From NCBI GenBank assembly GCA_016932315.1, contig JAFGDD010000008.1, positions 8,588-72,587 on the forward strand: 64,000 bases of DNA. The letters run 5' to 3'. A model generated the notes under the pieces. That model worked only from the letters and a program-made list of their open reading frames with translations. It ran no database searches and was not told the origin of the DNA. Positions 1 through 64,000 of the stretch are shown here, piece after piece; within the stretch, counting starts at the first letter, position 1, and each line of letters begins with the position of its first letter. The position numbers were made by a program, and so were the translations under genes. Source of the DNA: Candidatus Woesearchaeota archaeon. GTDB lineage: Archaea; Nanobdellota; Nanobdellia; Woesearchaeales; SM23-78.

Positions 1-346
1 TTATGTCGCCGCGGTTAAAGCCGTTCCTGAAAGAATATTCCTGAAAATTAGCCTTGGTTATGTTAAGGGCAAGATAATAATCCTCGTTCTTAACCCACCA
101 ATCATCAAAATTCATTCCCTGGTGTTCCATGCTGTTGCTCACAACTGCGACTATAGGGAAGCCTGTGCCAAAGATTAGTCCAAGCCCCGGATAAACTATG
201 AACCTTATCAGGACGTAAGCCAGTATGATATTAACAATCCAGCTCCAGACAGAATTATCATGCCAGATAAAATGCCAGATTTGCTCCCATAGTGTCTTGG
301 GCTTCTTATGAGCATGAGCCTTTTCTTTTTGCTTTTTATCAATCAT
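1..346 (-). CDS. Signal peptidase I, archaeal Sec11/SPC18 type. The 3' end runs off the window start.
   Basis: Minus-strand translation from the ATG at 346 reads MIDKKQKEKAHAHKK, then a TM stretch (WSWIVNIILAYVLIRFIVYPGLGLIFG), then AVVSNSMEH...FNRGDI. This matches the S26B catalytic Ser box (SxSMEP) and the RGD(I/L) motif. No stop codon before position 1. Confidence 0.5.
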   Translation of the reverse strand, partial: MIDKKQKEKAHAHKKPKTLWEQIWHFIWHDNSVWSWIVNIILAYVLIRFIVYPGLGLIFGTGFPIVAVVSNSMEHQGMNFDDWWVKNEDYYLALNITKANFQEYSFRNGFNRGDI

Positions 347-457
347 TCTAAATCATGAGAAGCAGAGGGTTAAAAAAGCTTGTGGTTTTCATAGTTTATA
401 AATCCCTCCCAAAGCTTTAAAAACCCTGTTTGCTTCCCTTTTTTCTGTTAAGGGGGA

Positions 458-1339
458 GTGTTTTTTATGAAAGCAATTGCTCTTACATTGTGTTCTTGCA
501 ATCGTTACCTTGATAAGAATCAGTGGAAGCCTTATAAGAGTATTGAGAAGCTCGTGGCTGACAAAGTCAAGAAGCAAGTGCCAAAGGGCAAAGTATTAGT
601 TAAAAATCTTGAGCTTCCTCAAGCGCTAAAAGATAAGAGAGACCACGAAGTTATTGTCAAGGTTAAGAAGGAAGAAAAGATTATCCCAGTCAGCCTTAAG
701 CTGGTGAAGTGTGATGCTTGCGCAAGGGAAGGAACACAGTACTTTGAAGCCATCCTCCAAGTCAGGTGCAGCAATTACGAAATTCTTGAGAAGAGCATAA
801 ACTTTCTGCAGAAAAGAGTAAGTGAGCTAAGGCATAAGGGCATGTTCATCAACAAGGTAGAGCAGCAGGATGACGGCTTTGACCTGTACATGACTAACAG
901 GAAGATAACCCAGAACCTTGGCAAGGAATTACAGGAAGCATTCGGGGGAGAGTACAACGCCAGCCCTCAGCTCTTTACCAAGAACAAGCAAACCAGCAAG
1001 AACGTCTACCGCGTCAACGTGCTTGTCAGGCTGCCAAGCTTTGAAAGAGGAGACATAATCCTGGTAGATGACAGGGTTTACAAGGTTGAAAAGCTCGGAA
1101 GCAAGATAAAGCTCACAGACCTAGCCACCAATAACCAGCTAATAAGTGGTTATACAAAGCTTAGCTATGCAGTGCTCAAGAAGCACACAACTTATGTTTC
1201 AAGAACCCGCCCATACCTTGAAGTGATTAATCCTTTTGACTTCCAGAGCAGCATGGTAAGGAACAGGCCTGCTAACATGTTCGAGCTCGGCCAAGAAATA
1301 AAAGTAGTGGTACACAAAGGGATATTTGTGGTGGATTAG
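458..1339 (+). CDS. NMD3-like ribosomal export/maturation factor (tentative)
   Basis: 293-aa ORF with N-terminal Cys motifs (LCSCNRY, KCDACAREG) followed by a long beta-rich region, resembling archaeal NMD3-family proteins. Weak call from motif layout only. Confidence 0.3.
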   Translation: MFFMKAIALTLCSCNRYLDKNQWKPYKSIEKLVADKVKKQVPKGKVLVKNLELPQALKDKRDHEVIVKVKKEEKIIPVSLKLVKCDACAREGTQYFEAILQVRCSNYEILEKSINFLQKRVSELRHKGMFINKVEQQDDGFDLYMTNRKITQNLGKELQEAFGGEYNASPQLFTKNKQTSKNVYRVNVLVRLPSFERGDIILVDDRVYKVEKLGSKIKLTDLATNNQLISGYTKLSYAVLKKHTTYVSRTRPYLEVINPFDFQSSMVRNRPANMFELGQEIKVVVHKGIFVVD

Positions 1340-1354
1340 AAAATAACTAATAAT

Positions 1355-2509
1355 TTAGTCCTCTTTCCTCCTCTCCTTCTTATAATCTTCTAAAATATTC
1401 TTTAGGATATCCTTCTTTCTAATTGCTTCCTCAAGAGAATTCTTTTCTGCAATTGCAAAATTCTCATTCTGCTTTACTATTATTCCTTCTGGCTTTAGGA
1501 ATACAAATGTACTATCTCCGCGCTTTGGAACATTATCTGTTATTACCACTTTGACCTTGCCTTTTAATTCATCAATCACCTTCTGGCTTATGCTTCCAGG
1601 ATTATTGACAAACAAGATATCCCCTTGTTGTATGTCAAGGAATTTCTTTAAGATGAATTCGTCCCAGCTCAAATCATTCAGCTTCTTCACCAGCACCTTA
1701 TTTTTTAAGGCTATCAGGAAATCATCCTTCCGCCTAAGCTCTTTCTCGTAGTGCTGGGCCATTCTCATGTTGTCTTTGAGCTGCTTTGTATAAAATTTAA
1801 TCCTTTTCTCCTTGTAATCCACTAGTTCTTCTTTTGGCGCGCTTAATACTCTCTTGCTAAGCTTTCTTAGTATCACGTCCTTCTCGCCAATTAAGCGCTT
1901 TAAATTCCGATTCTCTTCTTCCAGCAAGATTATTTTTTCCTGCATCTCGCGAAGCATCTTCTCATTAAAGACAAGCTTCTCTGTCTCCTTCACTATTTGC
2001 TTTGGAGTTTCAATAATCCTGGCTTTGTCCTTTTGCTCTGCCATATTAAGAGCAGCATCAAGAGGCAGGTGTTCGTTGCGCATCATGATGAGCTTTACAG
2101 CCTCTTCAAGCTCTCTCTTATCATTCTCCTCAAGAAACTTTTCAATCTTGCCAAAGAATAACCTGTGCTTCTCAAATGCATGAACAGCAGATGCTAATGC
2201 ATCAATTTCGTGAGCATTAAGCTTGACATCAAAACCCTTGCTTATTTCGCGCTTCTCAGAAACCAATAAGTCCTGCCTTGGATAAGCCAGTTTTGCTCCA
2301 AGCTTCACTGCAAGGCTCTCTGCAAACCACGGCGGAGGATTCTTGTCGCAGCCAACAATCAAAGGCTTGCCAAAGCTTATGATATTATTTATTAGCTCAC
2401 TCATTGAAAATTCTTTTCCAGAGCCGCTGGTGATGAAATTTCCTTTATCATCAAGAACAGCATATCCTAATGTAGTGCCAGGGTCCACGCCGATAATAAG
2501 TAAAACCAT
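1355..2509 (-). CDS. DUF460-family archaeal protein with YqgF/RuvC-like RNase H-fold N-terminus and long coiled-coil
   Basis: N-terminus IIGVDPGTTLGYAVLD is a resolvase/YqgF-like motif. A K/E-rich coiled-coil middle is followed by a conserved C-terminal domain. Typical of archaeal COG2433. Confidence 0.5.
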   Translation of the reverse strand: MVLLIIGVDPGTTLGYAVLDDKGNFITSGSGKEFSMSELINNIISFGKPLIVGCDKNPPPWFAESLAVKLGAKLAYPRQDLLVSEKREISKGFDVKLNAHEIDALASAVHAFEKHRLFFGKIEKFLEENDKRELEEAVKLIMMRNEHLPLDAALNMAEQKDKARIIETPKQIVKETEKLVFNEKMLREMQEKIILLEEENRNLKRLIGEKDVILRKLSKRVLSAPKEELVDYKEKRIKFYTKQLKDNMRMAQHYEKELRRKDDFLIALKNKVLVKKLNDLSWDEFILKKFLDIQQGDILFVNNPGSISQKVIDELKGKVKVVITDNVPKRGDSTFVFLKPEGIIVKQNENFAIAEKNSLEEAIRKKDILKNILEDYKKERRKED

Positions 2510-2572
2510 GTTTTATATGCAGAAAATTTATATATTCTTATTAAGTTTGCGGAATTTTTGGGAGGGAGAGCC

Positions 2573-3598
2573 ATGGAATCTTATACTAGAGGAAAGCTTG
2601 GTATTATGAGCTGTGACTCTGGCAGGCCTTTTGCAGAGAAAGTCATTGCTGAGCTCAAATTAATGCTCGCAGATGAAGGAGCTTCTGACAGCGCAGAGAT
2701 TATCAAGACAAAGGAAACCAAGTTCGCCAATACAGAGCTAAAAACAGAGATTGGGGAGAGCATCAGAAACAGGGATGTTTACATATTCCAGGACTTAGAA
2801 AACAAGGAAGGCGGGTTGAGTGTTAATGATAATTTTATGGTCTTAAAAACAGCTATCCAGTCAGCTAATCTGGCTGATGCTCATTACATAACCGCAGTAA
2901 TCCCCGCATTCCCCTATGCCCGGCAGGATAAGCCTAAGACCAGGGAAGGCATAACTGCAGCTTTGGCTGCTTGGGAATTAGAAAGTGCAGGAGCTACTAG
3001 GGTTTTAACTCTTGACGTGCATAACGACGCTATTGCTGGCTTTTTCCGGAAGGCTAAGCTTGAGAACCTACACGCGTCAAAGAACATAATGGATTATCTG
3101 AAAGAAAAAATTGGAATAAAGGACTTAATCATTGTTGCGCCTGATGCAGGCGCTGCTGAACGGGCTGTTCATTACGCAAAAAAGCTTGGGACGCCGGTAG
3201 CATTGCTTCACAAGGAAAGGGATTATTCAAAAGTAAGCACTGTTGAGAACGTGCGCCTTGTAGGAGATGTCAATGGCAAGAAGGTTTTTGTGGTTGACGA
3301 CATAATAGACACAGCAGGAACCATGCTCAGGTCTGCGCAGAAGCTCAAGGAAGCAGGAGCAAAAGAGATATATTTTGCAGCCAGCCTTTGCCTGTTCAAC
3401 GGGCCAGCAATTGATAGGATAAACTCAGCGCATAAGGAAAAGCTGATTACCAAGATCATAGGAACAGATGCAGTATATCACGGAGAAGGATTCGCAAAAA
3501 ACAATCCTTGGTATGATGAAGTCAGCGTAGCCAAGTACTTTGCAAGAGTCATCTACAACATCAACAAAGGAATAAGCATAAGCAGACTGCTGGACTGA
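2573..3598 (+). CDS. prs: Ribose-phosphate pyrophosphokinase (PRPP synthetase)
   Basis: PRPP-binding loop VVDDIIDTAGT and the YARQDK flexible loop, length about 340 aa. GGAGGGA precedes the ATG at 2573. The ORF could alternatively start at 2558. Confidence 0.8.
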   Translation: MESYTRGKLGIMSCDSGRPFAEKVIAELKLMLADEGASDSAEIIKTKETKFANTELKTEIGESIRNRDVYIFQDLENKEGGLSVNDNFMVLKTAIQSANLADAHYITAVIPAFPYARQDKPKTREGITAALAAWELESAGATRVLTLDVHNDAIAGFFRKAKLENLHASKNIMDYLKEKIGIKDLIIVAPDAGAAERAVHYAKKLGTPVALLHKERDYSKVSTVENVRLVGDVNGKKVFVVDDIIDTAGTMLRSAQKLKEAGAKEIYFAASLCLFNGPAIDRINSAHKEKLITKIIGTDAVYHGEGFAKNNPWYDEVSVAKYFARVIYNINKGISISRLLD

Positions 3599-3636
3599 AT
3601 TGTTTTTATTCTTTTTATGTTTTTTATTCTTGCTTT

Positions 3637-5235
3637 TTATTCCTCATCATATTTCATTATAGAAGTCTGCCCTTTTCTCTTAGTTTCTTTAACCTGCACT
3701 TTTTCTTCTCGCAAGTCCTCACCTACCTGTTTCTTGATTGACAAGGCAACCATTTTTCCAATTAGTTGTGTTAGCAGGCTCAAGTCTGCTTTCTTCACAT
3801 CCTCGATGTCTTTTATCTTGTTTTGATAAAGCTTTCTCGCTCTTATTCTTCCGATGTTCTTGAATCTCAGCAACGGAAGCAGTTCTTCTTTTGCTCCGTA
3901 TTTCAGGCGCATCCTTATCTTTGCTATTTCTTTTATTAATCCGTGCAGTTTTATCAGCTTTGCAAGTTCTTCAGAAGAATACAATAGCCAATCTGCAAGG
4001 TCAAGCTTGACTCTGGTCTCTCCTGGGCGTACATTGAATTTCTCAAGCAATGTTTCCTCATCTACTTCGTTTATCCAGTCATAAAAGAATAATGCAGTCT
4101 TCATGCTTTTCAGGTATTCCTCGTATTCTGGCTCAAACATGCTAGGCTCTAGCGAGAGTATTGATGAGCTGAACTCATTGGCTTTTTGCTCTATCAAATC
4201 ATACTCTTTTACTTTTACTGTTAGCAAAGGCCTCATTTCTATTGTGTATGAAAGCATTTGCAGGAATGAGAAATCCTTTAGTATCTTGGTTTCTGCTCTT
4301 CGCATGCATGTTATCAGGTAATGAGCAGTGTAAGGGTCAAGGTAGAGCTGGCTTACTCTCTGCCCGAGTATTGTTGCTTCCAAACCTGTTTCTTTTTCTT
4401 CTTTTCGCCCCTCTTTTCCCTCATTCTTATTATCAATTATTTCTATGAACCCCCATTCTTTCAATGATTTAAGGATTCTCTTGATTATTTCTTCCAATTG
4501 CCTTACATCGCCGAATTGGTGGGCGTAGAATGTTTTCTTGAAGAAATCCATTAATGATTTTTTTGTATTAGCGTATTCTGTGGCTACTAGGCTGAGAACA
4601 TAAGTCCTTAGCACAGGCTCAACTGCTAGCTTGCTAAGTATATCCTCTGTTTCGCCGTTAATATAATTGTCAAAAATCTTTTCTTTTTCAGAATCAGTTT
4701 CTGCAATGCAAAGAGCTTCTCCGTACTCATCATTAAAGTCAGGCCTGCCTGCTCTGCCGCAGAACTGCTGGAATTCAAGCACAGGAATCCACGACATGCC
4801 TCTTGGTGAGCTAAATCTTTTCAAGTCCCGCACAATAACTCTGAAAGCAGGAAGGTTCAATCCATAAGCCAGCGTTGGCGTTGCGCAAATTATTTTTATT
4901 AATCCGCTCCTGAAATTATCCTCTATTAATTCCCTTTGCTGGGAGTGCAAGCCTGCATGATGGAAAGCAACCCCGCTCCTGACGCACAACGCAAGCCTTT
5001 GGCATTGCTTGGTAGGCTTGTCAAGCGCGTTAAGCACATTGCTGGCAAGCAATTCAAGCTTATCCCTGTCAGAACCATCAATCTTGACTTTTGCGCTAAT
5101 CCTCTCAGCCTCAGCCTCTGCGCTGCTCTTGGAATTGACAAAAACCAAAGCCTGCTTCTTCCTCTCAAGAGTGTCCAGGCAGATGTTAAGAACGCTGTGC
5201 TCATACAGATGCTTAATCTTGAGGGTTTTTTGCAT
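3637..5235 (-). CDS. Hel308/Ski2-like helicase, C-terminal portion only (RecA2 + winged-helix + ratchet + HLH). N-terminal RecA1/Walker domain absent.
   Basis: ALVFVNSKSSAE..GVAFHHAGL..IKIICATPTLAYGLNLPAFRVIVRD..QQFCGRAGRP are helicase motifs IV-VI of Hel308. No Walker A or DExH motifs. Only 38 bp separate the ORF start from the next gene, which is in another frame. Confidence 0.7.
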   Translation of the reverse strand: MQKTLKIKHLYEHSVLNICLDTLERKKQALVFVNSKSSAEAEAERISAKVKIDGSDRDKLELLASNVLNALDKPTKQCQRLALCVRSGVAFHHAGLHSQQRELIEDNFRSGLIKIICATPTLAYGLNLPAFRVIVRDLKRFSSPRGMSWIPVLEFQQFCGRAGRPDFNDEYGEALCIAETDSEKEKIFDNYINGETEDILSKLAVEPVLRTYVLSLVATEYANTKKSLMDFFKKTFYAHQFGDVRQLEEIIKRILKSLKEWGFIEIIDNKNEGKEGRKEEKETGLEATILGQRVSQLYLDPYTAHYLITCMRRAETKILKDFSFLQMLSYTIEMRPLLTVKVKEYDLIEQKANEFSSSILSLEPSMFEPEYEEYLKSMKTALFFYDWINEVDEETLLEKFNVRPGETRVKLDLADWLLYSSEELAKLIKLHGLIKEIAKIRMRLKYGAKEELLPLLRFKNIGRIRARKLYQNKIKDIEDVKKADLSLLTQLIGKMVALSIKKQVGEDLREEKVQVKETKRKGQTSIMKYDEE

Positions 5236-5272
5236 TAAAACAAAGCGAAGAGAAGCGTTCTTATAAAACTTT

Positions 5273-7159
5273 TTACTCAGTCAGCTTGTTCAGCTCTTCA
5301 ATATCCTTTTGTATTAGGTCATAGAAGTGCTGCGAGAATTCCCTGGGGCGTATGTCAAAGCCAACCTCTCTCTTGAGAACCTCTTCTATTGATGCATCAC
5401 CTGCTGACATAATATTTATTATGTTAGGCACAATTTTTTCTCCTTGCTTTTTGTACTGCTCATGCAATGCATAACCATTAATGAATCCAAATGGATAAGA
5501 AAAGTCCTGGCCAGGGGCGCAGAAAAGGTTGGATGCTGTCAGCCATTCATCCTTGAAGTATTCTGGTACATGAATGTCCTCCCCAAAATGTTCCTTAAGC
5601 CTCTTTAGGTATAGCGTGGACAAGTCTCCTATCTCTGACCTTGGAGAGTTTATCAGGTTGTGGGCTTCCTTCTCAAAATTGACAAGGAAAGCCTTTCTTA
5701 CTGTTGAATAATAAGCCTGGTCGAGGAAATGCATAATATACCTCTTTTTCAGCTCAGGATTGTCTTTGGCTTCGTCAAAGAAGTCATCAAAGAGCAACAT
5801 CTGAAAAAAGAAAGAGCTTATCTCTGCTACTGGCTCTGAGGGGTTGTATGTAAGCACATTATTCTTCTTGCAGCTAAAATAATTTTGAATGGCGTGGCCG
5901 AACTCGTGCACCGAGTCTATACAGTCATTTACAGAGCCTGTGTAATTCGTCAGGATGTAAGGCAGGATGCTTGGAGGAGTGGAATAGCAGAAGGCCCCAC
6001 ACCACTTATTCTTCTGCGGCTTGGAATGAATATATCCCTTATTTGCCATCTCCAAGATGACATTGGCTGCCTCCGGGTAAAAATTATAAAACACTTTCAA
6101 TATCCGGTTCATGCCTACTTCAAAACCTATTTTTTTATGGTTCTTGCCGTTAGAATTGATGTCAATATCAATACAGCTCATCCTTCCTCTTATGCCGATT
6201 AGTTTTCTCTTAATCTTAGAGAAATAATCAGTGGTGAACAAATGAGTGTTCTGCTTGGAAACATCTAGAAAGGTGTTGACAATGCCGTCATCAATTCCAT
6301 TCTCAAAGTTTATCTGAGCAAAGGTGGATGCATATTTCCTCTGGTCAGACTCTGCCTTAAGCTCTGTGCTCTGGACGATGAAAGAGCCTCCAACAGTATC
6401 CTTAACCTCGCCATACTTTCTGAACAACTCCTTATGAGCCTGTTCCCTCATCTGCTTTTTCTTATGATGTAGGTAAGCTCCGAGCTGTATCTCATCAAGC
6501 ACCCTGGTCCTTAGAACGTTCTTCTTCCTCTTAGAGCCTTTCCTTCTTATCTTGACGTGCTCCTGAATCGTGAATTTCAGGTTTGAAGTCACTTCTTCAT
6601 AGTATTCTGAGCGCTCCACCTGGCCGAGCATGTGCAGTGAGTTAAGGATTTTCTCAATGCCCTCATCAAGGATGTGAGGCTTAAACCTCCTCTCCTCTCT
6701 CAAGAAGGGCTCATACTCTCCCGACTGCTCGGCAAGCCTCTCAAAATTCTCATCATCAACCTCTTTTCCTACCCATGATTCAAAGAACAACAGCCTGTTG
6801 CTAATCCTGGCATCGAAAAGCCGGATATCATACCTGTTCTTCTTATTCACGTCGCTCTTATAATCCTCAGAAAATTTTAGATAACTAGCATCATAAAGCC
6901 TCCAAAGGCTTTCCTTGATACCAGCGTAATGCTGAATCAAAGAAAGAAAATCCTGGCTATCTATTGATGGCGAAAGCAAGCCCCTCCTGCTCTCAAACTC
7001 CCTCACTCTCCTCTCTATCTCCTTTTTCTTCCTATCAAGAACAGGGGAAAAGTCTCCGTCATGACGAGCCACAATCCTCTCAAGGTTTTTGCGGTTTTCT
7101 GGCGTCCCATCAGACAGCAAGTGAAGCAAATCCCAAGGCTTCAGCCTAAATCTCTTCAT
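5273..7159 (-). CDS. pepF: Oligoendopeptidase F-like M3B zinc metallopeptidase
   Basis: 628 aa with HEFGH zinc-binding motif (VHEFGHAIQNYF) and a downstream Glu. Size and layout match M3B PepF. Confidence 0.7.
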   Translation of the reverse strand: MKRFRLKPWDLLHLLSDGTPENRKNLERIVARHDGDFSPVLDRKKKEIERRVREFESRRGLLSPSIDSQDFLSLIQHYAGIKESLWRLYDASYLKFSEDYKSDVNKKNRYDIRLFDARISNRLLFFESWVGKEVDDENFERLAEQSGEYEPFLREERRFKPHILDEGIEKILNSLHMLGQVERSEYYEEVTSNLKFTIQEHVKIRRKGSKRKKNVLRTRVLDEIQLGAYLHHKKKQMREQAHKELFRKYGEVKDTVGGSFIVQSTELKAESDQRKYASTFAQINFENGIDDGIVNTFLDVSKQNTHLFTTDYFSKIKRKLIGIRGRMSCIDIDINSNGKNHKKIGFEVGMNRILKVFYNFYPEAANVILEMANKGYIHSKPQKNKWCGAFCYSTPPSILPYILTNYTGSVNDCIDSVHEFGHAIQNYFSCKKNNVLTYNPSEPVAEISSFFFQMLLFDDFFDEAKDNPELKKRYIMHFLDQAYYSTVRKAFLVNFEKEAHNLINSPRSEIGDLSTLYLKRLKEHFGEDIHVPEYFKDEWLTASNLFCAPGQDFSYPFGFINGYALHEQYKKQGEKIVPNIINIMSAGDASIEEVLKREVGFDIRPREFSQHFYDLIQKDIEELNKLTE

Positions 7160-7605
7160 CTATTAAGCTCCCATCACCCCTTCCGAAATAAACAATGTCG
7201 TCATTATTTAATAAATTTTTGGTTTTGTGTTCATCGCGGAATTTCATCGTCAATCAGCAGGATAGAAAAAATAATGAGCCCACCGTGACATTCAGAGATT
7301 TTGCATTTCGTAAGTTTCGGAGGACTTAACGAAGTTAATGCCCTCCTTAAACGCTTTTTACGAGATTTTTTGCAAAAATCTCATTTGAACACGGGACCCC
7401 ACGATATCTGCTCCCACGCTCAGAAATTCTTGGAATTTCTGGCGCCTCGCGCTTACGCGCTACGGTATCAGTCGTGTGCTCCAGTTGCCTAATACCTTTA
7501 CGAAGTCTTTCTTAGTCCGTGGAATTTCACGAAGTGAATATCCCACTTAACTTTTTCCCTTAAGGCTTTCGCAAAGGCTTACCAGGCTAAGCTATGGGCT
7601 CAAAG

Positions 7606-7693
7606 CGCCTCCAGCCGGATTTGAACCGACGACCGCGCGGTTTCAGTATAAAAAATTTAACAGCCGCGAGCTCCACCGCTAAGCTATGGAGGC
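7606..7693 (-). tRNA. tRNA-Asn (anticodon GUU) with a ~16-nt intron at the canonical 37/38 position
   Basis: Reverse complement gives GCCTCCA acceptor, D arm GCTT/AGCGGTG/GAGC and anticodon stem CGCGG/CCGCG. The loop is CTGTTA[AATTTTTTATACTGAA]A. T arm is GTCGG-TTCAAAT-CCGGC with acceptor 3' TGGAGGC-G. CCA is not encoded. Confidence 0.7.
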
Positions 7694-7765
7694 ATTTATT
7701 ATTAGGGAATTGAACTAATAAACTGTTTATATAGTTTTCTTTTAATTAATATAGAAAGAGTATTT

Positions 7766-9160
7766 TTAAATCTTCTTAACCCTCGGACCCTCAGAGGTGT
7801 CCTCGAGAACATAGCCTTTGACTTTTATATCCGCTCTAATCTTATCTGAGAGCTTGAAATCCTTTTTCTTCCTCGCTTCTTCCCGCTTATCAACAAGTTC
7901 CTGCACATCAACAGGTATGTCTATCTTTTCTTCTTTCAGCAAGTCAAAGCCGAGTATCTCGTCAAAATCAGCTATTAATTCCAGCTTGGTATTTGGGCTC
8001 ATAGCATTGTCTGTTATCATCTGGTTAAGGTTGGCGAGCGCTTGGGGCATGTTAAGGTCATCATTAACTGCTTGCATAAAAATTGTTCGGTATTTCTCCT
8101 TGAATTCAGGATTGACCTCGCCGCCTGCCTGCCTCTTTATCTCACTAATCCTGTTCTTCAAGGAATTATAAGCACTGGCTGCTGTGTCAAGCCCTTCCCA
8201 GCTGAACATTAACTGCTTCCTGTAATGAGTTCCTAAACAGAAGTATCTGTAAGCAAGAGGGTCATAGCCCTTGTCAATAAGTGATTGCAAAGTCAGGAAC
8301 CCTCCTGCACTCTTAGCCATCTTGCCCTTATCCATCACCAAGAATTCGCCGTGAAGCCAGTACTTGACCCAGGGCTTCTTCTGAAAAGCAGCCTCTGCCT
8401 GAGCAATCTCGTTAGTATGATGCACAGGAATATGATCTATCCCTCCGGTGTGGATGTCAAACTGCTCTCCTAGGTAATGCGAGCTCATGGCAGAGCACTC
8501 AATATGCCAGCCAGGATAGCCAATGCCCCAGGGGCTTTCCCATTTCATCTCCTGAGCCCCAAACTTTGACTTAGTAAACCAGAGAACAAAATCAGTCGGG
8601 CTCTTTTTGTTCTGGTCCTTGTCAGTCCTGGCGCCCTCTTTGAGTTCATCCAGTTTTAGTCTTGCCAATTTGCCGTAATCATCAAGCTTGGCAGTGTCAA
8701 AGTAAAGGTTGCCGCCTTTGAAATAAGCAAATCCGTTCTTTTCTATCTTCTCATTCATCTCAATCATCTGCTTGATATGCTCAGTAGCCTTGCAAATAAT
8801 CTCAGGCTTCTGGATGTTAAGCCTGCCTGTATCCTTAAAAAATGATTCAGTGTAAAACTTCGCAATCTCCAGAGCAGACTTATGCTCTCTCTTAGAAGCC
8901 AACAGCATCTTATCCTCTCCCTCATCAGAATCGCTTGTTAAATGGCCGACATCAGTAATGTTCATTACCTGATTGAGCTCAAAGCCGTTCTTAATAAGAG
9001 TTCTGCGCAGTATATCATTAAAGATGTAAGTCCTCAAGTTGCCAATATGGGCGTAATTATAGACAGTAGGGCCGCAAGAATACATCCCGACTTTTTTGGC
9101 ATGAATAGGCTTGAACTCCTCCTTCTTCCTTCCAAGCGTGTTATACACTTTTAATGCCAT
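7766..9160 (-). CDS. cysS: Cysteinyl-tRNA synthetase
   Basis: HIGH motif (AHIGNLRTY), KMSKS motif (KMAKSAGG) and Cys-binding WHIECS. Start taken at MALKVYNTLGRKKEEF. Confidence 0.9.
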   Translation of the reverse strand: MALKVYNTLGRKKEEFKPIHAKKVGMYSCGPTVYNYAHIGNLRTYIFNDILRRTLIKNGFELNQVMNITDVGHLTSDSDEGEDKMLLASKREHKSALEIAKFYTESFFKDTGRLNIQKPEIICKATEHIKQMIEMNEKIEKNGFAYFKGGNLYFDTAKLDDYGKLARLKLDELKEGARTDKDQNKKSPTDFVLWFTKSKFGAQEMKWESPWGIGYPGWHIECSAMSSHYLGEQFDIHTGGIDHIPVHHTNEIAQAEAAFQKKPWVKYWLHGEFLVMDKGKMAKSAGGFLTLQSLIDKGYDPLAYRYFCLGTHYRKQLMFSWEGLDTAASAYNSLKNRISEIKRQAGGEVNPEFKEKYRTIFMQAVNDDLNMPQALANLNQMITDNAMSPNTKLELIADFDEILGFDLLKEEKIDIPVDVQELVDKREEARKKKDFKLSDKIRADIKVKGYVLEDTSEGPRVKKI

Positions 9161-9278
9161 GATAAACACCAATAATATAGAGGGTTTTTTAAAGGTTACT
9201 AAAAGGAACAACAAAGATGAAATCTTTGCATGTTGTCATAAAGAAACATTAATAAACAGCTTTCTATTAAGCTCCTGG

Positions 9279-9773
9279 ATGAGTTATCTCATTATTATCC
9301 GCGGTCCTTTAGGCGTTGGCAAATCCACGGTTGCAAAGAAACTCGCACGTTCCATTAAAGGAAAATACGTCTCAGTTGATGAATTGCTTGCAAAACATGG
9401 TCTTGACAATGTTGACAGGAAAGAAGGCTGCATCCCCCTCAAGAATTTTATTAGGCTCAACGAAATCATCTTACCTGAAATAAAAAGCTTCTTAGCCAAA
9501 GGCACTGACGTTGTTGTTGACGGCAATTTCTATCATAAGGCACAGATAGAGCATTTGATTAATAGTATCCTGCCTAACAAATCTTGTGTTTTTACACTTA
9601 CTGCATCTTTAAACGATTGCATCCAAAGAGATAAATCCAGGAAAAAATGCTATGGAGCAAAGGCAACCAGAGCTGTTTATGAATTGGTTTCAAAAGTCAA
9701 TTATGGAAAAAAGGTTCTCACATCAGGCAAAACCGCAGATCAGATTGTAAAGAAAATTATTTCTTTGCAATAG
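9279..9773 (+). CDS. Small P-loop kinase (AAA_33/PSTK-Kti12-like fold)
   Basis: Walker A IIIRGPLGVGKST at the N-terminus and Walker B-like VVVDGNFY. Start moved to MSYLIII to avoid overlap with cysS. Confidence 0.5.
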   Translation: MSYLIIIRGPLGVGKSTVAKKLARSIKGKYVSVDELLAKHGLDNVDRKEGCIPLKNFIRLNEIILPEIKSFLAKGTDVVVDGNFYHKAQIEHLINSILPNKSCVFTLTASLNDCIQRDKSRKKCYGAKATRAVYELVSKVNYGKKVLTSGKTADQIVKKIISLQ

Positions 9774-10101
9774 TGCAAAGAATTTTTTTGGTTTTTAGAA
9801 AAAAATTTGCAAAAAATCAAAATGATAATATTTAAATATAAGGATTTATACATATTGAATTATAAAAATTTTGTCGTCGAGGAAAAAAAGACATTATAAG
9901 TGATGAAAAAAATATTTCAAAAACATTTTAGGTGATATGGTAGACTCGCTACTTTTAGAAAATGGATAATAATTCTACAATTGCTTCAGATCCCAGCGAT
10001 GAAGAGCCTGGCGGTTGTCCCGGCATTCTCTCACGCATACCCTTCGCTTTCCTAGATAGTTCTATAACCGCGCTTCCTGCTTCACACTCACAATTATTTG
10101 C

Positions 10102-10205
10102 AAAAGCCGCCTTTGACAGCCCGTTGGGCGCGACCCCAGTCAAAGCCACCGAACACCTTGACATAAATGTCTGCGGTGTTGTGGCGGGTGGCGGCGGCTT
10201 TTTCC
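10102..10205. mobile_element. MITE-like element, family A (TIR caaaagccgcc / ggcggcttttt), immediately upstream of the kamA-fusion gene
   Basis: GC-rich island in AT-rich DNA. Terminal inverted repeats. The internal ctttgactggggtcgcgcccaacgggctgtcaaagg (reverse complement) is shared with the copy at 63054-63260. Confidence 0.5.
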
Positions 10206-10247
10206 CTGACGCTTACTAAAAAATCAAAAAGAGGTTGAAGATATACC

Positions 10248-12332
10248 ATGAATCTTAAGGAATTCTGCAACAAATACCCTGAAGTCGTTGATGACATTCA
10301 GAAGGTTAAGAGAGTGTATCCTATGAAGCTCTCTGAATATTATTTAGGATTAATCAAGGAGAAAGGCGACGCCATCTGGAAGCAGTGCATCCCTGACATC
10401 AAAGAGTTAGAGGATAGTTTGAATGACGAGGATCCGTTGTTAGAGGAGGAGTACACTCCTGTTCCATGCCTTGTCCACAGGTATCCTGACAGAGTCTTGC
10501 TTCTTGCCAGCAACAAGTGCGCAATGTATTGCAGGTTCTGCACAAGGAAGAGAAAGGTAGGCAAGGAAGTCACCATAACCAAGGAAATGATATCCAGCGC
10601 AATTGACTACATCAGGCAGCACAAGGAAGTAAGGGACGTGATAATCTCTGGCGGAGATCCATTAATGCTTGACGATGATATTTTAGAATGGATTATTAAG
10701 GGCATCAGGGAAATCAAGCACGTCGAAATAATAAGGATAGGCACAAGGGTTCCTTGCACCTTACCGAGTAGGATTACTCCTGAGCTTGTTAACATGCTAA
10801 AAAAGTATCATCCATTGTTCGTTAACGTGCACTTCGAGCATCCTGCTGAGATTACAGAGGAGAGCAAGAAGGCTTGCGAGTTGTTGGCAGACGCAGGCAT
10901 ACCATTAAACAACCAGGCAGTGCTTCTCAAAGGAGTGAATGATGATGTAAAAGTATTGAAAGAATTATTCCACAAGCTAATCCAAATCAGGGTTAAGCCT
11001 TATTACTTGTACCAGGCAGACCAGGTCAAGGGAACAGAGCACTTCAGGACTACCATAGAGGAAGGCATTGACATAATGCACAAGATGATAGGATTCACCT
11101 CAGGCATGTGCGTGCCCCAATTCATAGTGGACGCTCCTGGAGGAGGAAAAATTCCTTTGCTGCCAGAATATGCTCAGCACAGGACAGAGGAAAGCTTGTT
11201 CCTGAAAAACTTTGAAGGCAAGATAGTGGAGTACAAGAATCCTCTTAGCATAGAGGTCAAAAAGAAATCAACTAGCGGAAGGATGAGGATTGCTGTTGTG
11301 TTCAACATGAAAAAAGAAGCAGCCAAGAACATGCCCGAGGATGCTTATGCAGAGTTTGACGAGATAACAGTGCCCTTGGCCATCAAGAAGGCTTTGGAGA
11401 AAAAAGGACATGTTGCAGAACTGGTTGAGGCTAACGAGAGCTTTGTCGAGAAGATAAAGCAAGGAGATTATGACTTTGTCTTTAACATTGCAGAAGGACT
11501 TAACAGCGGCGCAAGGGAAAGCCAGATACCTGCAATCCTTGACATGTTAGGCATTCCTTACACAGGCTCAGGAGTGCTCACTCAGGCAATAACATTGGAC
11601 AAAACCAGGACTAAGGAAATCCTGATGTATCACGGAGTCCCAACTCCAGGTTATCAGTTGTTCAATCACTGGGATGAGAAGATAAGCAAGAACATAACTT
11701 TTCCATTAATCATCAAGCCTAATGCAGAAGGCTCTTCCAAGGGAATAAGGAATAATTCTCTTGTCAACAATGAGAAAGAGCTTAGAAAAATGGTTAAGTT
11801 CGTTGTTAACAATTATAAACAAGCAGCGCTGGCAGAAGAATACCTTGAAGGAAGAGAGTTTACAGTGTCAATCATAGGCAACAACCCTCCGAAAGTGCTC
11901 CCGATTGTTGAGATAACCTTTGATTACCTGCCTTCTGGAGTTCACAAGTTTGATTCTTACGAAGTCAAATGGTACTGGGACAACCCTACCAATCCTGTTG
12001 ATCCAGTAGTCTGCCCTGCCAAGATTGATGATGAGCTCAGAAAAAAAATAGAAGACGTTGCTCTCAGGGCTTACAAAGCACTGGGCATTGTTGATCTTTG
12101 CAGGATGGACATGAGGCTTGACAAGCAAGGCACTCCGCACGTCATTGACGTCAATGCATTGCCAGGACTGATGCCTGACCCGCTTGAAAACTCAAGATTC
12201 CCAAAGGCCTGCTACACTGCAGGCATGAGCTATGAAAAGATAATCAATACAGTCCTCAGCGAAGCTATGAAGAGGTATGGCTTGCCAGCAGAGACCAAGA
12301 GGTTAAAGCATGCGAGTAGGAATTCTGTATAA
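10248..12332 (+). CDS. Fusion protein: KamA-family radical-SAM aminomutase (N-terminal ~350 aa) + D-Ala-D-Ala-ligase-like ATP-grasp domain (C-terminal ~340 aa)
   Basis: CAMYCRFCTRKRKVG matches the KamA CxxxCxxC radical-SAM box. After the KamA domain come FNIAEGLNSGARESQ, IIKPNAEGSSKGI and EEYLEGREFTVSIIGN, all Ddl-type ATP-grasp signatures. Confidence 0.8.
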   Translation: MNLKEFCNKYPEVVDDIQKVKRVYPMKLSEYYLGLIKEKGDAIWKQCIPDIKELEDSLNDEDPLLEEEYTPVPCLVHRYPDRVLLLASNKCAMYCRFCTRKRKVGKEVTITKEMISSAIDYIRQHKEVRDVIISGGDPLMLDDDILEWIIKGIREIKHVEIIRIGTRVPCTLPSRITPELVNMLKKYHPLFVNVHFEHPAEITEESKKACELLADAGIPLNNQAVLLKGVNDDVKVLKELFHKLIQIRVKPYYLYQADQVKGTEHFRTTIEEGIDIMHKMIGFTSGMCVPQFIVDAPGGGKIPLLPEYAQHRTEESLFLKNFEGKIVEYKNPLSIEVKKKSTSGRMRIAVVFNMKKEAAKNMPEDAYAEFDEITVPLAIKKALEKKGHVAELVEANESFVEKIKQGDYDFVFNIAEGLNSGARESQIPAILDMLGIPYTGSGVLTQAITLDKTRTKEILMYHGVPTPGYQLFNHWDEKISKNITFPLIIKPNAEGSSKGIRNNSLVNNEKELRKMVKFVVNNYKQAALAEEYLEGREFTVSIIGNNPPKVLPIVEITFDYLPSGVHKFDSYEVKWYWDNPTNPVDPVVCPAKIDDELRKKIEDVALRAYKALGIVDLCRMDMRLDKQGTPHVIDVNALPGLMPDPLENSRFPKACYTAGMSYEKIINTVLSEAMKRYGLPAETKRLKHASRNSV

Positions 12333-13320
12333 CCTCATAGACCAAGTTGAGAAGGGCAATGAGCTTGACAAGCTTGCTGATAATGAAGTCTATCAGACAG
12401 CTAATGCTGTAAAAGAAGCCTTGTCCAAAAAAGGCTACGAAGTAAGCATGGTCAGGATTGCATCTAATGTAAAGTCTCTCAAGAAGCAGATAAAATCATT
12501 AGAAGGCAAAATGGATTTTGTGTTCAACCTCGCTGAAGGAGTAGGCAGTGATGTTACAGAAGAACCAAGAGTAGTCCGTTATCTGAAAAAATCAGGCATC
12601 CCGTTCACAGGCTGCGATGATTATGCGCTTGCATTGTGCATGGACAAGCTCAAGACAAAAAAAGAGCTAATAAAGAATAACATACCGACGCCAGAATTCC
12701 AGCTGTTCAGGAAAGCAGATGATAAAATCAAGGCAAGCCTGAAGTTCCCATTAATAGTCAAGCCAGTGCACGAGGACGGAAGCATAGGCATAACAGAGGA
12801 CTCCATTGTTTATGATAATAAGCAGCTAAAAAGAAAAGTAAGAGATGTACTCACCAATTACAAGCAGCCAGCACTGGTAGAGGAATACATTGACGGCAGA
12901 GAGATTAACGTCGCCCTCCTTGGCAATGGCAAGCTCGAAGCGCTTCCATTGTCAGAGATAATATTTAATTTCCCCAACGGAACACCAAAGATTGTTTCTT
13001 TCGAGGCCAAATGGATTGAGGATTCTGAGCAGTACAAGGGAACAATAGGAAAATGCCCTGCAGACCTCCCTCAAGATATCCAAGAGAGGCTCTCTTCAAC
13101 TGCCAAAAAGGCTTTCCAGGTGGTTAAGTGCAGGGATTATGGAAGAGTTGACTTCAGAGTGAGAGGAGATGATGTTTATGTGCTTGAGGTGAACCCCAAC
13201 CCCTGCATCAACCCTGTCGGAGCAGGCTTCATACGCTCTGCAAACGCAGCAGGTCTCAGCTATGACGACGTAGTCACCAGGATTGTTGAGATTGCATATA
13301 AAAGGCATTCTGAGAAGTAA
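12310..13320 (+). CDS. Ddl-like ATP-grasp ligase, paralog 2
   Basis: VFNLAEGVGSDVTEEP, FPLIVKPVHEDGSIGI, EEYIDGREINVALLGN. Overlaps the upstream gene by 23 nt, suggesting translational coupling. Confidence 0.75.
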   Translation: MRVGILYNLIDQVEKGNELDKLADNEVYQTANAVKEALSKKGYEVSMVRIASNVKSLKKQIKSLEGKMDFVFNLAEGVGSDVTEEPRVVRYLKKSGIPFTGCDDYALALCMDKLKTKKELIKNNIPTPEFQLFRKADDKIKASLKFPLIVKPVHEDGSIGITEDSIVYDNKQLKRKVRDVLTNYKQPALVEEYIDGREINVALLGNGKLEALPLSEIIFNFPNGTPKIVSFEAKWIEDSEQYKGTIGKCPADLPQDIQERLSSTAKKAFQVVKCRDYGRVDFRVRGDDVYVLEVNPNPCINPVGAGFIRSANAAGLSYDDVVTRIVEIAYKRHSEK

Positions 13321-13598
13321 GCATTAAAAATTTCTATGTGCCAATATTGCGAGCTGATGCCAGAAATTTTATCAGTCAAAAAAAGTTAGAATTAATAAAA
13401 AAAAAATATTTTTCTCTTTTGCGAAACATTTTTATAATCCAAAAATAAAAAAATTATAGAAAAAAAATAAGAATTTTTTTATCGACGACAAAAAAATAAT
13501 CGGAAAAAAACAATACTTTCTGATTAAAAAATAAAAAAATAGAAAAAAAGCAGGAAAAATAAAAAAAATAGCAAAAAAAAGATTATCTTAATCTAAAA
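13321..13598. repeat. Extremely A-rich low-complexity intergenic spacer (~280 bp) between ATP-grasp paralogs 2 and 3
   Basis: Runs of aaaaaaa interspersed with t/g, such as aaaaaaaaaatattttt, aaaaataaaaaaatta and gaaaaaaaataag. No ORF. Confidence 0.6.
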
Positions 13599-14621
13599 AT
13601 GAAGGTCGCAATTGTTTATTCAGATGGTGAACAGACAACCCTTAACGGAGCTGATGACTATAAAGGAAGGAATGATGATACCAACCTGAAAAATGTTGAG
13701 GAAGCCATTAAAAGCCTTAACCATGAAGTAATCAAGCTGAACGCTGATGAAAAAATTTTCTCCAAGCTTCTGGAATTAAAAGACCAAATTGATATTATAT
13801 ACAACCTCGCAGAAGAAGGCTACAGCTTAGATATACACACAGAGCCACATATGGCAGCGCTATTTGAGATGCTTGGATTCAAGTTCACAGGCTCAAACTA
13901 CTTGTGCTTAGCCAACTGCCTTGACAAGATAAGGGCTAAGCAATTATTTGTCGTCAACGGCTTATCAACGCCTAACTTTATGATATTCAACAAAGAAATC
14001 ACTACTGATGTTAAGATTAACGGCTTGAAATTCCCGCTCATAGTAAAGCCAGGGAAAAGCGACGGGAGCATAGGCATACGGCGGAATTCTGTTGTCGAGA
14101 ATAGTGAGCAGCTGGTGATGAAAGTAAACGAGGTCATACAAACCTACGAGCAGCCAGCGCTGGTGGAAGAATTCATCGACGGCAGAGAAGTAAATGTAGC
14201 CATCTTAGGCAACAAGAGGCTTACAGTGCTTCCAATGTCTGAGATAATATTTGACTTGCCTGAAGAGGACTGGAACTTTGTGCCATACGAAGCAAAATGG
14301 CTGACCAAGACCAAATACTACAAAGGAACAACGCCAAAATGCCCTGCAGAGATAGAGCCCGCGCTAAAAGAAGAAATTGAAGAGCTTGCAAAAAAAGCTT
14401 ATACGCTCATGGGAGTCAGGGGCTATGGGAGAGTAGACTTCAGGATTGACGCCAACAACAAGCCTTACATACTCGAAGTTAACCCAAACCCTGACATATC
14501 CCGCGATGCAGGACTCGCAAGAATGATATCAGTTCATGGAATGACTTACGAAGACTTGATAGAAAAAATTCTAAGAATGGGAGTTAACAAGGACGAGCAA
14601 GACATTAGGATTCTAATATAA
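13599..14621 (+). CDS. Ddl-like ATP-grasp ligase, paralog 3
   Basis: IYNLAEEGYSLDIHTEP, FPLIVKPGKSDGSIGI, EEFIDGREVNVAILGN. Same architecture as paralog 2. Confidence 0.75.
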   Translation: MKVAIVYSDGEQTTLNGADDYKGRNDDTNLKNVEEAIKSLNHEVIKLNADEKIFSKLLELKDQIDIIYNLAEEGYSLDIHTEPHMAALFEMLGFKFTGSNYLCLANCLDKIRAKQLFVVNGLSTPNFMIFNKEITTDVKINGLKFPLIVKPGKSDGSIGIRRNSVVENSEQLVMKVNEVIQTYEQPALVEEFIDGREVNVAILGNKRLTVLPMSEIIFDLPEEDWNFVPYEAKWLTKTKYYKGTTPKCPAEIEPALKEEIEELAKKAYTLMGVRGYGRVDFRIDANNKPYILEVNPNPDISRDAGLARMISVHGMTYEDLIEKILRMGVNKDEQDIRILI

Positions 14622-14685
14622 AACACGCCTTTACACCAAGCTTTTTTTCCAAAAAATTTATATTATATTAAACTTACCTGCACTT

Positions 14686-15618
14686 ATGCAAATAAATGAT
14701 TTAATATTCCGAGAATTAGTAAAAAGAGGCTATGCGCTTGAGAGTCAAACTCGGGTCTGGAATGTTGCTGATTCTAAATTATGGTATCTCACTCCAAAAC
14801 AAGCTCAAGGTTTTCTAGATCTAGAAAAGAACCCTGCATACAAGAAAAGCATTATTGACAATGAGATAAAATTAATAAAAAAACACCTGAAAGACTTGCT
14901 CATTACAACCCAAGGCTCAATCAATATTATTGATCTCGGATGCGGTGATGGCAAGAAAGCTTCACTTTTCATAAAAGATCTGTCAAAACATATCAAAGTC
15001 AGGTATTGCCCTATTGATATAAGCGCATATATGGTGTCCAAAGCTGCAAAAACAATCCGTCAAATGAAAATTGGTGAAGTTTTAGAGTTTAAATGGAACA
15101 TATCTGATTTTGAGAATCTGAACAATATTACCCCCCTTTTCAGAGATCAACCATATAATACCCATTTTATGATGCTTCTGGGAAATACTTTGGGTAATTT
15201 TGAAGGTAAAGACTTACTCCACGGCATAAAGAAAAGCATGGAAAAGAACGATGTTCTGATCATTGGAAATGGTCTTAGTGATCATGGAAAAAATTTATCG
15301 CAGCCGTACAAGAACAAGCTATTGGATAAATTCCTCATTCATGTTATTAAGCAGATTGGCTTGAAGCCATCAGAAGTTAAATATGGCGCTCGATTCAAGA
15401 ATTCAAGAGTAGAAATGTTTTATGTAGTGAAAAAAGATAAGCTCTTAAACCATTTGGGAAGGCGTATTCATTTCAAATCAGGTGATTTAATAGTTACAGC
15501 CATTTCTTATAAGTACAGCAAATCTGGTTTTATAAAAATGCTTTCGTATTTCTTCTCAAATATAAAAACTTACACTGATGCTCACAACACATATGCCTTG
15601 TCTATATGTAAAAAATAA
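14686..15618 (+). CDS. EgtD-like (Methyltransf_33) SAM-dependent amine N-methyltransferase
   Basis: SAM motif I IIDLGCGDGKKASLF and YCPIDIS, which resembles the EgtD Y-x-P-(I/V)-D-(I/V)-S box. Size about 310 aa. Confidence 0.6.
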   Translation: MQINDLIFRELVKRGYALESQTRVWNVADSKLWYLTPKQAQGFLDLEKNPAYKKSIIDNEIKLIKKHLKDLLITTQGSINIIDLGCGDGKKASLFIKDLSKHIKVRYCPIDISAYMVSKAAKTIRQMKIGEVLEFKWNISDFENLNNITPLFRDQPYNTHFMMLLGNTLGNFEGKDLLHGIKKSMEKNDVLIIGNGLSDHGKNLSQPYKNKLLDKFLIHVIKQIGLKPSEVKYGARFKNSRVEMFYVVKKDKLLNHLGRRIHFKSGDLIVTAISYKYSKSGFIKMLSYFFSNIKTYTDAHNTYALSICKK

Positions 15619-15686
15619 TTTTCTCTTAATTAAGATTTCGCATCATTTTCACAAAAATTTATAAATAGCATTCCAACTTTATAGTT

Positions 15687-17309
15687 ATGCCTGATAAGAA
15701 GAAGAGCAACAAGAAATTCATTGTTGTGACAGGCGGCGTTCTCTCTGGCTTGGGCAAAGGAGTTGCTGCTGCGAGCATTGGAAATCTCATAACAAATGCT
15801 GGCTTGAAGGTGGTTCCTATCAAGTGCGACGGCTACCTTAATGTTGATCCTGGCACTATGAATCCTACTGAGCACGGAGAAGTTTTTGTTCTTGACGACG
15901 GCGGAGAAGTTGACATGGACTTCGGCCATTATGAAAGATTCCTTGGAGTTACTTGCAAGTTCGGCTGGAGTGTGACCATGGGCAAGGTTTATGAGCAAAT
16001 CAGGGTTAAGGAGAGAAGAGGGGATTATCTTGGCAAGACTGTCCAGCTCATCCCTCACGTTACTGACCTTATCAAGCAAATCTTTTATGACATAGCCAAT
16101 CAGGAAGACGCTGACGTTGTAATCATAGAGATCGGTGGAACTATTGGTGATATTGAGAATGAGTTGTTCGTTGAGGCTTGCCGCCAATTAAAGCGCGACA
16201 TAGGAGAAGACAAGGTTATGTATGCCCATCTCACTTATATTCCTATTCCTTCAAATGTTCATGAGCAGAAGAGCAAGCCGACCCAGCAATCTGTTGCTTT
16301 GCTAAGGGAGAGAGGCATTGAGCCTAACATTGTTATCGGCAGGTGCTCTGAATACCTTGATGAAAAGATAAAGGATAAGATAAGCACTTTCTGCGACATT
16401 GAAAAGAAAGCAGTCATCACAGGATTGGATGTTGATTCTGTCTACAAGATTCCTATCATCTTCTCAGAAGAAGGCATTAATGAGATTATAAAGGAAAAGC
16501 TAGGAATTAATTCAGGGGTGAAGCCTGAATGGAAGCAGCTGGTTGGCAACCTTGCAAAGCTTGACAAGGAAGTAAACATTGCCATCTGCGGCAAGTATAC
16601 AAAGCTTGAAGACTCCTATGCCAGCATTGTCGAGGCTATGAGGCATTGCAGTGCGAATTTGAAAGCAAAAATTCACATCAAAATGATTGATACTGAAAAA
16701 GTAAAAAATCAAGAAGACGCATCAAACCTATTGAAAGGCATTAATGGAGTTATTGTTCCTGGTGGCTTTGGCTCTCGCGGAGTAGAAGGCAAAATCCAAG
16801 TCATACAGTATTGCAGGGAAAACAACATGCCCTTCCTTGGAATATGCTTAGGCTTGCAATTAGCAACAGTAGAGTTCGCTAGGAATGTTTGCGGATTAAA
16901 GAATGCTAATCATGCTGAAATGGCTCCTGACACAAAAGAGCCAGTCATCGACATCCTTCCTGAGCAGAAAAAAATAACCGACAAAGGAGGAACCATGAGG
17001 CTCGGAGCTTATCCTGCTGTTATGAAAGAAAAAACAATCATATGGGAGCTTTACGGCAAGCAAAAACAGGTTTCTGAAAGGCACAGGCACAGGTATGAGG
17101 TAAATCCTGAGTATCACAAGGGCTTGCTGGACAATGGCATGATCTTCTCAGGCATGAGTCCAGACGGAAAGCTAGTTGAGTTCATAGAATTGCCAAAACA
17201 AAAGCACAAGTACTTCGTAGGAACCCAGGCACACCCTGAGCTAAAGAGCAAGCTGGAAAAGCCAGGGCCATTGTTCTACGGACTGATAAAGGCTTGCATT
17301 GAGAAATAA
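15687..17309 (+). CDS. pyrG: CTP synthase
   Basis: N-terminal GGVLSGLGKG P-loop and glutaminase catalytic Cys in GICLGLQ. 540 aa. Confidence 0.9.
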   Translation: MPDKKKSNKKFIVVTGGVLSGLGKGVAAASIGNLITNAGLKVVPIKCDGYLNVDPGTMNPTEHGEVFVLDDGGEVDMDFGHYERFLGVTCKFGWSVTMGKVYEQIRVKERRGDYLGKTVQLIPHVTDLIKQIFYDIANQEDADVVIIEIGGTIGDIENELFVEACRQLKRDIGEDKVMYAHLTYIPIPSNVHEQKSKPTQQSVALLRERGIEPNIVIGRCSEYLDEKIKDKISTFCDIEKKAVITGLDVDSVYKIPIIFSEEGINEIIKEKLGINSGVKPEWKQLVGNLAKLDKEVNIAICGKYTKLEDSYASIVEAMRHCSANLKAKIHIKMIDTEKVKNQEDASNLLKGINGVIVPGGFGSRGVEGKIQVIQYCRENNMPFLGICLGLQLATVEFARNVCGLKNANHAEMAPDTKEPVIDILPEQKKITDKGGTMRLGAYPAVMKEKTIIWELYGKQKQVSERHRHRYEVNPEYHKGLLDNGMIFSGMSPDGKLVEFIELPKQKHKYFVGTQAHPELKSKLEKPGPLFYGLIKACIEK

Positions 17310-17325
17310 GTTTTAGTTATGATTT

Positions 17326-17440
17326 AAAAAAAGTTGCCGCCACCAGCCGCTGCACCGCAAAAATTTTTATTAAAAATTTTAAGGTGCGTGGTGGCTTGCT
17401 CGGGGGTTGCCCCAACCGGGGTGAGCAAGGCGACTTTTTC
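17326..17440. mobile_element. MITE-like element, family A (TIR aaaaaaagttgccgcc / ggcgactttttc)
   Basis: GC-rich hairpin-prone insert (gcttgctcgggggttgccccaaccggggtgagcaagg) in the convergent pyrG/glnA intergenic region. Termini match the other family-A copies. Confidence 0.5.
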
Positions 17441-17443
17441 AAT

Positions 17444-18907
17444 TCATAGTATCGGCAGCAACTGCTCTGTTTCGTATCTTGAAAGCTTTGAATCATCTGG
17501 CAATAATTCTTTGCTATAAGCCTTGCTTTTCGCAAGTTCTTTTCTTTTTATCCTCACAAAGTCTGATAGGAATCTTTCGCCAACAACGGTCCTTACTAGC
17601 TCGCTCTTCTCTGCAAGGTTAACAGCTTGTTCAAGGCTAGCTGGCAGACTCTTGATTCCAAGCCTTTCTCTCTCCTCTTGGCTTATGTGATAAACATCAA
17701 GGTTGCTAGGCATTGGCTTTGCAAGTTTCTGCTCTATTCCTTTGAGTCCTGCGCTTATCATCATGGATAATGCAAGGTAAGGATTAGCTGCTGGATCTGC
17801 GCTTCTTAATTCTAGCCTTGCTGCTTTTTCATGGCCTGGCTCGTATTCTGGCTTTCTTATCAGGTTGCTTCTGTTCTGCGGGTCCCAGCAAATATATACT
17901 GGCGCTTCAAATCCTGGCACTAGCCTTCTGTAAGAGTTAGTCCATTGGTTAAGGAATGCTGTAATCTCAGGAACATATTGCATTAATCCTGCCATGTACT
18001 GGTAAGCTGTTTCTGACAATTCATGCTCATCATCTTTATCATAGAAAAGGTTTTTTTCAATCTTGTTTCCTTCTTTGCTGAACAATGACTGGTGGACGTG
18101 CATTCCGCTGCCATTAACTCCAATAACTGGCTTGGGCATGAAGCTGGCAAATAATCCGTGGGCATTGGCTACTCTTTTTGCAGCATACCTGTAAAGCATC
18201 ATGAAGTCTGCCATATCTAATGCATTCATGTAGTGCACATCAACTTCGTGCTGGCTTGGAGCTGCTTCATGATGGTCGTATTCAAACCTATAACCCATTT
18301 CTGACATTAGAAGTTGTATTTCCTTTCTTACAATCCCATATTTTCCTCCTTTAAAGTATCCTCCTTCATCAATTAACACGGGCTTATCATCAATTATCAA
18401 TGGATTTCCTTCATCATCTGCTTTGAACAGGAAGAACTCAAGCTCTGGACCAACATTGACTGTGTCTGCTCCTGCAACTTGTTTTGCTCTTGCAAGTGTT
18501 TTTTTAAGCTTGGTCCTTGAGTCATAAACATACTCGCCATTCTCTGGGTCTATTATGTCGCCAAAAATGATGAGTTCCTTCCACTTCCTTTCAAAGCCAG
18601 GAGTCTTGGTATTGTAAACAACCGGGAAGACTCTCGCAGTGTTCGGGTCAAAAGAAGCCAGCTTATCGCTCTCTTTTATTCTTTCTGGGTAAAGCGAGCT
18701 TGCGTCAAACCCTTTATTTAATGATTTCTTGTCAACCTCGCCAGCTGGCACTGTGAAGCTGCACTCTCTCTCGCCTAGCATGTCTGCTGTTATGAATCTG
18801 ACAAACCTTATCTCTGGCGTGTTGCGCAGCGTATGAATAAGGTCATCAATGTCTTCAAAGCCATAATTCTTTATGTTCCAATCTTTGTTATCAAATTCCT
18901 CTTGCAT
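17444..18907 (-). CDS. glnA: Glutamine synthetase (type I-like)
   Basis: GPELEFFLF and the NGSGMHVHQS ATP-binding signature. 487 aa. Confidence 0.85.
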   Translation of the reverse strand: MQEEFDNKDWNIKNYGFEDIDDLIHTLRNTPEIRFVRFITADMLGERECSFTVPAGEVDKKSLNKGFDASSLYPERIKESDKLASFDPNTARVFPVVYNTKTPGFERKWKELIIFGDIIDPENGEYVYDSRTKLKKTLARAKQVAGADTVNVGPELEFFLFKADDEGNPLIIDDKPVLIDEGGYFKGGKYGIVRKEIQLLMSEMGYRFEYDHHEAAPSQHEVDVHYMNALDMADFMMLYRYAAKRVANAHGLFASFMPKPVIGVNGSGMHVHQSLFSKEGNKIEKNLFYDKDDEHELSETAYQYMAGLMQYVPEITAFLNQWTNSYRRLVPGFEAPVYICWDPQNRSNLIRKPEYEPGHEKAARLELRSADPAANPYLALSMMISAGLKGIEQKLAKPMPSNLDVYHISQEERERLGIKSLPASLEQAVNLAEKSELVRTVVGERFLSDFVRIKRKELAKSKAYSKELLPDDSKLSRYETEQLLPIL

Positions 18908-19093
18908 CAGAAATCACCTCTTGCTCCATGTTACAACACAGCCGGAAATACATATAAATAATTTTAGGCATTTTTATTATAAAATTTTTTAATAAAAAGG
19001 ATAAATTTAAATAAATGTTTAATTTTCAGCTAAAAAATAATATTAAGACCAAACAAACGTTCAGTTTGGTTTTTTGGGATTGAGGGTGGGAGG

Positions 19094-19579
19094 ATGAAGC
19101 ATTCTGAAGTTGAGATTGATGGTATTGACAAGAAGATAATCAACAACCTGATTGACAATGCAAGGTACTCCTACAGGCAATTAGCTGGCAAGGTAGGAGT
19201 TTCTGTAGCTACTGTGATGAACAGGGTGAAGAGGCTTGAAAAGGCAGGAGTCATCGCAAAGTACACTATTGGGGTAAAGTATTCTTTCATAGGCTACGAC
19301 ATGCAAATCATAATGGACGTGCGCGTATCCAAGGGAAAGCTCTCTGAAGTAGAGGAGAAAATTGCAAAGCACCCGAATGTTTTTGCAGTCTACGATAACA
19401 CAGGACCGTTTGACGCTACAATAATCGCCAAGTTCAAGGATAGGAGGAGCGCAGACGCCTTTATCAAGCAAGTCCAGAAATATGATTTTGTTGAGAGAAC
19501 AGAGACCAAGCTGCTTCTCAAAACAGTAACAGAGCACATGATAAAGCTGCCAATCAATCCAAACAATAATGGTAACTGA
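19094..19579 (+). CDS. Lrp/AsnC-family transcriptional regulator, divergent from glnA
   Basis: N-terminal HTH (SYRQLAGKVGVSVATVMNRVKRLEKAGVI) followed by a RAM/ACT-like domain. Confidence 0.8.
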   Translation: MKHSEVEIDGIDKKIINNLIDNARYSYRQLAGKVGVSVATVMNRVKRLEKAGVIAKYTIGVKYSFIGYDMQIIMDVRVSKGKLSEVEEKIAKHPNVFAVYDNTGPFDATIIAKFKDRRSADAFIKQVQKYDFVERTETKLLLKTVTEHMIKLPINPNNNGN

Positions 19580-19583
19580 CTCG

Positions 19584-20189
19584 TCAGAAAATAACCTTCT
19601 TGCTTCTTATACTATGATCTACCAGCTCATCAACATTAATCTTTGACTCCTCGTATTCTACTTTCTCAATCTTGGAAGTCGTTGCAGGATTCTGCGATAG
19701 ATATGCGCAACCAGGGCTTTTCTGGATTGACAAATCATAAGTGCCTATTTTTCTTGCTATCTTTATTGTTTCGTTCTTGTCAAAGCCTAATAATGGCTGC
19801 AAAGTCATCATCCTGACTGCTTTGTGGATTACTGCCATGTTATCAAGAGTCTGACTGGCTACCTGCCCAAGAATCTCTCCTGTTATTATGAAGTCGCATT
19901 TTTCTTTCTGAGCAAATTTCTCTGCAACCCTGAGCATCATTCTCTTGCAGAAAATGCATGTAAGCCTTGGATTGCAGTTCTCGCGATAAGCATTATGCGC
20001 TTTTCTGATGTCTGCGAAGAATAATCTCTTAATGCCAATCTTCTTTGCAAGCTCTATTACCTTATTATCTTCTTTATCATTATCATGCATCCTAAGGTGC
20101 AAGGCAACTACTTCAACGCCTTTCTCAATAATCATCTTGCCAGCAACAGGGCTGTCAATGCCTGAGCTAAGAAGAAGTAGTCCTTTCAT
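19584..20189 (-). CDS. ThiI-like PP-loop ATP pyrophosphatase domain protein (no THUMP domain)
   Basis: LLLSSGIDSPVAG matches the SGGIDSPVA PP-loop of ThiI, with Cys residues further downstream. Only 201 aa. Confidence 0.6.
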   Translation of the reverse strand: MKGLLLLSSGIDSPVAGKMIIEKGVEVVALHLRMHDNDKEDNKVIELAKKIGIKRLFFADIRKAHNAYRENCNPRLTCIFCKRMMLRVAEKFAQKEKCDFIITGEILGQVASQTLDNMAVIHKAVRMMTLQPLLGFDKNETIKIARKIGTYDLSIQKSPGCAYLSQNPATTSKIEKVEYEESKINVDELVDHSIRSKKVIF

Positions 20190-20216
20190 GTTTCATCAGT
20201 TCGTATTTTTTATCAG

Positions 20217-20303
20217 TCAAGATAAGCCCTACTCGCTAACGCTCGTCTCGCCATGCACAACAAAAGCAAAGCTTTTGAGTTGCATATGCTGGGCTCGACG
20301 GTC
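20217..20303. mobile_element. MITE-like element, family B (TIR gtcaagataagccc / ggtcttatcttgac), overlapping the flpA 3' end
   Basis: Terminal inverted repeats. The internal tactcgctaacgctcgtctc is shared with the copy at 22922-23017. Confidence 0.5.
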
Positions 20304-20317
20304 TTATCTTGACAACA

Positions 20318-20992
20318 TCATTTCTTCTTGCACACAAAGAATGCATGGTCTCTCTCAAATGGGTCTAGCTCTCGGTAATCAACTACTGTCATAATGCTCT
20401 TATCAAGCTTTAACCGGATTTCCTTGAATATTTCCCGCGGATTCCTTGAGACGTCTATGCTTCTGGCTTTTACTGCTAGTAATCCAAATCCTCCTTTTTT
20501 CAGGAATGCATCGCAATTCTTTAGGAAAATATCTACTTGGTTTCTTTGAGCAATGTCTTGGTAGACGACATCAACCTGCGGAGTGATTAGGCTCTTGTAT
20601 TCTTCTGGGTGGTTGGCGTCTGCGAGTATTGGCGCCATGTTCTTTCTCTCTTCGCAAACAAAAACAAGGTCTCTCACTACTCTTGGCGCGACGTCAAGGC
20701 AGAAAACAAATCCTTCACTATCCACCATGTCTGAGACAAAGCTTGGCGTGTAGCCGTGACTAGCGCCAAGGTAAAGCACAATATCCTTGTCCTTAATGCC
20801 TATCTGGGATGCTCCTTTTTTTATAGCAGCGGCAAGCTTGCTCCTAGTCACATCCCAGCTTCTGTACTCAACCCCATTCTCTTTTACTAGTTCTTCTGCG
20901 AAGAATGCTATGCCAGGCATTAGGTTCTTTGTATAAATAGCTCTCCTATTCCACTTCTCCTCGTAAACATTGAATTTTTTTATTTCTTCCAT
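20318..20992 (-). CDS. flpA: Fibrillarin (2'-O-methyltransferase of C/D box sRNPs)
   Basis: VLYLGASHGYTPSFVSDMV SAM-binding motif and C-terminal DPFERDHAFFV typical of fibrillarin. Confidence 0.9.
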   Translation of the reverse strand: MEEIKKFNVYEEKWNRRAIYTKNLMPGIAFFAEELVKENGVEYRSWDVTRSKLAAAIKKGASQIGIKDKDIVLYLGASHGYTPSFVSDMVDSEGFVFCLDVAPRVVRDLVFVCEERKNMAPILADANHPEEYKSLITPQVDVVYQDIAQRNQVDIFLKNCDAFLKKGGFGLLAVKARSIDVSRNPREIFKEIRLKLDKSIMTVVDYRELDPFERDHAFFVCKKK

Positions 20993-21366
20993 TATCTGAA
21001 CACCATCTTGTAAAGGATTATCCTGCTGAGGCTTACGCTGTACATTATCACGCTTATCAGCAAGGTTATTATGACCAGGAAATCAATTCTTAAGTAATTG
21101 AATAAGAGGCTTAATGCTATGCCTGTCTGGCCGAGGATGATGTAGCTTGAAGTGTGCTCGAAATAATCATGCTTCTTGTGGTCCCTGTGAATCTTTTCCT
21201 CGTAAATCATCCAGAAATACAATAAAAAGCCTATTAGCAAAGTAATGAGATAAAATAATGATTCCTGCTTAAGCCAGTAAAACACAAACCCAAGTATTAT
21301 GACTATCACCAATGCAAGGAATTCCTGCTCAAACAATAAGAGTTTATCATGCCTGCTTATTTTCAT
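20992..21366 (-). CDS. Small hypothetical membrane protein (3-4 predicted TM helices) between nop5 and flpA
   Basis: Hydrophobic helices (LALVIVIILGFVFYWL, YLITLLIGFLLYFWMIY, FLVIITLLISVIMYSV). Start and stop overlap the neighbouring genes (ATGA-type junctions). Confidence 0.4.
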   Translation of the reverse strand: MKISRHDKLLLFEQEFLALVIVIILGFVFYWLKQESLFYLITLLIGFLLYFWMIYEEKIHRDHKKHDYFEHTSSYIILGQTGIALSLLFNYLRIDFLVIITLLISVIMYSVSLSRIILYKMVFR

Positions 21367-22097
21367 TTGAACCTCACCTCTAATTCTTGCAATAATTTGT
21401 CAGCAATAAACTTACCCTTGAAATAATCAACCCTTACAGCTAGGAATATCTTGTCAGCAACTGCCCTTGCAGCCTTTCCCCTATCCTTTGGCTTTGCCCT
21501 CTGCACTAATTGGTGCTGCAATAAGTAGCCGTACTTGGGGGGCTTGGCACCTGTCTTTATGTGCCTGAACAAGGCTTTTTCTGCTCCTAATAATTGTATT
21601 GTGCTGCTCCTCATCATTGCAAGCCTTTTTAGGCTGCCTGCTTCGCATAATAGCTTTGCACCAATGCCTGCACCTGCCAGTGTTGCAAGGTTAGGGCAGT
21701 ATGATTTCATAGTCTTCTCAAGGTAATCTTCTAATAATTTGCTCTCCCTTCCCATGTCAGCAATAATGCTTGCCATTGAAAGAATTGGCTCAATATCTTT
21801 TTTTTCAAAATCAAAACCCATCTCATCAGCCAGCTTTAATTCCTTCTGCAAAGCCTTCTTGTCCTCTTTCAAAACAAGCTTGACAAAAACCTCATGGTCA
21901 GCAATCTTCTTGTCCAAGCCAGGAAAATAAAGAGAATACCATTCCCTGAGCCTCTTGCTCAGAGTATTAATTATCTTCTGCAACTCATCAATATTATTCG
22001 CAGCATTGATTATGAACAAGTCAGGACTAACGCTCTGCCGAACTGCCTTCTTCGCCAGTTCAAGGTTCTTTTTGCGCAAATCAGCTAGCTTTGCCAT
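21363..22097 (-). CDS. nop5: Nop5 (Nop56/58) homolog consisting of coiled-coil + Nop domain only. N-terminal fibrillarin-binding domain absent.
   Basis: Nop-domain signature NLATLAGAGIGAKLLCEAGSLKRLAMMRSSTIQLLGAEKALFRHIKTGAKPPKYGYLLQH..AARAVADKIFLAVRVD. Only 244 aa. Confidence 0.8.
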   Translation of the reverse strand: MAKLADLRKKNLELAKKAVRQSVSPDLFIINAANNIDELQKIINTLSKRLREWYSLYFPGLDKKIADHEVFVKLVLKEDKKALQKELKLADEMGFDFEKKDIEPILSMASIIADMGRESKLLEDYLEKTMKSYCPNLATLAGAGIGAKLLCEAGSLKRLAMMRSSTIQLLGAEKALFRHIKTGAKPPKYGYLLQHQLVQRAKPKDRGKAARAVADKIFLAVRVDYFKGKFIADKLLQELEVRFK

Positions 22098-22279
22098 TAA
22101 AAAGCAATAATCAGTGTAATCTTTTAAATGTTGCTAAAAATACGTTTTGAGCGGAGAAACCCCGGATTTTTATGCTAGCATTTTATTAATCAGTGTTTCT
22201 ACTATGAATAAATGCAAAGCCTTAAATATTAGTTATACATAAATATAACATAAATATAATTATTTTTAAGGTGATTTGC

Positions 22280-22489
22280 ATGGCGGTCGAGATAATGCTA
22301 AGAAAATGGGGCAACTCTATTGGCGGGGTGTTCCCGAAGAGCTTTGTTGAGGAGCACGGATTAAAGCCAAATGAGAAAATATTTGTTGACGTGGTGAAAA
22401 AAACTGACCTTACGCCTATTTTTGGCAGCTTGAAGTTCAAGAGAAGCGCTCAGGCAATGAAGGACGAGGCAAGAAAAGGATGGGATTAA
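22280..22489 (+). CDS. AbrB/SpoVT (swapped-hairpin) antitoxin, VapB-like
   Basis: MAVEIMLRKWGNSIGGVFPK is characteristic of AbrB-type antitoxins. Its stop overlaps the start of the PIN gene. Confidence 0.55.
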   Translation: MAVEIMLRKWGNSIGGVFPKSFVEEHGLKPNEKIFVDVVKKTDLTPIFGSLKFKRSAQAMKDEARKGWD

Positions 22490-22869
22490 AGTCTATTAAT
22501 TCAAAGACATATTTTTTTGACACCTATGCTTTTATCGAAGCTATAAATGGAAACAAGAATTATCAGCCTTACATGAAAGGCTCTACCATCATAACAACGC
22601 TGCTCAACCTAATGGAACTACACTATATCACTCTTAAAGATATCAGCGAAAAAATTGCTGATGCACATTATGAATTCTTCAGAGACCTGGCAATTGATAT
22701 AAGTGATGAAGTAATCAAGAAGGCCAACATATTCAGATATGCCAATCGGAAGAAAAAGCTGTCCTATACTGATTGCATCGGGTACACTCTTGCAAGAATG
22801 CGCAACATAAAGTTTCTAACAGGCGACAATGCATTCAAGGGAATTGAAGGAGTGGAGTTTGTGAAATAA
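22480..22869 (+). CDS. PIN-domain ribonuclease (VapC-like toxin)
   Basis: Acidic residues in the PIN pattern (FFDTYAFIEA, LSYTDCIGYTLA, FLTGD). 129 aa. Confidence 0.6.
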   Translation: MGLKSINSKTYFFDTYAFIEAINGNKNYQPYMKGSTIITTLLNLMELHYITLKDISEKIADAHYEFFRDLAIDISDEVIKKANIFRYANRKKKLSYTDCIGYTLARMRNIKFLTGDNAFKGIEGVEFVK

Positions 22870-22921
22870 GTGCACAAAACACTACTTTTAAAAACTCTTG
22901 TAAATAAACTAATAATATGTT

Positions 22922-23017
22922 GTCAAAATAAGCCCTACTCACTAGCGCTCGTCTCAGCCATTGCAAATTTGCTGATGCAAATGTTGCAAACAAAGGCTTC
23001 GACGGTCTTATTTTGAC
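22922..23017. mobile_element. MITE-like element, family B (TIR gtcaaaataagccc / ggtcttattttgac)
   Basis: Same termini and internal tactcactagcgctcgtctc block as the 20217-20303 copy. Sits between the vapC stop and the aRF1 start. Confidence 0.5.
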
Positions 23018-23034
23018 TTAATACGTGATTTATC

Positions 23035-24159
23035 ATGGCAGATGACAAGAAAGACCAGGTAAAGGTTAGTGCAAAGGAAAAGCTCAAGCTCAAGCACATA
23101 ATAAAGGAACTTGAGCATCATAGAGGTAGGCATACTGAACTTGTGTCTGTTTACGTCCCGGCAGGCTATGACCTTAACAAGATTATCAATCATCTCCAGC
23201 AGGAGCAAGGAACTGCTTCCAACATCAAGAGCGCGCAGACAAGGAATAATGTTATCAGCTCATTGGAAAGAATGGTTCAGCACCTGAAGCTCTTCAAGCA
23301 GACCCCGCCGAACGGCTTGGCTGTTTTCTCTGGCAACGTTGCTGAGCGCGAGGGCCAGCAGGATTTTAAGGTTTGGAGTCTTGAGCCGCCAGTGCCTCTT
23401 AACATCCGTATTTATCGCTGCGACAAGGAATTTGTGCTTGAACCTTTGCAGCAAATGGTGCAACACGAAGAAGTTTACGGCTTGGTAGTGCTTGACAGGA
23501 GGGATGCTACCATTGCATTATTGAAAGGCAAGACTATTGTTCCTTTACAAAGCACTCACTCAGAAGTTCCTGGAAAGATAAGGGCAGGAGGACAATCAGC
23601 TCCGAGGTTTGCAAGATTAAGAGAGATTGCGATAAAGGATCATTACAAGAAAATCGCTGATTACATGAAAGAGCAGTTCCTTTACACGAAAGAGTTGAAA
23701 GGAATACTAATAGGAGGACCAAGCACCACTACTAATGAGTTCGTCACTCACGGCTACCTGACAGGAGACATACAGGCAAAAGTAATTGCTGTCAAGGACT
23801 TATCTTATACTGACGAATTCGGGTTGCAGGAATTATTGGAGAAAAGCCAGGATGTACTGGCTGAGGAAGAAGTTGCAAAGGAAAAGGTTGTTGTCCAGAA
23901 ATTCTTTAACCTCCTCGCTACAAGGCAGGAAATGGTCAGCTATGGAGAAAAATATGTGAGGGACTGCCTTGCAATGGGAGCAGTGGACACCTTGCTATTA
24001 TCAGAAACTGTTGATGACAAGCTGATGGACGAGTTTGACAAGGAAGCCCAAAAGTTTGGCACCAAGACAGAAGTAATATCCACAGAAACAAGGGAAGGAG
24101 TGCAGCTCAAGGAAATGGGCGGAATTGCAGCCATACTCAGGTATCCTGTGCATGTGTAA
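23035..24159 (+). CDS. prf1: Peptide chain release factor aRF1
   Basis: NIKS stop-codon recognition motif (TASNIKSAQTRNNV) and GGQ motif (RAGGQSAPRFARL). Confidence 0.95.
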   Translation: MADDKKDQVKVSAKEKLKLKHIIKELEHHRGRHTELVSVYVPAGYDLNKIINHLQQEQGTASNIKSAQTRNNVISSLERMVQHLKLFKQTPPNGLAVFSGNVAEREGQQDFKVWSLEPPVPLNIRIYRCDKEFVLEPLQQMVQHEEVYGLVVLDRRDATIALLKGKTIVPLQSTHSEVPGKIRAGGQSAPRFARLREIAIKDHYKKIADYMKEQFLYTKELKGILIGGPSTTTNEFVTHGYLTGDIQAKVIAVKDLSYTDEFGLQELLEKSQDVLAEEEVAKEKVVVQKFFNLLATRQEMVSYGEKYVRDCLAMGAVDTLLLSETVDDKLMDEFDKEAQKFGTKTEVISTETREGVQLKEMGGIAAILRYPVHV

Positions 24160-24237
24160 GATTTCTAAATAAGCAGAGCATCAACATTTTTCTTACAGCA
24201 GGTTTTCTCTCATAACAGATCCCGGAAATTGCAACAT

Positions 24238-25332
24238 TTACAACAAATTGTAGAAGTTGGTTATCACATTGCAGCAGCCGTAAAGCCCAATGTTTGTGTT
24301 CATTATCACAAAGACAGGGACTTTTCTCAGGAGAGCTTCTTCCCTTGCGTGCTTGTGGAACTCATCAATGAACCTGCTGTCCTTGAAAGCAGCCAGTTTT
24401 TTCAGCACAATTTTGCCGTCAAGGAATAATCCCCCGTAGCACTCTGACACCAATGCAAGGTTCTTGGCAGCCCTTGCATAATATTTTGCGAACAAGTCAA
24501 TGGTCTTGGTGCAAAGCTCATCCTTGCCATAACCAGAATCTATCAATTCAAACTTCTCATCGCCGTTCGCAGAATCAATTCTCTTAACAAGTTCTGTAAC
24601 CGCCGCATTATTCTTGCTTCTCAGGAAATCATATATGTTGCCAAAGCCTCTGCCTGACAATAAAATCTCGTATTCTGGCTGGAAATTTAAGGAGTGTTTC
24701 TTTTTCAGGAACTCCAGCAACTCCCTGTCATCATCGCCATAAGGAGCAAAATCCATGTGCCCTCCTTCAGACGGCAAAGGAACATAAAGGTGCTTGTGGC
24801 GGTTGTAATAAGCAATGCTCATGCCCAGCCCGGTTCCTGCTCCGATGACAGCCCTGGTGTTGCCGAAAACCCCTGCAACATCAGGCTTCAAAGAAAAAAT
24901 GTCCTTGCTGAAATCCAGGCAGTCAAGCCCAAAGCCAATAGCCTCGAAATCATTAATCAACCCAACATGAGCAAGCAGAGTATTTGAGAGGATTTCTGAT
25001 TTCTTTATTTCAAGCCCTGCATTCATTAGCCTGATATGGTCTCTTTTCCTGGAAACAGGTCCTGCGGCGCAGATGCAGCAGCGGCTAATCTCAATCCCGA
25101 AGCGCTCATAAGACTGCTTAAGAATTTCATTAAGCAGCTGATGGATTTCAGAGATCTCCTTCGTTGGGATGTAATGCTTGTAGAGCAGGTCATAATGCAC
25201 GTCGCTCTTAACGCCAAAAACAGCAAAATAAGAATTAGTTCCGCCTATGTCTGCGACAACGCAAAAAAACCTGTAGCAAGACTTGTCAAACTCATAAGTA
25301 GGAAAAACAAACACCTCTTTTAGCATAATCAT
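24238..25332 (-). CDS. Glucokinase (Glk family, ROK-like sugar kinase fold)
   Basis: VVADIGGTNSYFAV matches the Glk phosphate-1 motif and GAGTGLG the phosphate-2 motif. 364 aa. Confidence 0.65.
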   Translation of the reverse strand: MIMLKEVFVFPTYEFDKSCYRFFCVVADIGGTNSYFAVFGVKSDVHYDLLYKHYIPTKEISEIHQLLNEILKQSYERFGIEISRCCICAAGPVSRKRDHIRLMNAGLEIKKSEILSNTLLAHVGLINDFEAIGFGLDCLDFSKDIFSLKPDVAGVFGNTRAVIGAGTGLGMSIAYYNRHKHLYVPLPSEGGHMDFAPYGDDDRELLEFLKKKHSLNFQPEYEILLSGRGFGNIYDFLRSKNNAAVTELVKRIDSANGDEKFELIDSGYGKDELCTKTIDLFAKYYARAAKNLALVSECYGGLFLDGKIVLKKLAAFKDSRFIDEFHKHAREEALLRKVPVFVIMNTNIGLYGCCNVITNFYNLL

Positions 25333-25392
25333 AGAGAAGGGTAAAGGAGTATATAAATATTATCAATTCACTTAGGCTCTGTTGAAAATTTC

Positions 25393-25498
25393 GAAAAAGT
25401 GCTCTACTCTGCACCCCGAAGGGGTAACCCCCGCCGAGCAACCGCCTTGCCTAGCCTTTTGGCGTCGGCAACGGTGGCGGGTGACGCGCACTTTTTCA
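25393..25498. mobile_element. MITE-like element related to family A (TIR gaaaaagtgc / gcactttttc)
   Basis: Perfect 10-bp TIRs. GC-rich core (gcaccccgaaggggtaacccccgccgagcaaccgcc) in an AT-rich intergenic region. Confidence 0.45.
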
Positions 25499-25615
25499 AC
25501 ACACACCAATTCACTTAGTTATTATCTGAGCCTGTTTTAATAATAGGAACCTGTTTTTATTATTTGAATCTGTTTTATACGAGCCCATCAGAATAGATGC
25601 ATCACTCATCACATA

Positions 25616-26320
25616 TCAGAGATACCTTCCGCTGAAAGGTATTCTTGAAGGCTTTTTTATCCTGTCATTAAAGAAAACAGCCATCCAGCCTTTGTCAGAA
25701 GGAACAGGGTCAAACCACCGCTTATTGAACTCATCGTAATCAAGAGCATAATAAAATGATTGATTGCCATAAATCTTGGCGCCGGGATCAGCCACAAATA
25801 TTTTATGCTTTCTGTTGTCTAGCATTTCAAAACCTCTGATGATTGAATAATGCCCGACCAAGTTGTCATCCTTTGTTGGCCTGAGATACTGCCAGTTGAC
25901 AAGAACAGGCAGCTTGTTCTGCAAAAAATATTTAAGTTCGTCAAGAGAAGCATTCTTCTTGATAAATCCTTTAAGCCCGACTTCCTTTGCTATGGCTATT
26001 ATTCCTGTAGTGCCGCAGCCTTCGTCAGGCTGCTTAAGTATTCCGTCATGCTCAATGCTCTGGAGATGCTTCTCAGCATTGTAACTGATATCGAACAATC
26101 TTTCCTGGGAAACTTCTCTTCCAGTAAGATAAAATATATAGCTTTGCATGGATGCCAGGGCGCAAAAATAGCCGTTCTTCTGCTCACGCATCACCAAGTC
26201 TTCAAGCATTATTTTATCCATGAAAATCATCACATCATAAGCATTATAGTCTGGCGGACTCATTAATGGTTTATAACCCTTTTGATAATGAAAATTTTTA
26301 TATTTTCGCCTTAATATCAT
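25616..26320 (-). CDS. Putative papain-like cysteine peptidase (C39-like)
   Basis: Candidate Cys (QPDEGCGTTG), His (VGHYSIIRGF) and Asp (FVADPG) in the order expected for C39/papain-like folds. Weak. Confidence 0.3.
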   Translation of the reverse strand: MILRRKYKNFHYQKGYKPLMSPPDYNAYDVMIFMDKIMLEDLVMREQKNGYFCALASMQSYIFYLTGREVSQERLFDISYNAEKHLQSIEHDGILKQPDEGCGTTGIIAIAKEVGLKGFIKKNASLDELKYFLQNKLPVLVNWQYLRPTKDDNLVGHYSIIRGFEMLDNRKHKIFVADPGAKIYGNQSFYYALDYDEFNKRWFDPVPSDKGWMAVFFNDRIKKPSRIPFSGRYL

Positions 26321-26711
26321 CCCTTATTTTCAGAAGTACCTCAAGAGGGATGTTTTTTTTAGGATAAGGAGCATAATTTCCTGTTGGGTTTGGGTCTATA
26401 AATTCGATTCCATAAAATTTTCTTGGAGAATAAAACCTTGGTATCAGATGAGCGTGAAGGTGGGGGGTTTCATTGCCAAATATTGCAATATTCGGCCTTA
26501 TCTCTCCGTAAATCTCGCTGATTACTTTTTCCCATAACGGAATAATCGTTGAGAATAGTTCTTCTCTCTCATCAAGATTCATGTCAGAAACTTTGTCAGC
26601 CTCTGGCCTAATAGCCCAGGCATAGCATCTTCCAATATAAGGGAACTGTTTTTCATGAAGGTATAACCCCCATCGGTCAAAATTCTTAATCTTGAATTGT
26701 TCATAACCCAT
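26298..26711 (-). CDS. HIT-family nucleotide hydrolase/transferase
   Basis: Histidine triad HLHAHLIPR. 137 aa. Confidence 0.7.
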   Translation of the reverse strand: MGYEQFKIKNFDRWGLYLHEKQFPYIGRCYAWAIRPEADKVSDMNLDEREELFSTIIPLWEKVISEIYGEIRPNIAIFGNETPHLHAHLIPRFYSPRKFYGIEFIDPNPTGNYAPYPKKNIPLEVLLKIRDDIKAKI

Positions 26712-26804
26712 GAATACTAGGAAACTTGTGCTATATTATATGCTTTTGCGTTTATTCCATTAAATTAGAAATTTTTATAAGCCTAACCAGCAGTTCACAT
26801 CATC

Positions 26805-27506
26805 ATGAACCTTGCTGAACGCGCATTTTCTGAATTGTTCCCTGAGAAAAAATCATCAAGGCAAATGGTCGTCAAGTATTCTAGGGCTTTCAATGCTTAC
26901 AACGCAAATGTCAAGTACACTGCCTTTTCAATGACTTTCAGCCTTTCACGGCAATGGAAGAAGGTTGGCAGTGAAATCCAGATAGGATTAATCCAGTCAT
27001 TGCTGCTCAAGGTTTACAAGGAGAAGAAAAACACTATTAATATTGACTTGTACAACAAGTTCATTAAGAGCATCGGGGATTATTCAGAGGTTACTGAGAG
27101 TGATCCTGTTTTAGAGCAGAGCTTTAACCGCGTCAATGAGAAATACTTTTATGGCATGCTTGACAAGCCCAACCTTAAATGGGGTGGTAACAGCTTTTCA
27201 AAGCTAGGCACTTATGAGTATGGAGCCAACATGGTGACAATATCTAGCATCTTCAAGGCAAGGGAGGATGATAAGCAAGCAGAGGAACTGCTGGATTATA
27301 TCATGTACCATGAGCTATTGCACAAGAAGCACAAGTTCAGCACCAAAAACGGCAGGAGCTATCATCACACCAAGCATTTCAGGGAGAAAGAAAAGGCTTT
27401 TGAAAACCCTAACATTGAGGATGAATTAAAAAAATTCCTTAACAGGAAAAGTATAAGGCACGCATTCACTCCGAGAAAAAAATCCTGGATTATGAGGTTC
27501 TTCTAG
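26805..27506 (+). CDS. Zincin-like protein with HExxH motif (SprT/DUF45-like)
   Basis: MYHELLHKKH contains HExxH, preceded by NLKWGGNSFSKLGTYEYGANMVTISSIF, which is SprT-like. Confidence 0.4.
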   Translation: MNLAERAFSELFPEKKSSRQMVVKYSRAFNAYNANVKYTAFSMTFSLSRQWKKVGSEIQIGLIQSLLLKVYKEKKNTINIDLYNKFIKSIGDYSEVTESDPVLEQSFNRVNEKYFYGMLDKPNLKWGGNSFSKLGTYEYGANMVTISSIFKAREDDKQAEELLDYIMYHELLHKKHKFSTKNGRSYHHTKHFREKEKAFENPNIEDELKKFLNRKSIRHAFTPRKKSWIMRFF

Positions 27507-28447
27507 GTTTCAGGCTTGAAAAAGTCTTTAAGCTTGTAAGTTCTATGCAGCCTTGTCTTGAGCTCTGGATCAGGATAGTTATTAGGGAACTCTTTGATTA
27601 ATGTAAGGAGAATCTTCTTGTGAGCATCTTTGAACTGCTCCTGGCTGTCAGCAATCTCTTTTTTCACTTTCTCAAGATCAAAAATTTTCTCTACGGAATC
27701 ATGAGATAATGATTGGAATATATGGCTTTCCACAAGCCTAGTTTGGAACTCTTTAAAATAATCTATTTCTTTATTGTAAATATCAGCATGCAGCAATAGC
27801 TTATTCTCCTTTACTTCAACCACATCATAAAGCGTTTCCAACGGTATTGGGCTCTTAAGAGGAATTTGCTCGCGAGGTCCTTTCTTTTTTGCGTCGGGCG
27901 CTACTAAGTCGTAAAGTCTTAGCATGTCATCTATACCCACTCTTATGCAGCCGTTAGAGCAAGGTAGGCCAATGGTGAATGCGTCACTTGTTGAATGAAT
28001 CACATATCCTGGGTTCATATAGCCAGAAGGCATCTTCATCAGGGTTCCTAAACCTCGCATCTTATCATAAGGCATTGGCAGCTTTAATGAATTGCCTTGA
28101 TCATCAAATGTCCATGTATCATACATAACTTCTCCCTTTTTGGCTCCGCGCTCAGGCTTATCATGCTCAAAAAAGAAATGAATCATAGGACGCTTATCAA
28201 TGATTTGTCCAGTCGTTATAGGAGTTGGTTTCCGCCAATACCTGCCTCGACCAACACCAACCATAAAAGTAAATTGTTCATTGAGCTTGTTACCCACATA
28301 ATTGAAGAGCTTTAACTCATAAGAAGGAATGTTAACCAAAACTTTTTGCTCTAAATGCTCTGGCACTAATATTTGGGGATCAAGAACTAATCCTGCTGAG
28401 AGCATTGCAGATGCTTTCATAAAGTCCCTTCTATTCATAGATCCCAA
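27503..28447 (-). CDS. L,D-transpeptidase (YkuD domain) with Tat signal peptide
   Basis: N-terminal MNRRDFMKASAMLSAGL twin-arginine signal. Catalytic GYVIHSTSDAFTIGLPCSNGCIRV (His...Ser-x-Gly-Cys-(I/L)-Arg). Confidence 0.7.
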   Translation of the reverse strand: MGSMNRRDFMKASAMLSAGLVLDPQILVPEHLEQKVLVNIPSYELKLFNYVGNKLNEQFTFMVGVGRGRYWRKPTPITTGQIIDKRPMIHFFFEHDKPERGAKKGEVMYDTWTFDDQGNSLKLPMPYDKMRGLGTLMKMPSGYMNPGYVIHSTSDAFTIGLPCSNGCIRVGIDDMLRLYDLVAPDAKKKGPREQIPLKSPIPLETLYDVVEVKENKLLLHADIYNKEIDYFKEFQTRLVESHIFQSLSHDSVEKIFDLEKVKKEIADSQEQFKDAHKKILLTLIKEFPNNYPDPELKTRLHRTYKLKDFFKPET

Positions 28448-28516
28448 TCCATATAACTGCTTTTTTATAAGCTTTATGAAAAATGGAGCAAAGGTAAAGA
28501 ACTAACTACTACAGGT

Positions 28517-29281
28517 TCATTTGCTGGCGACGAGGAGTGGCACCTTCTTGCTAGCCTTCTCTACTTCCTCGTTGAATTTCTCTTCCAGCATCGCAGGGTT
28601 CTTCCTGCACACCAGCTCTAGCGCGCTGGCTGCTGTGTGCGCTGACTTAAACCTGTTACCTCTCCTGTGCTTTAACTGCTGCTCCTCCTCAACATAATAG
28701 CTCCAGTTCTTAAGCATCAAATTTCTCTCGTATAATTCGTGCAAAAGAACAAACTTCCTCTCTTCAGGGCTTAAATCGTCATCAATCCATATCTCGTTCT
28801 CTGGCACAAAGGCATAGACCTTGTCATGGCCTCCTTCTGTGAAGCATATGTACAAGGCGCTCCTCACAAGCTCACCATCCACAATCCATACATTGACATC
28901 GCCGTATTCTGCAAGCAATTCCTTGTGAACCAGTTGAATAATATCGTTTTCAAAGCCCTGATTTTTTATCTCCATCATCTTCTTTGATTTCATCCTCTCA
29001 TCTAGCTCTTCCCTGTCTGCCTCGTCAAGGGCGTCATCATAGCTCTTTCCTCCAGTCATAAGTCTGTGCTCTGCTAACATGTGAGTTATGAAGAAGTGCT
29101 CTTCTCCTGGCGCGTATTCCTTGTCAATCCAGAACTCGTTGTCAGGTATGAAATCAAACCTTAGGTGCTGGCCAAAATTGGTGAACTCAATATCTATATT
29201 GTCCCTTATGTAAGTCCCGTCCACTATCCACACTGTAAAGCCAGAAATTTTTTTGAATTCCTGCAAATAAGGCGCATTCAT
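28517..29281 (-). CDS. Hypothetical protein built from two internally duplicated ~120-aa domains
   Basis: Both halves contain VWIVDG-IR-...-F-PDNEFWIDKE...H-LAEHRLM and VWIVDGELVR...FVPENEIWIDDD...LLHELYERNLM respectively. Confidence 0.35.
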   Translation of the reverse strand: MNAPYLQEFKKISGFTVWIVDGTYIRDNIDIEFTNFGQHLRFDFIPDNEFWIDKEYAPGEEHFFITHMLAEHRLMTGGKSYDDALDEADREELDERMKSKKMMEIKNQGFENDIIQLVHKELLAEYGDVNVWIVDGELVRSALYICFTEGGHDKVYAFVPENEIWIDDDLSPEERKFVLLHELYERNLMLKNWSYYVEEEQQLKHRRGNRFKSAHTAASALELVCRKNPAMLEEKFNEEVEKASKKVPLLVASK

Positions 29282-29367
29282 TTCTTATCGTCGATTATGA
29301 ATATTATACTATTTTTTAGGAATTATTAGAATTTAAATGTTACGATTATGAAAAATTTTTTCTACTA

Positions 29368-30084
29368 TCAATTCTTTGCCATCTTCCACAATTCCTGGAA
29401 ATACTGCTGGAATGATTTTGATACTGGTTGGCTCGTAATAAGTGTTGCCATCGGCGTGTCACCCCAGCTAAAAATGGCGGTTTTTTCTCCGTATACTATA
29501 ATTGTAACTGGAAGGGCTAATGAATCGGGCAGGTATTTAAAGCTTGCATAGGCAACTCTCCTCAACTCAATGTTTTTTCTGGCTGACTCTGCCTGCACTA
29601 TCTTAGAATCAATCCTTAGCTCCCTCTTCCTGTTCTGGAAAGCTACAAAATCGTGCTTCATTATCTCAAGAAACTTGCCTGAAGATCCAAAAGCCACGTA
29701 TTTCCTGTAAAGAAGCACATCATTGAGTATTGACTTTATGCCTTTTCTTCCTACAAAAATTTCTGTCCCTTCTTTTGCTTTTGAAGAATTAAAAAGAGCA
29801 TTCAGTTCAGGAAGCACATCAGAAATGGCTTCTTTCCGCTCCTTGAGCTGCTCGTTAAACACGTTAGGGTGTGCGGGCTTGAAGACTTTCCTGTTTGCTG
29901 ATGAGTAATGGCTCACCAACCCTTTCTCCATCAAGCGGTCAAGCGCATCATATGTTGCTGGCCTGTTCATCTGGGCTGCTTTGCTTATTCTTCCTGCCTG
30001 CGCTTCTCCTAATGACAGCAGTGAGAGATATATTCTTGCCTCATTTCGTGATAGGCCAAGGGATTCTAGTTTCTTCAAGTCCAT
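29368..30084 (-). CDS. TrmB-family transcriptional regulator
   Basis: N-terminal wHTH (LGLSRNEARIYLSLLSLGEAQAGRISKAAQMNRPATYDALDRLMEKGLV) plus a C-terminal TrmB effector domain. Confidence 0.75.
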   Translation of the reverse strand: MDLKKLESLGLSRNEARIYLSLLSLGEAQAGRISKAAQMNRPATYDALDRLMEKGLVSHYSSANRKVFKPAHPNVFNEQLKERKEAISDVLPELNALFNSSKAKEGTEIFVGRKGIKSILNDVLLYRKYVAFGSSGKFLEIMKHDFVAFQNRKRELRIDSKIVQAESARKNIELRRVAYASFKYLPDSLALPVTIIVYGEKTAIFSWGDTPMATLITSQPVSKSFQQYFQELWKMAKN

Positions 30085-30166
30085 TGTTGTAAATATCTTT
30101 ACAACATAAATTAATATATAAGCTTTATGATACTATTATCATGAAGTAACATTATGAGGTGTTAAC

Positions 30167-30664
30167 ATGAACAAAATCAGCAAAATAATCTCTGGTGCCG
30201 TAGCAATCGGCGCATTAATCTGCGGAAGCAGCATGACAGCATACAGGCTGGGCGCAAAACAACAGGTGCAAAAACCAAGCGGCTACTATCAAGTTGATAT
30301 TATCAGGCGCAACGAACAGATAGAAGATGTGAGAATCAGATATCACCAAGAGAATAATCCATTTGATTACGACCACACAAAGCCGGAAACCAATTATGCA
30401 AACCAATCGCTGGATGAATTAGCAAAAAAACTGCAAGAGCATGAGAGAAATAATTATCTGCTCATGAAAGAAGGATATGAAAAAAAAGATTTGCCCAAAA
30501 GTGTGATCGGAACAGCGAATCTGCTAAGTGCAGCCAGCCTATGTGAAGATGGAACAAACCAAACAATCAATAAAGTGATCTATCTAAGGCTTATGCATGA
30601 CAGCAACGTTAAGGTCATGGTAATAAATAAAGACTCAAATAAAAGAGAGCATAGTAACCGCTAG
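30167..30664 (+). CDS. Hypothetical N-terminally membrane-anchored or secreted protein
   Basis: N-terminal hydrophobic segment IISGAVAIGALICGSS, then a hydrophilic domain. Confidence 0.3.
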   Translation: MNKISKIISGAVAIGALICGSSMTAYRLGAKQQVQKPSGYYQVDIIRRNEQIEDVRIRYHQENNPFDYDHTKPETNYANQSLDELAKKLQEHERNNYLLMKEGYEKKDLPKSVIGTANLLSAASLCEDGTNQTINKVIYLRLMHDSNVKVMVINKDSNKREHSNR

Positions 30665-31168
30665 CCGAATATCTCAAAGAACGCTGCCCTCCTGATGCAA
30701 TAATCCGCGCCAATCATTCATATGCAAGCACTGCATAGAATAATGACACAAAAATGTTTATGCCTGCTGCAAACATACCTGCTCTTAGCAAGAGTAAGCC
30801 TATACTTGAATGGCTACTCATAAAAGCTAAGCCGCCCATGATGGCAAAGAAAGTCGCAACCGGCAATAATATGTCAATTCTAACCAAGTGTGAAATCAGC
30901 TCCGCAACCCTGAAGGCCGCAATGGACTAGTTTTTCCTCTTGTTTTTTTAACTCGTCGCGCCAAAAGAATAAAAGGCGTTAGTCCCGCAAGGACTTATGT
31001 TTTCTTGGTTAAGCTAGTATATATATTTTGCTATGAAAAATTATTGACGACAAAATAGACGAAAAGAATTGTTGGTGAAAATCCTTGAGATTGAAGCATG
31101 CCTTCTGGCCTAATCATTCCTTTCAGCATGCAAAAAATTTAAAAGAAAGGCTGAAAACTCATTGCTTA

Positions 31169-32152
31169 ATGAAAAGAATCAATCAGCTCATAATCATTGC
31201 TCTTCTTATATTCCTGATAGTGTGGGTTGTTGTGAAGAAGCAGGAACAATCCGTCATTGTGATTAACAATACTGATGGCAAGAATTTTTCATCTGCGTAT
31301 CCTATAATACTTGTGCACGGCTGGATGGGCAAGGCTGTTGATTTTTCTGATTACGCCTTAACCTTGCAGGAGGAAGGGGTGGCAGCTTACAAGGGAGCAA
31401 TTGATAGTGCCAGCGATAACTCGATATGCCCTGAGAAATGGCCTTCATCTATTAGCGTGAGTGCAGAGTATTATACTGAAAAGAACAAGAATCAAGGCAT
31501 TGAGGATTATGCAAAGGAGCTTGAGCCCATTATTGATCTTACCTTGCAGTGCACAGACTCTGACCAGGTTATATTATTGGCGCATAGCATGGGCGGGCTG
31601 GTTTCAAGGCAGTATATTGCAGAAGCAGGAGGAGGCCATGTAAAGAAGCTCATCACCCTTGCAACTCCTCATTACGGATTCAATGACTTCACCAGGTCAG
31701 AGATAATCCTTATGCTTCTTGACATATTCACAGGCAGGACTTTAGAGGTTGAGCAGATGATGCCTGACAGTGATTTCATAAAAAGCCTTGACAAAGAAGA
31801 CATTAGCTACAGGAATAAGATGGTAAGCATAGGCACTTATAATCTTGACAACGAAACATTATTGTTTGACCTTCCGGTTCTCACAGAGGATATGCGTGAG
31901 CAACAGAAGAAACTATTCTCAAACACAGACATCATAGTGCCTTTGGATTCCACCAAGCTTTCAGGGGCAAAATATTATCAGGTCAAGGGATGCACGCACA
32001 CCCAGATAATTAATTTTAAGAGCGCGCCTGGCAAAGGGCCTATTAATGATGCAAAAGCCTGCCCAGAAGCATACCAGCTGGTTAAAGACGAGATTGCTCA
32101 GCTATCCAACAGAATTATAATAACATACTCAGTTAGCCCTGGTGAATCTTAG
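31169..32152 (+). CDS. Alpha/beta-hydrolase lipase/esterase (PGAP1/LCAT-like) with N-terminal TM anchor
   Basis: GxSxG nucleophile elbow LLAHSMGGLVSRQY, ILVHGWMG oxyanion-region motif, N-terminal TM LIIIALLIFLIVWVVV. Confidence 0.6.
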   Translation: MKRINQLIIIALLIFLIVWVVVKKQEQSVIVINNTDGKNFSSAYPIILVHGWMGKAVDFSDYALTLQEEGVAAYKGAIDSASDNSICPEKWPSSISVSAEYYTEKNKNQGIEDYAKELEPIIDLTLQCTDSDQVILLAHSMGGLVSRQYIAEAGGGHVKKLITLATPHYGFNDFTRSEIILMLLDIFTGRTLEVEQMMPDSDFIKSLDKEDISYRNKMVSIGTYNLDNETLLFDLPVLTEDMREQQKKLFSNTDIIVPLDSTKLSGAKYYQVKGCTHTQIINFKSAPGKGPINDAKACPEAYQLVKDEIAQLSNRIIITYSVSPGES

Positions 32153-33370
32153 GTAAAGCCTTTTAACCATTTCTTTGCTCGCAAACCTGGCTAGTTCTTT
32201 CATCTTCTCAAAATCTATCTGACCCCCTTCAAAAGCTTTTTGGAGCTTGTACTTGTCCAAGATGCTGAAATCATCCCATAATCCTTGCAGCTTTAGCAGC
32301 TTTACAAATTCTTGGTAGCACTGATCTTCTTTTACAGGAAACTTTAAGCAGTCTTTTTTCCAAACAGTGACTGCTGCGTCAGAGCCGTACAGCCTATCCA
32401 GCTTTTTTGCTTCTGCAAACCTGAAAATCTTTTCCTTCAGCTCATCAATCTTTTTTGCCAGCCTATCTTCCTCTGCCTTGAGCACTGCATACTCATTCAC
32501 CAGCTTTACTCCGTCGTCAGCAAGAAACTCTTCTGGCTTCTTGTCTTCCAGCTCTACAAGGTGGCTGAATTTTGGGCATAAACTCCTGAAATCGCACCAA
32601 TTGCAAAGAGCGCTCTCATTAGGCTGGAAATCCTTTGTGCTCTCAATCTGCTTTATTGCATTAATAACTTCTTTCTTTAGCTCTCCGAGCTGCTCCTCGC
32701 TCCTCTCACTCCTAACCTCCTTGTCAAAAGCAAGGTAGTGCCATATCAAGATTACTTTTTTGCAGTCAGAGAACATCTCTTTCACAGCAATGGCATAAAG
32801 GGCTAGTTGCCTGTCAGTATCAGCATCATCCTGGGTAGGCAAAGTGTTTGCTGTCTTGTAATCATGAATCTCATAAATCCCGTCTTTTGGCGAGGCCAGC
32901 CTGTCAATAAACCCTTGGAGGACGTATTCTCCTTTCTCATCAAGCTTAATCTCAATTCTCATCTCAAGCCCAATAGTTTTTGCCTGGTCAAAAGGAGCAT
33001 AGCGATTATAATAATCTGTTATGAACTTCTCACCCATCTTCTTGAAATTATTCTTATCATACTCTTCGCGCACAATAAGGATGTTGTCGTTCCAGTTCTT
33101 CTCCCATTCAGAATTATAGAAGTCTAGCAGTTGCTGCAAAGAATTAATCTTCTGGAATTTCAAGTCCTTGTAAAGCTTCTCCAAAGCCTCGTGAACCCTT
33201 GAGCCAAGAAAAGCCTCTGCAGTGCCTTCAACCTCTACCTCTGCCTCATCAATGTACTGATACTTGAATTTTAGCGGGCACTGCTCAAAAGTCGAAATCC
33301 TGCTGTGAGAATAGATAGTCATAGGAAAAACAAAAACATAAGTCTTATTTAAAGTTTGTTCTGGATTCAT
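32129..33370 (-). CDS. PD-(D/E)xK nuclease of the Cas4/RecB/AddB-nuclease family with 4-Cys cluster and C-terminal coiled-coil extension
   Basis: YSHSRISTFEQCPLKFKYQY has the N-terminal Cys. GFIDRL...IYEIHDYKT is the D...ExK motif. QLALYA is present. CNWCDFRSLC supplies the C-terminal three Cys. No CRISPR array nearby. Confidence 0.6.
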   Translation of the reverse strand: MNPEQTLNKTYVFVFPMTIYSHSRISTFEQCPLKFKYQYIDEAEVEVEGTAEAFLGSRVHEALEKLYKDLKFQKINSLQQLLDFYNSEWEKNWNDNILIVREEYDKNNFKKMGEKFITDYYNRYAPFDQAKTIGLEMRIEIKLDEKGEYVLQGFIDRLASPKDGIYEIHDYKTANTLPTQDDADTDRQLALYAIAVKEMFSDCKKVILIWHYLAFDKEVRSERSEEQLGELKKEVINAIKQIESTKDFQPNESALCNWCDFRSLCPKFSHLVELEDKKPEEFLADDGVKLVNEYAVLKAEEDRLAKKIDELKEKIFRFAEAKKLDRLYGSDAAVTVWKKDCLKFPVKEDQCYQEFVKLLKLQGLWDDFSILDKYKLQKAFEGGQIDFEKMKELARFASKEMVKRLYLRFTRAN

Positions 33371-33385
33371 GCATAGCGAAAGTCT

Positions 33386-33519
33386 GAAAAAAAGTCGCCG
33401 CCTGGGCCTTAAGGTGAGCGAAGCGAATAGGAAGCGAAGCTTAACTGCAGGAACAAATTTTCTTCAAATTATTTGAGTCTAAAAATTTGCTGAGCTCACG
33501 GCCAAGGCGACTTTTTTCA
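33386..33519. mobile_element. MITE-like element, family A (TIR gaaaaaaagtcgcc / ggcgacttttttc)
   Basis: 13-14 bp TIRs. Near-identical in organisation to the copy at 40380-40511 (shared gagcgaagcgaa...taggaagcgaagctt...aattttcttca...ctaaaaatttgctgagc..acggccaaggcga). Confidence 0.6.
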
Positions 33520-33555
33520 AAACATTTAAATAATTCCTTAACAGAAGTTCTGGCT

Positions 33556-34149
33556 ATGGGAGTTGCGAAATTAAGGCCGGGGGACCCGAGGGATATCCTG
33601 GCTACCAAGTTTGAGATTGAGAATGAGGAAGTGTTCCACCTGAAGAACCTTTACAAGCTTGTTCATGAGTGGCTGGTTGATGAAGGTTTCGAGTCTGCTG
33701 ATGGCGACGCTGACAAGTTCGAAACACTTTATCTTGACAGGATGAAAGAGTCTGGCGAGAAAGAGCATCATATCTGGTGGCGAACAGTCCAGACTCCTAG
33801 AGGCAATAATTATTATAGGTATTTCCTGAAGATTGACTGGCAAACGCTTTACATGAAAAAGATTGAGATTATGCATAAAGGCCAGAAGTTCAGCACTAAC
33901 AAGGGAGACGTAATCCTTAGAGTTGAGGCTTGGCTCCAATTAGACTATGACGATAAGTGGAAGGATAGCAAGTTCTTATCATTCTTTGAAAGGTGGTTTA
34001 GGGAAAGGTTTTATCTTGATAAGATAAAGAGCTACAGGCAAGACCTCTACCTGACTGCATTCAGGCTGCACACAGTAGTCAAGCAGTATCTACAACTCAA
34101 GGCTCCTGTTGACTGGGGCAAGCCGTTCCACCCGGTAAAGGGATTATAA
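33556..34149 (+). CDS. Hypothetical protein
   Basis: ORF with start moved to MGVAKL to clear the MITE. W-rich (HHIWWRTVQTP, DWQTLYMKK). No recognisable motifs. Confidence 0.3.
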   Translation: MGVAKLRPGDPRDILATKFEIENEEVFHLKNLYKLVHEWLVDEGFESADGDADKFETLYLDRMKESGEKEHHIWWRTVQTPRGNNYYRYFLKIDWQTLYMKKIEIMHKGQKFSTNKGDVILRVEAWLQLDYDDKWKDSKFLSFFERWFRERFYLDKIKSYRQDLYLTAFRLHTVVKQYLQLKAPVDWGKPFHPVKGL

Positions 34150-34185
34150 AACCTTTATTCTTCTAATTTTAGAAAGTTGGGATGG

Positions 34186-34905
34186 TTAGAATAATGATTT
34201 AATATAACTTATTTCTTTTTTTACAAACTCCAAATCCTCTATTCGTATATCTTCTTCTATCACTATGGGCACGTTTAATTCCTTTACATTGCTGATTGAC
34301 TTAAGAAAGGTTGGCGAAACGCTCTGTAGAGGGACATGATCCTTTCCTTTGTACATACCGCTAAAATGAATCTGAGTAATGTTATCCCTAAAGTGCCTGA
34401 TAAGCCTTTCTGTTTCGTTTCGAGACCAAGAGTAAGCGTGTGCTACATCCAGGCATAATCCCATCCCTTTGTATTTCTTAAGTATTCTCTCGAGGTTTTT
34501 GATAGTGATATGCCTTTTTTTAGGCAGATTTTCAGTGGAGAAATGCATATCATATTTTGAGAGTATTTTAATATTTGGCAAATCATTAGGATGGATTATC
34601 ACATTCTTTGCGTTAACTTCCCTATAAACGGTCCTTATGTAATCGAGCTGCTTAATCAAATCATTCTCATCTGTTGAATTCCTGACCAGCTTGAAAGGAG
34701 CGTGGATGCTGACATAATCAAGATTACGCAGCCATTGCCTCTGAGCATCAGTCATTTTGAAGCTGAGCAACTCCTCTTTTGTTGACATGGTAAGTTCAAC
34801 TCCTAAAATATCAAGTTTTTGAGCGTATTTTATAAGTCTAGCACGATTTTTAAGCTTGGTCCAAGACCAGATATTCCCTAGTGCAAAGCAAAAAACTCTT
34901 TTCAT
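34186..34905 (-). CDS. Xylose-isomerase-like TIM-barrel (AP_endonuc_2) sugar-phosphate isomerase/epimerase family protein
   Basis: VSIHAPF, LCLDVAHA and IHFSG metal-ligand motifs characteristic of the fold. Confidence 0.45.
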   Translation of the reverse strand: MKRVFCFALGNIWSWTKLKNRARLIKYAQKLDILGVELTMSTKEELLSFKMTDAQRQWLRNLDYVSIHAPFKLVRNSTDENDLIKQLDYIRTVYREVNAKNVIIHPNDLPNIKILSKYDMHFSTENLPKKRHITIKNLERILKKYKGMGLCLDVAHAYSWSRNETERLIRHFRDNITQIHFSGMYKGKDHVPLQSVSPTFLKSISNVKELNVPIVIEEDIRIEDLEFVKKEISYIKSLF

Positions 34906-35007
34906 AATGTTGTTTCAACACATCAAAGTTATAAATTTTTCTAAGTTCTTAATCATTAAAATGAATAACAAATTTTATAAATATGCTCTCATGTAAATTC
35001 ATTTAAG

Positions 35008-36003
35008 ATGTTTGACATTATAACCATGGGCAGCAATACAGTGGACATTTTTGTCCACACAGACCAATCTGATGTCATTGACATTCGCTCGCGCTCTGGC
35101 AATCGGGAATTCATTTCTTACCCTGTCGGTACCAAGATGCTCATAACTAAGCACATGGAAAGCTTTGGAGGCAACGGAACTAATGCTGCTGTGACTTGCG
35201 CCAGGCTTGGTCTTAAGACTGCTTATCTGGGGGAAATAGGCAGGGATGATAATGGCAACAAGATTCTTGCCAACCTGAAGAAGGAGAAGGTTAGCTTTAT
35301 TGGGCCGCGAGGAGCAGAATCAGGTTTCTCAATAATACTTGACTCCATAGAAGAGGACAGAACCATTTTAGTTTACAAAGGATGCAATAATGATTTGAGC
35401 TACAAGGAGATTAAGACTGCCTTGCTCAAGACTAAGTGGTTTTATCTCTCTTCAATGCTCGGCGAGAGCCTTAATGCTATGAAGGCGGTTGCTAATTATG
35501 CCAGCCAGCACAACATCAAGATAGCTTTTAATCCTTCTGCTACATTGCTGGAGAAGGAGACTAAAACAGCCATTGACTTGTTAAGGTATAGCGACGTTCT
35601 TGTGTTGAACAAGGAAGAAGCAGAGTCATTAGTAGGCATGAACACTCCTGAGGTTAATATCAAGAAGTTATTGGTTTATGGCCCGCAAATAATTGCAATT
35701 ACTGACGGCAAGAACGGGGCAATTGCTTATCATGACGGCTATTATTACAAAGTACGCCCAAGACCTGAGGTAAAGGTTGTTGAGACTACAGGTGCAGGAG
35801 ACGCATTTGCAGCCACGCTCGTAGCAGGCCTTATCATGAAGAAGCCTTTTGAGCTCTGCCTGAAAATGGCTATTAACAATGCAGAATCAAACATCTCACA
35901 TGCAGGAGCCCAGGAAATCCTTCTCACAAGAAAGAAGATTCTGGAGATCGTGAAGAAAGACCACAGATCTGTGGAGAAGAGAAAGGATGGTCTTGCAGAT
36001 TAA
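35008..36003 (+). CDS. PfkB-family carbohydrate/nucleoside kinase (ribokinase-like)
   Basis: GGNGTNAAV N-terminal motif and the TGAGDAF anion-hole motif. Confidence 0.8.
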   Translation: MFDIITMGSNTVDIFVHTDQSDVIDIRSRSGNREFISYPVGTKMLITKHMESFGGNGTNAAVTCARLGLKTAYLGEIGRDDNGNKILANLKKEKVSFIGPRGAESGFSIILDSIEEDRTILVYKGCNNDLSYKEIKTALLKTKWFYLSSMLGESLNAMKAVANYASQHNIKIAFNPSATLLEKETKTAIDLLRYSDVLVLNKEEAESLVGMNTPEVNIKKLLVYGPQIIAITDGKNGAIAYHDGYYYKVRPRPEVKVVETTGAGDAFAATLVAGLIMKKPFELCLKMAINNAESNISHAGAQEILLTRKKILEIVKKDHRSVEKRKDGLAD

Positions 36004-36018
36004 TTCTTAGTTAGAGAC

Positions 36019-36096
36019 AAAATCATCGTCTGGGCCAAGGGCGAGCGAAGCGAACGAACAAAAATCTGTGCTGAGCGAGCGGCCAAGATGATTTTA
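36019..36096. mobile_element. Short deletion-derivative of the family-A MITE (TIR aaaatcatc / gatgatttt)
   Basis: Internal ctgggccaagggcgagcgaagcgaa...ctgagcgagcggccaag matches the core of the 33386 and 40380 copies. Confidence 0.4.
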
Positions 36097-36172
36097 GCAC
36101 TGAATTTCTGCGAAGAATTTATATATTAGAAACGCGGTAAATAAGATTATATGACAGGGAAAGAGGGTAGTT

Positions 36173-37549
36173 ATGCTTAGATACGTCATTACTCTTAACA
36201 ATGTGAACCAGGCAGATGTCCAGCACCTCGGCTTCAGGGCAGTAGACTTGGCTAATATTAAGGAGAAAAGGCTTAATATTCCCTTAACATTCGTTGTTAA
36301 CAGCCAGGCTTTTGAGGATTTCTTGGATGAGAATAATATCAGGCAGAAAGTTGAGAGCATAATCAAGGAGGAGAAGCCTGCAGATGCTTATGCCTTGATT
36401 GCAGAGCTTTTCTCAAAGTCAGCATTGCCTAAGGAGCTGGAAGCAGAGCTTTATGATGCTTATGAGTCATTAACCATTGAGCCAGGAGCAGATGCCAGCA
36501 GCATAGTTTCAAAATGGGATTTCCCGTTTGTCACATTGTTCAGGAGCACTAATTACTTGTTAAGCACAGAGGATGATGAAGGTATTGTGCAGAATGTTCG
36601 CGGCAAGGAAAATGTTGGTGCTGCATTGAAGTTTGTCTGGGCTTCGCTTTATTCTCCGCGCTCAGCCATTTACAGGGATAAGTCAGGCATTAAGCCTCCT
36701 TTTAGTACTGGCGTGATAGTGCAGAAGATGAAGAAGATAAGGCAGAGTGCAATTGCTTATTCGCGCTGCGAAGATGATGAGAAAACCATACTTGTAAAAT
36801 GCTTTTTCGGCTTGCCTGATTATGGCTTTGAAAAGGAGGTTATGGGTAAGGATGAGTTCTTTGTTGACATGAACTCACTAATGATAAAGAAAGGCGAAGT
36901 CAATATGCAGGAATACTCTATTGACAGGGACTTTGACACAGAAGAGCTCATAGCAAGGCAGTTAGGAGATAACGGGACCAATCAAAAGGTTAATGAGAAA
37001 TTGGTGTGCGAGATTGCAAGGCTTGCCAAGAGGTCCAAAAGCTTTATTGGAAAAGACATAAAAATATACTTTGGAGTAAAGGATGAGTACATATTCATAT
37101 TCCTAGCCAACAGGATGGTGGGCGGGACTAAGAGAGTGATTGAGGAAGCAGAGAATGTGGAAGTCAAGTTTGACGCCAAGGGAGGAAAAACCATCACCCA
37201 GAGCCAAGAGATTATGGGCGCGCCAAAAGAAACTAAGATAAGCTTTGAGATGCCTAAGATACTAAGCATTGAGGAGGCAAAGCAGGAGTTGCTTAAAGAG
37301 AAAAGAGTTGAAGACTGGAGTGAATCAGAAGTAGAAGTCGAAGCTCCTCCCAGAGTAGAAGTTTACGAGGAGAAAACAGCCCAGGAAGAAGAAGTGGAGA
37401 AAGAAATAAATTTAATGGAAGAAGTCCTCGGAATAAAGGAAATAACCGAGAGGATGGAAGAGCACGCGCTCAACAATAACAAGGAAGCATATGAGAGAGA
37501 AGCCAGAGAATTGAAAAGCAAGATAAGAAGGATAAGGGATGAAGAATAA
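36173..37549 (+). CDS. Stand-alone PEP-synthase/PPDK N-terminal (PPDK_N, ATP-grasp-like) domain protein with acidic K/E-rich C-terminal tail
   Basis: KFVWASLYSPRSAIYR and VIVQKM match the conserved PPDK_N blocks (ASLF..RAI.YR and VQ.MV). No phosphohistidine or PEP-utilising domains follow. Confidence 0.5.
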   Translation: MLRYVITLNNVNQADVQHLGFRAVDLANIKEKRLNIPLTFVVNSQAFEDFLDENNIRQKVESIIKEEKPADAYALIAELFSKSALPKELEAELYDAYESLTIEPGADASSIVSKWDFPFVTLFRSTNYLLSTEDDEGIVQNVRGKENVGAALKFVWASLYSPRSAIYRDKSGIKPPFSTGVIVQKMKKIRQSAIAYSRCEDDEKTILVKCFFGLPDYGFEKEVMGKDEFFVDMNSLMIKKGEVNMQEYSIDRDFDTEELIARQLGDNGTNQKVNEKLVCEIARLAKRSKSFIGKDIKIYFGVKDEYIFIFLANRMVGGTKRVIEEAENVEVKFDAKGGKTITQSQEIMGAPKETKISFEMPKILSIEEAKQELLKEKRVEDWSESEVEVEAPPRVEVYEEKTAQEEEVEKEINLMEEVLGIKEITERMEEHALNNNKEAYEREARELKSKIRRIRDEE

Positions 37550-37610
37550 TTCTTTCTATTTCTTTCAGGTAATTTTTTGAACTTTTTTCTAAACCTTTAA
37601 AAACAGCAAA

Positions 37611-38567
37611 TTGATTCTAAGCATTATGAAAGATAAGAAAAAGCACTGCCTAAAATGCGAGAAGCCGATTTACTGTTCTAACTTATGTCATCACCACTTT
37701 ATGAATTATTTTGAGAGAAAAATAATCAGGACAATACTCAAGTTTAATCTCTTCTCAAAGAAGGACAGGGTTGCAGTTGCTGTGAGCGGGGGCAAGGATT
37801 CTACAGTCTGCCTTTATGTGCTAAAAAAGCTTGGCTATAATGTTGAGGCAATAACTGTTGATGTATTGATTGGCAATTATACCAAGAAAAATCTTGATAA
37901 TATCAGGAAGGTTTGCAAGAAGTATAATATTAATCTTCACGAGGTATCCTTTAAGGACGATTTTGGTAAATCATTGCCTCAGATCGAGTCAGCAGTTCAT
38001 AAGAAAGGGATTGGTTATTCGTCATGCACAATATGCGGAGTGCTAAGAAGGTATTTGCTTAACAAGTATGCTAAGAAGCTGGGCTTTGACTGCATCTGCA
38101 CAGGGCATAATCTTGATGATGAAGCCCAAGCTTTTGTGATGAACATCTTCAGGAATGACTTGCAATTAGCCAAGAGGCAAGGGCCAATTACTGGAGCAGG
38201 AGCTAACAAGTCATTTGTCAATAGAGTAAAGCCTTTATACCTCTGCACTGAAAAAGAAACAACTGCTTATTCAAGGATGATGAAGTTCCCGGTTAATTAT
38301 GGCGACTGCCCTTGCAGGGAAGGAGCTTATCGCAAGGAATACGCAGACATGCTTGACAAGTTCGAGAAGAAATTCTCCCCTACAAAATACAATATTATAA
38401 GCTTTTTCCTTAGGACTATTTACAATATGAAAGATGAAACAGTTAGAAAAGAGAAAATAAATGATGAAATTGAAGTTAAAGAAATCAATGCCTGCCAGTA
38501 CTGCGGAGAGCCGTGCTCAAAAGAAGTTTGCAAAAGATGCGAGATACTGATTGCATTGAAAAAATAA
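37611..38567 (+). CDS. ttuA: TtuA/NcsA-like tRNA 2-thiolation PP-loop ATPase with N- and C-terminal zinc fingers
   Basis: PP-loop VAVSGGKDS, CTICG...CICTGHNLDDEAQ Fe-S/Zn ligands, N-terminal CLKCEKPIYC and C-terminal CQYCGEPC..CKRC ribbons. Confidence 0.75.
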   Translation: MILSIMKDKKKHCLKCEKPIYCSNLCHHHFMNYFERKIIRTILKFNLFSKKDRVAVAVSGGKDSTVCLYVLKKLGYNVEAITVDVLIGNYTKKNLDNIRKVCKKYNINLHEVSFKDDFGKSLPQIESAVHKKGIGYSSCTICGVLRRYLLNKYAKKLGFDCICTGHNLDDEAQAFVMNIFRNDLQLAKRQGPITGAGANKSFVNRVKPLYLCTEKETTAYSRMMKFPVNYGDCPCREGAYRKEYADMLDKFEKKFSPTKYNIISFFLRTIYNMKDETVRKEKINDEIEVKEINACQYCGEPCSKEVCKRCEILIALKK

Positions 38568-38594
38568 TTTCTGGCTGTTCTCTTGTTAGTCTCG

Positions 38595-38924
38595 TTAGAA
38601 ATCCATCCTGAATTCTTTTCCGTACACCTTGAATCCGAGTTTCTTGTAAAGCTCGTGCACAGGGCATCTTCCATGCCTGCTCGTGGCTATGAGTTTGTAG
38701 CATCCCTGCTTCCTGGCTTCTTCTATAACCATTTTTACCAAGCCAGTGCCTAATCCCTTGCCCCTAACTTGTTTTTCGACAAAAACATCTTCCATCAGGC
38801 CAAAGGGCTCTTTGTGAAGGCCATTGTTCAAGACGTAAAGATAAGCCCTGGCTACTTCTTTGCCTTTGTCCATTACAAAAAACTTGAATCCTTTACCAAC
38901 AGTTCTCATAGTTTCCATGTTCAT
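38595..38924 (-). CDS. Small GNAT-family N-acetyltransferase
   Basis: Acetyl-CoA-binding motif A VRGKGLGTGLVKMVIEEARKQG. Confidence 0.7.
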   Translation of the reverse strand: MNMETMRTVGKGFKFFVMDKGKEVARAYLYVLNNGLHKEPFGLMEDVFVEKQVRGKGLGTGLVKMVIEEARKQGCYKLIATSRHGRCPVHELYKKLGFKVYGKEFRMDF

Positions 38925-39025
38925 TCAAGGAAGAAATAGTTTATGGGTATAAAAAAATTATGAAAAAAGCTTTCATCTCCCACTATGGAAAATAAATCAC
39001 AATATTTAAAAGAAAGCTGTATTAT

Positions 39026-39370
39026 ATGGATGGTATGCAGAAAAAAAGAGGGCGACCAATCGGTAGTAATATTCGGCAGAACCTGGTTGAGATTCTTTAT
39101 TTTCACAAGAAAGCTTATGGCTATGATCTTTACAAGGATTATTGCGAATTATTTCCGAAAGTAACTTTGCGGGTTATCTATTATCATCTTAAGAAAGGCA
39201 TTTCTCTGGGAGAATTCCTGCTTGAGGGCGTTCGCATGGAGAGGGGCCGCTATTCATGGGGCGGAGAGGCTGAGAAGAAATATTATAAGCTCGGGCCTAA
39301 TGCCAAGCCAAGAGTTGATAAGAAGGTTAAGGCTTATTTTGAGAAGAAAAAAGAGGCTAGGAAAAAATAA
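39026..39370 (+). CDS. Putative DNA-binding protein (AT-hook + PadR-like winged helix)
   Basis: KRGRPIG AT-hook at the N-terminus. GYDLYKDY..VIYYHLKKGISLGEF resembles the PadR wHTH. Confidence 0.4.
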   Translation: MDGMQKKRGRPIGSNIRQNLVEILYFHKKAYGYDLYKDYCELFPKVTLRVIYYHLKKGISLGEFLLEGVRMERGRYSWGGEAEKKYYKLGPNAKPRVDKKVKAYFEKKKEARKK

Positions 39371-39381
39371 GGTTTTAAAAA

Positions 39382-40371
39382 ATGATTAGGACTTATCTTT
39401 GCATAAAGAATAAGCTTGTCAAGAATATTCCCCTTAAGAAGCTCAAGCAATACATTGGCAAGAAGAACGTCACAATATGGGCTGATTTGTTCCAAGCCAC
39501 ACCAGACGAATACAAGCAAATCCATGGCCTATTCAAATTCCACCCATTAACAATGGAGGACGTAAGAAAATCAATAGAGCTGCCTAAGGTTGAGGTTTTT
39601 GATAACTACATATTTGTAGTTTTACACAGCATAATCCAAAGCCAGCAGGATAAATACCCGAAAAAAAGAGAGATAGACTTTTTCTTGGGATGCAATTATC
39701 TTGTATCCGTACATATCCATGAATCTCTCGGGGTTGAGCATTTAGCGGAAAAACTGGAGAAAAACAATTCCGCCACTTCCCAAAAACCTGACTTCATGAT
39801 GTATGAAATTGTCGACTACTTTGTCGACCAATATTTCCCATTGCTGGAGATATGGGATGACAAGATAGAGGCGTTGGAAGCCAACATTATCTCCCAAAAA
39901 AACCTCCATAATACCTTAAAGGACATTATGTACATAAAAAGAGAGTTGCTCTACCTAAAAAAGAGCATTGCCCCTCAAAGAGATGTTATTAACAAGCTCG
40001 CTAGAAGAGACTTCCCTCTAATCCATCCTAGAACCAGCGTTTATTTCAGGGATGTTTATGACCACATCATGAGGGCTTATGCAGAGCTCGAGATCCAAAG
40101 GGACATCCTCAGCGGCAACTTTGAGGCTTATACTTCAGTACTCTCAAACAGGCTTGCTCTCATATCCAACAAGATGAACGAGGTAATGAAACGGCTCACA
40201 GTCATCGCAACCATCTTCATGCCCTTGACATTCCTCGCAGGGGTTTATGGTATGAACTTCCATTATTTCCCAGAAATCAGCTGGAGGTACGGCTACTACA
40301 TATTCTGGGTTTTATGCGTGATTATCGGGTTATTCATGTACTGGTTCTTCAGGAGAAGAAAGTGGGCTTAG
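39382..40371 (+). CDS. corA: CorA magnesium/cobalt transporter
   Basis: C-terminal two TM helices with the GVYGMNF (GMN) signature. Confidence 0.9.
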   Translation: MIRTYLCIKNKLVKNIPLKKLKQYIGKKNVTIWADLFQATPDEYKQIHGLFKFHPLTMEDVRKSIELPKVEVFDNYIFVVLHSIIQSQQDKYPKKREIDFFLGCNYLVSVHIHESLGVEHLAEKLEKNNSATSQKPDFMMYEIVDYFVDQYFPLLEIWDDKIEALEANIISQKNLHNTLKDIMYIKRELLYLKKSIAPQRDVINKLARRDFPLIHPRTSVYFRDVYDHIMRAYAELEIQRDILSGNFEAYTSVLSNRLALISNKMNEVMKRLTVIATIFMPLTFLAGVYGMNFHYFPEISWRYGYYIFWVLCVIIGLFMYWFFRRRKWA

Positions 40372-40379
40372 GCCTGAAT

Positions 40380-40511
40380 AAAAAAATTCGCCGCCATGGC
40401 CAAGATGTGAGCGAGGCTGATAGGAAGCGAAGCTTGAAAGGCAGGGACAAATTTTCTTCAGATTTTAATAATCTAAAAATTTGCTGAGCGAACGGCCAAG
40501 GCGAATTTTTT
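40380..40511. mobile_element. MITE-like element, family A (TIR aaaaaaattcgcc / ggcgaatttttt)
   Basis: Near-copy of the 33386-33519 element, in the convergent corA/SpoU-MTase intergenic region. Confidence 0.6.
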
Positions 40512-40524
40512 ATTATCAACAATT

Positions 40525-41211
40525 TTAATTTATCTTCTTCAAGAATCCCATCAGCGCATAAGCTTCTCGCTTGGTCATGAAAGACTTAGTTATCATGCGT
40601 TTCCACACCTTCTCCTGGGTTTCTTTTTTCTTCTGCAGGGTAAAATCCATCTTGTTCATTGCAATCTTGAGCAGCTTCATAATCTGCTCTTTTTCTTTTC
40701 TGCTGATAGGGGTATAGGGTCGCATCATTTCCTTAATTATCTTCTCTTTATGAATCTCATAGAGCAAAACAGCCAATGCATGGCTTATGTTCATTGACTT
40801 GTAGCTCTTGCTCGTAGGTATGGTTACCATGAAGTCGCACAGCTTAACTTCATTATTGCGCAAGCCCTCGCTCTCCCTTCCCAGTATTAGCGCTATCTTT
40901 CTCTTCTTGATACCCTTAAGCTTCTCTGCCAATTGAGCAGGAGTCATCGGGCTTCTCGGAATATTATAATCAGTTCCAAGCTTTGAAGTAGTGCCAATCA
41001 GGTAATCAAATTTTCCTAGTATGCTGAAGCCGTTAACCTTTGCCTTGTCAAGGATATAATTAGCATTTTTTGCTAATCTTCTTGATTCCTCATTAATCCT
41101 GCACTTCGGATGAACAAGAACCAAGTCTTTTAGTCCAAAATTTGCCATGACCCTTGCAACGCTGCCAACATTGCCAGAATGCTCAGCTTCAATAAGCACA
41201 ACAGTAATCAT
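40525..41211 (-). CDS. SPOUT (SpoU/TrmH/TrmJ-like) RNA 2'-O-methyltransferase
   Basis: LVLVHP, LILGRESEGL and IPTS..SMNISHA SPOUT motifs. C-terminal extension resembles TrmJ-type enzymes. Confidence 0.7.
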   Translation of the reverse strand: MITVVLIEAEHSGNVGSVARVMANFGLKDLVLVHPKCRINEESRRLAKNANYILDKAKVNGFSILGKFDYLIGTTSKLGTDYNIPRSPMTPAQLAEKLKGIKKRKIALILGRESEGLRNNEVKLCDFMVTIPTSKSYKSMNISHALAVLLYEIHKEKIIKEMMRPYTPISRKEKEQIMKLLKIAMNKMDFTLQKKKETQEKVWKRMITKSFMTKREAYALMGFLKKIN

Positions 41212-41273
41212 AAAATGAAAGAACTAGTGAGGTGTTTAAAAATTTAATTAAAAAATTAAAATCTCAAGAAAAA

Positions 41274-42458
41274 CTAGATTAATGTTTTCAGGTAATTAAC
41301 AGCATTGGTTATGATTGGAACGAATATTAGCAGTATGAAGATGAGCACTGTTAGCTTGTTAATGAAGAGCCATAGCTGCTTGGCAACTGCTTTGTTCTTG
41401 ATGAGCCTGTTGAAGAGCACTTGCAGTATTCTTGCTCCATCTGTTATGAAGATAGGCAGGAAGTTGATAAGCCCGATGTTGAAACCTATGAATGCCAGCC
41501 AGAAGAACAGTTCAATAAGCCAGGTTAGCAGTTGGAATATTATCTTGTTGGCCGGGCCAGGATTTTTCATGTCTGCTTTGTAGATGTTAATGCCGAACTG
41601 CCCTGCGCTAGTATTCTCAGGGTTTTCTCTTGCAGTTACTGGAATAATCCTGCCGTCAATGGTATGAAATGTATGCGTTGTGTTGGGAAGAATAACTCCT
41701 AAATTCTTGAAATCATCCGGCATGGTAATAGGAGTATCGTCTATCCTGGTTATGATGTCGCCATCCCTTATCCCGCTTAATTCTGCAGGCAAGCCAGGCA
41801 TTACTGTTAATTTCACTCCCTTGGTAAGCATGGCATCTGCTGCTGGCGCAAGCAAGAAGCTGAGTATCAGGAAGAATAATACACTGGTGATGATATTAGC
41901 ATTAGGCCCTGCTGCGAACACGCTGCACTGCACATGGTCCTTTTGCTTCTGCAATTTGTTCTCGTCAATCTCAACAAATGCTCCTGGTATCGGGCCGAAG
42001 AAGGCTATGCCTGTGGACTTAATCTTCTGCTTAAATGCTTTTGCAACAATGCCGTGGCTTCCTTCATGAATTATTATGATGAGCAAGAGGCTTATCCAGC
42101 CGATTATCAAAGGAAACTTGATGCCCATTCCAATAATAGGAGCTCCTGGAAGGACAGGCCCTACTCTAACAACAGTTGGCGCCTGGAACATGGTGATTAA
42201 TAATTGGATTACAAAATAAAAGACAGCCATTATTCCTATGTAGCCTAGAAAAATTCCTATGATGCCTATTATTTGGATAAGCTTTTCCTTGTTCCTAACA
42301 AACTTTTCTATGAACTTAACGCCTATCTGGGTTTTGTAAAGAGCTATAATCTTGGCTTGTATCTCAAACCTTTTCCTGTTGAAATAAACCAGCAGTATTA
42401 AGGCTAAATAGAATAATAAAACCCACTTGTACTCTGCTAAAAAACTCACAAAACTCAT
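41274..42458 (-). CDS. Site-2 protease (M50) family intramembrane metalloprotease with PDZ domain
   Basis: HExxH inside a TM helix (IIIHEGSHGIVAKAF), multiple TM helices, central PDZ-like region. Confidence 0.8.
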   Translation of the reverse strand: MSFVSFLAEYKWVLLFYLALILLVYFNRKRFEIQAKIIALYKTQIGVKFIEKFVRNKEKLIQIIGIIGIFLGYIGIMAVFYFVIQLLITMFQAPTVVRVGPVLPGAPIIGMGIKFPLIIGWISLLLIIIIHEGSHGIVAKAFKQKIKSTGIAFFGPIPGAFVEIDENKLQKQKDHVQCSVFAAGPNANIITSVLFFLILSFLLAPAADAMLTKGVKLTVMPGLPAELSGIRDGDIITRIDDTPITMPDDFKNLGVILPNTTHTFHTIDGRIIPVTARENPENTSAGQFGINIYKADMKNPGPANKIIFQLLTWLIELFFWLAFIGFNIGLINFLPIFITDGARILQVLFNRLIKNKAVAKQLWLFINKLTVLIFILLIFVPIITNAVNYLKTLI

Positions 42459-42554
42459 AATAAAGAACTAATTGCATCATCCCTTTTTATTTGTTGCGGT
42501 TATTGATGATTAATTAAGCAAAACTTTTTATAAGAATCGTATTTCTCTTCTATC

Positions 42555-43184
42555 ATGAGTGATAATCTAGAGGAGATATTGGGAAAGATTCATTCGATTG
42601 ATGATATCTTGCCTGGAAGCTTGCCAGGATATTTATTTCCAAAACTCATTGTTTTAAATCACTTAATAATTGAGCCTTATAGCGACGCTTCTGTAGGAAA
42701 CATTTGCTATTACTTGCATTTCAACAATAAGTTCAGGCTGCCCAAGCGTAGTGATAAGTCAATCAACCTTTTATCAAAGGAATCAATTGAGGCGGCTTTT
42801 GAGCCTTACAAGGAGATGGATGAATTTTTTTTAGAGCCCGGCAAGAGCGTGATTGCGCAATCCTACGAAAAGGTAGGAGTTTCAGAATGGCTTCTTTGCA
42901 AGCTCGAGAACACTTCAGCGCTTGGAAGAGTCTTAATAAACCATGCATCTCACGGATTTATTCATCCTGGACATGGAATTAACAAGCCTTTCCAGGTAAT
43001 GATGGAGTTAACGAATTTGGGCGAAAAACCTGTTGAAATTCTTCCTGCTCGTCAAGAGAATGGTGTGGTGAAAGGGCCTGAGGCGTTCAGGCTTTATGTC
43101 GAAAAGCTGCCCTATGCTGCTAGGGAATATCAAAGCGTCAGTTCTGTAAATAAGTTAAAGATGGATTCTAAAGACGGAAGTTAA
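42555..43184 (+). CDS. Hypothetical protein
   Basis: 209-aa ORF with no recognisable motifs. Confidence 0.3.
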   Translation: MSDNLEEILGKIHSIDDILPGSLPGYLFPKLIVLNHLIIEPYSDASVGNICYYLHFNNKFRLPKRSDKSINLLSKESIEAAFEPYKEMDEFFLEPGKSVIAQSYEKVGVSEWLLCKLENTSALGRVLINHASHGFIHPGHGINKPFQVMMELTNLGEKPVEILPARQENGVVKGPEAFRLYVEKLPYAAREYQSVSSVNKLKMDSKDGS

Positions 43185-43224
43185 AAAAATTAAGACTATG
43201 TTAGAACTTTAGTTTAATATTTAT

Positions 43225-43386
43225 TTACTTCTTCCTTACAGGCCTTAATATCTTGTAGTTGCATTTCCTGCACTTAACCTTGCCAGCCATTACTTTGAGA
43301 ACCGGCGCTTTTATCTTGGCCTTGCATCTCCTGCATACAAAGATGTTCTTGAAAAGCCTTCCTTCAGCTTCTGGGAATTTTACCAT
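43225..43386 (-). CDS. rpl40e: Ribosomal protein L40e (53 aa). Not in the supplied ORF track because it is shorter than 60 aa.
   Basis: Minus-strand translation [53 protein letters not shown]. The conserved N-terminal RFPEAE(A/G)RL and a C4 zinc ribbon (CRRC...CRKC) match L40e. Confidence 0.6.
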
Positions 43387-43419
43387 TATGTATCACCATG
43401 AATCTTTCATTACAAAATT

Positions 43420-43821
43420 CTAGCCTGATTTAATCTGCTTCATTATTTTTTCATTCAGTATTGTCCAGTAAACCACTGTGGCATTCTCCGCGATATTGTC
43501 TTTCAGGTCTTCTGGTATTGCGAGGTCAAAGGTTTCATAAGTCTCTGAGTCCATTACATTGGCAACATCGCCGCTTATGTTTAATACCTGGGCGTTTCGT
43601 TTCTCAATCACCGGAACATCAAGCTCGTCGTGGCCAGGCACCACTATCTGCCTTTTCTTATTGTCAATCATGCCGACAGCCTCCAGCCTTACTTTTGAAT
43701 GACCGTGCTTGCCAGGCTTTGACGTCTGGATGCCTGAAACAGTGCATGCAACACCATCAATTATAACGTAGTTGCCAACCTGAAAGTTGACCGCTCCTTT
43801 CCTCTTAACCTCACCTGCCAT
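43420..43821 (-). CDS. eif5a: Translation initiation factor 5A (aIF5A)
   Basis: Hypusine loop TSKPGKHGHSKV. Start placed at MAGEVKRKG, which gives about 133 aa. The upstream extension in the ORF track overlaps a MITE. Confidence 0.85.
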   Translation of the reverse strand: MAGEVKRKGAVNFQVGNYVIIDGVACTVSGIQTSKPGKHGHSKVRLEAVGMIDNKKRQIVVPGHDELDVPVIEKRNAQVLNISGDVANVMDSETYETFDLAIPEDLKDNIAENATVVYWTILNEKIMKQIKSG

Positions 43822-43902
43822 ATTATCACCATTAAAAATTGTATTCCTTAAAGAGATAATAAACCCTTTAAAAATCTTGCGGAAAAGATTAAGAAGCATT
43901 AT

Positions 43903-44306
43903 AAAAGTCGCCGCAGCCTGCAGCAATGCTAAGTGCGATAACAAATTTTAATTTGTTGAGAACTTGGCTTGTGGCTGCAGGGGCAGGGGCTGCCCCACAG
44001 GCTTTCGTCTCAAAGCCTGGGGATTGCAAAACTTTGTTTTGCAATATCAAAAACCAAATGTTTTTGCTTAAAGTTGTGCTACACTCGCCTTGAACATGCT
44101 CGGTAGCACTCAACGCATGGAATGGGACACCAAATCCAATGGTTTTGGGGCTCAAAATTCCATCAGGGAATTTTGTTGCTTCCGAAGGAATGCCCCATAA
44201 TAATCCTTTTACCAGATTTCATCCAAACTTGTTTTGGATGAACCAGCAAATCGAAGATTTGCTTGTTTTGTATGAAAATCTGTCGGGGGTGCCGAAGGCG
44301 ACTTTT
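43903..44306. mobile_element. Larger (~400 bp) family-A TIR element (TIR aaaagtcgccgcagcc / ggcgactttt)
   Basis: Same termini as the other family-A copies. The 5' end (gtcgccgcagcctg) is shared with the 63054 copy. GC-rich, and its only ORFs are short overlapping antisense ones. Confidence 0.5.
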
Positions 44307-44332
44307 CAAAAAAAGGCATAAGATATTAATCT

Positions 44333-45103
44333 TTATTGCTGGCTCTGAGCTAATATGAGAGACCAGTTCTGCCTTTTCTTCTTTTGCAGCTTTTTTTTCA
44401 GGAAAACTTGCTCCATAAGCCCTTCTCTTAGCACTGCGCCGAACATCCTCCTGAAAAAGAGGTGTGGAGGCATCGGGTGAGTGACGAGCTTTATCTTGTT
44501 GCGCTTCACAGCTTCAATAACAGCGTCCTTGGTCTTTGCGCTGTCTATCATGGTGTAGGTTGTTCCGAGCTCGTATAATTTGTGGGAATCAGAAGTGCCT
44601 ATTAATGGCTTGTGATATTTCTCAGCTATTAGTCTTGCCTTGGGGTTTCCTGCTATGAATTTGAATAATGGGTTTAGCATAACTTTTGTGTAGAAGTGGC
44701 TGAATTCTATTGCATGAAAACTGTTGATGTGCTGCTCTAGCTTGTTCTCAAGGCAGTGGCCTGTCAGGAAGAAGGGGTGCGGGGCTATTATAAGGGCAGA
44801 ATCCTTTATCTTGTCAAGATCATTGAGTTTTTTCAATTTTCTCAATTCTTCATTAGTAGTGTTTAATATTAATACGTCCTTGTGCTCAATGAAAGGCTCT
44901 GCGCCAGGTATTAGGAGTATGCCTTTTTTTCTTGCGTAGCTCTTTATTTCCTGGTTAAAGAATACTCTTCTGTGATGCGTTATTGAGAGTACCTGGAATT
45001 TCTGCTTTGCAGCAGCCCTTATCAGGTCTTTTGCAGAGTACTTCACGAGCCAGAAATCAAACGGGTCTTCGTGAGTGTGTAGGTGCAAATCTGCCTTGAG
45101 CAT
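44333..45103 (-). CDS. PHP-domain metal-dependent phosphoesterase
   Basis: N-terminal DLHLHTHEDPFDF His cluster. Further His/Asp ligands downstream. Confidence 0.65.
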   Translation of the reverse strand: MLKADLHLHTHEDPFDFWLVKYSAKDLIRAAAKQKFQVLSITHHRRVFFNQEIKSYARKKGILLIPGAEPFIEHKDVLILNTTNEELRKLKKLNDLDKIKDSALIIAPHPFFLTGHCLENKLEQHINSFHAIEFSHFYTKVMLNPLFKFIAGNPKARLIAEKYHKPLIGTSDSHKLYELGTTYTMIDSAKTKDAVIEAVKRNKIKLVTHPMPPHLFFRRMFGAVLREGLMEQVFLKKKLQKKKRQNWSLILAQSQQ

Positions 45104-45131
45104 GTATCATATCACCCTAATTGATTCGTAT

Positions 45132-46238
45132 CTAATCAAGCAATTCCTGCTTCTTTATCTTTTCTGGCAAGTACCTTTCAGAAATAAAGCTTATGCCTTT
45201 TGATGACAATGCCTGGATTTCTACTTTTGCTCCGAAGTCTTTCATCATCTTGAACTGGCGCTGCCATTCCTTGTGCTTGACAAACCATTCATAGTTCTGC
45301 ATCTGCTTAAGTCGTGATATGTCTTTGTCTGTTAATTTGATGAAGTGCCTTTTCAAATCATAATTTATTACATCGTCGCATGTTATTCCCAGGAACTTAA
45401 CTTGAGGTATTGCCATCTCATCTGCCATGTGAGCTAGACTAATACTGCCGAACTTGAGGACAGAGTAAATGTACCACCCCCACGGGTCGTTGTCTGCCAG
45501 CACGTAAATCGGCAGCTTGTGCTCTGAGCTTAATCTCTGCAAAAGCCTCCTTATGCCTCTTGTGGTTTGTCCTTGTGATGACATGATTATGCAGTTCTGC
45601 TTCTCCCAGAATTTATCCTCGTGAAGACGCTCCCATACTGCTGCTTTTTCCATGTAGATGACGTACTTCGCATCTACTTTCTTGAACTTTATGTTCTCCA
45701 CATTACTTGGTATTGACCATCCTCCGCTTCCTAGCTTTGACCAGTCTATTGTGTCTCCAGAGTCTTCAACAACTACCTTGCCTGCTACGCTTCCCATCTT
45801 GTTGGCGTTGACATTAAGGTTTTCTCTTGAGTAGCCGGTTATTAGCTCTAAGTCCTCGATTGCTTTGTCAGATTCTGTCTGCTCATCCACAACATTGATT
45901 TTGGTGTTAGGAATAGTTCTTTTTGCCATGTAAAAGACGTCTCTCAGGCTTGCGTGCTTGTTAACGTCGAGGAGTGCCTTTGTTATTGATGCAATCTCTA
46001 TGGTTTGCAGGAATTTTTTTGAGTGAGCAACATTGAAGAAGAACCTTTGAGCTGTCTTGTCGCCCAGAGCCAGGGTTTTGGACTGCTTGTCATAGACTAC
46101 GTTGCTTAAGCCTCTGACTGATAATTCTATGTGAGGATTCTTGCCTTTCTTTATGTCATCAATGACGCTGTAGCCTAGCTTGATTAGTTCTTTTTTTGCG
46201 TCTGCATTAGCTGCTGCTTCTTTTTTTGCTTCAGGCAT
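45132..46238 (-). CDS. top6A: DNA topoisomerase VI subunit A (Spo11-like)
   Basis: Toprim YVLADNDPWGWYIYSV and an upstream 5Y-CAP region. 368 aa. Confidence 0.9.
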   Translation of the reverse strand: MPEAKKEAAANADAKKELIKLGYSVIDDIKKGKNPHIELSVRGLSNVVYDKQSKTLALGDKTAQRFFFNVAHSKKFLQTIEIASITKALLDVNKHASLRDVFYMAKRTIPNTKINVVDEQTESDKAIEDLELITGYSRENLNVNANKMGSVAGKVVVEDSGDTIDWSKLGSGGWSIPSNVENIKFKKVDAKYVIYMEKAAVWERLHEDKFWEKQNCIIMSSQGQTTRGIRRLLQRLSSEHKLPIYVLADNDPWGWYIYSVLKFGSISLAHMADEMAIPQVKFLGITCDDVINYDLKRHFIKLTDKDISRLKQMQNYEWFVKHKEWQRQFKMMKDFGAKVEIQALSSKGISFISERYLPEKIKKQELLD

Positions 46239-46240
46239 TT

Positions 46241-47881
46241 TCAGTCTTTCTCTCCATTACCATTCCCATTGTTACCATTATCATCTGCTTTTTCATCATC
46301 AGCTTCTCCTTTGAGTGATTCCATCTCCATTATTTCTTCCTGGATTTCTTTCTTCTTTATCATCTCATTAAGATGCTTTACAATCTTGTCCTTGCTTTCT
46401 CCTGTTAATCTTGCAAGAGCATCAGCAACTTCTGGAATATACCTCTCAAAAAGATTTGCTCTTTCTAATTGGTTCTTTACTCTGTGCTTCTTGTGAACAT
46501 AAGTCTGAAGCCTTCTTCCTGCTTCCTGCAATGCAAGCCTTATCTCGTCTATAATCTCAGGGTAGTGAGCTATTGCTTCTTTGCTTTCACTGGTGAAAGG
46601 AACCCACACGCTTGCTATATGCACTGCAATGGTTACTGGCCCTGTTGGCAGTGCTCCGTTGCTCTGCTGCAACCCATAAGGCTTCCAATTTGTTTGAGTT
46701 ACGCTCTTGTAAATGCTGCAAGCTCCTTGCTGGTAGAGCAATGGGACCCTGTTGGCGAATCGTAATAAGTTAATTGAGCCGTCTGCCTGTTGGTTTCCTC
46801 CATAAGCAATTGCTACTTCTACCTGGAACGGGTTGCCTCTGTAAACTGTCGGGCTCCTGCTGACTGCGCAGTAGAATTCTGCGTTAACCTCTTTTCTTAA
46901 TCCTTTCTCAAATAATTCCTCGCCTATCGGGCTTATGCAGTCTGTTGGCGGGCTTATTATTTTTGTCTCCTTGATTGCATTGATGAGCTTTTCAGCATCG
47001 TCTCTTGAAACCTTTTTTGGAGCTGTATTAGGAGGCACCAATGCTTTTTCGCAGATTTCCTTTGCAGTGCCAGGCCCGACTCTTGAGAACTCATTAGTAA
47101 GAAAGGCTTGCAATGTGCGGAACTCTGTGTTACTCATCATCTTCAAAAGAATTCCGAGCTCTACCCCGTATGGGTGAGGCTTTATCTCTTTTGGCTGCTT
47201 AGGCATTTGCTCGCTTGCTCTTGGAAATATTATCTGCTCTGCCTTAGGATTAACATAAGTGATTGTGACGTGAGGATTAATGATTGCAGTCTCTTTCAAG
47301 TATTCGTCAACGCTTTGAAGGCCTTTGAGATAGCTTCCTTCAATGTCAAGCTCTACCCTTGTTCCGTGAGGCTTATCCCATTCCTTGGCTTCATCTCCTA
47401 ATATTAATGGCTTGTTAGTGATTGTGTCTATTTTTAGCTCATAATAATTAGCAGGCTTGTTAGGAGCAATCTTGCTAAGGATTCTTGCAGGCCTGCCTGT
47501 TGTTAATTGGGCGTACATCACGCTTGCGCTTATTCCTATTCCTTGCTGCCCTCTGCCCTGCTTTAATCTGTGGAACTTGCTGCCGTAGAGAAGCTTTGCA
47601 AAGACTTTTGGTATTTGTTCCTTTACAATGCCTGGCCCATTATCCTCGACAACGACGCGAAAGCGCTCATTGCCCATGTCTATTAGTTCTACAAGTACTT
47701 CCGGCACTATTTCTGCTTCTTCGCAAGCATCTAATGAGTTGTCAACAGCTTCTTTTACTGCTGTTAGCAAGGCTTTTCTCTTATTATCAAAGCCTAGTAA
47801 GTGCCTGTTTTTCTCAAAGAATTCTGCAACAGAGATTTCTCTCTGCTTCTTTGCTAATTCCTCAGCCTTAGTAGTAGCCAT
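46241..47881 (-). CDS. top6B: DNA topoisomerase VI subunit B (GHKL ATPase)
   Basis: Bergerat-fold motifs (EAVDNSLDA, VEDNGPGI, GQQGIGISA). Immediately upstream of top6A. Confidence 0.9.
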   Translation of the reverse strand: MATTKAEELAKKQREISVAEFFEKNRHLLGFDNKRKALLTAVKEAVDNSLDACEEAEIVPEVLVELIDMGNERFRVVVEDNGPGIVKEQIPKVFAKLLYGSKFHRLKQGRGQQGIGISASVMYAQLTTGRPARILSKIAPNKPANYYELKIDTITNKPLILGDEAKEWDKPHGTRVELDIEGSYLKGLQSVDEYLKETAIINPHVTITYVNPKAEQIIFPRASEQMPKQPKEIKPHPYGVELGILLKMMSNTEFRTLQAFLTNEFSRVGPGTAKEICEKALVPPNTAPKKVSRDDAEKLINAIKETKIISPPTDCISPIGEELFEKGLRKEVNAEFYCAVSRSPTVYRGNPFQVEVAIAYGGNQQADGSINLLRFANRVPLLYQQGACSIYKSVTQTNWKPYGLQQSNGALPTGPVTIAVHIASVWVPFTSESKEAIAHYPEIIDEIRLALQEAGRRLQTYVHKKHRVKNQLERANLFERYIPEVADALARLTGESKDKIVKHLNEMIKKKEIQEEIMEMESLKGEADDEKADDNGNNGNGNGEKD

Positions 47882-48050
47882 TGCTTAATTCCTTAATTCT
47901 TAAGTCTATCTTGTTAACAGTAAGAAAAAAGGACATAAGTTATTTATAAGGTTTGTGGAAAGAAGACAAAAAGGTTACAAAGATAGAAAGTTTTCTTGAA
48001 ATAAATAAGTTCTTCCGGATTTTTATAATAGCATTATTTAAACCAGTTGC

Positions 48051-48386
48051 TTGAATGATAAGCCCTGTTTCACAATGAACGGGCTTGAAAAGATTAAAAA
48101 ATTCCTTGAAGAAATTAAGGACGAAGACGTCATATTCAAATTGCATTTTTATGAAAGGACAGCTGACAGGCCGATATCAGAAGAACTGGTAAGAAGAAGC
48201 ATTAAAAACACAACTAACTTACTCAAAGCAGAAGAGCAGCCTGCGAGAAGGTTTGAAGAGAACAAGTACAAGCTGTGGATAAAGCTAAGCAACAAATACT
48301 GCCTGGTTTTGGTAATCGTAATAAAGGGAAAAACTTTATATATCATAACAGGCTGGAATAGTGATACAAAATGGCTAAAAAAATAA
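48051..48386 (+). CDS. DUF4258-like small protein (putative toxin of a DUF4258/DUF2283 pair)
   Basis: FKLHFYERTADRPISEELVRRSIKN...YCLVLVIVIKGKTLYIITGW resembles DUF4258. Overlaps the DUF2283-like gene by 16 nt. Confidence 0.4.
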   Translation: MNDKPCFTMNGLEKIKKFLEEIKDEDVIFKLHFYERTADRPISEELVRRSIKNTTNLLKAEEQPARRFEENKYKLWIKLSNKYCLVLVIVIKGKTLYIITGWNSDTKWLKK

Positions 48387-48715
48387 TATATGACAGCGAG
48401 GAAGACATATTATCCCTGACAAAAGGGGTAAAGGTGAAGTCATCCATGGACATAGGGGACTTTGTGATAGACATAGACCATGAAGGATTCATTTCCGGAA
48501 TAGAAATACTCAACGCTTCCCAGAATCTCGGCATTGAGGAAGAACAGCTGAAAACAATAGAAGAAGCGAGCATGAACATAACCTACAAGCCAGGGCATGT
48601 ATTGATATCGCTCTTATTAAAATCAAAAAGAAAAGAAAAAGAAATAGCCATACCATTAACAGTTGATTTAGGGCGCACTGCAAAAACAGAAAAGACCAGA
48701 TTTGCGATAGCCTAG
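48371..48715 (+). CDS. DUF2283-like small protein (putative antitoxin partner)
   Basis: KIIYDSEEDILSL...IDIDHEGFISGIEILNAS closely follows the DUF2283 consensus (YD.E.D.LYI...D.D..G.IVGIEIL.AS). Confidence 0.5.
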   Translation: MAKKIIYDSEEDILSLTKGVKVKSSMDIGDFVIDIDHEGFISGIEILNASQNLGIEEEQLKTIEEASMNITYKPGHVLISLLLKSKRKEKEIAIPLTVDLGRTAKTEKTRFAIA

Positions 48716-48866
48716 CAATTAATCTTGCGAACAGCCATAGAAGCTTTTATGAATTTCTCTATCTCATTAATCAATTCAGGGTCCTCGCTTAATTCAGTCT
48801 TCTTAGCCATGATGTTATGGGAGGAAGAGCGATTATATAAATTTTATTAAGAAGAGAAAGGAAGGA

Positions 48867-49289
48867 TTACGGATAAAATTCTTTCAGGTTCTCCTTTATT
48901 ATGCTGTTCTTCATTTCAAGAGTTTTCCTGATTATGATTTTTCCTTGCTTTAACCCTATTTTTGTGCCGTAGTAATTGATGTTGTTCCTGATGAACCTTA
49001 ATCTGTCAAACAAATCATATTTTGCTCTTCCAAGAGCATCCTTTAGCAGGAGCCCAAGGCAGACGTGCGAGGTCACTTTGTAGCCTTTTGATATGCACAA
49101 TGCTTCCAAAGCTTCCCTTAAAGAGTCATAGGCTAGTGAAGCATAGACTGATATGTTTTCAGTGTCAAGGACTATTTTCCTTATTGCTTTTTCTTTTAGA
49201 TCGGACATCTCTATCAAGGATTTGATTAGATTAGAATCTATTCTTGTCTTCTTGATTAATCCTTTTTCAAAGCACTCATCGATGTCCAT
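48867..49289 (-). CDS. HEPN-like domain protein (partner of the upstream nucleotidyltransferase)
   Basis: All-alpha protein with RLRFIRNNINYYG, which is Rx4-6H-like with Tyr in place of His. 35-nt overlap with the MNT gene. Confidence 0.4.
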   Translation of the reverse strand: MDIDECFEKGLIKKTRIDSNLIKSLIEMSDLKEKAIRKIVLDTENISVYASLAYDSLREALEALCISKGYKVTSHVCLGLLLKDALGRAKYDLFDRLRFIRNNINYYGTKIGLKQGKIIIRKTLEMKNSIIKENLKEFYP

Positions 49290-49801
49290 TCCACGCTTCC
49301 CTGCAGGGTAATCCCGTTCAAGAGGTTGTTTATTAAATGCGTGTTGCTAAAATCGGAGATTTTCCGGGCGGTTAGCAAATGGATATTGTGCTTTAATTTT
49401 GATTCGTATTGCTTTAATTCCTTTGGAACACTGGTTTTCTCGCTGATGATTGCGATGTCCAAGTCACTGGTTTCTGTGTCGTAGCCTGATGAGAAAGAGC
49501 CGAATAAGATGATGATGGGCTTCAGGTAATAATTGTTCAGGAAGCTGATTAAGCCTGATTCTTTTATTGATTTTATATTATAATAAACCTTTAAGTCCCT
49601 GTATTCTTCTGATTCAATGTTTGCCTTGAAAAGTAAAAGATTCTTGAAATTTCTTTGCTTTAACAAGGATTTAGCAAAAGACTTTAACTTCTTGCTGGCA
49701 CTTGCAGGCGAGATATTTATTATTCTTGCTATTTCCCTTACATTGAATTCTTTCGTTGGGTTAATTAGGAAAGGCTTTAAAATGTTTAATTCATTAAACA
49801 T
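49256..49801 (-). CDS. wHTH + minimal nucleotidyltransferase (MNT) protein
   Basis: ILFGSFSSGYDTETSDLDIAIISE is the GS-x(n)-DxD Pol-beta-type NTase motif. N-terminal wHTH (FNVREIARIINISPASASKKL). Confidence 0.65.
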   Translation of the reverse strand: MFNELNILKPFLINPTKEFNVREIARIINISPASASKKLKSFAKSLLKQRNFKNLLLFKANIESEEYRDLKVYYNIKSIKESGLISFLNNYYLKPIIILFGSFSSGYDTETSDLDIAIISEKTSVPKELKQYESKLKHNIHLLTARKISDFSNTHLINNLLNGITLQGSVEWTSMSALKKD

Positions 49802-49823
49802 ATGTTTAAAATAATGAACGAGA

Positions 49824-49840
49824 ATATATAAATGTTACGG
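49824..49840 (-). promoter_or_regulatory. Putative archaeal BRE-TATA promoter (minus-strand ccgtaacatttatatat) ~25-30 nt upstream of the MNT gene start
   Basis: A 17-mer identical except at one position recurs at 51238-51254, upstream of the paralogous MNT gene. Confidence 0.4.
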
Positions 49841-49857
49841 TAATCTGAATAAACAAT

Positions 49858-50049
49858 CTACAAACCCAGCAGCTTGAACACCAGGAAAGCAGGCCAGAAC
49901 AAAGCCTTGATTATTCCTAGCAACGCGTTCCAAAAAGACGTTGATGCTGAAATGTAATAAACAGCAGCGCCAATAAAGCCCATACCGTAAACAGCACTAC
50001 CAGAATGGCAATGAACACTCCCATAATTACTCTTCTTCTTAGGCATCAA
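49858..50049 (-). CDS. Small hypothetical membrane protein (63 aa)
   Basis: Gly/Ala-rich hydrophobic helices (GMGFIGAAVYYISAS, LLGIIKALFWPAFLVF). Could be spurious. Confidence 0.2.
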   Translation of the reverse strand: MMPKKKSNYGSVHCHSGSAVYGMGFIGAAVYYISASTSFWNALLGIIKALFWPAFLVFKLLGL

Positions 50050-50157
50050 AAATCACCTCCTGATTTTTGGGCCTTCAAAAAACAATGTTTTTTGATAGGC
50101 ATACGAATCACCTCAGAGAGGATACTGGGGATAAGAGTATAAAAAGGTTGCGGGACT

Positions 50158-50676
50158 TTATGCTTCCAGCATCATGCTAATCTTAGCTATGAACTTTGTT
50201 GCGTTATTGAATATCTCTTCCAGTCTTCGCTGAGTGTAAGTCTTTATGGCTGAGTACCTTGCTATGCGGCTTTCTTTTTTTGCATCCTCAAAGTACTTCA
50301 CGTATTCATCCTCAAATATTTTGTAAGCTTGGTTTAATAGTTCTAAATCCTGTTTTTCCATTTCATCCGGCACTAGAAGGTAACCCAGTGCTATTTGCGC
50401 TGCATCATGGTCCCTTGCTTCATAGCCTTTGCTCAGGATGGCTGCTTTGGCTGAATAAAGCATTGAGTAATATGATACTGTGATTGCCCAGTAATCCCAG
50501 AAGAGCTTTTTAGGCTCTTTCAGCCTGATATCTTTCAAATGCTTTGCTATTAATAAGCTGTTCTTGGCTTTTTCCATGAACAATTTTATCTTGAAGAACT
50601 GGCTTGATTTCTTGATTCTGCTGTCTTTTAAGAATTCTTTGAATGATTCCTTGTACTCTTCCATGCAATCTCCCAA
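50158..50676 (-). CDS. HEPN-like all-alpha protein (partner of the upstream nucleotidyltransferase)
   Basis: 172-aa helical protein overlapping the MNT gene by 49 nt. Same arrangement as the 48867/49256 pair. Confidence 0.35.
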   Translation of the reverse strand: MGDCMEEYKESFKEFLKDSRIKKSSQFFKIKLFMEKAKNSLLIAKHLKDIRLKEPKKLFWDYWAITVSYYSMLYSAKAAILSKGYEARDHDAAQIALGYLLVPDEMEKQDLELLNQAYKIFEDEYVKYFEDAKKESRIARYSAIKTYTQRRLEEIFNNATKFIAKISMMLEA

Positions 50677-51212
50677 AAGGAAGAGGGGTTATTTAAAATG
50701 ATATGATTAATTTTCGCTTGTTTTCCGACGTTTTCGTCAGGCTTTCGGAGCATTGCCTTGAACTCAGACTCCTTTATGAAAATTGCATTGACTTTCTTTT
50801 TGTGCAATAATTCGAAAGAAGAAGATGAGAAAGACTTATTTCCTTTCTTGTTAATAACTAATAAATCAATATCGCTCTTGTCAGAAAATGAATTGTCAGC
50901 ATAGCTGCCGAACAATAAGATGATGTCATTTGATAATTCCTTTGAGAGCAAGGAGATTAATTTATTATGCTTAAGATAATCATTCTTTTCCTCAAAAGAA
51001 GAAACTGCAAGGTAAGACGAGATGATTGGATTGCCAGCTAATGAGATGATCTTAGCCTTGCCGACAGGCTTGATTATTAATAAATCCTTCATCCTGCTGA
51101 CAGTTCGGTAAAAAGTTGCATAAGGAATCTTAAGGATAGAACTAAGATTATGCATGGTAAAAGATTGATCGTTCTTACCCAGATAATTAATGATTCTTAA
51201 AATATTATCCAT
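50628..51212 (-). CDS. wHTH + minimal nucleotidyltransferase (MNT) protein, paralog
   Basis: LLFGSYADNSFSDKSDIDLLVI NTase motif. N-terminal wHTH (FTMHNLSSILKIPYATFYRTVSRM). Confidence 0.65.
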   Translation of the reverse strand: MDNILRIINYLGKNDQSFTMHNLSSILKIPYATFYRTVSRMKDLLIIKPVGKAKIISLAGNPIISSYLAVSSFEEKNDYLKHNKLISLLSKELSNDIILLFGSYADNSFSDKSDIDLLVINKKGNKSFSSSSFELLHKKKVNAIFIKESEFKAMLRKPDENVGKQAKINHIILNNPSSFWEIAWKSTRNHSKNS

Positions 51213-51237
51213 AAACGAATAATATTAACCAGAAATG

Positions 51238-51254
51238 ATATATAAAGGTTACGG
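51238..51254 (-). promoter_or_regulatory. Putative BRE-TATA promoter (minus-strand ccgtaacctttatatat)
   Basis: Same 17-mer, with one mismatch, as the one upstream of the paralogous MNT gene at 49824-49840. Confidence 0.4.
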
Positions 51255-51529
51255 AAAGAGGGATGCATGGGGCGAAAAGAACTCATTGCGCTTTTTCTGC
51301 AAAATCTACGCTTTTTTATAATAGCATTTTATTAAGAACTTAATAAAAAATAATTTCATGGTCAATGAATTTACCACTGAAAAAAGCGCGGCACACTTAT
51401 ATTTTAAAAACAAAATAGATTTGTCTTTGTATCAACAACTCTTACAAAAAATTGCGGAAAGAAGGCATAAGAATGAAATTCTAAAAAAGAAAAATAGAAG
51501 AAGTATGTCATCGACAAAGTGGAACTGAG

Positions 51530-53404
51530 CTAGGCTTCCATCCTACTTCTAAAAAATCTTTCAACATCTTTATCCATAAAGTATACGTAACAGCCTTTCA
51601 TTCCACGTGAAAGCAATACGCGATAGACGTTTTTTACATATTTGACAAATTCATCTTTAGATCGTTTAACTTGAGAATCTGCCGAGTTTTCGGGTCGACC
51701 AATCCATTCCTGTTTATCGAAATCATATCCTAAATCTTTACCAACTATCACACCAACATAATCAAATTCAAATCCTTGAATCGTATAAATGCTTCCTGCC
51801 TGATTAACGCCGTTTGGGTCGTAAGCCCAAAGTGCAGCACGAGGAACGCCAGAGGCTAAAAATCTCGCTTCATTCTTACCTTCCCAAGTAATCTTAAAAT
51901 CCCCAATTACAACATCTTCTTTAAGAGTTCCATCTGGGTTTGGATCGCTCCACGACCAGCAAAATCCGGCAACTAATCTTGCAGAATTAGGTTTTTCTTT
52001 ATTTTTACCCTTTATTGTTTCATAAAGTTCTTGTGGAGAGCTAAATATTTTGAATTCAAAAGATTCTTTCTCATTCCATAATATGTTAGCAGTCTTTTTT
52101 ATCCCTAAAGTATTATTAATCCAATTAACAAACGCATCTGAACCTTGACATCTAAATTGCGCTTCCAGCTCGTATTCAAATATATTGCATGCATGCAGTT
52201 GAGCATATTCTTTTATATATGCTGTTGACCCCATCTCATCAGGTCGAACGTTTTGATCATCATCTATAAAAAAAACGCATACTTTGGCGACCTTTAAAAG
52301 CTCCTCTATTTGTGTTCCCCTTGACCTTTGGAGTGCAGGTGTAAATCTGCTGTTGCTAGTTTTTCTTATTCTGTGAGATTCATCAGAAATTAAAACATCG
52401 ATTTCATTTGGTTGAGCCTCGCGATAGCTGTTAAAATATTTAAACTGAATCGAACCACGAACCCCAATTATTTTTCTTAAAGTCTCTGTAAAAGCCTTTG
52501 ATCCTGTAGCATAATGCGCGTTATAACTTTTGAGTAAAAGGTCAGCCATTAAATTTATTGCAATAACTGATTTTCCCGTACCAGGCCCCCCTTTTACGAT
52601 TATAACGGCTTTCTGCTTATCATGAAAACCTTTTTTTGCGCAACTAAGAACTTTGTCATAAACAATTAACTGTTCATCCAATAAGATGTACTCTGATTTT
52701 CCTTTAATAATGCTTCCCACATGATCCATTAATTTTTTACTGGGTCGAAACTTGCTATTCTCTATTTTTGAAAGGATTTCCAAACCTTGTCCTTTATCTA
52801 GTTTGTGAAGTAAAAAATCTTTTAACTTTTCCACGTCATCCGCCGTAAATAAAGGAAATTTTTCAATTAATTTCTGGAATTTCTCTGAAAATATTACGTC
52901 GCTTTCATCAAAATGATAATTGTGTAAATATGTGCATGAATCCAGTTTAATATTATCTCCTTCACTATTGAATGCAGTATGTGAATCTTCTAAATACATT
53001 TGATACTGCCCTACTTGAGCAGAAGGATGCAGAACTTCTCTTTTACCTCCTCCTACCCAGGTTAAAACTTCATTTTCTCCGCTAGCATCTTCACACTTAT
53101 CCCATTGCTTAAGTTCAATAATGATTGCGTGCTCATTACCAGCCTCATCTTTGCCTGAAATCATACAGTCAAGCCTTTTAGAAGTTAAAGGCAACTGATA
53201 TTCTAAAATTATCCCATGATCCATTAAATTAGCGTATTGAAAAACTTGTGATATGGCACGCAATGAATTTCTCCAAGAAGTTATTTCTGCTGGGGAAGGA
53301 TTGAATCTGAAGTAGTTAAAAAAAGCAATTTTTAATTTTTCACTGATTTGGTTTTGTACAGTATCCTGAATGAATTGTTGAGATGAACCAGAATAAAGTC
53401 TCAT
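51530..53404 (-). CDS. PD-(D/E)xK nuclease-like N-terminal domain fused to DUF2075/Schlafen-like SF1-type P-loop ATPase
   Basis: N-terminus RLDCMISG...AIIIELKQW has the D...ExK pattern. The central region has Walker A IIVKGGPGTGKS and Walker B VLISDESHRI. Conserved DUF2075-like blocks (VFFIDDDQNV, RCQGS) lie toward the C-terminus. 624 aa. Confidence 0.65.
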   Translation of the reverse strand: MRLYSGSSQQFIQDTVQNQISEKLKIAFFNYFRFNPSPAEITSWRNSLRAISQVFQYANLMDHGIILEYQLPLTSKRLDCMISGKDEAGNEHAIIIELKQWDKCEDASGENEVLTWVGGGKREVLHPSAQVGQYQMYLEDSHTAFNSEGDNIKLDSCTYLHNYHFDESDVIFSEKFQKLIEKFPLFTADDVEKLKDFLLHKLDKGQGLEILSKIENSKFRPSKKLMDHVGSIIKGKSEYILLDEQLIVYDKVLSCAKKGFHDKQKAVIIVKGGPGTGKSVIAINLMADLLLKSYNAHYATGSKAFTETLRKIIGVRGSIQFKYFNSYREAQPNEIDVLISDESHRIRKTSNSRFTPALQRSRGTQIEELLKVAKVCVFFIDDDQNVRPDEMGSTAYIKEYAQLHACNIFEYELEAQFRCQGSDAFVNWINNTLGIKKTANILWNEKESFEFKIFSSPQELYETIKGKNKEKPNSARLVAGFCWSWSDPNPDGTLKEDVVIGDFKITWEGKNEARFLASGVPRAALWAYDPNGVNQAGSIYTIQGFEFDYVGVIVGKDLGYDFDKQEWIGRPENSADSQVKRSKDEFVKYVKNVYRVLLSRGMKGCYVYFMDKDVERFFRSRMEA

Positions 53405-53406
53405 TT

Positions 53407-53772
53407 TTATAATTCCGTATATTTTTTATTTAATCCCTTTATTTTTTCAACAGGGTATCTCTTTTCGTTTTTATCCATTTTTTTATTTAGTGCTGTTGTC
53501 AAATCAATATCGTATTTTTGTGATAGTCTTAAAAGAAAATAAAGAACGTCAGCCATTTCTTCAGATATTTCGCTTCTTTTTTCAGAATTACTAAATAACT
53601 CTTCCATTTGCGTACTAGTTTTAAATCTAAAATGGTCAAGAAGTTCTCCAGCTTCAGTTATTACGCCAATTGCCAATTCTTTAGCATCATGATATTGATC
53701 CCAGTCCCTGACTTCACAGAATATTCTTATTTTATCTTTGAGTTCCTGAATATTTGTTTTGGAATCCATCAT
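53407..53772 (-). CDS. MazG-like all-alpha NTP pyrophosphohydrolase (121 aa)
   Basis: Two EExxE/D metal-binding helices (GVITEAGELLDHF and ISEEMADVLYFLLRL). Its stop is 2 nt from the start of the DUF2075 gene. Confidence 0.6.
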   Translation of the reverse strand: MMDSKTNIQELKDKIRIFCEVRDWDQYHDAKELAIGVITEAGELLDHFRFKTSTQMEELFSNSEKRSEISEEMADVLYFLLRLSQKYDIDLTTALNKKMDKNEKRYPVEKIKGLNKKYTEL

Positions 53773-54026
53773 GAATGAGTGCTTTAAAAGAATATAAAAA
53801 CTTTCCTCTTTTTTCGGAATTCTTCCGCTTCCCCCTCTTCTCGTTAGAATTCGTGTTTGGAAGCGCCCAGATTTAATTTTCTTCTCGTTTTCTGAATAAG
53901 AATATCAATAATTGCCATTATTTCATCTCTATAAGTGCTAGACCGGTGATTTCGTTTAACATATTGATAGAATTAGTTTATAAGCTTCACGCGAGGATGT
54001 CCAGTGTGCACGGAATTCTTTCGGAA

Positions 54027-54056
54027 AATAAGCACTAGCACTGGACATGTTGACGT
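54027..54056. repeat. 30-nt repeat aataagcactagcactggacatgttgacgt (copy 1), ~100 nt upstream of the RHH-PIN pair
   Basis: Exact second copy at 55321-55350. The cactggacat core is mirrored by atgtccagtg at 53997-54006. Confidence 0.7.
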
Positions 54057-54156
54057 AGGATATTTAAATCGATATTCTTATCTTCCTCTCGGCATGTTAC
54101 CGAAACATTTAAATATTTGCACTGATTACACAGTTTTAGATGCAGAGGTAAATTTC

Positions 54157-54396
54157 ATGCCAACAATAACCTTGTCAGTGCCAGAGGATTTGAAAAAGGA
54201 AATGGACGAGTTAGAGTTCATCAACTGGTCTGCTGTTGCGAGAGAGGCTATCAAGGAAAAAGTATCTGAGCTCAGCTTGTTCAAGTCAATTGTTTCCAAG
54301 AGCAAGCTTAAAGAAAAAGACGCCTCAAAAATAGCAGACAGGATATCAGCTTCTATGCACAAGAAGTACAAGGAAAAGTTTCCTGGGCTGAAATAA
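54157..54396 (+). CDS. Ribbon-helix-helix (CopG/VapB-like) antitoxin
   Basis: MPTITLSVPEDLKKEMDE..NWSAVAREAIKEKV is a typical RHH N-terminus. Stop is adjacent to the PIN gene start. Confidence 0.5.
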   Translation: MPTITLSVPEDLKKEMDELEFINWSAVAREAIKEKVSELSLFKSIVSKSKLKEKDASKIADRISASMHKKYKEKFPGLK

Positions 54397-54831
54397 ATGA
54401 GAATAGTAGTGGATGCTAATGTACTCTGCGCAGCATTGCTTGCCAAGGGCAAGACTGCAGAACTCTTGTTCTCAGATCAGATAGAGCCCATTGCTCCTGA
54501 ATTATTGTTCACAGAACTTGAAAGGAACAGGGAAGAGCTTCTTGAAAAAACTAAGTTATCTGAAAATGATTTTAACATTCTCATAGCACTTTTCAGGAAA
54601 AGAATAAGAATAATCCCTGCAATAGAGTTCGCAGATAAGCTGATAGAAGCCAACCAGCTCTTAAAAAATCATAAAAAAGATACTGAGTTCGTCGCATTAG
54701 CTCTAAAACTTCATTGCCCATTATGGTCTAAGGAAAAAAGGCTCAAAAAGATTAATGGAATCCTTGTTCTGGATGCAAATGATATTACCGGAAGATTCTT
54801 TCCCGCTTCAAGCAAGGATGGTACAATCTAA
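54397..54831 (+). CDS. PIN-domain ribonuclease (VapC-like toxin)
   Basis: MRIVVDANVLCAALL opens with the first conserved Asp, and other acidic residues (E..ELE, LVLDAND) follow. 144 aa. Confidence 0.6.
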   Translation: MRIVVDANVLCAALLAKGKTAELLFSDQIEPIAPELLFTELERNREELLEKTKLSENDFNILIALFRKRIRIIPAIEFADKLIEANQLLKNHKKDTEFVALALKLHCPLWSKEKRLKKINGILVLDANDITGRFFPASSKDGTI

Positions 54832-55229
54832 CCAACTCTTTTCTCGAACTCCTTCCGGGAAATATGCTTGCTTTTAATTATATTATCAAGCTTTTTCTTG
54901 TAATCAGGTCTCAGCTTCTTGGCTAGTTCAGGGTTCCAGATGTATGCTATGCTGCCTTTCTTGTCCAGGGCTACCTTGTTTATGCTTTCAAGGTAATCCA
55001 ATGCCACAAGGTAAGTTTGCCACATCACTTTTTTCGGCAGGTTCTTCCATAGCTTTGTCCGGTCGTATTCCCCGCTGTGCTTCTCTATTGCTTTCTCTAT
55101 CATGAGCACTGTGCTAAGAGTCGGAGACCTTTCATAAGGGCTTTTTCGCATAAACAAGGTATATATCAATTGATATATAAAGCTTTCGTTCCTGAACTGA
55201 ACCATGAAAATACTCTTTGAACTGCTCAT
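54828..55229 (-). CDS. Hypothetical protein
   Basis: 133-aa ORF. Its start codon lies inside the 29-nt repeat at 55226-55254. Confidence 0.3.
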   Translation of the reverse strand: MSSSKSIFMVQFRNESFIYQLIYTLFMRKSPYERSPTLSTVLMIEKAIEKHSGEYDRTKLWKNLPKKVMWQTYLVALDYLESINKVALDKKGSIAYIWNPELAKKLRPDYKKKLDNIIKSKHISRKEFEKRVG

Positions 55230-55254
55230 TTATATAATGCTACTAAGAATTTTC
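55226..55254. repeat. 29-nt repeat tcatttatataatgctactaagaa(t)tttc (copy 1)
   Basis: Second copy at 57043-57071 with one mismatch. Contains a TATA-like ttatataa. Confidence 0.7.
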
Positions 55255-55320
55255 GTGAATCCGATGTCATAATCGTAATCCTTTCAATATGCCCAGTATT
55301 TCTTTCAATTTATCGTCAAT

Positions 55321-55350
55321 AATAAGCACTAGCACTGGACATGTTGACGT
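55321..55350. repeat. 30-nt repeat aataagcactagcactggacatgttgacgt (copy 2), ~110 nt upstream of mazE
   Basis: Identical to 54027-54056. Confidence 0.7.
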
Positions 55351-55459
55351 CAGGCATATAAACATTCCCTGTTAAGCATCTTCAATCAAAACATTTATAT
55401 ACCTTTCCTTACTTTTCTTACAAGTAAGAAAGGTGATATTCATGGGGTTGTTAATCGGT

Positions 55460-55714
55460 ATGAGAACAGCAACAATAACAGACAAGGGGCAGATAGCCAT
55501 TCCAAAAGACATGAGAGAGATTAATGGCTTTGAAGAAGGCGACAAAGTGGCGATAATAACCTATAATGACCATATAGAGCTCAGGCCGTTAGATCAAGTC
55601 AGAAAAAAGCTTGACTTCACAAAGGAAGGAATCCAAACCGCAGTTTTAAGCGAAAAATCTTTAGCAAAGATTTGGCTTACAAAAGAAGAGGATGAAGCAT
55701 GGAAAAACCTTTGA
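55460..55714 (+). CDS. mazE: MazE/AbrB-type antitoxin
   Basis: MRTATITDKGQIAIPKDMREINGFEEGDKVAI is a SpoVT/AbrB swapped-hairpin motif. Overlaps mazF by 16 nt. Confidence 0.55.
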   Translation: MRTATITDKGQIAIPKDMREINGFEEGDKVAIITYNDHIELRPLDQVRKKLDFTKEGIQTAVLSEKSLAKIWLTKEEDEAWKNL

Positions 55715-56031
55715 AGGGCGAAGTGATTGTAATTCATTTCCCGTTTACTAATATGAGCGCATCCAAAAGAAGACCTGCTTTGGTGCTTGCTGATATACGA
55801 GGCGATGATGTAATCACTTGCCCAATCTCAAGCCAATCGAGAGGAGCGGATTACGCGATCTCTTTGGAAGATTCTGATTTTTCAAAAGGAAAATTGCCGC
55901 TTGCGAGCTTCATAAGGCCTAATGTGTTATTCACAGCCGATAAATCGCTGATTGAAAAGAAGGTAGGCGTATTAAAAAATAAGAAGACTGATGAAGTCAT
56001 TGAAGAAATCTGCAGGATGCTTAGGAAATAG
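55699..56031 (+). CDS. mazF: MazF/PemK-family endoribonuclease toxin
   Basis: GEVIVIHFPFTNMSASKRRPALVL and the downstream CPISSQ match MazF/PemK blocks. 110 aa. Confidence 0.7.
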   Translation: MEKPLKGEVIVIHFPFTNMSASKRRPALVLADIRGDDVITCPISSQSRGADYAISLEDSDFSKGKLPLASFIRPNVLFTADKSLIEKKVGVLKNKKTDEVIEEICRMLRK

Positions 56032-56176
56032 TTAAGAAATTCAGCTTAACCAGGCGATATACGTAATTCTTTCGTTCTCCACTGGACAACAAAAGCTGCT
56101 GCTTTTGAGCCCATTGGCTTCGCCACTGGACAACCGCTCGTAAGGTTTATAAGCTTGTATTCTCTTCTATAATATC

Positions 56177-57025
56177 ATGACAGAAAACGTTAATCATGAC
56201 AAAGCACTGGTTGTTTTCCAGGACAAAAAAATCAGAAGAGTTTGGCATAACAACGAATGGTTTTTCTCTGTTGTGGACGTTGTTCAGGCTTTGACAGAGA
56301 GTGCTGATGCTAAAGATTATTGGTACAGGCTCAAACAAAGAGAGGCAGAATCAAGCGGAATCGAGTTATCGACATTTTGTCGACAACTGAAATTACTAGC
56401 TTCTGATGGCAAACGTTATGAAACAGACTGCGCTAACACAAAGAGCATCTTCAGGATTATTCAGTCAATCCCATCACCCAAGGCTGAGCCTTTCAAATTA
56501 TGGCTTGCCAAAGTAGGCTATGAGCGTGTGCAGGAAATACAAGACCCTGAATTAGCTCAGAAGCGTATGAAAGAGCTTTACCGGGCAAAAGGATACTCTG
56601 ATGAATGGATTGAGAAGAGAGTCAGGGGTATCGCTATAAGGCAGGAGCTGACTGATGAGTGGAAGAACAGAGGCGTTGATGAGAATGTTGAGTTCGCGAT
56701 ATTAACCAATGATATTAGCAAGGCTACTTTTGGCAAGACTGTTGAGGAGTTCAAGCAATTCAAAGGTTTAAACAAGCAGAACTTAAGGGATCATATGAAT
56801 GATTTAGAATTAATATTTACTATGCTTGGTGAGAAAGTTACTTCAGAAATTACTCAAGCAAAAGACTCGCAAGGATTCAGGCAATGCCAGGATTCAGCAA
56901 AAAGAGGAGGAAGGGTTGCTGGAAAAGCTAGGAAAGAAGCTGAGAAAGAGATAGGCAAACCCATAACCGCGAAAGAAAACTTTCTTTCTGAGCCTGAAAA
57001 AGCCAAGAGAAAGAAGCTAAGGTGA
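56177..57025 (+). CDS. Bro-N domain protein (DinD / antirepressor-like)
   Basis: N-terminal IRRVWHNNEWFFSVVDVVQAL is Bro-N-like. The remainder resembles DinD-type proteins and has a basic C-terminal tail. Confidence 0.45.
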   Translation: MTENVNHDKALVVFQDKKIRRVWHNNEWFFSVVDVVQALTESADAKDYWYRLKQREAESSGIELSTFCRQLKLLASDGKRYETDCANTKSIFRIIQSIPSPKAEPFKLWLAKVGYERVQEIQDPELAQKRMKELYRAKGYSDEWIEKRVRGIAIRQELTDEWKNRGVDENVEFAILTNDISKATFGKTVEEFKQFKGLNKQNLRDHMNDLELIFTMLGEKVTSEITQAKDSQGFRQCQDSAKRGGRVAGKARKEAEKEIGKPITAKENFLSEPEKAKRKKLR

Positions 57026-57042
57026 AAACTTTATTATATTAA

Positions 57043-57071
57043 TCATTTATATAATGCTACTAAGAACTTTC
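57043..57071. repeat. 29-nt repeat tcatttatataatgctactaagaa(c)tttc (copy 2)
   Basis: Matches 55226-55254 with one mismatch. Confidence 0.7.
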
Positions 57072-57095
57072 ATAGCCTTTCCGGGAAATTAAGAA

Positions 57096-57815
57096 TTAGT
57101 TCATATATCCATTATCTTTCAAGAATTTGAATGCCAATTTTCTTAATTCTTTGAGCTCATAGAGTGTGTGCGCGTCGCTATTAACATAAATCTGGTCTGA
57201 ATGGTCAAGCATTAATTTTATCGCATCAATGGTTTTCTTCTTAACATCTTCCTCTCTTCTCTTAGTATTCGAGCTTATGAACAAGTACTTAGCATTCAGC
57301 TCCAAAGGTATATTGTACTTGTTAGCCAGCTCAACAATTCGGACAATATCAAGGTCTACTCCGTCAAGAATAGAAATATAAAGATGCCCTATAATGTTAA
57401 TCTTGTCATGATGCTTCTCAATAGCATTGATGAAAGCCTGGGTAAGCTTGCTCATATCGCCAGTGTAAACTCTTTTATGGTATGAAAGAATAACAAAGTC
57501 AGACTTCTTGTTATCAATCTCATCGCAAATATCCCCTGCTTCATTCAACAAGTCAGCTTCTACGCCAAAAACCACTTCCACCTTGTTATGAACATTCTGC
57601 CACCTGTTATCACTGACAATAGTCCTGAAAGTCTTGGGAGGAAGACCTTCTGCCTTCATAGCTGCCTGGGAATGGTCTGCAAACACCAGCTTCTTCATCC
57701 CAAGCTTGCCTGCAAATATTACCATCTCATCAATTGTGTTAAAGCCGTCTGAAAATATCAGTGAGTGAACATGATAATCCTCTTTCTCAGTGTTAAGTAT
57801 CTTTATCTTCTTCAC
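57096..57815 (-). CDS. PHP-domain phosphoesterase (second paralog in window)
   Basis: N-terminal EDYHVHSLIFSDG His cluster. Later His/Asp (FADHS, IGHLY, NSDAH). Confidence 0.55.
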   Translation of the reverse strand: MKKIKILNTEKEDYHVHSLIFSDGFNTIDEMVIFAGKLGMKKLVFADHSQAAMKAEGLPPKTFRTIVSDNRWQNVHNKVEVVFGVEADLLNEAGDICDEIDNKKSDFVILSYHKRVYTGDMSKLTQAFINAIEKHHDKINIIGHLYISILDGVDLDIVRIVELANKYNIPLELNAKYLFISSNTKRREEDVKKKTIDAIKLMLDHSDQIYVNSDAHTLYELKELRKLAFKFLKDNGYMN

Positions 57816-58502
57816 CTAAAACCCTCTCTCTTCCCTCTTAGCCTTTCTTCTCAAGTCCTCAAGCCACTTGTAAACTGTGGAGTGCATGCTGCCCTTAATC
57901 AACAGCTCAACAGCTCTTTTAGCATTAGAAACAGGGCCTGCTTCGCCAATAATGCCTATAGTCTTGCCATAAACGCAAATCTGGCTGCCAGTTAATTCCT
58001 CGATCACCCTGCGAGCCTTGCCACCAGTTCCTATCACCCTTGCTCTTACTCTTCTGAGTTTGTTAGGATTATCCAAGCCATAATCCTTAAGATTGATAAT
58101 CTCGAGCATGTAATCAGGCTTCATTAAGAGCTGGGCAGTCTCAGGGCTGAAACCCCTGCTGATAGCCTGGATTACTTCCTTAAGCTCAAAAAGCTTGATA
58201 GCATCCTTGCCAAAAATAATAACGTCGCCCTCTGTGGAGTCAACATGAATCTTGGCATGAGCCCATTCCTCCAAATCCTTCTTGTCCTTGCCCTTAACGC
58301 CGATAAGCACAGCAATCCTGTCCTTAGGAATCTTGATAGTATAAGAATATTCACTGCTGTTACTGATAACAACGCTTTCCTTGCTTATCCTGGGCTTGAC
58401 AGAAGAGCTCATGTCATCATCTTCTAATCCGTCATGAGACTCAAAACTATCCTGCTCAGCCAATTCTCCCTCCTGCTTCTTCCTAGCCTTCTTAACAGCC
58501 AT
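57816..58502 (-). CDS. KH-domain RNA-binding protein, archaeal Dim2/Pno1-like, with acidic N-terminal extension
   Basis: Two KH-like GxxG regions (IGVKGKDKK and IGTGGKARRVIEELTG). Acidic ~60-aa N-terminus. Confidence 0.6.
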   Translation of the reverse strand: MAVKKARKKQEGELAEQDSFESHDGLEDDDMSSSVKPRISKESVVISNSSEYSYTIKIPKDRIAVLIGVKGKDKKDLEEWAHAKIHVDSTEGDVIIFGKDAIKLFELKEVIQAISRGFSPETAQLLMKPDYMLEIINLKDYGLDNPNKLRRVRARVIGTGGKARRVIEELTGSQICVYGKTIGIIGEAGPVSNAKRAVELLIKGSMHSTVYKWLEDLRRKAKREERGF

Positions 58503-58601
58503 AATGCTCCGGAGAAAAAGAGTTTTTATAAATGTTTGGTAAATTTAATCACGCTATCATTTTCAATAAATTTATTAACTAAAGCTTTAAAAAATGAAAT
58601 T

Positions 58602-59183
58602 ATGAGGCTCATATTAACAAGGCACGGGGAGACAGAGGAGAATAAGAAAGATATTTCTCAAGGGCATATTCCTGGAAAGCTGTCTGCAGATGGCAAAAAG
58701 CAGGCAGAGAAAGTCGCTCTCAGGCTTAAGAATGAAAAGCTTGACTGTATCTACTCCAGCGACTTAGCCAGGGCAATTGATACTGCAAGATTCATTGCAA
58801 AACACCACAAGAAAACGCCTTTAATCATTACAAAGGATTTGCGGGAAACTGATTTAAGGAAATGGTCTGGCAAAGTAATACCTTTTGACATAAGAACAGA
58901 AGCGAATCGGAAACGTTTCTATGGTCAAATTGAGAGCAGGGCGAGCATGCGGCGCAGAGCAAAAAAGGCTCTTGACAAGGCTTACAAAAAATATCCTGAT
59001 GGCTGCGTATTATTCGTAGGGCACGCAGGCATAAACAAGGCATTGATAAGCGTGATTATGAAAAAACCGGTTTCTTTCATGAGCAAGTTAAAGCAGCACA
59101 ACACAGCAGTCAATATTTTTGAGATAAGAGAGGATGGCAAGCACAAAATCCATTTATTGAACTGCAAGAAGCATCTTGAATAA
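58602..59183 (+). CDS. Histidine phosphatase superfamily (phosphoglycerate-mutase-like) protein
   Basis: RHG motif in MRLILTRHGETEEN and the catalytic His region FVGHAG. Start moved to MRLILT. Confidence 0.7.
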   Translation: MRLILTRHGETEENKKDISQGHIPGKLSADGKKQAEKVALRLKNEKLDCIYSSDLARAIDTARFIAKHHKKTPLIITKDLRETDLRKWSGKVIPFDIRTEANRKRFYGQIESRASMRRRAKKALDKAYKKYPDGCVLFVGHAGINKALISVIMKKPVSFMSKLKQHNTAVNIFEIREDGKHKIHLLNCKKHLE

Positions 59184-59221
59184 AATAATTTTATGTGATC
59201 TTGTGATCTTATCAGGTTCTT

Positions 59222-59794
59222 TTATTCCAAAAGCATCATTGCAGCTTCATATTTTGGCTTGATTATCTTTTGGGCTTCAGGCATTAGCTTGTTCCATGAA
59301 CGCTGAAGCTTACTCTTCACCCATTCCTTTGCTGAATCCAAATCCTTCTTCTTCACCACCAAGGCTACAAAAAACAAGCCATTGATAAAATCAAAATGAG
59401 CCATGGCGTCTGCGCTTGCAACGCATTGCGCTTCAAGTGTTTCTCTTTTGCCTTGAGAGCTTCCTCGGTGCATGAGTATGCAGTATTTTATTTTTGCAAT
59501 TTTTTCAGCAGGACAACCTAATTCTTTAAGGTATTTCTCAGCATATTCAGCCCCAATTTTCTCGTGTATTTCAGGATCGCCTTTAAGCCTGCCTATGTCG
59601 TGAAGCCAGGCTGAGATTTCCACAATTTCCTCATCTGCTCCTGTCAATTTAGCCAGTTCTTTAGCATACTTTACTACAGGAACGATATGGTGCGAGAAGT
59701 CTGAATCACCAAAGCTTGATCCTTTTTGCGAAGCGCAAGCTTCTTCAACATGAGCCTTGATTCGAACAATAAAGTTATTAGATTTTCTTTTCAT
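59222..59794 (-). CDS. HD-domain phosphohydrolase
   Basis: HD metal-ligand pattern (H..H...LHDIGR...H...D). Confidence 0.6.
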   Translation of the reverse strand: MKRKSNNFIVRIKAHVEEACASQKGSSFGDSDFSHHIVPVVKYAKELAKLTGADEEIVEISAWLHDIGRLKGDPEIHEKIGAEYAEKYLKELGCPAEKIAKIKYCILMHRGSSQGKRETLEAQCVASADAMAHFDFINGLFFVALVVKKKDLDSAKEWVKSKLQRSWNKLMPEAQKIIKPKYEAAMMLLE

Positions 59795-60495
59795 TTTTTA
59801 ATCATCTCTGCCAGTACTTCCTTCTCAACAGCCTTTACTCCTAGCTTCTTGAAGAACTTCACTATGTTTATAATGTCCCTCTCAAGAAATTCCCTAGCTT
59901 GCGGGTGCTCTATAGTGGTTGCCTGGCTTAAGTCAATGAAAACAGGCTCTTCCTCAAAATTAAGAATATTAAATTCAGAAAGGTCAGCATGAACTAATCC
60001 TATACCATACAATGACTTGATGCTCTTTATGGTTCTGTCATAGAATTCTTTTGGGTTCTTGGGCTTTGCATCCTTTAATTTAGGCGCTAATTCTCCATCC
60101 CTGCCTATGAATTCCATAACCAAGATATTATCCTTGACAGCTATTGGCTTCGGAACCCTGATTACTTCCCTGGCTTTCAGCAGGTTGCGGTACTCCCTCT
60201 GGACCCATGAAAATATCACCAATCTTCTCCTTTTCTTCAATCCCTGAAACCTAGGGTCAGGCGCAATATACCTATACATCTGGTTGAAGTTGCAGTTCTC
60301 AAGACGATAAATCTTGACAATAACAGTATCCTCGCCCTTGCTAGCAGTGAAGATATTAGCTTCTTTTCCCAGGGCTATCGGGCTTTGCAGTTCATCAAAG
60401 TGCCCTTCGCTCCTTAATTTCTCAAGATTCAAGAGAGCCCACTGGTCGAATACGTTCTTATAAGTCTTCCATTCCTCACGGGATGAGCGTGGCAT
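59791..60495 (-). CDS. RIO-type serine kinase (Rio1-like, no N-terminal wHTH)
   Basis: GKEANIF P-loop-like, catalytic LVHADLSEFNIL and metal-binding IDLSQA. Confidence 0.85.
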   Translation of the reverse strand: MPRSSREEWKTYKNVFDQWALLNLEKLRSEGHFDELQSPIALGKEANIFTASKGEDTVIVKIYRLENCNFNQMYRYIAPDPRFQGLKKRRRLVIFSWVQREYRNLLKAREVIRVPKPIAVKDNILVMEFIGRDGELAPKLKDAKPKNPKEFYDRTIKSIKSLYGIGLVHADLSEFNILNFEEEPVFIDLSQATTIEHPQAREFLERDIINIVKFFKKLGVKAVEKEVLAEMIKK

Positions 60496-60534
60496 GAGAT
60501 TATAGAATAAATTAATGGTTTAAAAAATGTTGTG

Positions 60535-61257
60535 TTATTTTGATTTCCCCCACAACTCATCCCACATCTTGTGGTATTGCTCTGCTATTTCCTTTGAACT
60601 TATCAATATGGAAACTGGCTTTTCAGATAGTGACATCATCAGGATTTTATCGCCGAATATATTCATGGCAGGAGGTATTTTCTGCTCTGTAAATCTTACA
60701 GAAGACGCTTTGTAGTCTTTTAGGCGACCTTTGCTCTTTTTCTCTGCAATTCCATGAACTATTATTCTTTTCTCTTTTTTCAGCTTGTCAACTTTTGCAA
60801 AGAATTTCAAGGCTTCATCAGATAGCAGAGTTTCTTCTGCTGCGAAGAATTTGTAAATTTCTCCTGATTTGCCTGCCTCTATCATCTCGAGCGTTGCTGT
60901 GAACAATCCTTTCCATCCTTCATATACTTCTGCAAAAACAGGATTCAGTATAGCAGTTATCCCGAGAGTTTTAAGCTCTGGAAGCACAGCATGAAATTCC
61001 TGCCTTTGTGCTTCAATATATTTCTCAATAAGCTCTGGCTCTGCTGCGAGGTAATGCTTAATCTTGCCTTCGAGTATGTGCTTTACAAAGCCTTTCTCTG
61101 TAAGAGTATTCAAGGCGTTGTGGACAACAGAGCTCTGCAATCCGGTTAGTTTGATTATTCTGCCTGACTTAGTTCTGCCCAGCTTTAGGAGCGCTAAGTA
61201 AACTATTGCCTCTGACTTTGAGAATCCTATCTGCTCAAGTACGTCGTTGTGCTTCAC
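60535..61257 (-). CDS. TrmB-family transcriptional regulator (second paralog)
   Basis: N-terminal wHTH IGFSKSEAIVYLALLKLGRTKSGRIIKLTGLQSSVVHNALNTLTEKGFV. Confidence 0.75.
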   Translation of the reverse strand: MKHNDVLEQIGFSKSEAIVYLALLKLGRTKSGRIIKLTGLQSSVVHNALNTLTEKGFVKHILEGKIKHYLAAEPELIEKYIEAQRQEFHAVLPELKTLGITAILNPVFAEVYEGWKGLFTATLEMIEAGKSGEIYKFFAAEETLLSDEALKFFAKVDKLKKEKRIIVHGIAEKKSKGRLKDYKASSVRFTEQKIPPAMNIFGDKILMMSLSEKPVSILISSKEIAEQYHKMWDELWGKSK

Positions 61258-61376
61258 AAGATAATGCTAGGTTTCGTGCTATTTAAATCTTTCTAATTAC
61301 TCACCAAAAAAGGTGAGTTATTATTTATATACTGAAGAATATATTACTCAAAAATAGCAAAAATGGAGGGGTCAAA

Positions 61377-61703
61377 ATGAAGGCAACAAAATTCATTCCG
61401 TTTGTAGAATGCGATTATATTGAGGGATGTAAAAGAAAAGCTGTGTGGAGTGTAATAGGTCTGTTGACAGGAGCCGCAGGATTCATGTATCTTTTTTCCA
61501 AAGCCTCAGAACCGCTTAAATTTGATCCTGCTTATGTTAACCCGCAAACATCAAGCATGCGATTAAATCAGAATGATATAAACAAAGACGGCCTCGGCGA
61601 GCCCATATTAGAGTGGAGAGGTAACGATGGCCGATGGTATCAAGTAGATTTAACCTATTCAAACCTTGAGAGAATTGCAAAAAAACATGAAAGAATAAAG
61701 TAA
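61377..61703 (+). CDS. Hypothetical small membrane-anchored protein
   Basis: One hydrophobic helix (AVWSVIGLLTGAAGFMYLF), then a short hydrophilic domain. Confidence 0.3.
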   Translation: MKATKFIPFVECDYIEGCKRKAVWSVIGLLTGAAGFMYLFSKASEPLKFDPAYVNPQTSSMRLNQNDINKDGLGEPILEWRGNDGRWYQVDLTYSNLERIAKKHERIK

Positions 61704-61751
61704 AATAAAAAATCTAAAATAATTTATTGCGCCTCAGTCGGCGGCGGGCCT

Positions 61752-63032
61752 TTACAAGTCATCACTTATTAATATGTTGACTCTGCCCTGGCTCTTGAGT
61801 TTTGTGTCCATTGCTACCAGGAAGCTTACGTTAGCTCTTTCTGCTATTACCAGAAGGTCCTTGTCAACTACTCCGTCGAATATTACTGCGTATACTCCTG
61901 AGCGTAAGCTCTTGATTGTTCCTTGAAGCTCTGATAATGGAACTTTTCCTAATATAGTTAATTTCTCGTCAAGCAAGTAAGCTCCTCTTGTTCCAATTAA
62001 GTCCTCAAGCATCTCCTCAAACACTTCCTTCTCGTGAGGCGTTGGCTCTTTTGGCTTGCCTCCAGGCATTGGTGCCTGCATTTGAGGTGGCTGCATTGGC
62101 CTTGGTGCTTGCTGCTGCTGAGGCATGGGTCTCCTGTCGCGGTTGTCCCTGTAATCCCTGCTCGGCTGAGGCCTTCTTTCCTCTATCCTCATGCTGTCTG
62201 AGGGCATTTCTGTCTTTGCCTGCTCAAAAGCAACCCTGGCTCTTAATGCCTTGTGGATTTCCTTCTTTGTAAGCTCTTCTACTTCTTTGCCGTCTGGCGC
62301 CTTGGTCACAAAGTCTATCTCTGCGACTCCGCCCAGCTCCTTGATTATCAAGTCTCCGCCTCTGTCGCCATCTACAAAAATTGTCAGTGTCTTCTTCTTG
62401 CTCAAGTCAATAATGGTTTCTGGCACGCTGGTGCCGTTCATTGCAATAACATTCTTGAAGCCTTGCTTTAAGAGGTTGAGAACATCAGCTCTTCCTTCGA
62501 CAACAATTACTTCGTCGCTCTCATCCACTGCTGGTCCTGCCGGTAATCTGTCCTTGCCGTATTCCTGGATTTCCATCACTCTCACAGCATAAGATACTTC
62601 GTCTGCGAGTTCCTGGCTGTCAGGCATGGTGGCTTCAATAAGGTTCTTTAATAGCTCCTTTGCCCTGTCAATCACAAACTGCCTCTTAGAAACCCTTACA
62701 TCCTCAATATTCACAACTTTTATCTTTGCATTGCAAGGTCCTATTCGCTGGATTACTTCAAGGCTTGCAGCCACAATGCTGGTCTCTGCCTTGTCCAAAG
62801 AACTTGGTATTATGATGACGCCTGCTGATTTTCCGCTCTTGATGTCAACATTAACCTCTATCCTTCCTATTCTTCCGCTTCTCTGCAATTCCCTTAATTC
62901 CAGGTCTGCTCCTAGCAAGCCTTCTGTCTGCCCGAAAATAGCTCCTATCACATCAGGCCTGTCTACGACGCCGTCAATCTGGATCTCTGCATGCACTATG
63001 TATTTTGCTGATACTTGCGCTATCTTTGCCAT
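61752..63032 (-). CDS. dnaG: Archaeal DnaG primase (Toprim) with P/Q-rich low-complexity insert
   Basis: N-terminal [41 protein letters not shown] is the archaeal DnaG signature. Toprim region [21 protein letters not shown]. Insert [25 protein letters not shown]. Confidence 0.85.
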
Positions 63033-63053
63033 TGTTTTTCACCTTTAGTTTTG

Positions 63054-63260
63054 CAAAAAAATCGCCGCAGCCTGTGCTCAGAAGTGCGCTTCTGGCACCT
63101 CAAAAGCAAAGCTTTTGTTGGCAGCAAGTGCGACGAAGTTCACAATGTGAACGAGTTGCACGCTGGCTGCTTTGACTGGGGTTGCGCCCCATGGGCTGTT
63201 GCTAGATCAAGCCTAGCAACTCCAAAAGTTTACTTTTGGCTGTCAAAGGCGATTTTTTCC
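63054..63260. mobile_element. MITE-like element, family A (TIR caaaaaaatcgccgcagcc / ggcgattttttcc), 21 bp upstream of the dnaG start codon
   Basis: Shares gtcgccgcagcctg with the 43903 copy. Shares ctttgactggggttgcgcccc...ggctgtcaaaggcg with the 10102 copy (opposite orientation). Confidence 0.55.
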
Positions 63261-63818
63261 TTTTGATTATGTTTTTTCAGAAAGAGCTATCTGTATCATC
63301 GGCTAGTACAAAGTTCAAATATTTTGAGTATTCGTTAACAATATTTGTGAACATGGTATAATAGCAAATGATTTTTTGCTCTTTCCTCTTTAGAACAAGC
63401 ACTTGATTCTTTTCGTTTACCCTGGGCTTTTTGCTTTTCAAAATAAAAAAGTCTTTCTTATGCCCAAAATATTTTGATAATAAATGATGTGAGTATGATG
63501 AAAAGGCTTTTGCGCCTGTTCTTGTCTTCTTTCGTTGTCTTTTTCTGCTAAAAAAATTTCCTTTAACTTATCTTTGAATATTATAAGCTAATTGTAGCCC
63601 AACACTAACTCACAATGCTCACAGCCAAGAGCTATGCGCTCAGGCTCGCATGAGCAACTCTGTGCCGGGCCTGGAAAAGAGTAGTATAAGGGGGTTTTTA
63701 AATGTTTGGGTTTTGGAGTTATCGACGTAAAATAATGTTCATGACTTTCAAAATAGTTACTTCTAAGTTATTAAAAAATGAAAGGGTAATGATATTAAAA
63801 AATAAAAATTTTCGCGAT

Positions 63819-64000
63819 TTAAGCAGTGCATCCTGTAATCTGCGACAGCTGTTGCGTCGTTTGTATTCCCATGACTTTCTCGTTATTGATTATCCAAGTA
63901 GGATAAGCTAGTATGCCTGCTTCCTTGCAGATGCTGGCCTGAGCTCGGTAGTCTCCCTGCACCCCGCACTCAATATAATTAATCTTTGCCATGTCTGCTC
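63819..64000 (-). CDS. Partial CDS (C-terminal end only; gene start lies beyond the window), possibly thioredoxin-fold
   Basis: Minus-strand frame reads ...MAKINYIECGVQGDYRAQASICKEAGILAYPTWIINNEKVMGIQTTQQLSQITGCTA then stop. AYPTWIIN resembles the thioredoxin cis-Pro region. Very tentative. Confidence 0.2.
   Translation of the reverse strand, partial: ADMAKINYIECGVQGDYRAQASICKEAGILAYPTWIINNEKVMGIQTTQQLSQITGCTA

Follow-up and report, generated by a model that had tools for sequence, protein, structure and literature searches.

A gene for a MazG-type pyrophosphatase and a gene for a nuclease-helicase, carried side by side by a Woesearchaeota archaeon, form a real, widespread and horizontally mobile two-gene cassette. 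As judged from sequence, the cassette most likely serves in defence against viruses or plasmids and probably represents an antiviral cassette of two parts that has yet to be described. The conserved active-site residues of both proteins appear from their invariance to be under selection. An earlier note on this DNA had put the genes forward as a candidate undescribed defence pair; the pair does prove to be conserved and, in PADLOC v2 and the searchable literature, unnamed, but its nuclease-DUF2075 half is, taken alone, already known from the Nhi and Nhi-like proteins.

The two genes abut in a low-GC island

Both open reading frames lie on the minus strand of the window (the whole 64,000-nucleotide stretch that was analysed), at the positions given for them earlier: the MazG gene at 53772..53407 (121 aa; TAA stop included) and the large gene at 53404..51530 (624 aa; stop codon included). 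The NCBI annotation starts MazG at the second ATG, at 53769, which yields a protein of 120 aa. The junction reads TAA-AA-ATG (53402..53409, minus strand) and the genes are thus separated by a 2-nt spacer, as the text of the earlier note had it and not overlapping as in its title. This spacing suggests translational coupling of MazG and the nuclease-helicase. An archaeal TATA-like box, TTTTTATATT (53791..53800, minus strand), was read from the sequence ~23 nt 5´ of the first ATG and is preceded by a purine-rich, BRE-like stretch. Its promoter role is putative and follows from what is generally known of archaeal promoters; the operon transcript is likely leaderless.

The surroundings are rich in toxin-antitoxin (TA) and HEPN-MNT genes, as had been claimed. 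The neighbours in the window comprise a DUF4258/DUF2283 pair, two HEPN-MNT pairs, a PIN gene with its antitoxin, MazE-MazF and a Bro-N protein that corresponds to PDC-S13 in PADLOC, and the island that they form is flanked by core genes, that for topoisomerase VI-B at one end and those for PHP and KH proteins at the opposite end. The GC content of the two-gene module is 0.342, compared to 0.404 for the window; hence, the pair is located in a low-GC island.

The small protein is a predicted DCTPP1-like pyrophosphatase

The upstream gene (53407..53772, minus strand) encodes an all-alpha NTP pyrophosphatase of the MazG type, which belongs to the DCTPP1/RS21-C6-like subfamily and is 100% identical to a database protein named "nucleotide pyrophosphohydrolase [Ca. 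Woesearchaeota]" (P0241). The assignment to MazG and the two acidic helices noted earlier are borne out by matches to the Pfam families MazG-like PF12643 (3.3e-13; 50.1 bits, threshold 27) and MazG PF03819 (8.4e-8; 32.8 bits, threshold 22) and by the motifs E40-A-G-E43 (EAGE, 53655..53644) and E72-M-A-D75 (EMAD, 53559..53548). Its best solved relatives in a phmmer search of the PDB are structures of dCTP pyrophosphatase 1 (6sqw and 2a3q; 1.9e-18 over residues 10–121), and the archaeal MazG-like pyrophosphatase 4qgp aligns over the full length (1.4e-17).

In the alignment with DCTPP1, E40 and E43 correspond to Glu63 and Glu66, whose metal-binding roles we take from the RS21-C6 structure, and E72 and D75 to Glu95 and Asp98. 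Residues E40, E43, E72, D75, K98, R22 and W24 show no variation in 62 MazG partners. The protein also keeps the RDWxQ(F/Y)H motif common to DCTPP1/RS21-C6 and 4qgp, and W24 preserves Trp47 of DCTPP1. Three other DCTPP1 residues are not kept: Ile stands in place of His38, and Phe in place of both Trp73 and Tyr102. The small protein is a complete, conserved enzyme fold in which no HTH, RHH or AbrB domain was detected with Pfam, and it matched none of the 5027 PADLOC models.

The large protein joins a predicted nuclease to an SF1B helicase

The 624-residue protein (51530..53404, minus strand), which is 100% identical to a database protein of Ca. Woesearchaeota archaeon (P0001), combines an N-terminal PD-(D/E)xK-like domain with a DUF2075/Schlafen-group-3 SF1B helicase. 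The N-terminal domain (aa 1–236; 52697..53404) has a predicted restriction-endonuclease-like fold. Its predicted catalytic aspartate, D79 in RLDCMISG (53168..53170), stands at the start of strand β2 (predicted for residues 78–85) and is invariant in 42 sequences with identities as low as 36%. The predicted catalytic ExK, E97-L-K99 in IIIELKQW (53108..53116), lies on strand β3 (predicted for residues 91–99) and belongs to an invariant run from E97 through L98, K99 and Q100 to W101; E68 is likewise invariant. The claim that structure prediction would yield a nuclease fold thus holds for the most part: the domain is modelled confidently (pLDDT 86.6) and E68, D79, E97 and K99 do not vary, but a Foldseek search with the domain returned no significant nuclease match.

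The helicase domain spans aa 265–611 (51572..52612) and matches PF09848 with an E-value of 3.8e-86. Walker A, GGPGTGKS (G272–S279; 52568..52591), is invariant, as are D341, E342 and H344 of the Walker B/motif II sequence DESH (D341–H344; 52373..52384), so that both Walker motifs are intact. The combination of an N-terminal D...ExK with a DUF2075/Schlafen P-loop ATPase, as first proposed, is therefore present. With the full-length model, Foldseek placed SLFN11 at the top and returned RecD, Dda, RecD2 and Dna2 as further relatives (E-values of 1e-11 to 1e-8). The repair enzyme NucS/EndoMS also appears among the structural relatives, alongside RecD, RecD2 and Dna2. Pfam searches revealed neither a modified-base reader domain (SRA, EVE, PUA, DUF3427 or the like) nor a GmrSD-type domain in the protein, and it was not found to contain the RNase domain of the Schlafen core (AlbA_2) and its Ex4ExK active site.

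The family is large, with 803 cluster representatives at 50% identity (E <= 1e-30) and clusters at 90% identity that number in the thousands. A C-terminal S24 domain of the LexA type is fused to 65 of the 120 closest homologues; in these carriers the GxSM motif is intact in 65/65, and the Lys motif and the A[AC]G cleavage-site motif are each intact in 61/65. These fusions, found in about half of the relatives, suggest that RecA*/ssDNA may act as the trigger.

The pair recurs across phyla and domains

The proposal that MazG is conserved next to DUF2075 homologues was borne out from both sides. Among 80 independent species-level genomes, MazG adjoins the helicase gene in 61, across more than 15 phyla, and, because it recurs to this extent, the adjacency is more than chance. 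In 58 of these, MazG is the upstream gene and shares the strand of its neighbour, and in 49 the two abut directly; gaps between -1 and 18 nt were seen at 44 of the 80 loci. No other gene family is conserved around DUF2075. When sampling was seeded with MazG instead, a DUF2075 gene stood directly downstream in 21/30 informative metagenome loci, in 19/24 such loci at MazG identities of at least 60%, and in 7/8 individual look-ups. The pair is also present on RefSeq plasmids of Priestia aryabhattai (NZ_CP083270) and Halalkalicoccus jeotgali.

Homologues that are 60–73% identical occur in Omnitrophota, Planctomycetota, Bacillota, Thermoplasmatota, Methanosarcinales, Bathyarchaeia and other groups. 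This cross-domain identity, together with the low-GC TA/HEPN-MNT island in the window, indicates horizontal transfer. At other loci the neighbours include HNH, SoFic, Cas1, HsdR, type II methyltransferase, NYN, KwaA and SRA-HNH genes, and PDC-S41 genes sometimes lie directly beside the cassette. The helicase does not behave as a housekeeping gene in core synteny, as one would expect under an objection raised at the outset, since its neighbourhoods vary and are rich in defence genes.

MutT, RmuC and exonuclease VII genes are found near some copies. Their presence, the intact S24 motifs described above and the repair enzymes among the structural relatives would fit, in place of immunity, a mobile DNA-damage or replication-stress module. 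In such a module, MazG would rid the cell of dNTPs that are damaged or non-canonical, stalled forks or damaged DNA would be the substrates of the nuclease-helicase, and many homologues would be switched on by RecA-stimulated self-cleavage of the fused LexA-type domain. It would also fit that SLFN11 is active at stressed replication forks, as cited in a passage of PMC6765204. We nevertheless consider this reading quite improbable. Homologues are patchily distributed and reach across domains with 60–73% identity, MazG is the sole conserved neighbour in place of any core synteny, and the copies sit in low-GC islands with TA, R-M and CRISPR genes. In addition, pseudogenisation is frequent, as is usual for defence genes but not for repair genes, and RecA*-triggered cleavage could equally be used to sense phage replication.

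The effector does not always travel with its partner. Ten homologous loci carry an intact DUF2075 gene without MazG; the nuclease-helicase can thus exist alone, as Nhi does, and MazG is not obligatory. DUF2075 is broken in 7/17 loci without MazG as compared to 6/53 (Fisher p = 0.011). The loci that lack MazG and have a broken effector are among the observations that could be accommodated by a selfish addiction module of the TA kind, the loss of which would kill the cell and which would bring no antiviral benefit; the classical TA modules nearby in the window, the layout of a small upstream gene and a large downstream nuclease gene, and the horizontal spread could be accommodated as well. However, MazG is a conserved, predicted-active enzyme without a DNA-binding or obvious toxin-binding domain, effectors persist intact without it, some loci have the two genes in reverse order or with a cargo gene between them, and the architecture matches that of experimentally validated defence proteins. 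Addiction as the sole function is therefore very improbable in our estimation.

The partnership persists through re-assortment, and MazG has other nuclease partners

MazG proteins that are 60–81% identical are paired with DUF2075 proteins that are just 31–71% identical, and the corresponding values for the Halalkalicoccus pair are 56% and 34%. Loci in Bacilli keep both genes despite a variable cargo gene between them or a reversed order. Within the close clade, the MazG and DUF2075 trees are congruent (Mantel r = 0.56, a value reached in 0/2000 permutations). Read from these comparisons, the MazG-DUF2075 partnership outlasts re-assortment of the partner lineages, and the two genes are inherited together.

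Close MazG relatives are found almost exclusively beside DUF2075 or other nucleases. They lie directly 5´ of a GmrSD_N type IV nuclease at one locus (L111) and of HNH nucleases at two (L104 and L120), and at a further locus (L132) an SRA-HNH gene is located just 5´ of the pair. More distant relatives, at 41–47% identity, adjoin the rRNA methyltransferase gene RsmH/MraW (L113, L115 and L116). The latter, a housekeeping neighbourhood, and the fact that MazG-like genes are common as stand-alone genes could be taken to mean that the two genes are linked yet functionally independent, MazG being a housekeeping nucleotide-pool enzyme that hitch-hikes in the operon. Set against this are the adjacency in 61/80 genomes, kept after partners re-assort, the tight intergenic gaps, and the nuclease-bound company of the close subfamily, and we hold independence to be the least probable of the readings considered.

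The other nuclease partners bear on an alternative that retains a defensive role and that we view as unlikely, in which MazG would be the protective or "immunity" half of the pair. In one version, MazG would clear the host pool of modified dNTPs that are recycled or come from phages, 5-methyl- and 5-hydroxymethyl-dCTP among them, and thereby spare host DNA from the nuclease-helicase; this agrees with the accepted cellular role of DCTPP1, which is to keep modified dCTP from being incorporated. In the second, it would restrain a toxic effector, in the manner of an antitoxin, until infection. MazG is encoded by a small upstream gene that is probably coupled to the effector in translation, and its sequence diverges more quickly than that of the effector (mean identity of 44% versus 67%); both features would suit an immunity partner, as would the excess of broken effectors where MazG is missing. 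The MazG relatives next to GmrSD_N and HNH genes and the SRA-HNH gene by the pair in L132 point the same way, and the literature offers an HNH group encoded near MazG genes (PMC5714182) and DUF2075 NTPases that adjoin modification-dependent endonucleases (PMC6765204). Yet the 10 intact DUF2075 genes without MazG imply that the effector is not obligatorily lethal alone, and pseudogenes may accompany MazG loss simply through decay of the whole cassette or errors in metagenome assembly. Moreover, the type IV associations amount to a handful of loci, and SRA, EVE and PUA reader domains were not detected in the 624-residue protein.

A possible attack on two fronts

The explanation that we prefer, and to which we give somewhat less than an even chance, is a defence cassette that would strike on two fronts, with MazG acting on the dCTP pool and the nuclease-helicase on DNA. 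The 624-residue protein would be an Nhi-type enzyme whose SF1B helicase, similar to Dda, RecD2 and SLFN11, may load on foreign or replicating DNA and, driven by ATP, feed it into the N-terminal PD-(D/E)xK nuclease. The upstream MazG, probably coupled to it in translation, would be its dedicated and catalytically active partner of the DCTPP1/RS21-C6 type, hydrolysing dNTPs, most probably cytosine-type ones and including those modified at position 5, to monophosphates. MazG could in this way deprive an invader of the dCTP, canonical or modified in a phage-specific manner, on which its replication and the protection of its DNA depend, and the nuclease-helicase would then degrade the invader DNA. 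A nuclease preference for modified DNA would make such an "offensive" MazG partly counter-productive.

A wider proposal, which we advance tentatively and consider unlikely, is that DCTPP1-type MazG proteins are dedicated partners of DNA-targeting immune nucleases, mainly of the Nhi type but also GmrSD and HNH enzymes, and would constitute a new defence class. If so, control of the (modified) dNTP pool would be built into nuclease defence in archaea and bacteria, with MazG either starving cytosine-replacing viruses of the unusual nucleotides that they use or ensuring that the host does not put "foreign" marks on its own DNA, and the co-existence of DCTPP1 and SLFN11 in humans would offer a parallel.

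The nuclease-helicase family spans most prokaryotic phyla, including the DPANN archaea, a group whose defence biology has hardly been tested. A conserved, predicted catalytically intact pyrophosphatase partner had not been noted before for Nhi-type proteins and, if MazG is required, the current annotation of DUF2075 defence proteins as "single-gene" systems leaves out one component. MazG enzymes are known so far mainly as phage counter-defence or housekeeping genes and would gain a role in host immunity. The DCTPP1-like partner and the type IV nuclease associations provide a testable link from modified-nucleotide pools to DNA-targeting immunity. Each half of the pair is related to human proteins, the one to SLFN11-type helicases and the other to DCTPP1, which may be an evolutionary echo.

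Comparison with known systems

No named system with a MazG and nuclease-helicase pairing was found in PADLOC v2 or the searchable literature, in agreement with what had been supposed. A type II TA module does not fit an upstream MazG that is a conserved enzyme without a DNA-binding or obvious toxin-binding domain. Type IV, modification-dependent restriction is not supported either, as the 624-residue protein shows no reader or GmrSD domain in Pfam searches and such enzymes are just neighbours or alternative partners of MazG. The small protein is also not a known nucleotide-depletion enzyme (dCTP deaminase or dGTPase), because MazG belongs to a different superfamily and matches no PADLOC model.

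Depletion of nucleotides by dCTP deaminase and dGTPase reportedly acts in defence, in work ascribed to Tal and colleagues in 2022. These systems likewise place an enzyme that modifies the dNTP pool in a defence context, but MazG does not act alone, being paired with a separate, predicted DNA-degrading effector. MazG-type pyrophosphatases also occur on the phage side of the conflict, as matches to PHROG pyrophosphatases, whereas the MazG in the window is host-encoded. DCTPP1/RS21-C6 (XTP3TPA) shares its ExxE...ExxD metal-binding residues with the window MazG; it is a eukaryotic housekeeping pool sanitiser, whereas the window MazG gene is carried on a mobile island, in one operon with the gene for a nuclease-helicase.

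A MazG-family gene also adjoins a nuclease gene in the case of the His-Me finger "Group 23" HNH proteins (Jablonska et al. 2017, PMC5714182). There the partner is an HNH protein, in contrast to the PD-(D/E)xK helicase found here, and the link was explained via E. coli MazEFG stress signalling and not via defence or the dNTP pool (PMC5714182). The Schlafen group III proteins (SLFN11, SLFN5, SLFN13 and SLFN14), which have antiviral or replication-stress roles, share the C-terminal helicase family PF09848 with the 624-residue protein. Among single-gene PADLOC candidates, PDC-S41 and AbiO share its DUF2075 ATPase core, with partial matches (4.3e-18 over three short stretches for PDC-S41; 4.8e-14 over aa 236–470 for AbiO); both are separate clades, and we saw no MazG partner described for either.

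The closest counterparts are Nhi, which is S. epidermidis SERP2475 (Bari et al. 2022), and the Nhi-like proteins (Millman et al. 2022), for both of which phage protection has been demonstrated experimentally. They have the same organisation, an N-terminal PD-(D/E)xK domain followed by a DUF2075/SF1B helicase in one polypeptide of ~600 aa, and Dda/Upf1/Dna2-like structural relatives and a defence-island setting are common to both sides. The match to the PADLOC Nhi model PDLC02372 is both weak and partial (4.7e-12; aa 236–470 against positions 178–376 of 470), leaving the nuclease domain and the C-terminal half uncovered. By sequence, the 624-residue protein falls outside every PADLOC family, its matches to Nhi, AbiO and PDC-S41 all being partial. 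Unlike Nhi, the protein described here resides in an archaeon and has many relatives with a LexA-type S24 domain. Nhi and Nhi-like proteins have been described as single-gene systems, whereas the nuclease-helicase reported here is accompanied by a conserved MazG partner.

An abutting MazG-DUF2075 gene pair within an archaeal accessory island

An ORF listing over 47–58.5 kb located both genes where the earlier note had placed them, in the same direction on the minus strand, with the MazG ORF (121 aa) at 53772..53407 and the DUF2075 ORF (624 aa) at 53404..51530. The junction between them reads ...TTA TAA AA ATG AGA..., giving the 2-nt gap described in the text of that note; the word "overlapping" in its title is incorrect, as the genes abut. 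The second ATG of the MazG ORF is the start annotated at NCBI (P0241, 120 aa). The DUF2075 protein has an identical database counterpart (P0001), encoded on a 90.6-kb contig of a Candidatus Woesearchaeota archaeon. Located 23 nt 5′ of the first MazG ATG is a TATA-like TTTTTATATT box, a placement that would fit a leaderless archaeal operon transcript for MazG-DUF2075. Convergent with the DUF2075 gene is a putative Lys/Arg-rich ORF of 56 aa (51358–51528, plus strand), which ends 1 nt short of the DUF2075 stop codon and gave no Pfam or PHROG match.

The toxin-antitoxin and HEPN-MNT context claimed for the pair is real and takes the form of an accessory block between archaeal core genes, with topoisomerase VI-B (ending at 47881) on one flank and the genes of a PHP and a KH-domain protein (beginning at 57096) on the other. 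The block encodes a DUF4258/DUF2283 pair, two HEPN-nucleotidyltransferase pairs, MazG-DUF2075, a PIN protein with its antitoxin, MazE-MazF and a Bro-N protein. The GC content is 0.342 in the MazG-DUF2075 pair, 0.366 in the island and 0.404 in the window. The HEPN and minimal-nucleotidyltransferase pairs are arranged in tandem (48867–49801 and 50158–51212, minus strand), the genes within a pair overlapping by 34–49 nt. Their nucleotidyltransferases match the PADLOC defence candidate PDC-M05A and one HEPN protein matches PDC-M05B, while the 282-aa Bro-N domain protein (56177–57025, plus strand) matches PDC-S13 over nearly its whole length (3e-121). The PIN and MazEF cassettes flank a 133-aa ORF (54828–55229, minus strand) for which Pfam, PADLOC and PHROG gave no match; a 91-aa protein in the MazG locus L089 resembles it, and the two have the common motif "SPTLNTVLMVEE...".

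As to integration signals, the window contains no tRNA, and no repeat pair brackets the MazG-DUF2075 pair or the island. Direct repeats are present in intergenic positions between the cassettes, of 42 nt (88% identity; 54027–54068 and 55321–55362), 29 nt (97% identity; 55226–55254 and 57043–57071) and 23 nt (87% identity; 48020–48042 and 51313–51335). Several intergenic repeats hold TATA-like sequences, for example 5′ of the PIN and MazEF operons, and the short repeats may be shared promoter/operator elements of the island.

Domain architecture of the nuclease-helicase

The 624-aa protein was confirmed as a DUF2075 protein by Pfam (PF09848, 3.8e-86, residues 265–611), a family currently named "Schlafen group 3 DNA/RNA helicase domain", and the motifs reported for it, GGPGTGKS, DESH, RLDCMISG and IIIELKQW, are all found in the translation. 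A sequence search returned no solved structure for this protein. The best solved matches of the full-length AlphaFold2 model (pLDDT 79) are SLFN11, RecD, phage T4 Dda, RecD2 and Dna2, which places the ATPase among the SF1B helicases. The description "Schlafen-like" therefore holds for the helicase half only; a reading of the protein as a "prokaryotic Schlafen" RNase was discarded because the Schlafen-core RNase domain is absent.

The N-terminal 236 residues, modelled separately, gave a pLDDT of 86.6 and a pTM of 0.85. Foldseek found no significant match for this model, the top-ranked structures being the nucleases EcoT38I and EndoMS, so that the nuclease-fold assignment is only moderately supported by structure alone. 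In an alignment of 42 homologues, down to 36% identity, residues E68, D79, E97, K99 and Q100 are invariant, as are the Walker A motif and DExH box, and the five N-terminal residues sit on predicted strands β2 and β3, as expected of a PD-(D/E)xK active site. The nuclease fold proposed for this region is thus largely supported by motif conservation and a confident model, though not by Foldseek significance; the domain is probably of the PD-(D/E)xK type, the moderate structural backing being reinforced by the alignment.

The nuclease-helicase family comprises 803 representatives at 50% identity (E ≤ 1e-30). A C-terminal LexA/UmuD-type S24 peptidase domain is present in 65 of the 120 closest homologues (within P0006–P0120, e.g. 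P0006 residues 664–796; loci L001–L004, L013, L016, L018 and L021). Its motifs are intact, GxSM in 65/65 and both the Lys motif and a cleavage-site-like A[AC]G in 61/65 each. In homologue P0117 an HTH domain takes the place of S24, and the window copy is a short form without S24. The fusions suggest that self-cleavage triggered by the RecA-ssDNA filament (RecA*) may be the activation switch in those variants. Together with the repair-type structural relatives of the nuclease-helicase, the S24 fusions are consistent with a DNA-damage or repair function of the pair; the lack of core synteny counts against a housekeeping role. The housekeeping helicase in core synteny that the earlier note had considered is not what we find.

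The MazG partner resembles dCTP pyrophosphatase 1

The MazG assignment passed the Pfam thresholds (MazG-like PF12643, 3.3e-13; MazG PF03819, 8.4e-8). In a PDB sequence search its closest solved relatives were mammalian dCTP pyrophosphatase 1 (DCTPP1)/RS21-C6 (1.9e-18, residues 10–121), with an archaeal MazG-like pyrophosphatase also among the closest. Residues E40, E43, E72, D75, K98, R22 and W24 are invariant in 62 MazG proteins that adjoin DUF2075 genes, and invariant positions align with DCTPP1 Glu63, Glu66, Glu95, Asp98 and Trp47, the first four of which we take to be the metal ligands in the RS21-C6 structures. With catalytic-type residues so conserved, MazG is predicted to be enzymatically active and subject to purifying selection; the sequence does not reveal its substrate.

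(p)ppGpp regulation of the E. coli MazEFG type is unlikely, as the window MazG is a single-domain, DCTPP1-like protein that scores far below the cut-offs of the NCBIfam mazG/YabN-type models. The MazEF pair of the window is also a separate cassette, 1.7 kb from MazG-DUF2075, which counts against that reading. Among the PADLOC v2 models, none matched MazG.

The pairing is conserved across phyla and survives re-assortment

Scanning one genome per GTDB species yielded 80 loci from >15 bacterial and archaeal phyla, most of them encoding DUF2075 proteins 59–73% identical to that of the window. This identity is strikingly high for a cross-domain comparison and implies horizontal transfer. MazG, whose conservation beside DUF2075 homologues had been set beforehand as the first test of the proposed pairing, was found in 61 of the 80 loci; in 58 it is upstream on the same strand, including 49 in which it directly abuts (gap of −1 to 18 nt in 44). 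All-against-all clustering of ORFs within ~4 kb in the 80 loci gave only DUF2075 and MazG, with no third conserved component; the other ORF "families" it produced were dismissed as shadow ORFs inside the DUF2075 gene. No MazG-DUF2075 fusion was seen in the Pfam annotations among the 240 homologues listed.

Sampling in reverse, from MazG, gave 37 metagenome loci, 30 of which had downstream sequence sufficient to judge. DUF2075 is immediately 3′ of MazG in 21 of these 30, and in 19 of 24 metagenome loci where MazG is at least 60% identical. Exact-protein MazG look-ups found PF09848 in the following gene in 7/8 cases, and in Priestia aryabhattai and Halalkalicoccus jeotgali, plasmids deposited in RefSeq carry a "nucleotide pyrophosphohydrolase" directly 5′ of a "DUF2075 domain-containing protein". 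A distant Bacilli clade (33–37% identical) still keeps MazG, either just downstream or separated from DUF2075 by a variable cargo gene (HNH, Hypoth_Ymh and others). The cargo differs per locus (L062, L064, L065, L066 and L069 from Bacilli MAGs; L052 from Woesearchaeota), being an HNH endonuclease, Hypoth_Ymh or an unknown protein of 230–390 aa, and its position resembles a variable slot within the cassette.

In the close clade, MazG distances correlate with those of DUF2075 (Mantel r = 0.56, reached by 0/2000 permutations). Re-assortment is also evident, whereby MazG proteins 60–81% identical to the window's are paired with DUF2075 proteins only 31–71% identical; in Halalkalicoccus the values are 56% for MazG versus 34% for DUF2075. 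Adjacency that outlasts re-assortment is stronger evidence of functional coupling than shared descent alone.

MazG is frequent but not obligatory

Ten loci carry an intact DUF2075 gene without MazG, making MazG a frequent, not an obligatory, partner. Split or truncated DUF2075 genes are commoner where MazG is absent (7/17 versus 6/53; Fisher p = 0.011; L005, L038, L051, L053, L057, L060 and L079 set against the rest). This association could reflect an effector that is toxic without a protective MazG, decay of the whole cassette or MAG assembly error; because the latter two fit too, we do not accept it as proof of toxicity. Two Acidobacteria loci without MazG (L036:4370–5917 and L043:4161–5918) encode Cas1 homologues of unusual length (516 and 586 aa; PF01867, about 1e-36 to 1e-40), each directly 5′ of, and co-directional with, an intact DUF2075 gene. 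A second, tandem DUF2075 paralogue occurs on a Hymenobacter canadensis plasmid (L081, NZ_CP114769), where no MazG is annotated near the tandem genes, and in three genome loci of alignment A3, in which the neighbour matches PADLOC PDC-S41 (up to 3e-288).

Close MazG relatives not followed by DUF2075 precede other nucleases instead, namely GmrSD_N type IV (L111:4340–4996) and HNH (L104:606–1337 and L120:480–2285), and in L132 an SRA-HNH gene (2256–2945) is located just upstream of the MazG-DUF2075 pair. Another such relative is followed by an unknown 448-aa protein, and KwaA is found nearby in another locus; the coordinates cited for these neighbour genes include L133:2439–4709. More distant MazG relatives (41–47% identity) adjoin the housekeeping methyltransferase RsmH, and only the close subfamily appears dedicated to nucleases.

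Published surveys have independently recorded similar associations: an HNH group is encoded beside MazG genes (PMC5714182), and DUF2075 NTPases are found beside modification-dependent endonucleases (PMC6765204). Combined with the nuclease neighbours and the DCTPP1-like identity, they point to the (modified) dCTP pool as the probable MazG target. MazG would then act offensively, starving the virus of nucleotides it needs alongside the nuclease-helicase in a two-pronged attack. A serious rival is that MazG is protective and keeps modified nucleotides out of host DNA. We rank the two-pronged model slightly higher because effectors exist without MazG and because loss of its sole cytosine nucleotide would presumably itself halt a cytosine-replacing phage.

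A candidate defence system related to Nhi

Relatives of the large protein are absent from IMG/VR and number only 4/50,697 in phage records, and it has no PHROG match. A phage origin was set aside, as virus collections contain almost no copies of the gene and it is not a typical phage gene. Neighbours at other loci are mixed (HNH, SoFic, Cas1, HsdR, type II methyltransferases, NYN, KwaA, PDC-S04 and PDC-S41), and such heterogeneous defence-type neighbours count for a defence role. Also arguing in its favour are the validated Nhi-type architecture, cross-domain transfer, frequent pseudogenes and low-GC islands.

That the pair is not a named system agrees with our searches: no PADLOC v2 model includes a MazG partner of the DCTPP1 type, and no description was found in the literature that could be searched. 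In the searchable full text, which leaves most subscription journals outside and in which absence is not proof, a MazG pyrophosphohydrolase paired with DUF2075, Nhi, Schlafen or type IV proteins is undescribed. The PADLOC models for Nhi, AbiO and PDC-S41 match the 624-aa protein only partially in sequence, whereas in domain layout it corresponds exactly to Nhi and Nhi-like, single-gene proteins whose anti-phage activity has been validated by experiment. The nuclease-DUF2075 half is thus best classed as a sequence-divergent member of the known Nhi-like kind, and MazG-DUF2075 as a candidate system that has good support and poses a specific, testable question of mechanism.

What the first reader, a model, noticed from the sequence alone, without database searches (positions are those of the whole stretch)
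53990..57075. Two tandem cassette-like units, each opening with the same 30-nt sequence and closing with the same 29-nt sequence, each carrying a toxin-antitoxin pair plus one cargo gene. A CACTGGACA motif recurs five times.
Unit A runs 54027-55254. It opens with the 30-mer aataagcactagcactggacatgttgacgt, carries a RHH antitoxin, a PIN toxin and a hypothetical gene, and closes with the 29-mer tcatttatataatgctactaagaaNtttc. Unit B runs 55321-57071. It opens with an identical 30-mer, carries MazE, MazF and a Bro-N/DinD-like gene, and closes with the 29-mer copy. Inside the 30-mer, cactggacat is mirrored by atgtccagtg 34 nt upstream at 53997-54006. Two further copies of ccactggacaac lie 44 bp apart at 56079-56090 and 56123-56134, just upstream of the Bro-N gene. 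Unrelated TA loci would not share identical 30-nt upstream sequences by chance. Possible readings are a shared operator for one regulator, or boundaries (att-like or cassette recombination sites) of modular mobile TA cassettes, analogous to integron gene cassettes. No integrase is visible in the window.
Basis: seen in the sequence. Interest (0 to 1): 0.65.

Follow-up and report, generated by a model that had tools for sequence, protein, structure and literature searches.

The report
Shared promoter modules in archaeal toxin island
The repeated 30-mer, 29-mer and CACTGGACA boxes are real, but they are two kinds of portable archaeal promoter module, conserved across several uncultivated Woesearchaeota/Nanoarchaeota genomes, that sit in front of toxin-antitoxin, defence and other accessory genes in a hypervariable island; they are not integron-like cassette boundaries.

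Summary
Observation confirmed: every repeat is at the stated coordinates and far exceeds chance.

Interpretation partly right. The window is from a Woesearchaeota (DPANN) archaeon. Positions 47956-57095 form a 9.1-kb toxin-antitoxin/defence island inserted between topoVI-B and a PHP gene. One relative has an empty site there, and another carries a different island.

- **CACTGGACA box.** It always lies 6 nt upstream of a BRE (CGTRRGG) plus TATA box. That defines four promoters here: leftward MazG/SLFN-helicase, RHH-PIN, MazEF and Bro-N.
- **30-mer.** Its 19-nt core plus TATA recurs exactly in four other DPANN species and in metagenomes, upstream of LAGLIDADG genes, micro-ORFs and other genes. 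The roughly 90-nt bidirectional module is the only DNA shared with the relative's otherwise unrelated island.
- **29-mer.** It is a second promoter class (CGAAAAT-N7-TAGCATTATATAAAT, leaderless ATG about 24 nt downstream). Copy A drives the minus-strand 125-aa gene. Copy B is an orphan at the island edge.

The best reading is a shared operator/UAS for one unidentified regulator of accessory genes. I found no integrase, no hairpin and no cassette polarity. A subset of boxes resembles the archaeal origin-recognition box, which is a lead only. This is a new regulatory motif of a known kind and is moderately interesting.

The parts
47956..57095 (.). 9.1-kb TA/defence island between topoVI-B (46241-47881, -) and the PHP gene (57096-57815, -).
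   Evidence: blastn against relatives L027 (empty site, 98-nt intergenic) and L029 (a different 7.6-kb TA island) shows flank homology ending at 47955/47965 and at 57095/57109.
53961..54069 (.). Bidirectional promoter module A. It has two inverted CACTGGACA boxes 41 nt apart start to start, each followed outward by 6 nt, a BRE (CGT+4-5 nt) and a TATA box.
   Evidence: 82% identical over 90 nt to L029 16623-16712 (E 3e-19). This is the only DNA similarity between the two islands.
53998..54006 (-). CACTGGACA box of the leftward promoter (BRE CGT 53989-53991, TATA TTATAAAC 53976-53983), pointing at a 24-aa ORF, the MazG-like gene and the SLFN-type helicase.
54027..54056 (+). 30-mer copy A. It comprises the spacer tail AATAAGCACTAG, the box at 54039-54047, TGTTGA and CGT. 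It is followed by AGGA and the TATA box TATTTAAA at 54061-54068.
54108..54115 (+). Generic proximal TATA box (P2, AAACATTTAAATA) of the RHH-PIN operon.
   Evidence: Read directly from the sequence. It matches the generic BRE/TATA of this genome.
54157..54831 (+). RHH/VapB-like antitoxin (54157-54396) and PIN_2 toxin (54397-54831).
54828..55205 (-). 125-aa chimeric gene. The N-terminal ~99 aa belong to a family of more than 1600 DPANN proteins of 92-107 aa that normally precedes a YoeB/ParE-like partner. The last ~26-32 aa are the tail of a DUF2683-like antitoxin. The partner gene is missing here.
55226..55254 (-). 29-mer copy A, a class-2 promoter (CACGAAAATTCTTAGTAGCATTATATAAATGA on the minus strand). 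The ATG at 55205 lies 23 nt after the core, giving a leaderless 125-aa gene.
   Evidence: The same promoter occurs in L032 (3 mismatches) and, more degenerate and read by eye, in L022, each in front of a gene.
55290..55298 (-). Degenerate left box of module B (TGCCCAGTA, 7/9 match). Its TATA box has been lost.
   Evidence: alignment A1
55321..55350 (+). 30-mer copy B. Box at 55333-55341, CGT at 55348-55350, TATA CATATAAA at 55355-55362.
55411..55434 (.). Palindrome ACTTTTCTTAC/GTAAGAAAGGT between the P2 TATA (55394-55401) and the mazE ATG. It is the likely MazE-specific operator and is distinct from the 30-mer.
55442..56031 (+). MazE/AbrB antitoxin (55442-55714) and PemK/MazF toxin (55699-56031).
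56066..56153 (+). Bro-N promoter module. In order: the ORB-like extension CGTAATTCTTTCGTTCTC, the distal box at 56080-56088, the hairpin CAAAAGC/GCTTTTG at 56090-56107, the proximal box at 56124-56132, the BRE CGTAAGG at 56139-56145 and the TATA box TTTATAAG at 56146-56153. The ATG at 56177 gives a leaderless gene.
   Evidence: (same two-box promoter in L032; related ~140-nt module in L033)
56177..57025 (+). Bro-N / DinD-like protein.
57043..57071 (-). 29-mer copy B, an orphan class-2 promoter 24 nt from the PHP stop codon at the island edge. It points at the 3' end of Bro-N and has no ORF downstream.

Best explanation
The repeats are two classes of portable archaeal promoter module.

**Class 1** contains the CACTGGACA box, which is placed 6 nt upstream of the BRE (CGTRRGG) and TATA box, at about -52 to -44 from the start site. 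The 30-mer is this box plus its flanks.

I infer that one trans-acting sequence-specific DNA-binding protein, not yet identified, binds the box. Extra distal boxes lie 31-130 nt upstream, and in the bidirectional form an inverted box lies 41 nt away; these would allow cooperative binding. Binding would co-regulate four promoters of the island: MazG/SLFN-helicase, RHH-PIN, MazEF and Bro-N. A position just upstream of the BRE is typical of archaeal activators that recruit TFB/TBP, but repression is not excluded.

**Class 2** is the 29-mer: an upstream element followed by a GCATTATATAAAT TATA box. It fires leftward. Copy A drives the leaderless 125-aa gene, and copy B is a relic left after recombination.

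The apparent cassettes are therefore convergent transcription units bracketed by their own promoters. They lie inside a chromosomal hotspot (topoVI-B/PHP) where TA and defence genes turn over by recombination.

**Shown:** the repeats, their geometry relative to TATA, their cross-species conservation, the island's variability, the chimeric gene and the orphan promoter.

**Inferred:** protein binding, co-regulation and the direction of regulation.
For: 1. **Exact conservation of the core.** The 19-nt core GCACTGGACATGTTGACGT is found exactly in 6 loci of 4 different DPANN species and in 5 archaeal metagenome loci. In every case it is followed by 4-6 purine-rich nt and a TATA box. The two non-archaeal hits lack a TATA box.
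2. **Fixed geometry.** Of 29 distinct CACTGGACA sites, 22 have an AT-rich 8-mer starting at +19 to +23 (20 of them at +21 to +24; random positions give 9% for +21 to +24). The other 7 lie upstream of such a proximal site.
3. **Enrichment in unbiased loci.** In 109 kb of loci fetched by protein homology, and so not ascertained by the motif, there are 8 boxes against 0.5 expected. Seven of the 8 have the BRE/TATA geometry.
4. **Promoter more conserved than genes.** The LAGLIDADG genes downstream are only 26-32% identical to each other. The 90-nt module is the only DNA shared by the window island and the L029 island.
5. **Bro-N promoter conserved.** The same two-box Bro-N promoter occurs in L032, and a related module precedes Bro-N in L033, with two further copies there (before an NTase gene and an AAA_14 gene) that carry the exact box.
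6. **Not an antitoxin operator.** The RHH and AbrB-type antitoxins are unrelated, and MazEF has its own palindrome.
7. **The 29-mer is a promoter elsewhere.** It is conserved in L032 (3 mismatches) 10 nt upstream of the ATG of a DUF2683/ParE-like pair. A degenerate form, read by eye, lies about 22 nt upstream of the ATG of the 106-aa homologue in L022. The ATG-to-TATA distances fit leaderless mRNAs.
8. **Not a generic promoter.** Among 28 other window promoters, the two that carry the box are its own.
Against: - There are no expression or binding data, and the regulator is unidentified.
- For the two TA operons the box-linked TATA lies about 95 nt from the ATG, with a second generic TATA box nearer. 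The box may therefore act on P2 rather than define its own start site.
- 100% identity over 30 nt between copies A and B is more than a binding site needs, so recent duplication or gene conversion also contributes.
- Copy B of the 29-mer sits exactly at the island/core junction. This is also what a recombination site would look like.
- The loci retrieved with the exact 19-mer are ascertainment-biased toward that variant.
Confidence: 0.75

Rival explanations
1. The 30-mer and 29-mer are recombination sites (att-like or integron-like). They would delimit mobile TA cassettes that are inserted one after another next to the PHP gene.
For: - The island is a true insertion hotspot, empty in L027 and different in L029.
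- 29-mer copy B lies 24 nt from the PHP stop at the island/core junction, and copy A lies at an internal junction.
- L029 likewise repeats its PHP-junction sequence at four internal junctions.
- The 125-aa gene is a recombination chimera.
Against: - No integrase, transposase or recombinase is recorded in the island.
- Neither repeat forms a hairpin (z 0.7, -0.2, 0.9).
- Genes have mixed orientation and each has its own promoter.
- The 30-mer core occurs singly at non-island promoters with fixed spacing to TATA.
- The 29-mer is positioned as a leaderless promoter in three genomes.
- There were no hits in viral contigs.
Confidence: 0.08
2. The copies are neutral leftovers of a recent local duplication of one upstream region and have no function of their own.
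For: - Copies A and B of the 30-mer are 100% identical, with homology decaying on both sides (42 nt at 88%, and a degenerate left box).
- 29-mer copy B has no gene to drive.
Against: - The box and 19-mer are conserved in at least 8 other genomes in front of unrelated genes.
- The 29-mer is conserved in L032 and, in a degenerate form read by eye, in L022.
- The geometry relative to TATA is constrained.
Confidence: 0.07
3. The ~95-nt module with inverted CACTGGACA arms and outward TATA boxes is a MITE-like mobile element that spreads promoters.
For: - The module has imperfect inverted arms of about 30 nt (77-78% complementary, I2-I4).
- The same module sits in unrelated islands of two species.
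- L033 carries four copies of a ~140-nt version within 5 kb.
Against: - Most copies are half-modules: only the box-to-TATA part is conserved, and the upstream flank is unrelated.
- There are no target-site duplications, no transposase and no sharp common outer ends.
- The module's ends coincide with functional TATA boxes.
Confidence: 0.07

Closest known systems
Archaeal promoter-proximal regulator sites upstream of BRE/TATA (for example Ptr2 UAS sites in Methanocaldococcus or the TFB-RF1 site in Pyrococcus; recalled from my own knowledge)
   Same: A specific box lies immediately upstream of BRE/TATA at a fixed distance. Extra upstream copies are present. A small set of promoters shares the box.
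   Different: The sequence CACTGGACA is not a described motif; literature searches found nothing. The regulator is unknown. The box is linked to accessory genes (TA, defence, LAGLIDADG, Bro-N) and travels with them between species.
Archaeal origin recognition box (ORB; consensus CTTCCAGTGGAAACGAAAGGGGT, as quoted in PMC4153887 Table 2) and Orc1/Cdc6 paralogues acting as transcription regulators (Sulfolobus Orc1-2; recalled from my own knowledge)
   Same: Class II boxes (CTTTCGTTCTCCACTGGACA) match the reverse-complemented ORB in two blocks, CTTTCGTT and TCCACTGGA. The boxes occur as inverted or direct multiples.
   Different: There is a 1-nt insertion between the blocks. The invariant TTCC and GAA cores (PMC1904270) are changed to CTCC and GAC. 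There is no G-string. Most boxes (class I) lack the extension. There is no orc1 gene in the window, and the sites lie at promoters rather than flanking an unwinding element.
Integron gene cassettes (attC/attI/IntI)
   Same: Short repeats recur between small accessory genes in a variable array at one chromosomal locus.
   Different: There is no integrase and no attC-type hairpin. The genes are not promoterless and are not co-oriented. The repeats are promoters.
Type II toxin-antitoxin operators (antitoxin autoregulation)
   Same: They lie upstream of TA operons.
   Different: The same 30-mer precedes two non-homologous antitoxins and also non-TA genes. MazEF has a separate palindrome nearer its start codon.

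Membership tests
Integron-like cassette array | Site-specific integrase encoded next to the array | tested here: not met
   The Pfam domains of all island genes are NTase/HEPN, DUF2283, SLFN helicase, MazG, RHH, PIN, MazE, PemK and Bro-N. None is an integrase or transposase.
Integron-like cassette array | Cassette-end sites that fold as imperfect hairpins (attC) | tested here: not met
   Single-strand DNA folds of both 29-mer copies and of the 30-mer are no better than shuffles (z 0.69, -0.22, 0.94).
Integron-like cassette array | Promoterless, co-oriented cassettes | tested here: not met
   Orientations are mixed. Every unit has its own BRE/TATA at a leaderless or short-leader distance.
Archaeal promoter with an upstream regulator site | Fixed spacing of the site to BRE/TATA and to the gene start | tested here: met
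   22 of 29 boxes have a TATA-like 8-mer at +19 to +23, and CGT occurs at +15 in 20 of 29. The ATG lies 31-55 nt after the TATA start for Bro-N and the LAGLIDADG genes.
Archaeal promoter with an upstream regulator site | Conservation of the site across species in front of different genes | tested here: met
Archaeal promoter with an upstream regulator site | A protein that binds the site and changes transcription | not testable with these tools
   Requires EMSA, DNA pull-down, in-vitro transcription or metatranscriptomes.
Origin recognition box (ORB) | Invariant TTCC and GAA cores | tested here: not met
   The boxes read CTCCACTGGAC. The cores are as defined in PMC1904270.
Origin recognition box (ORB) | G-string (GGGGT), and inverted pairs flanking an AT-rich unwinding element next to orc1/cdc6 | tested here: not met
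   There is no G-string, no orc1 in the window and no canonical ORBs in any locus.
Origin recognition box (ORB) | Overall similarity to the consensus CTTCCAGTGGAAACGAAAGGGGT | tested here: inconclusive
   Class II boxes share 8 + 9 identical positions with one inserted base. Class I boxes share only CCAGTG.
Type II TA operator | Palindromic site specific to the cognate antitoxin and overlapping the promoter | tested here: not met
   The 30-mer is not palindromic and is shared by an RHH and an AbrB-type antitoxin and by non-TA genes. MazEF has a separate palindrome at 55411-55434.
MITE / IS-derived repeat | Terminal inverted repeats with target-site duplication and common outer ends | tested here: not met
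   Only the half-module from box to TATA is conserved in most loci, and no TSD was seen.

The most novel reading that the evidence does not exclude
The CACTGGACA box may be an ORB-derived site read by an Orc1/Cdc6-type or other winged-helix protein; the Bro-N/DinD-like protein, whose own promoter carries two boxes in the window and in L032 (plus box variants in L033), is another candidate. This protein would switch on a stress- or infection-responsive regulon of TA, defence, DinD-like and LAGLIDADG genes in DPANN archaea. The same shared promoter modules could also serve as short homology patches that allow integrase-free swapping of gene cassettes at the topoVI-B/PHP hotspot.
Probability: 0.15. 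Interest if true: 0.75.

Novelty: new member of a known kind. Interest (0 to 1): 0.5.

Why it matters
Almost nothing is known about gene regulation in DPANN archaea, which are uncultivated and have very few transcription factors.

A box that is conserved across species, tied to BRE/TATA and specific to TA, defence, Bro-N and LAGLIDADG genes defines a first candidate regulon for the accessory genome of these organisms. It also gives a concrete DNA bait for identifying the regulator.

The work also identifies a defined chromosomal hotspot (topoVI-B/PHP) with an empty site, two unrelated fillings and recombination scars. This locus is useful for studying how TA/defence islands are built without dedicated recombinases.

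Tried and rejected
- **Integron or att reading.** Rejected: no integrase, no hairpin, and promoter geometry instead.
- **Viral or plasmid origin.** Four exact-pattern scans of viral contigs gave 0 hits. A Bro-N protein scan of viral contigs found no relative.
- **Strain presence/absence.** Only one public assembly (Logan SRR13394437) carries the exact window proteins, and it is identical to the window. I used related species instead.
- **The 29-mer as core promoter of a 107-aa version of the gene.** I first thought the TTTATATATCAATTGATATAT element was the real promoter, as it is in L018. The N-terminal extension MVQFRNESFIYQLIY is conserved in L022, and the 29-mer promoter is conserved in L032 and, in a degenerate form, in L022. 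The 125-aa leaderless reading is therefore preferred.
- **CGT as part of the regulator site.** Rejected: CGTAA is the generic BRE of this genome.
- **LAGLIDADG protein as a local regulator.** None is encoded in the window.
- **Canonical ORBs or orc1 near the island.** None found. No ORB cluster was found next to orc1 in L013.
- **Rfam.** It found nothing for the leader in L002/L009/L013.
- **Literature.** Searches for the motif returned only unrelated primer hits and no DPANN promoter studies.


Full report
**Observation.** All the reported repeats exist at the stated coordinates.
- The 30-mer occurs exactly at 54027-54056 and 55321-55350.
- The 29-mer occurs at 55226-55254 and 57043-57071 with one mismatch.
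- CACTGGACA occurs five times within 2.1 kb, against 0.21 expected in the whole window. One-mismatch variants are at background level.
- Pfam confirms PIN_2, MazE, PemK/MazF and Bro-N, and, on the flanks, a MazG-like protein, an SLFN-type helicase, a PHP protein and a KH/KRR1 protein typical of archaea.
- The antitoxin is RHH_12/VapB-like.

**Source and setting.** The exact PHP and Bro-N proteins come from a 90.6-kb NCBI contig of a Candidatus Woesearchaeota archaeon. Two related genomes were fetched through the PHP protein.
- In L027 (79% identical PHP), PHP is followed after 98 nt by topoVI-B and topoVI-A.
- In L029 (71% identical PHP), a 7.6-kb block of other TA genes lies between PHP and topoVI-B.
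- blastn places the window's insertion at 47956-57095.

The finding therefore lies in the right-hand third of a 9.1-kb TA/defence island. The island holds a DUF2283 pair, two NTase-HEPN pairs, the SLFN helicase with MazG, RHH-PIN, a 125-aa gene, MazEF and Bro-N. It occupies a hotspot that is empty in one relative and differently filled in another.

**What the 30-mer is.**
- *Cross-species recurrence.* An exact scan for its 19-nt core GCACTGGACATGTTGACGT found six loci in four DPANN species' genomes, plus one Paenibacillus hit. It also found seven metagenome loci, one of which looks eukaryotic.
- *TATA association.* In every archaeal hit the 19-mer is followed by 4-6 purine-rich bases and a TATA box (TATTTAAAT, TATATAAAT or CTTATAAAT). 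The two non-archaeal hits have none.
- *Downstream genes.* These are LAGLIDADG_3 proteins, some fused to wHTH/TrmB domains; two other unassigned proteins; a structured leader followed by two conserved micro-ORFs; and a truncated gene.
- *Promoter versus gene conservation.* The LAGLIDADG genes are only 26-32% identical to each other, yet the promoter is identical.
- *Geometry.* Across 29 distinct CACTGGACA sites, 22 have a TATA-like 8-mer starting at +19 to +23 (20 of them at +21 to +24, where random positions give 9%). Twenty have CGT at +15. The remaining seven are distal boxes lying upstream of a proximal one.
- *The CGT is generic.* It belongs to the generic BRE of this lineage: CCGTAAC-TTTATATA occurs at unrelated window promoters and at the orc1 promoter of L013. 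The specific element is therefore the box, six bases upstream of the BRE.
- *Unbiased enrichment.* In 109 kb of loci fetched by protein homology, and so not through the motif, there are 8 boxes against 0.5 expected. Seven of the 8 have the promoter geometry.

**The module in the island.**
- *A conserved bidirectional module.* Window 53961-54047 is 82% identical over 90 nt to L029 16623-16712. This is the only DNA similarity between the two islands. It is a bidirectional unit: TATA-BRE-6 nt-TGTCCAGTG, a 32-nt spacer (ACGGAAnnCTTTCGGAAAATnAGCACTAn), then CACTGGACA-6 nt-BRE-TATA.
- *Different genes on each side.* In the window it faces MazG/SLFN-helicase leftward and RHH-PIN rightward. In L029 it faces a T1RH-like gene and a 62-aa ORF, and a third box promoter precedes an NTase-HEPN pair.
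- *Copy B.* The 30-mer at 55321 is the right half of a second copy. Its left box has decayed to TGCCCAGTA and its TATA box is lost.
- *The Bro-N promoter.* It carries two boxes 44 nt apart with a hairpin between them. The same two-box promoter precedes the 85%-identical Bro-N gene of L032. In L033 a ~140-nt version precedes Bro-N and a 198-aa gene (with one-mismatch box variants), and two further promoters with the exact box precede an NTase gene and an AAA_14 gene.
- *Not an antitoxin operator.* RHH and AbrB-type antitoxins are unrelated, so the shared 30-mer cannot be their own operator. MazEF has a separate palindrome at 55411-55434 between a second, generic TATA box and its start codon.

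**What the 29-mer is.**
- *Promoter layout.* On the minus strand it reads CACGAAAATTCTTAGTAGCATTATATAAATGA, an upstream element followed by a TATA box. In copy A the ATG of the 125-aa gene (MVQF..., 55205) lies 23 nt after the core. That is the spacing expected for a leaderless mRNA.
- *Conserved in other genomes.* The same sequence with three mismatches lies 10 nt upstream of a DUF2683-like/ParE-like pair in L032. A degenerate version lies about 22 nt upstream of the 106-aa homologue in L022, whose N-terminus MALFSNESFIYQLIY matches the window protein.
- *A wider promoter class.* The core TAGCATTWTWTWAA also occurs at window 22176, 48029 and 51322, each upstream of an ATG.
- *Copy B.* It lies 24 nt from the PHP stop at the island edge and points at the 3' end of Bro-N with no ORF. 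It is an orphan promoter.
- *The 125-aa gene.* It belongs to a family of more than 1600 DPANN proteins that normally precede an overlapping YoeB/ParE-like partner. Here the partner is missing. The last ~26-32 residues are instead the tail of a DUF2683-like antitoxin (78% identical to L032_95, E 8e-15). This is a recombination scar.

**Mechanism.**
- *Proposed.* An unidentified DNA-binding protein recognises CACTGGACA just upstream of BRE/TATA. Cooperative help would come from distal or inverted boxes. The protein would co-regulate a set of accessory genes. The position favours activation through TFB/TBP recruitment, although repression is possible.
- *Status.* This is inferred from anatomy and conservation. 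No binding or expression data exist.
- *The two 'units'.* Each is a rightward class-1 promoter and a convergent leftward class-2 promoter.
- *Role of duplication.* The perfect identity of the two 30-mers, the decayed half-module, the orphan promoter and the chimeric gene show that duplication and recombination also shaped the region.

**Rivals.**
- *Integron or att sites.* There is no integrase, no hairpin, and the genes have mixed orientation with their own promoters. One fact still favours this reading: copy B of the 29-mer, and the analogous five-copy junction repeat of L029, sit at the PHP junction.
- *Neutral duplication.* Cross-species conservation refutes this for the 30-mer.
- *MITE-like element.* Most copies are half-modules without target-site duplications.

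**A lead on the regulator.** A subset of boxes carries the extension CTTTCGTTCTC-CACTGGACA (window 56066-56088, and L004, L032 and L033).
- *Resemblance.* This matches the reverse complement of the archaeal ORB consensus CTTCCAGTGGAAACGAAAGGGGT (PMC4153887) in two blocks of 8 and 9 bases, with one inserted base between them.
- *Differences.* The invariant TTCC and GAA cores (PMC1904270) are altered and the G-string is absent.
- *Context.* No orc1 is encoded in the window, and no canonical ORB occurs in any locus.

The boxes are therefore not members of the ORB family. An Orc1/Cdc6-like or other winged-helix reader remains a testable idea. So does the Bro-N protein, whose own promoter carries two boxes in the window and L032 and box variants in L033.

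**Verdict.** The 'shared operator' reading is supported and the 'cassette boundary' reading is not. The element is a previously undescribed promoter motif, with no literature hits, of a known kind. Interest is moderate (0.5). It gives a first handle on regulation of the accessory genome in DPANN archaea and a well-defined island hotspot.

Noticed in passing
window 54828-55205 (-): The 125-aa gene is a chimera. Its first ~99 aa belong to a family of more than 1600 DPANN proteins of 92-107 aa. Its last ~26-32 aa are the C-terminal tail of a DUF2683-like antitoxin (78% identical to L032_95). The YoeB/ParE-like partner gene that normally follows it is missing.
   Followed up: yes
window 47956-57095; L027 10712-10808; L029 10709-18340: The topoVI-B/PHP intergenic region is an insertion hotspot. 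It is empty in L027, holds a 7.6-kb TA island in L029 and holds a 9.1-kb island here. The gene contents of the two islands are unrelated.
   Followed up: yes
L029 10710, 12428, 13295, 13608, 15412: A five-copy junction repeat in the relative's island. It has a hairpin (GGAGTTTGA...TCAAACTC), a CGGAGAAATCACGG motif and a GCATTATATTAAT TATA box. The first copy abuts the PHP stop and lacks the left arm of the hairpin.
   Followed up: partly
window 56066-56088; L004, L032, L033: The extended boxes CTTTCGTTCTCCACTGGACA resemble the archaeal origin recognition box consensus in two blocks with a 1-nt insertion.
   Followed up: partly
L002, L009, L013 (downstream of the 19-mer promoter): A conserved structured leader (AATAAGGATTTGAGCGACG...GCCTTTACCCCC...CGTCGCCTATTAATCC) with compensatory-looking changes. 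It is followed by two conserved micro-ORFs (33-42 aa and 42 aa) upstream of Sua5/YrdC. There was no Rfam match.
   Followed up: partly
L007 5726-7009 (-); L008 1590-2936 (-): Reverse-transcriptase-like genes (group II intron/retron-type by eye) lie within about 1.5 kb of the 19-mer promoters in two different MAGs.
   Followed up: no
window 22176, 48029, 51322 (+): Further copies of the class-2 promoter core TAGCATTWTWTWAA. The copy at 51322 precedes a 56-aa leaderless ORF (51358-51528), and the copy at 48029 precedes the 103-aa/DUF2283 pair.
   Followed up: partly
window 7606-7693 (-): Rfam finds a tRNA (51.7 bits, 88 nt) that ARAGORN did not report. It is possibly an intron-containing archaeal tRNA.
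   Followed up: no
window ~56308-56366: The only other public assembly of this strain (Logan SRR13394437) breaks inside the Bro-N gene. This suggests paralogous Bro-N copies or strain heterogeneity. More than 8000 homologues at 70-85% identity exist across DPANN and other archaea.
   Followed up: partly
window 53847-53918 (-): A 24-aa ORF (MAIIDILIQKTRRKLNLGASKHEF) lies between the leftward box promoter and the MazG-like gene. The leftward promoter has a leader of about 180 nt here and also in L029.
   Followed up: no
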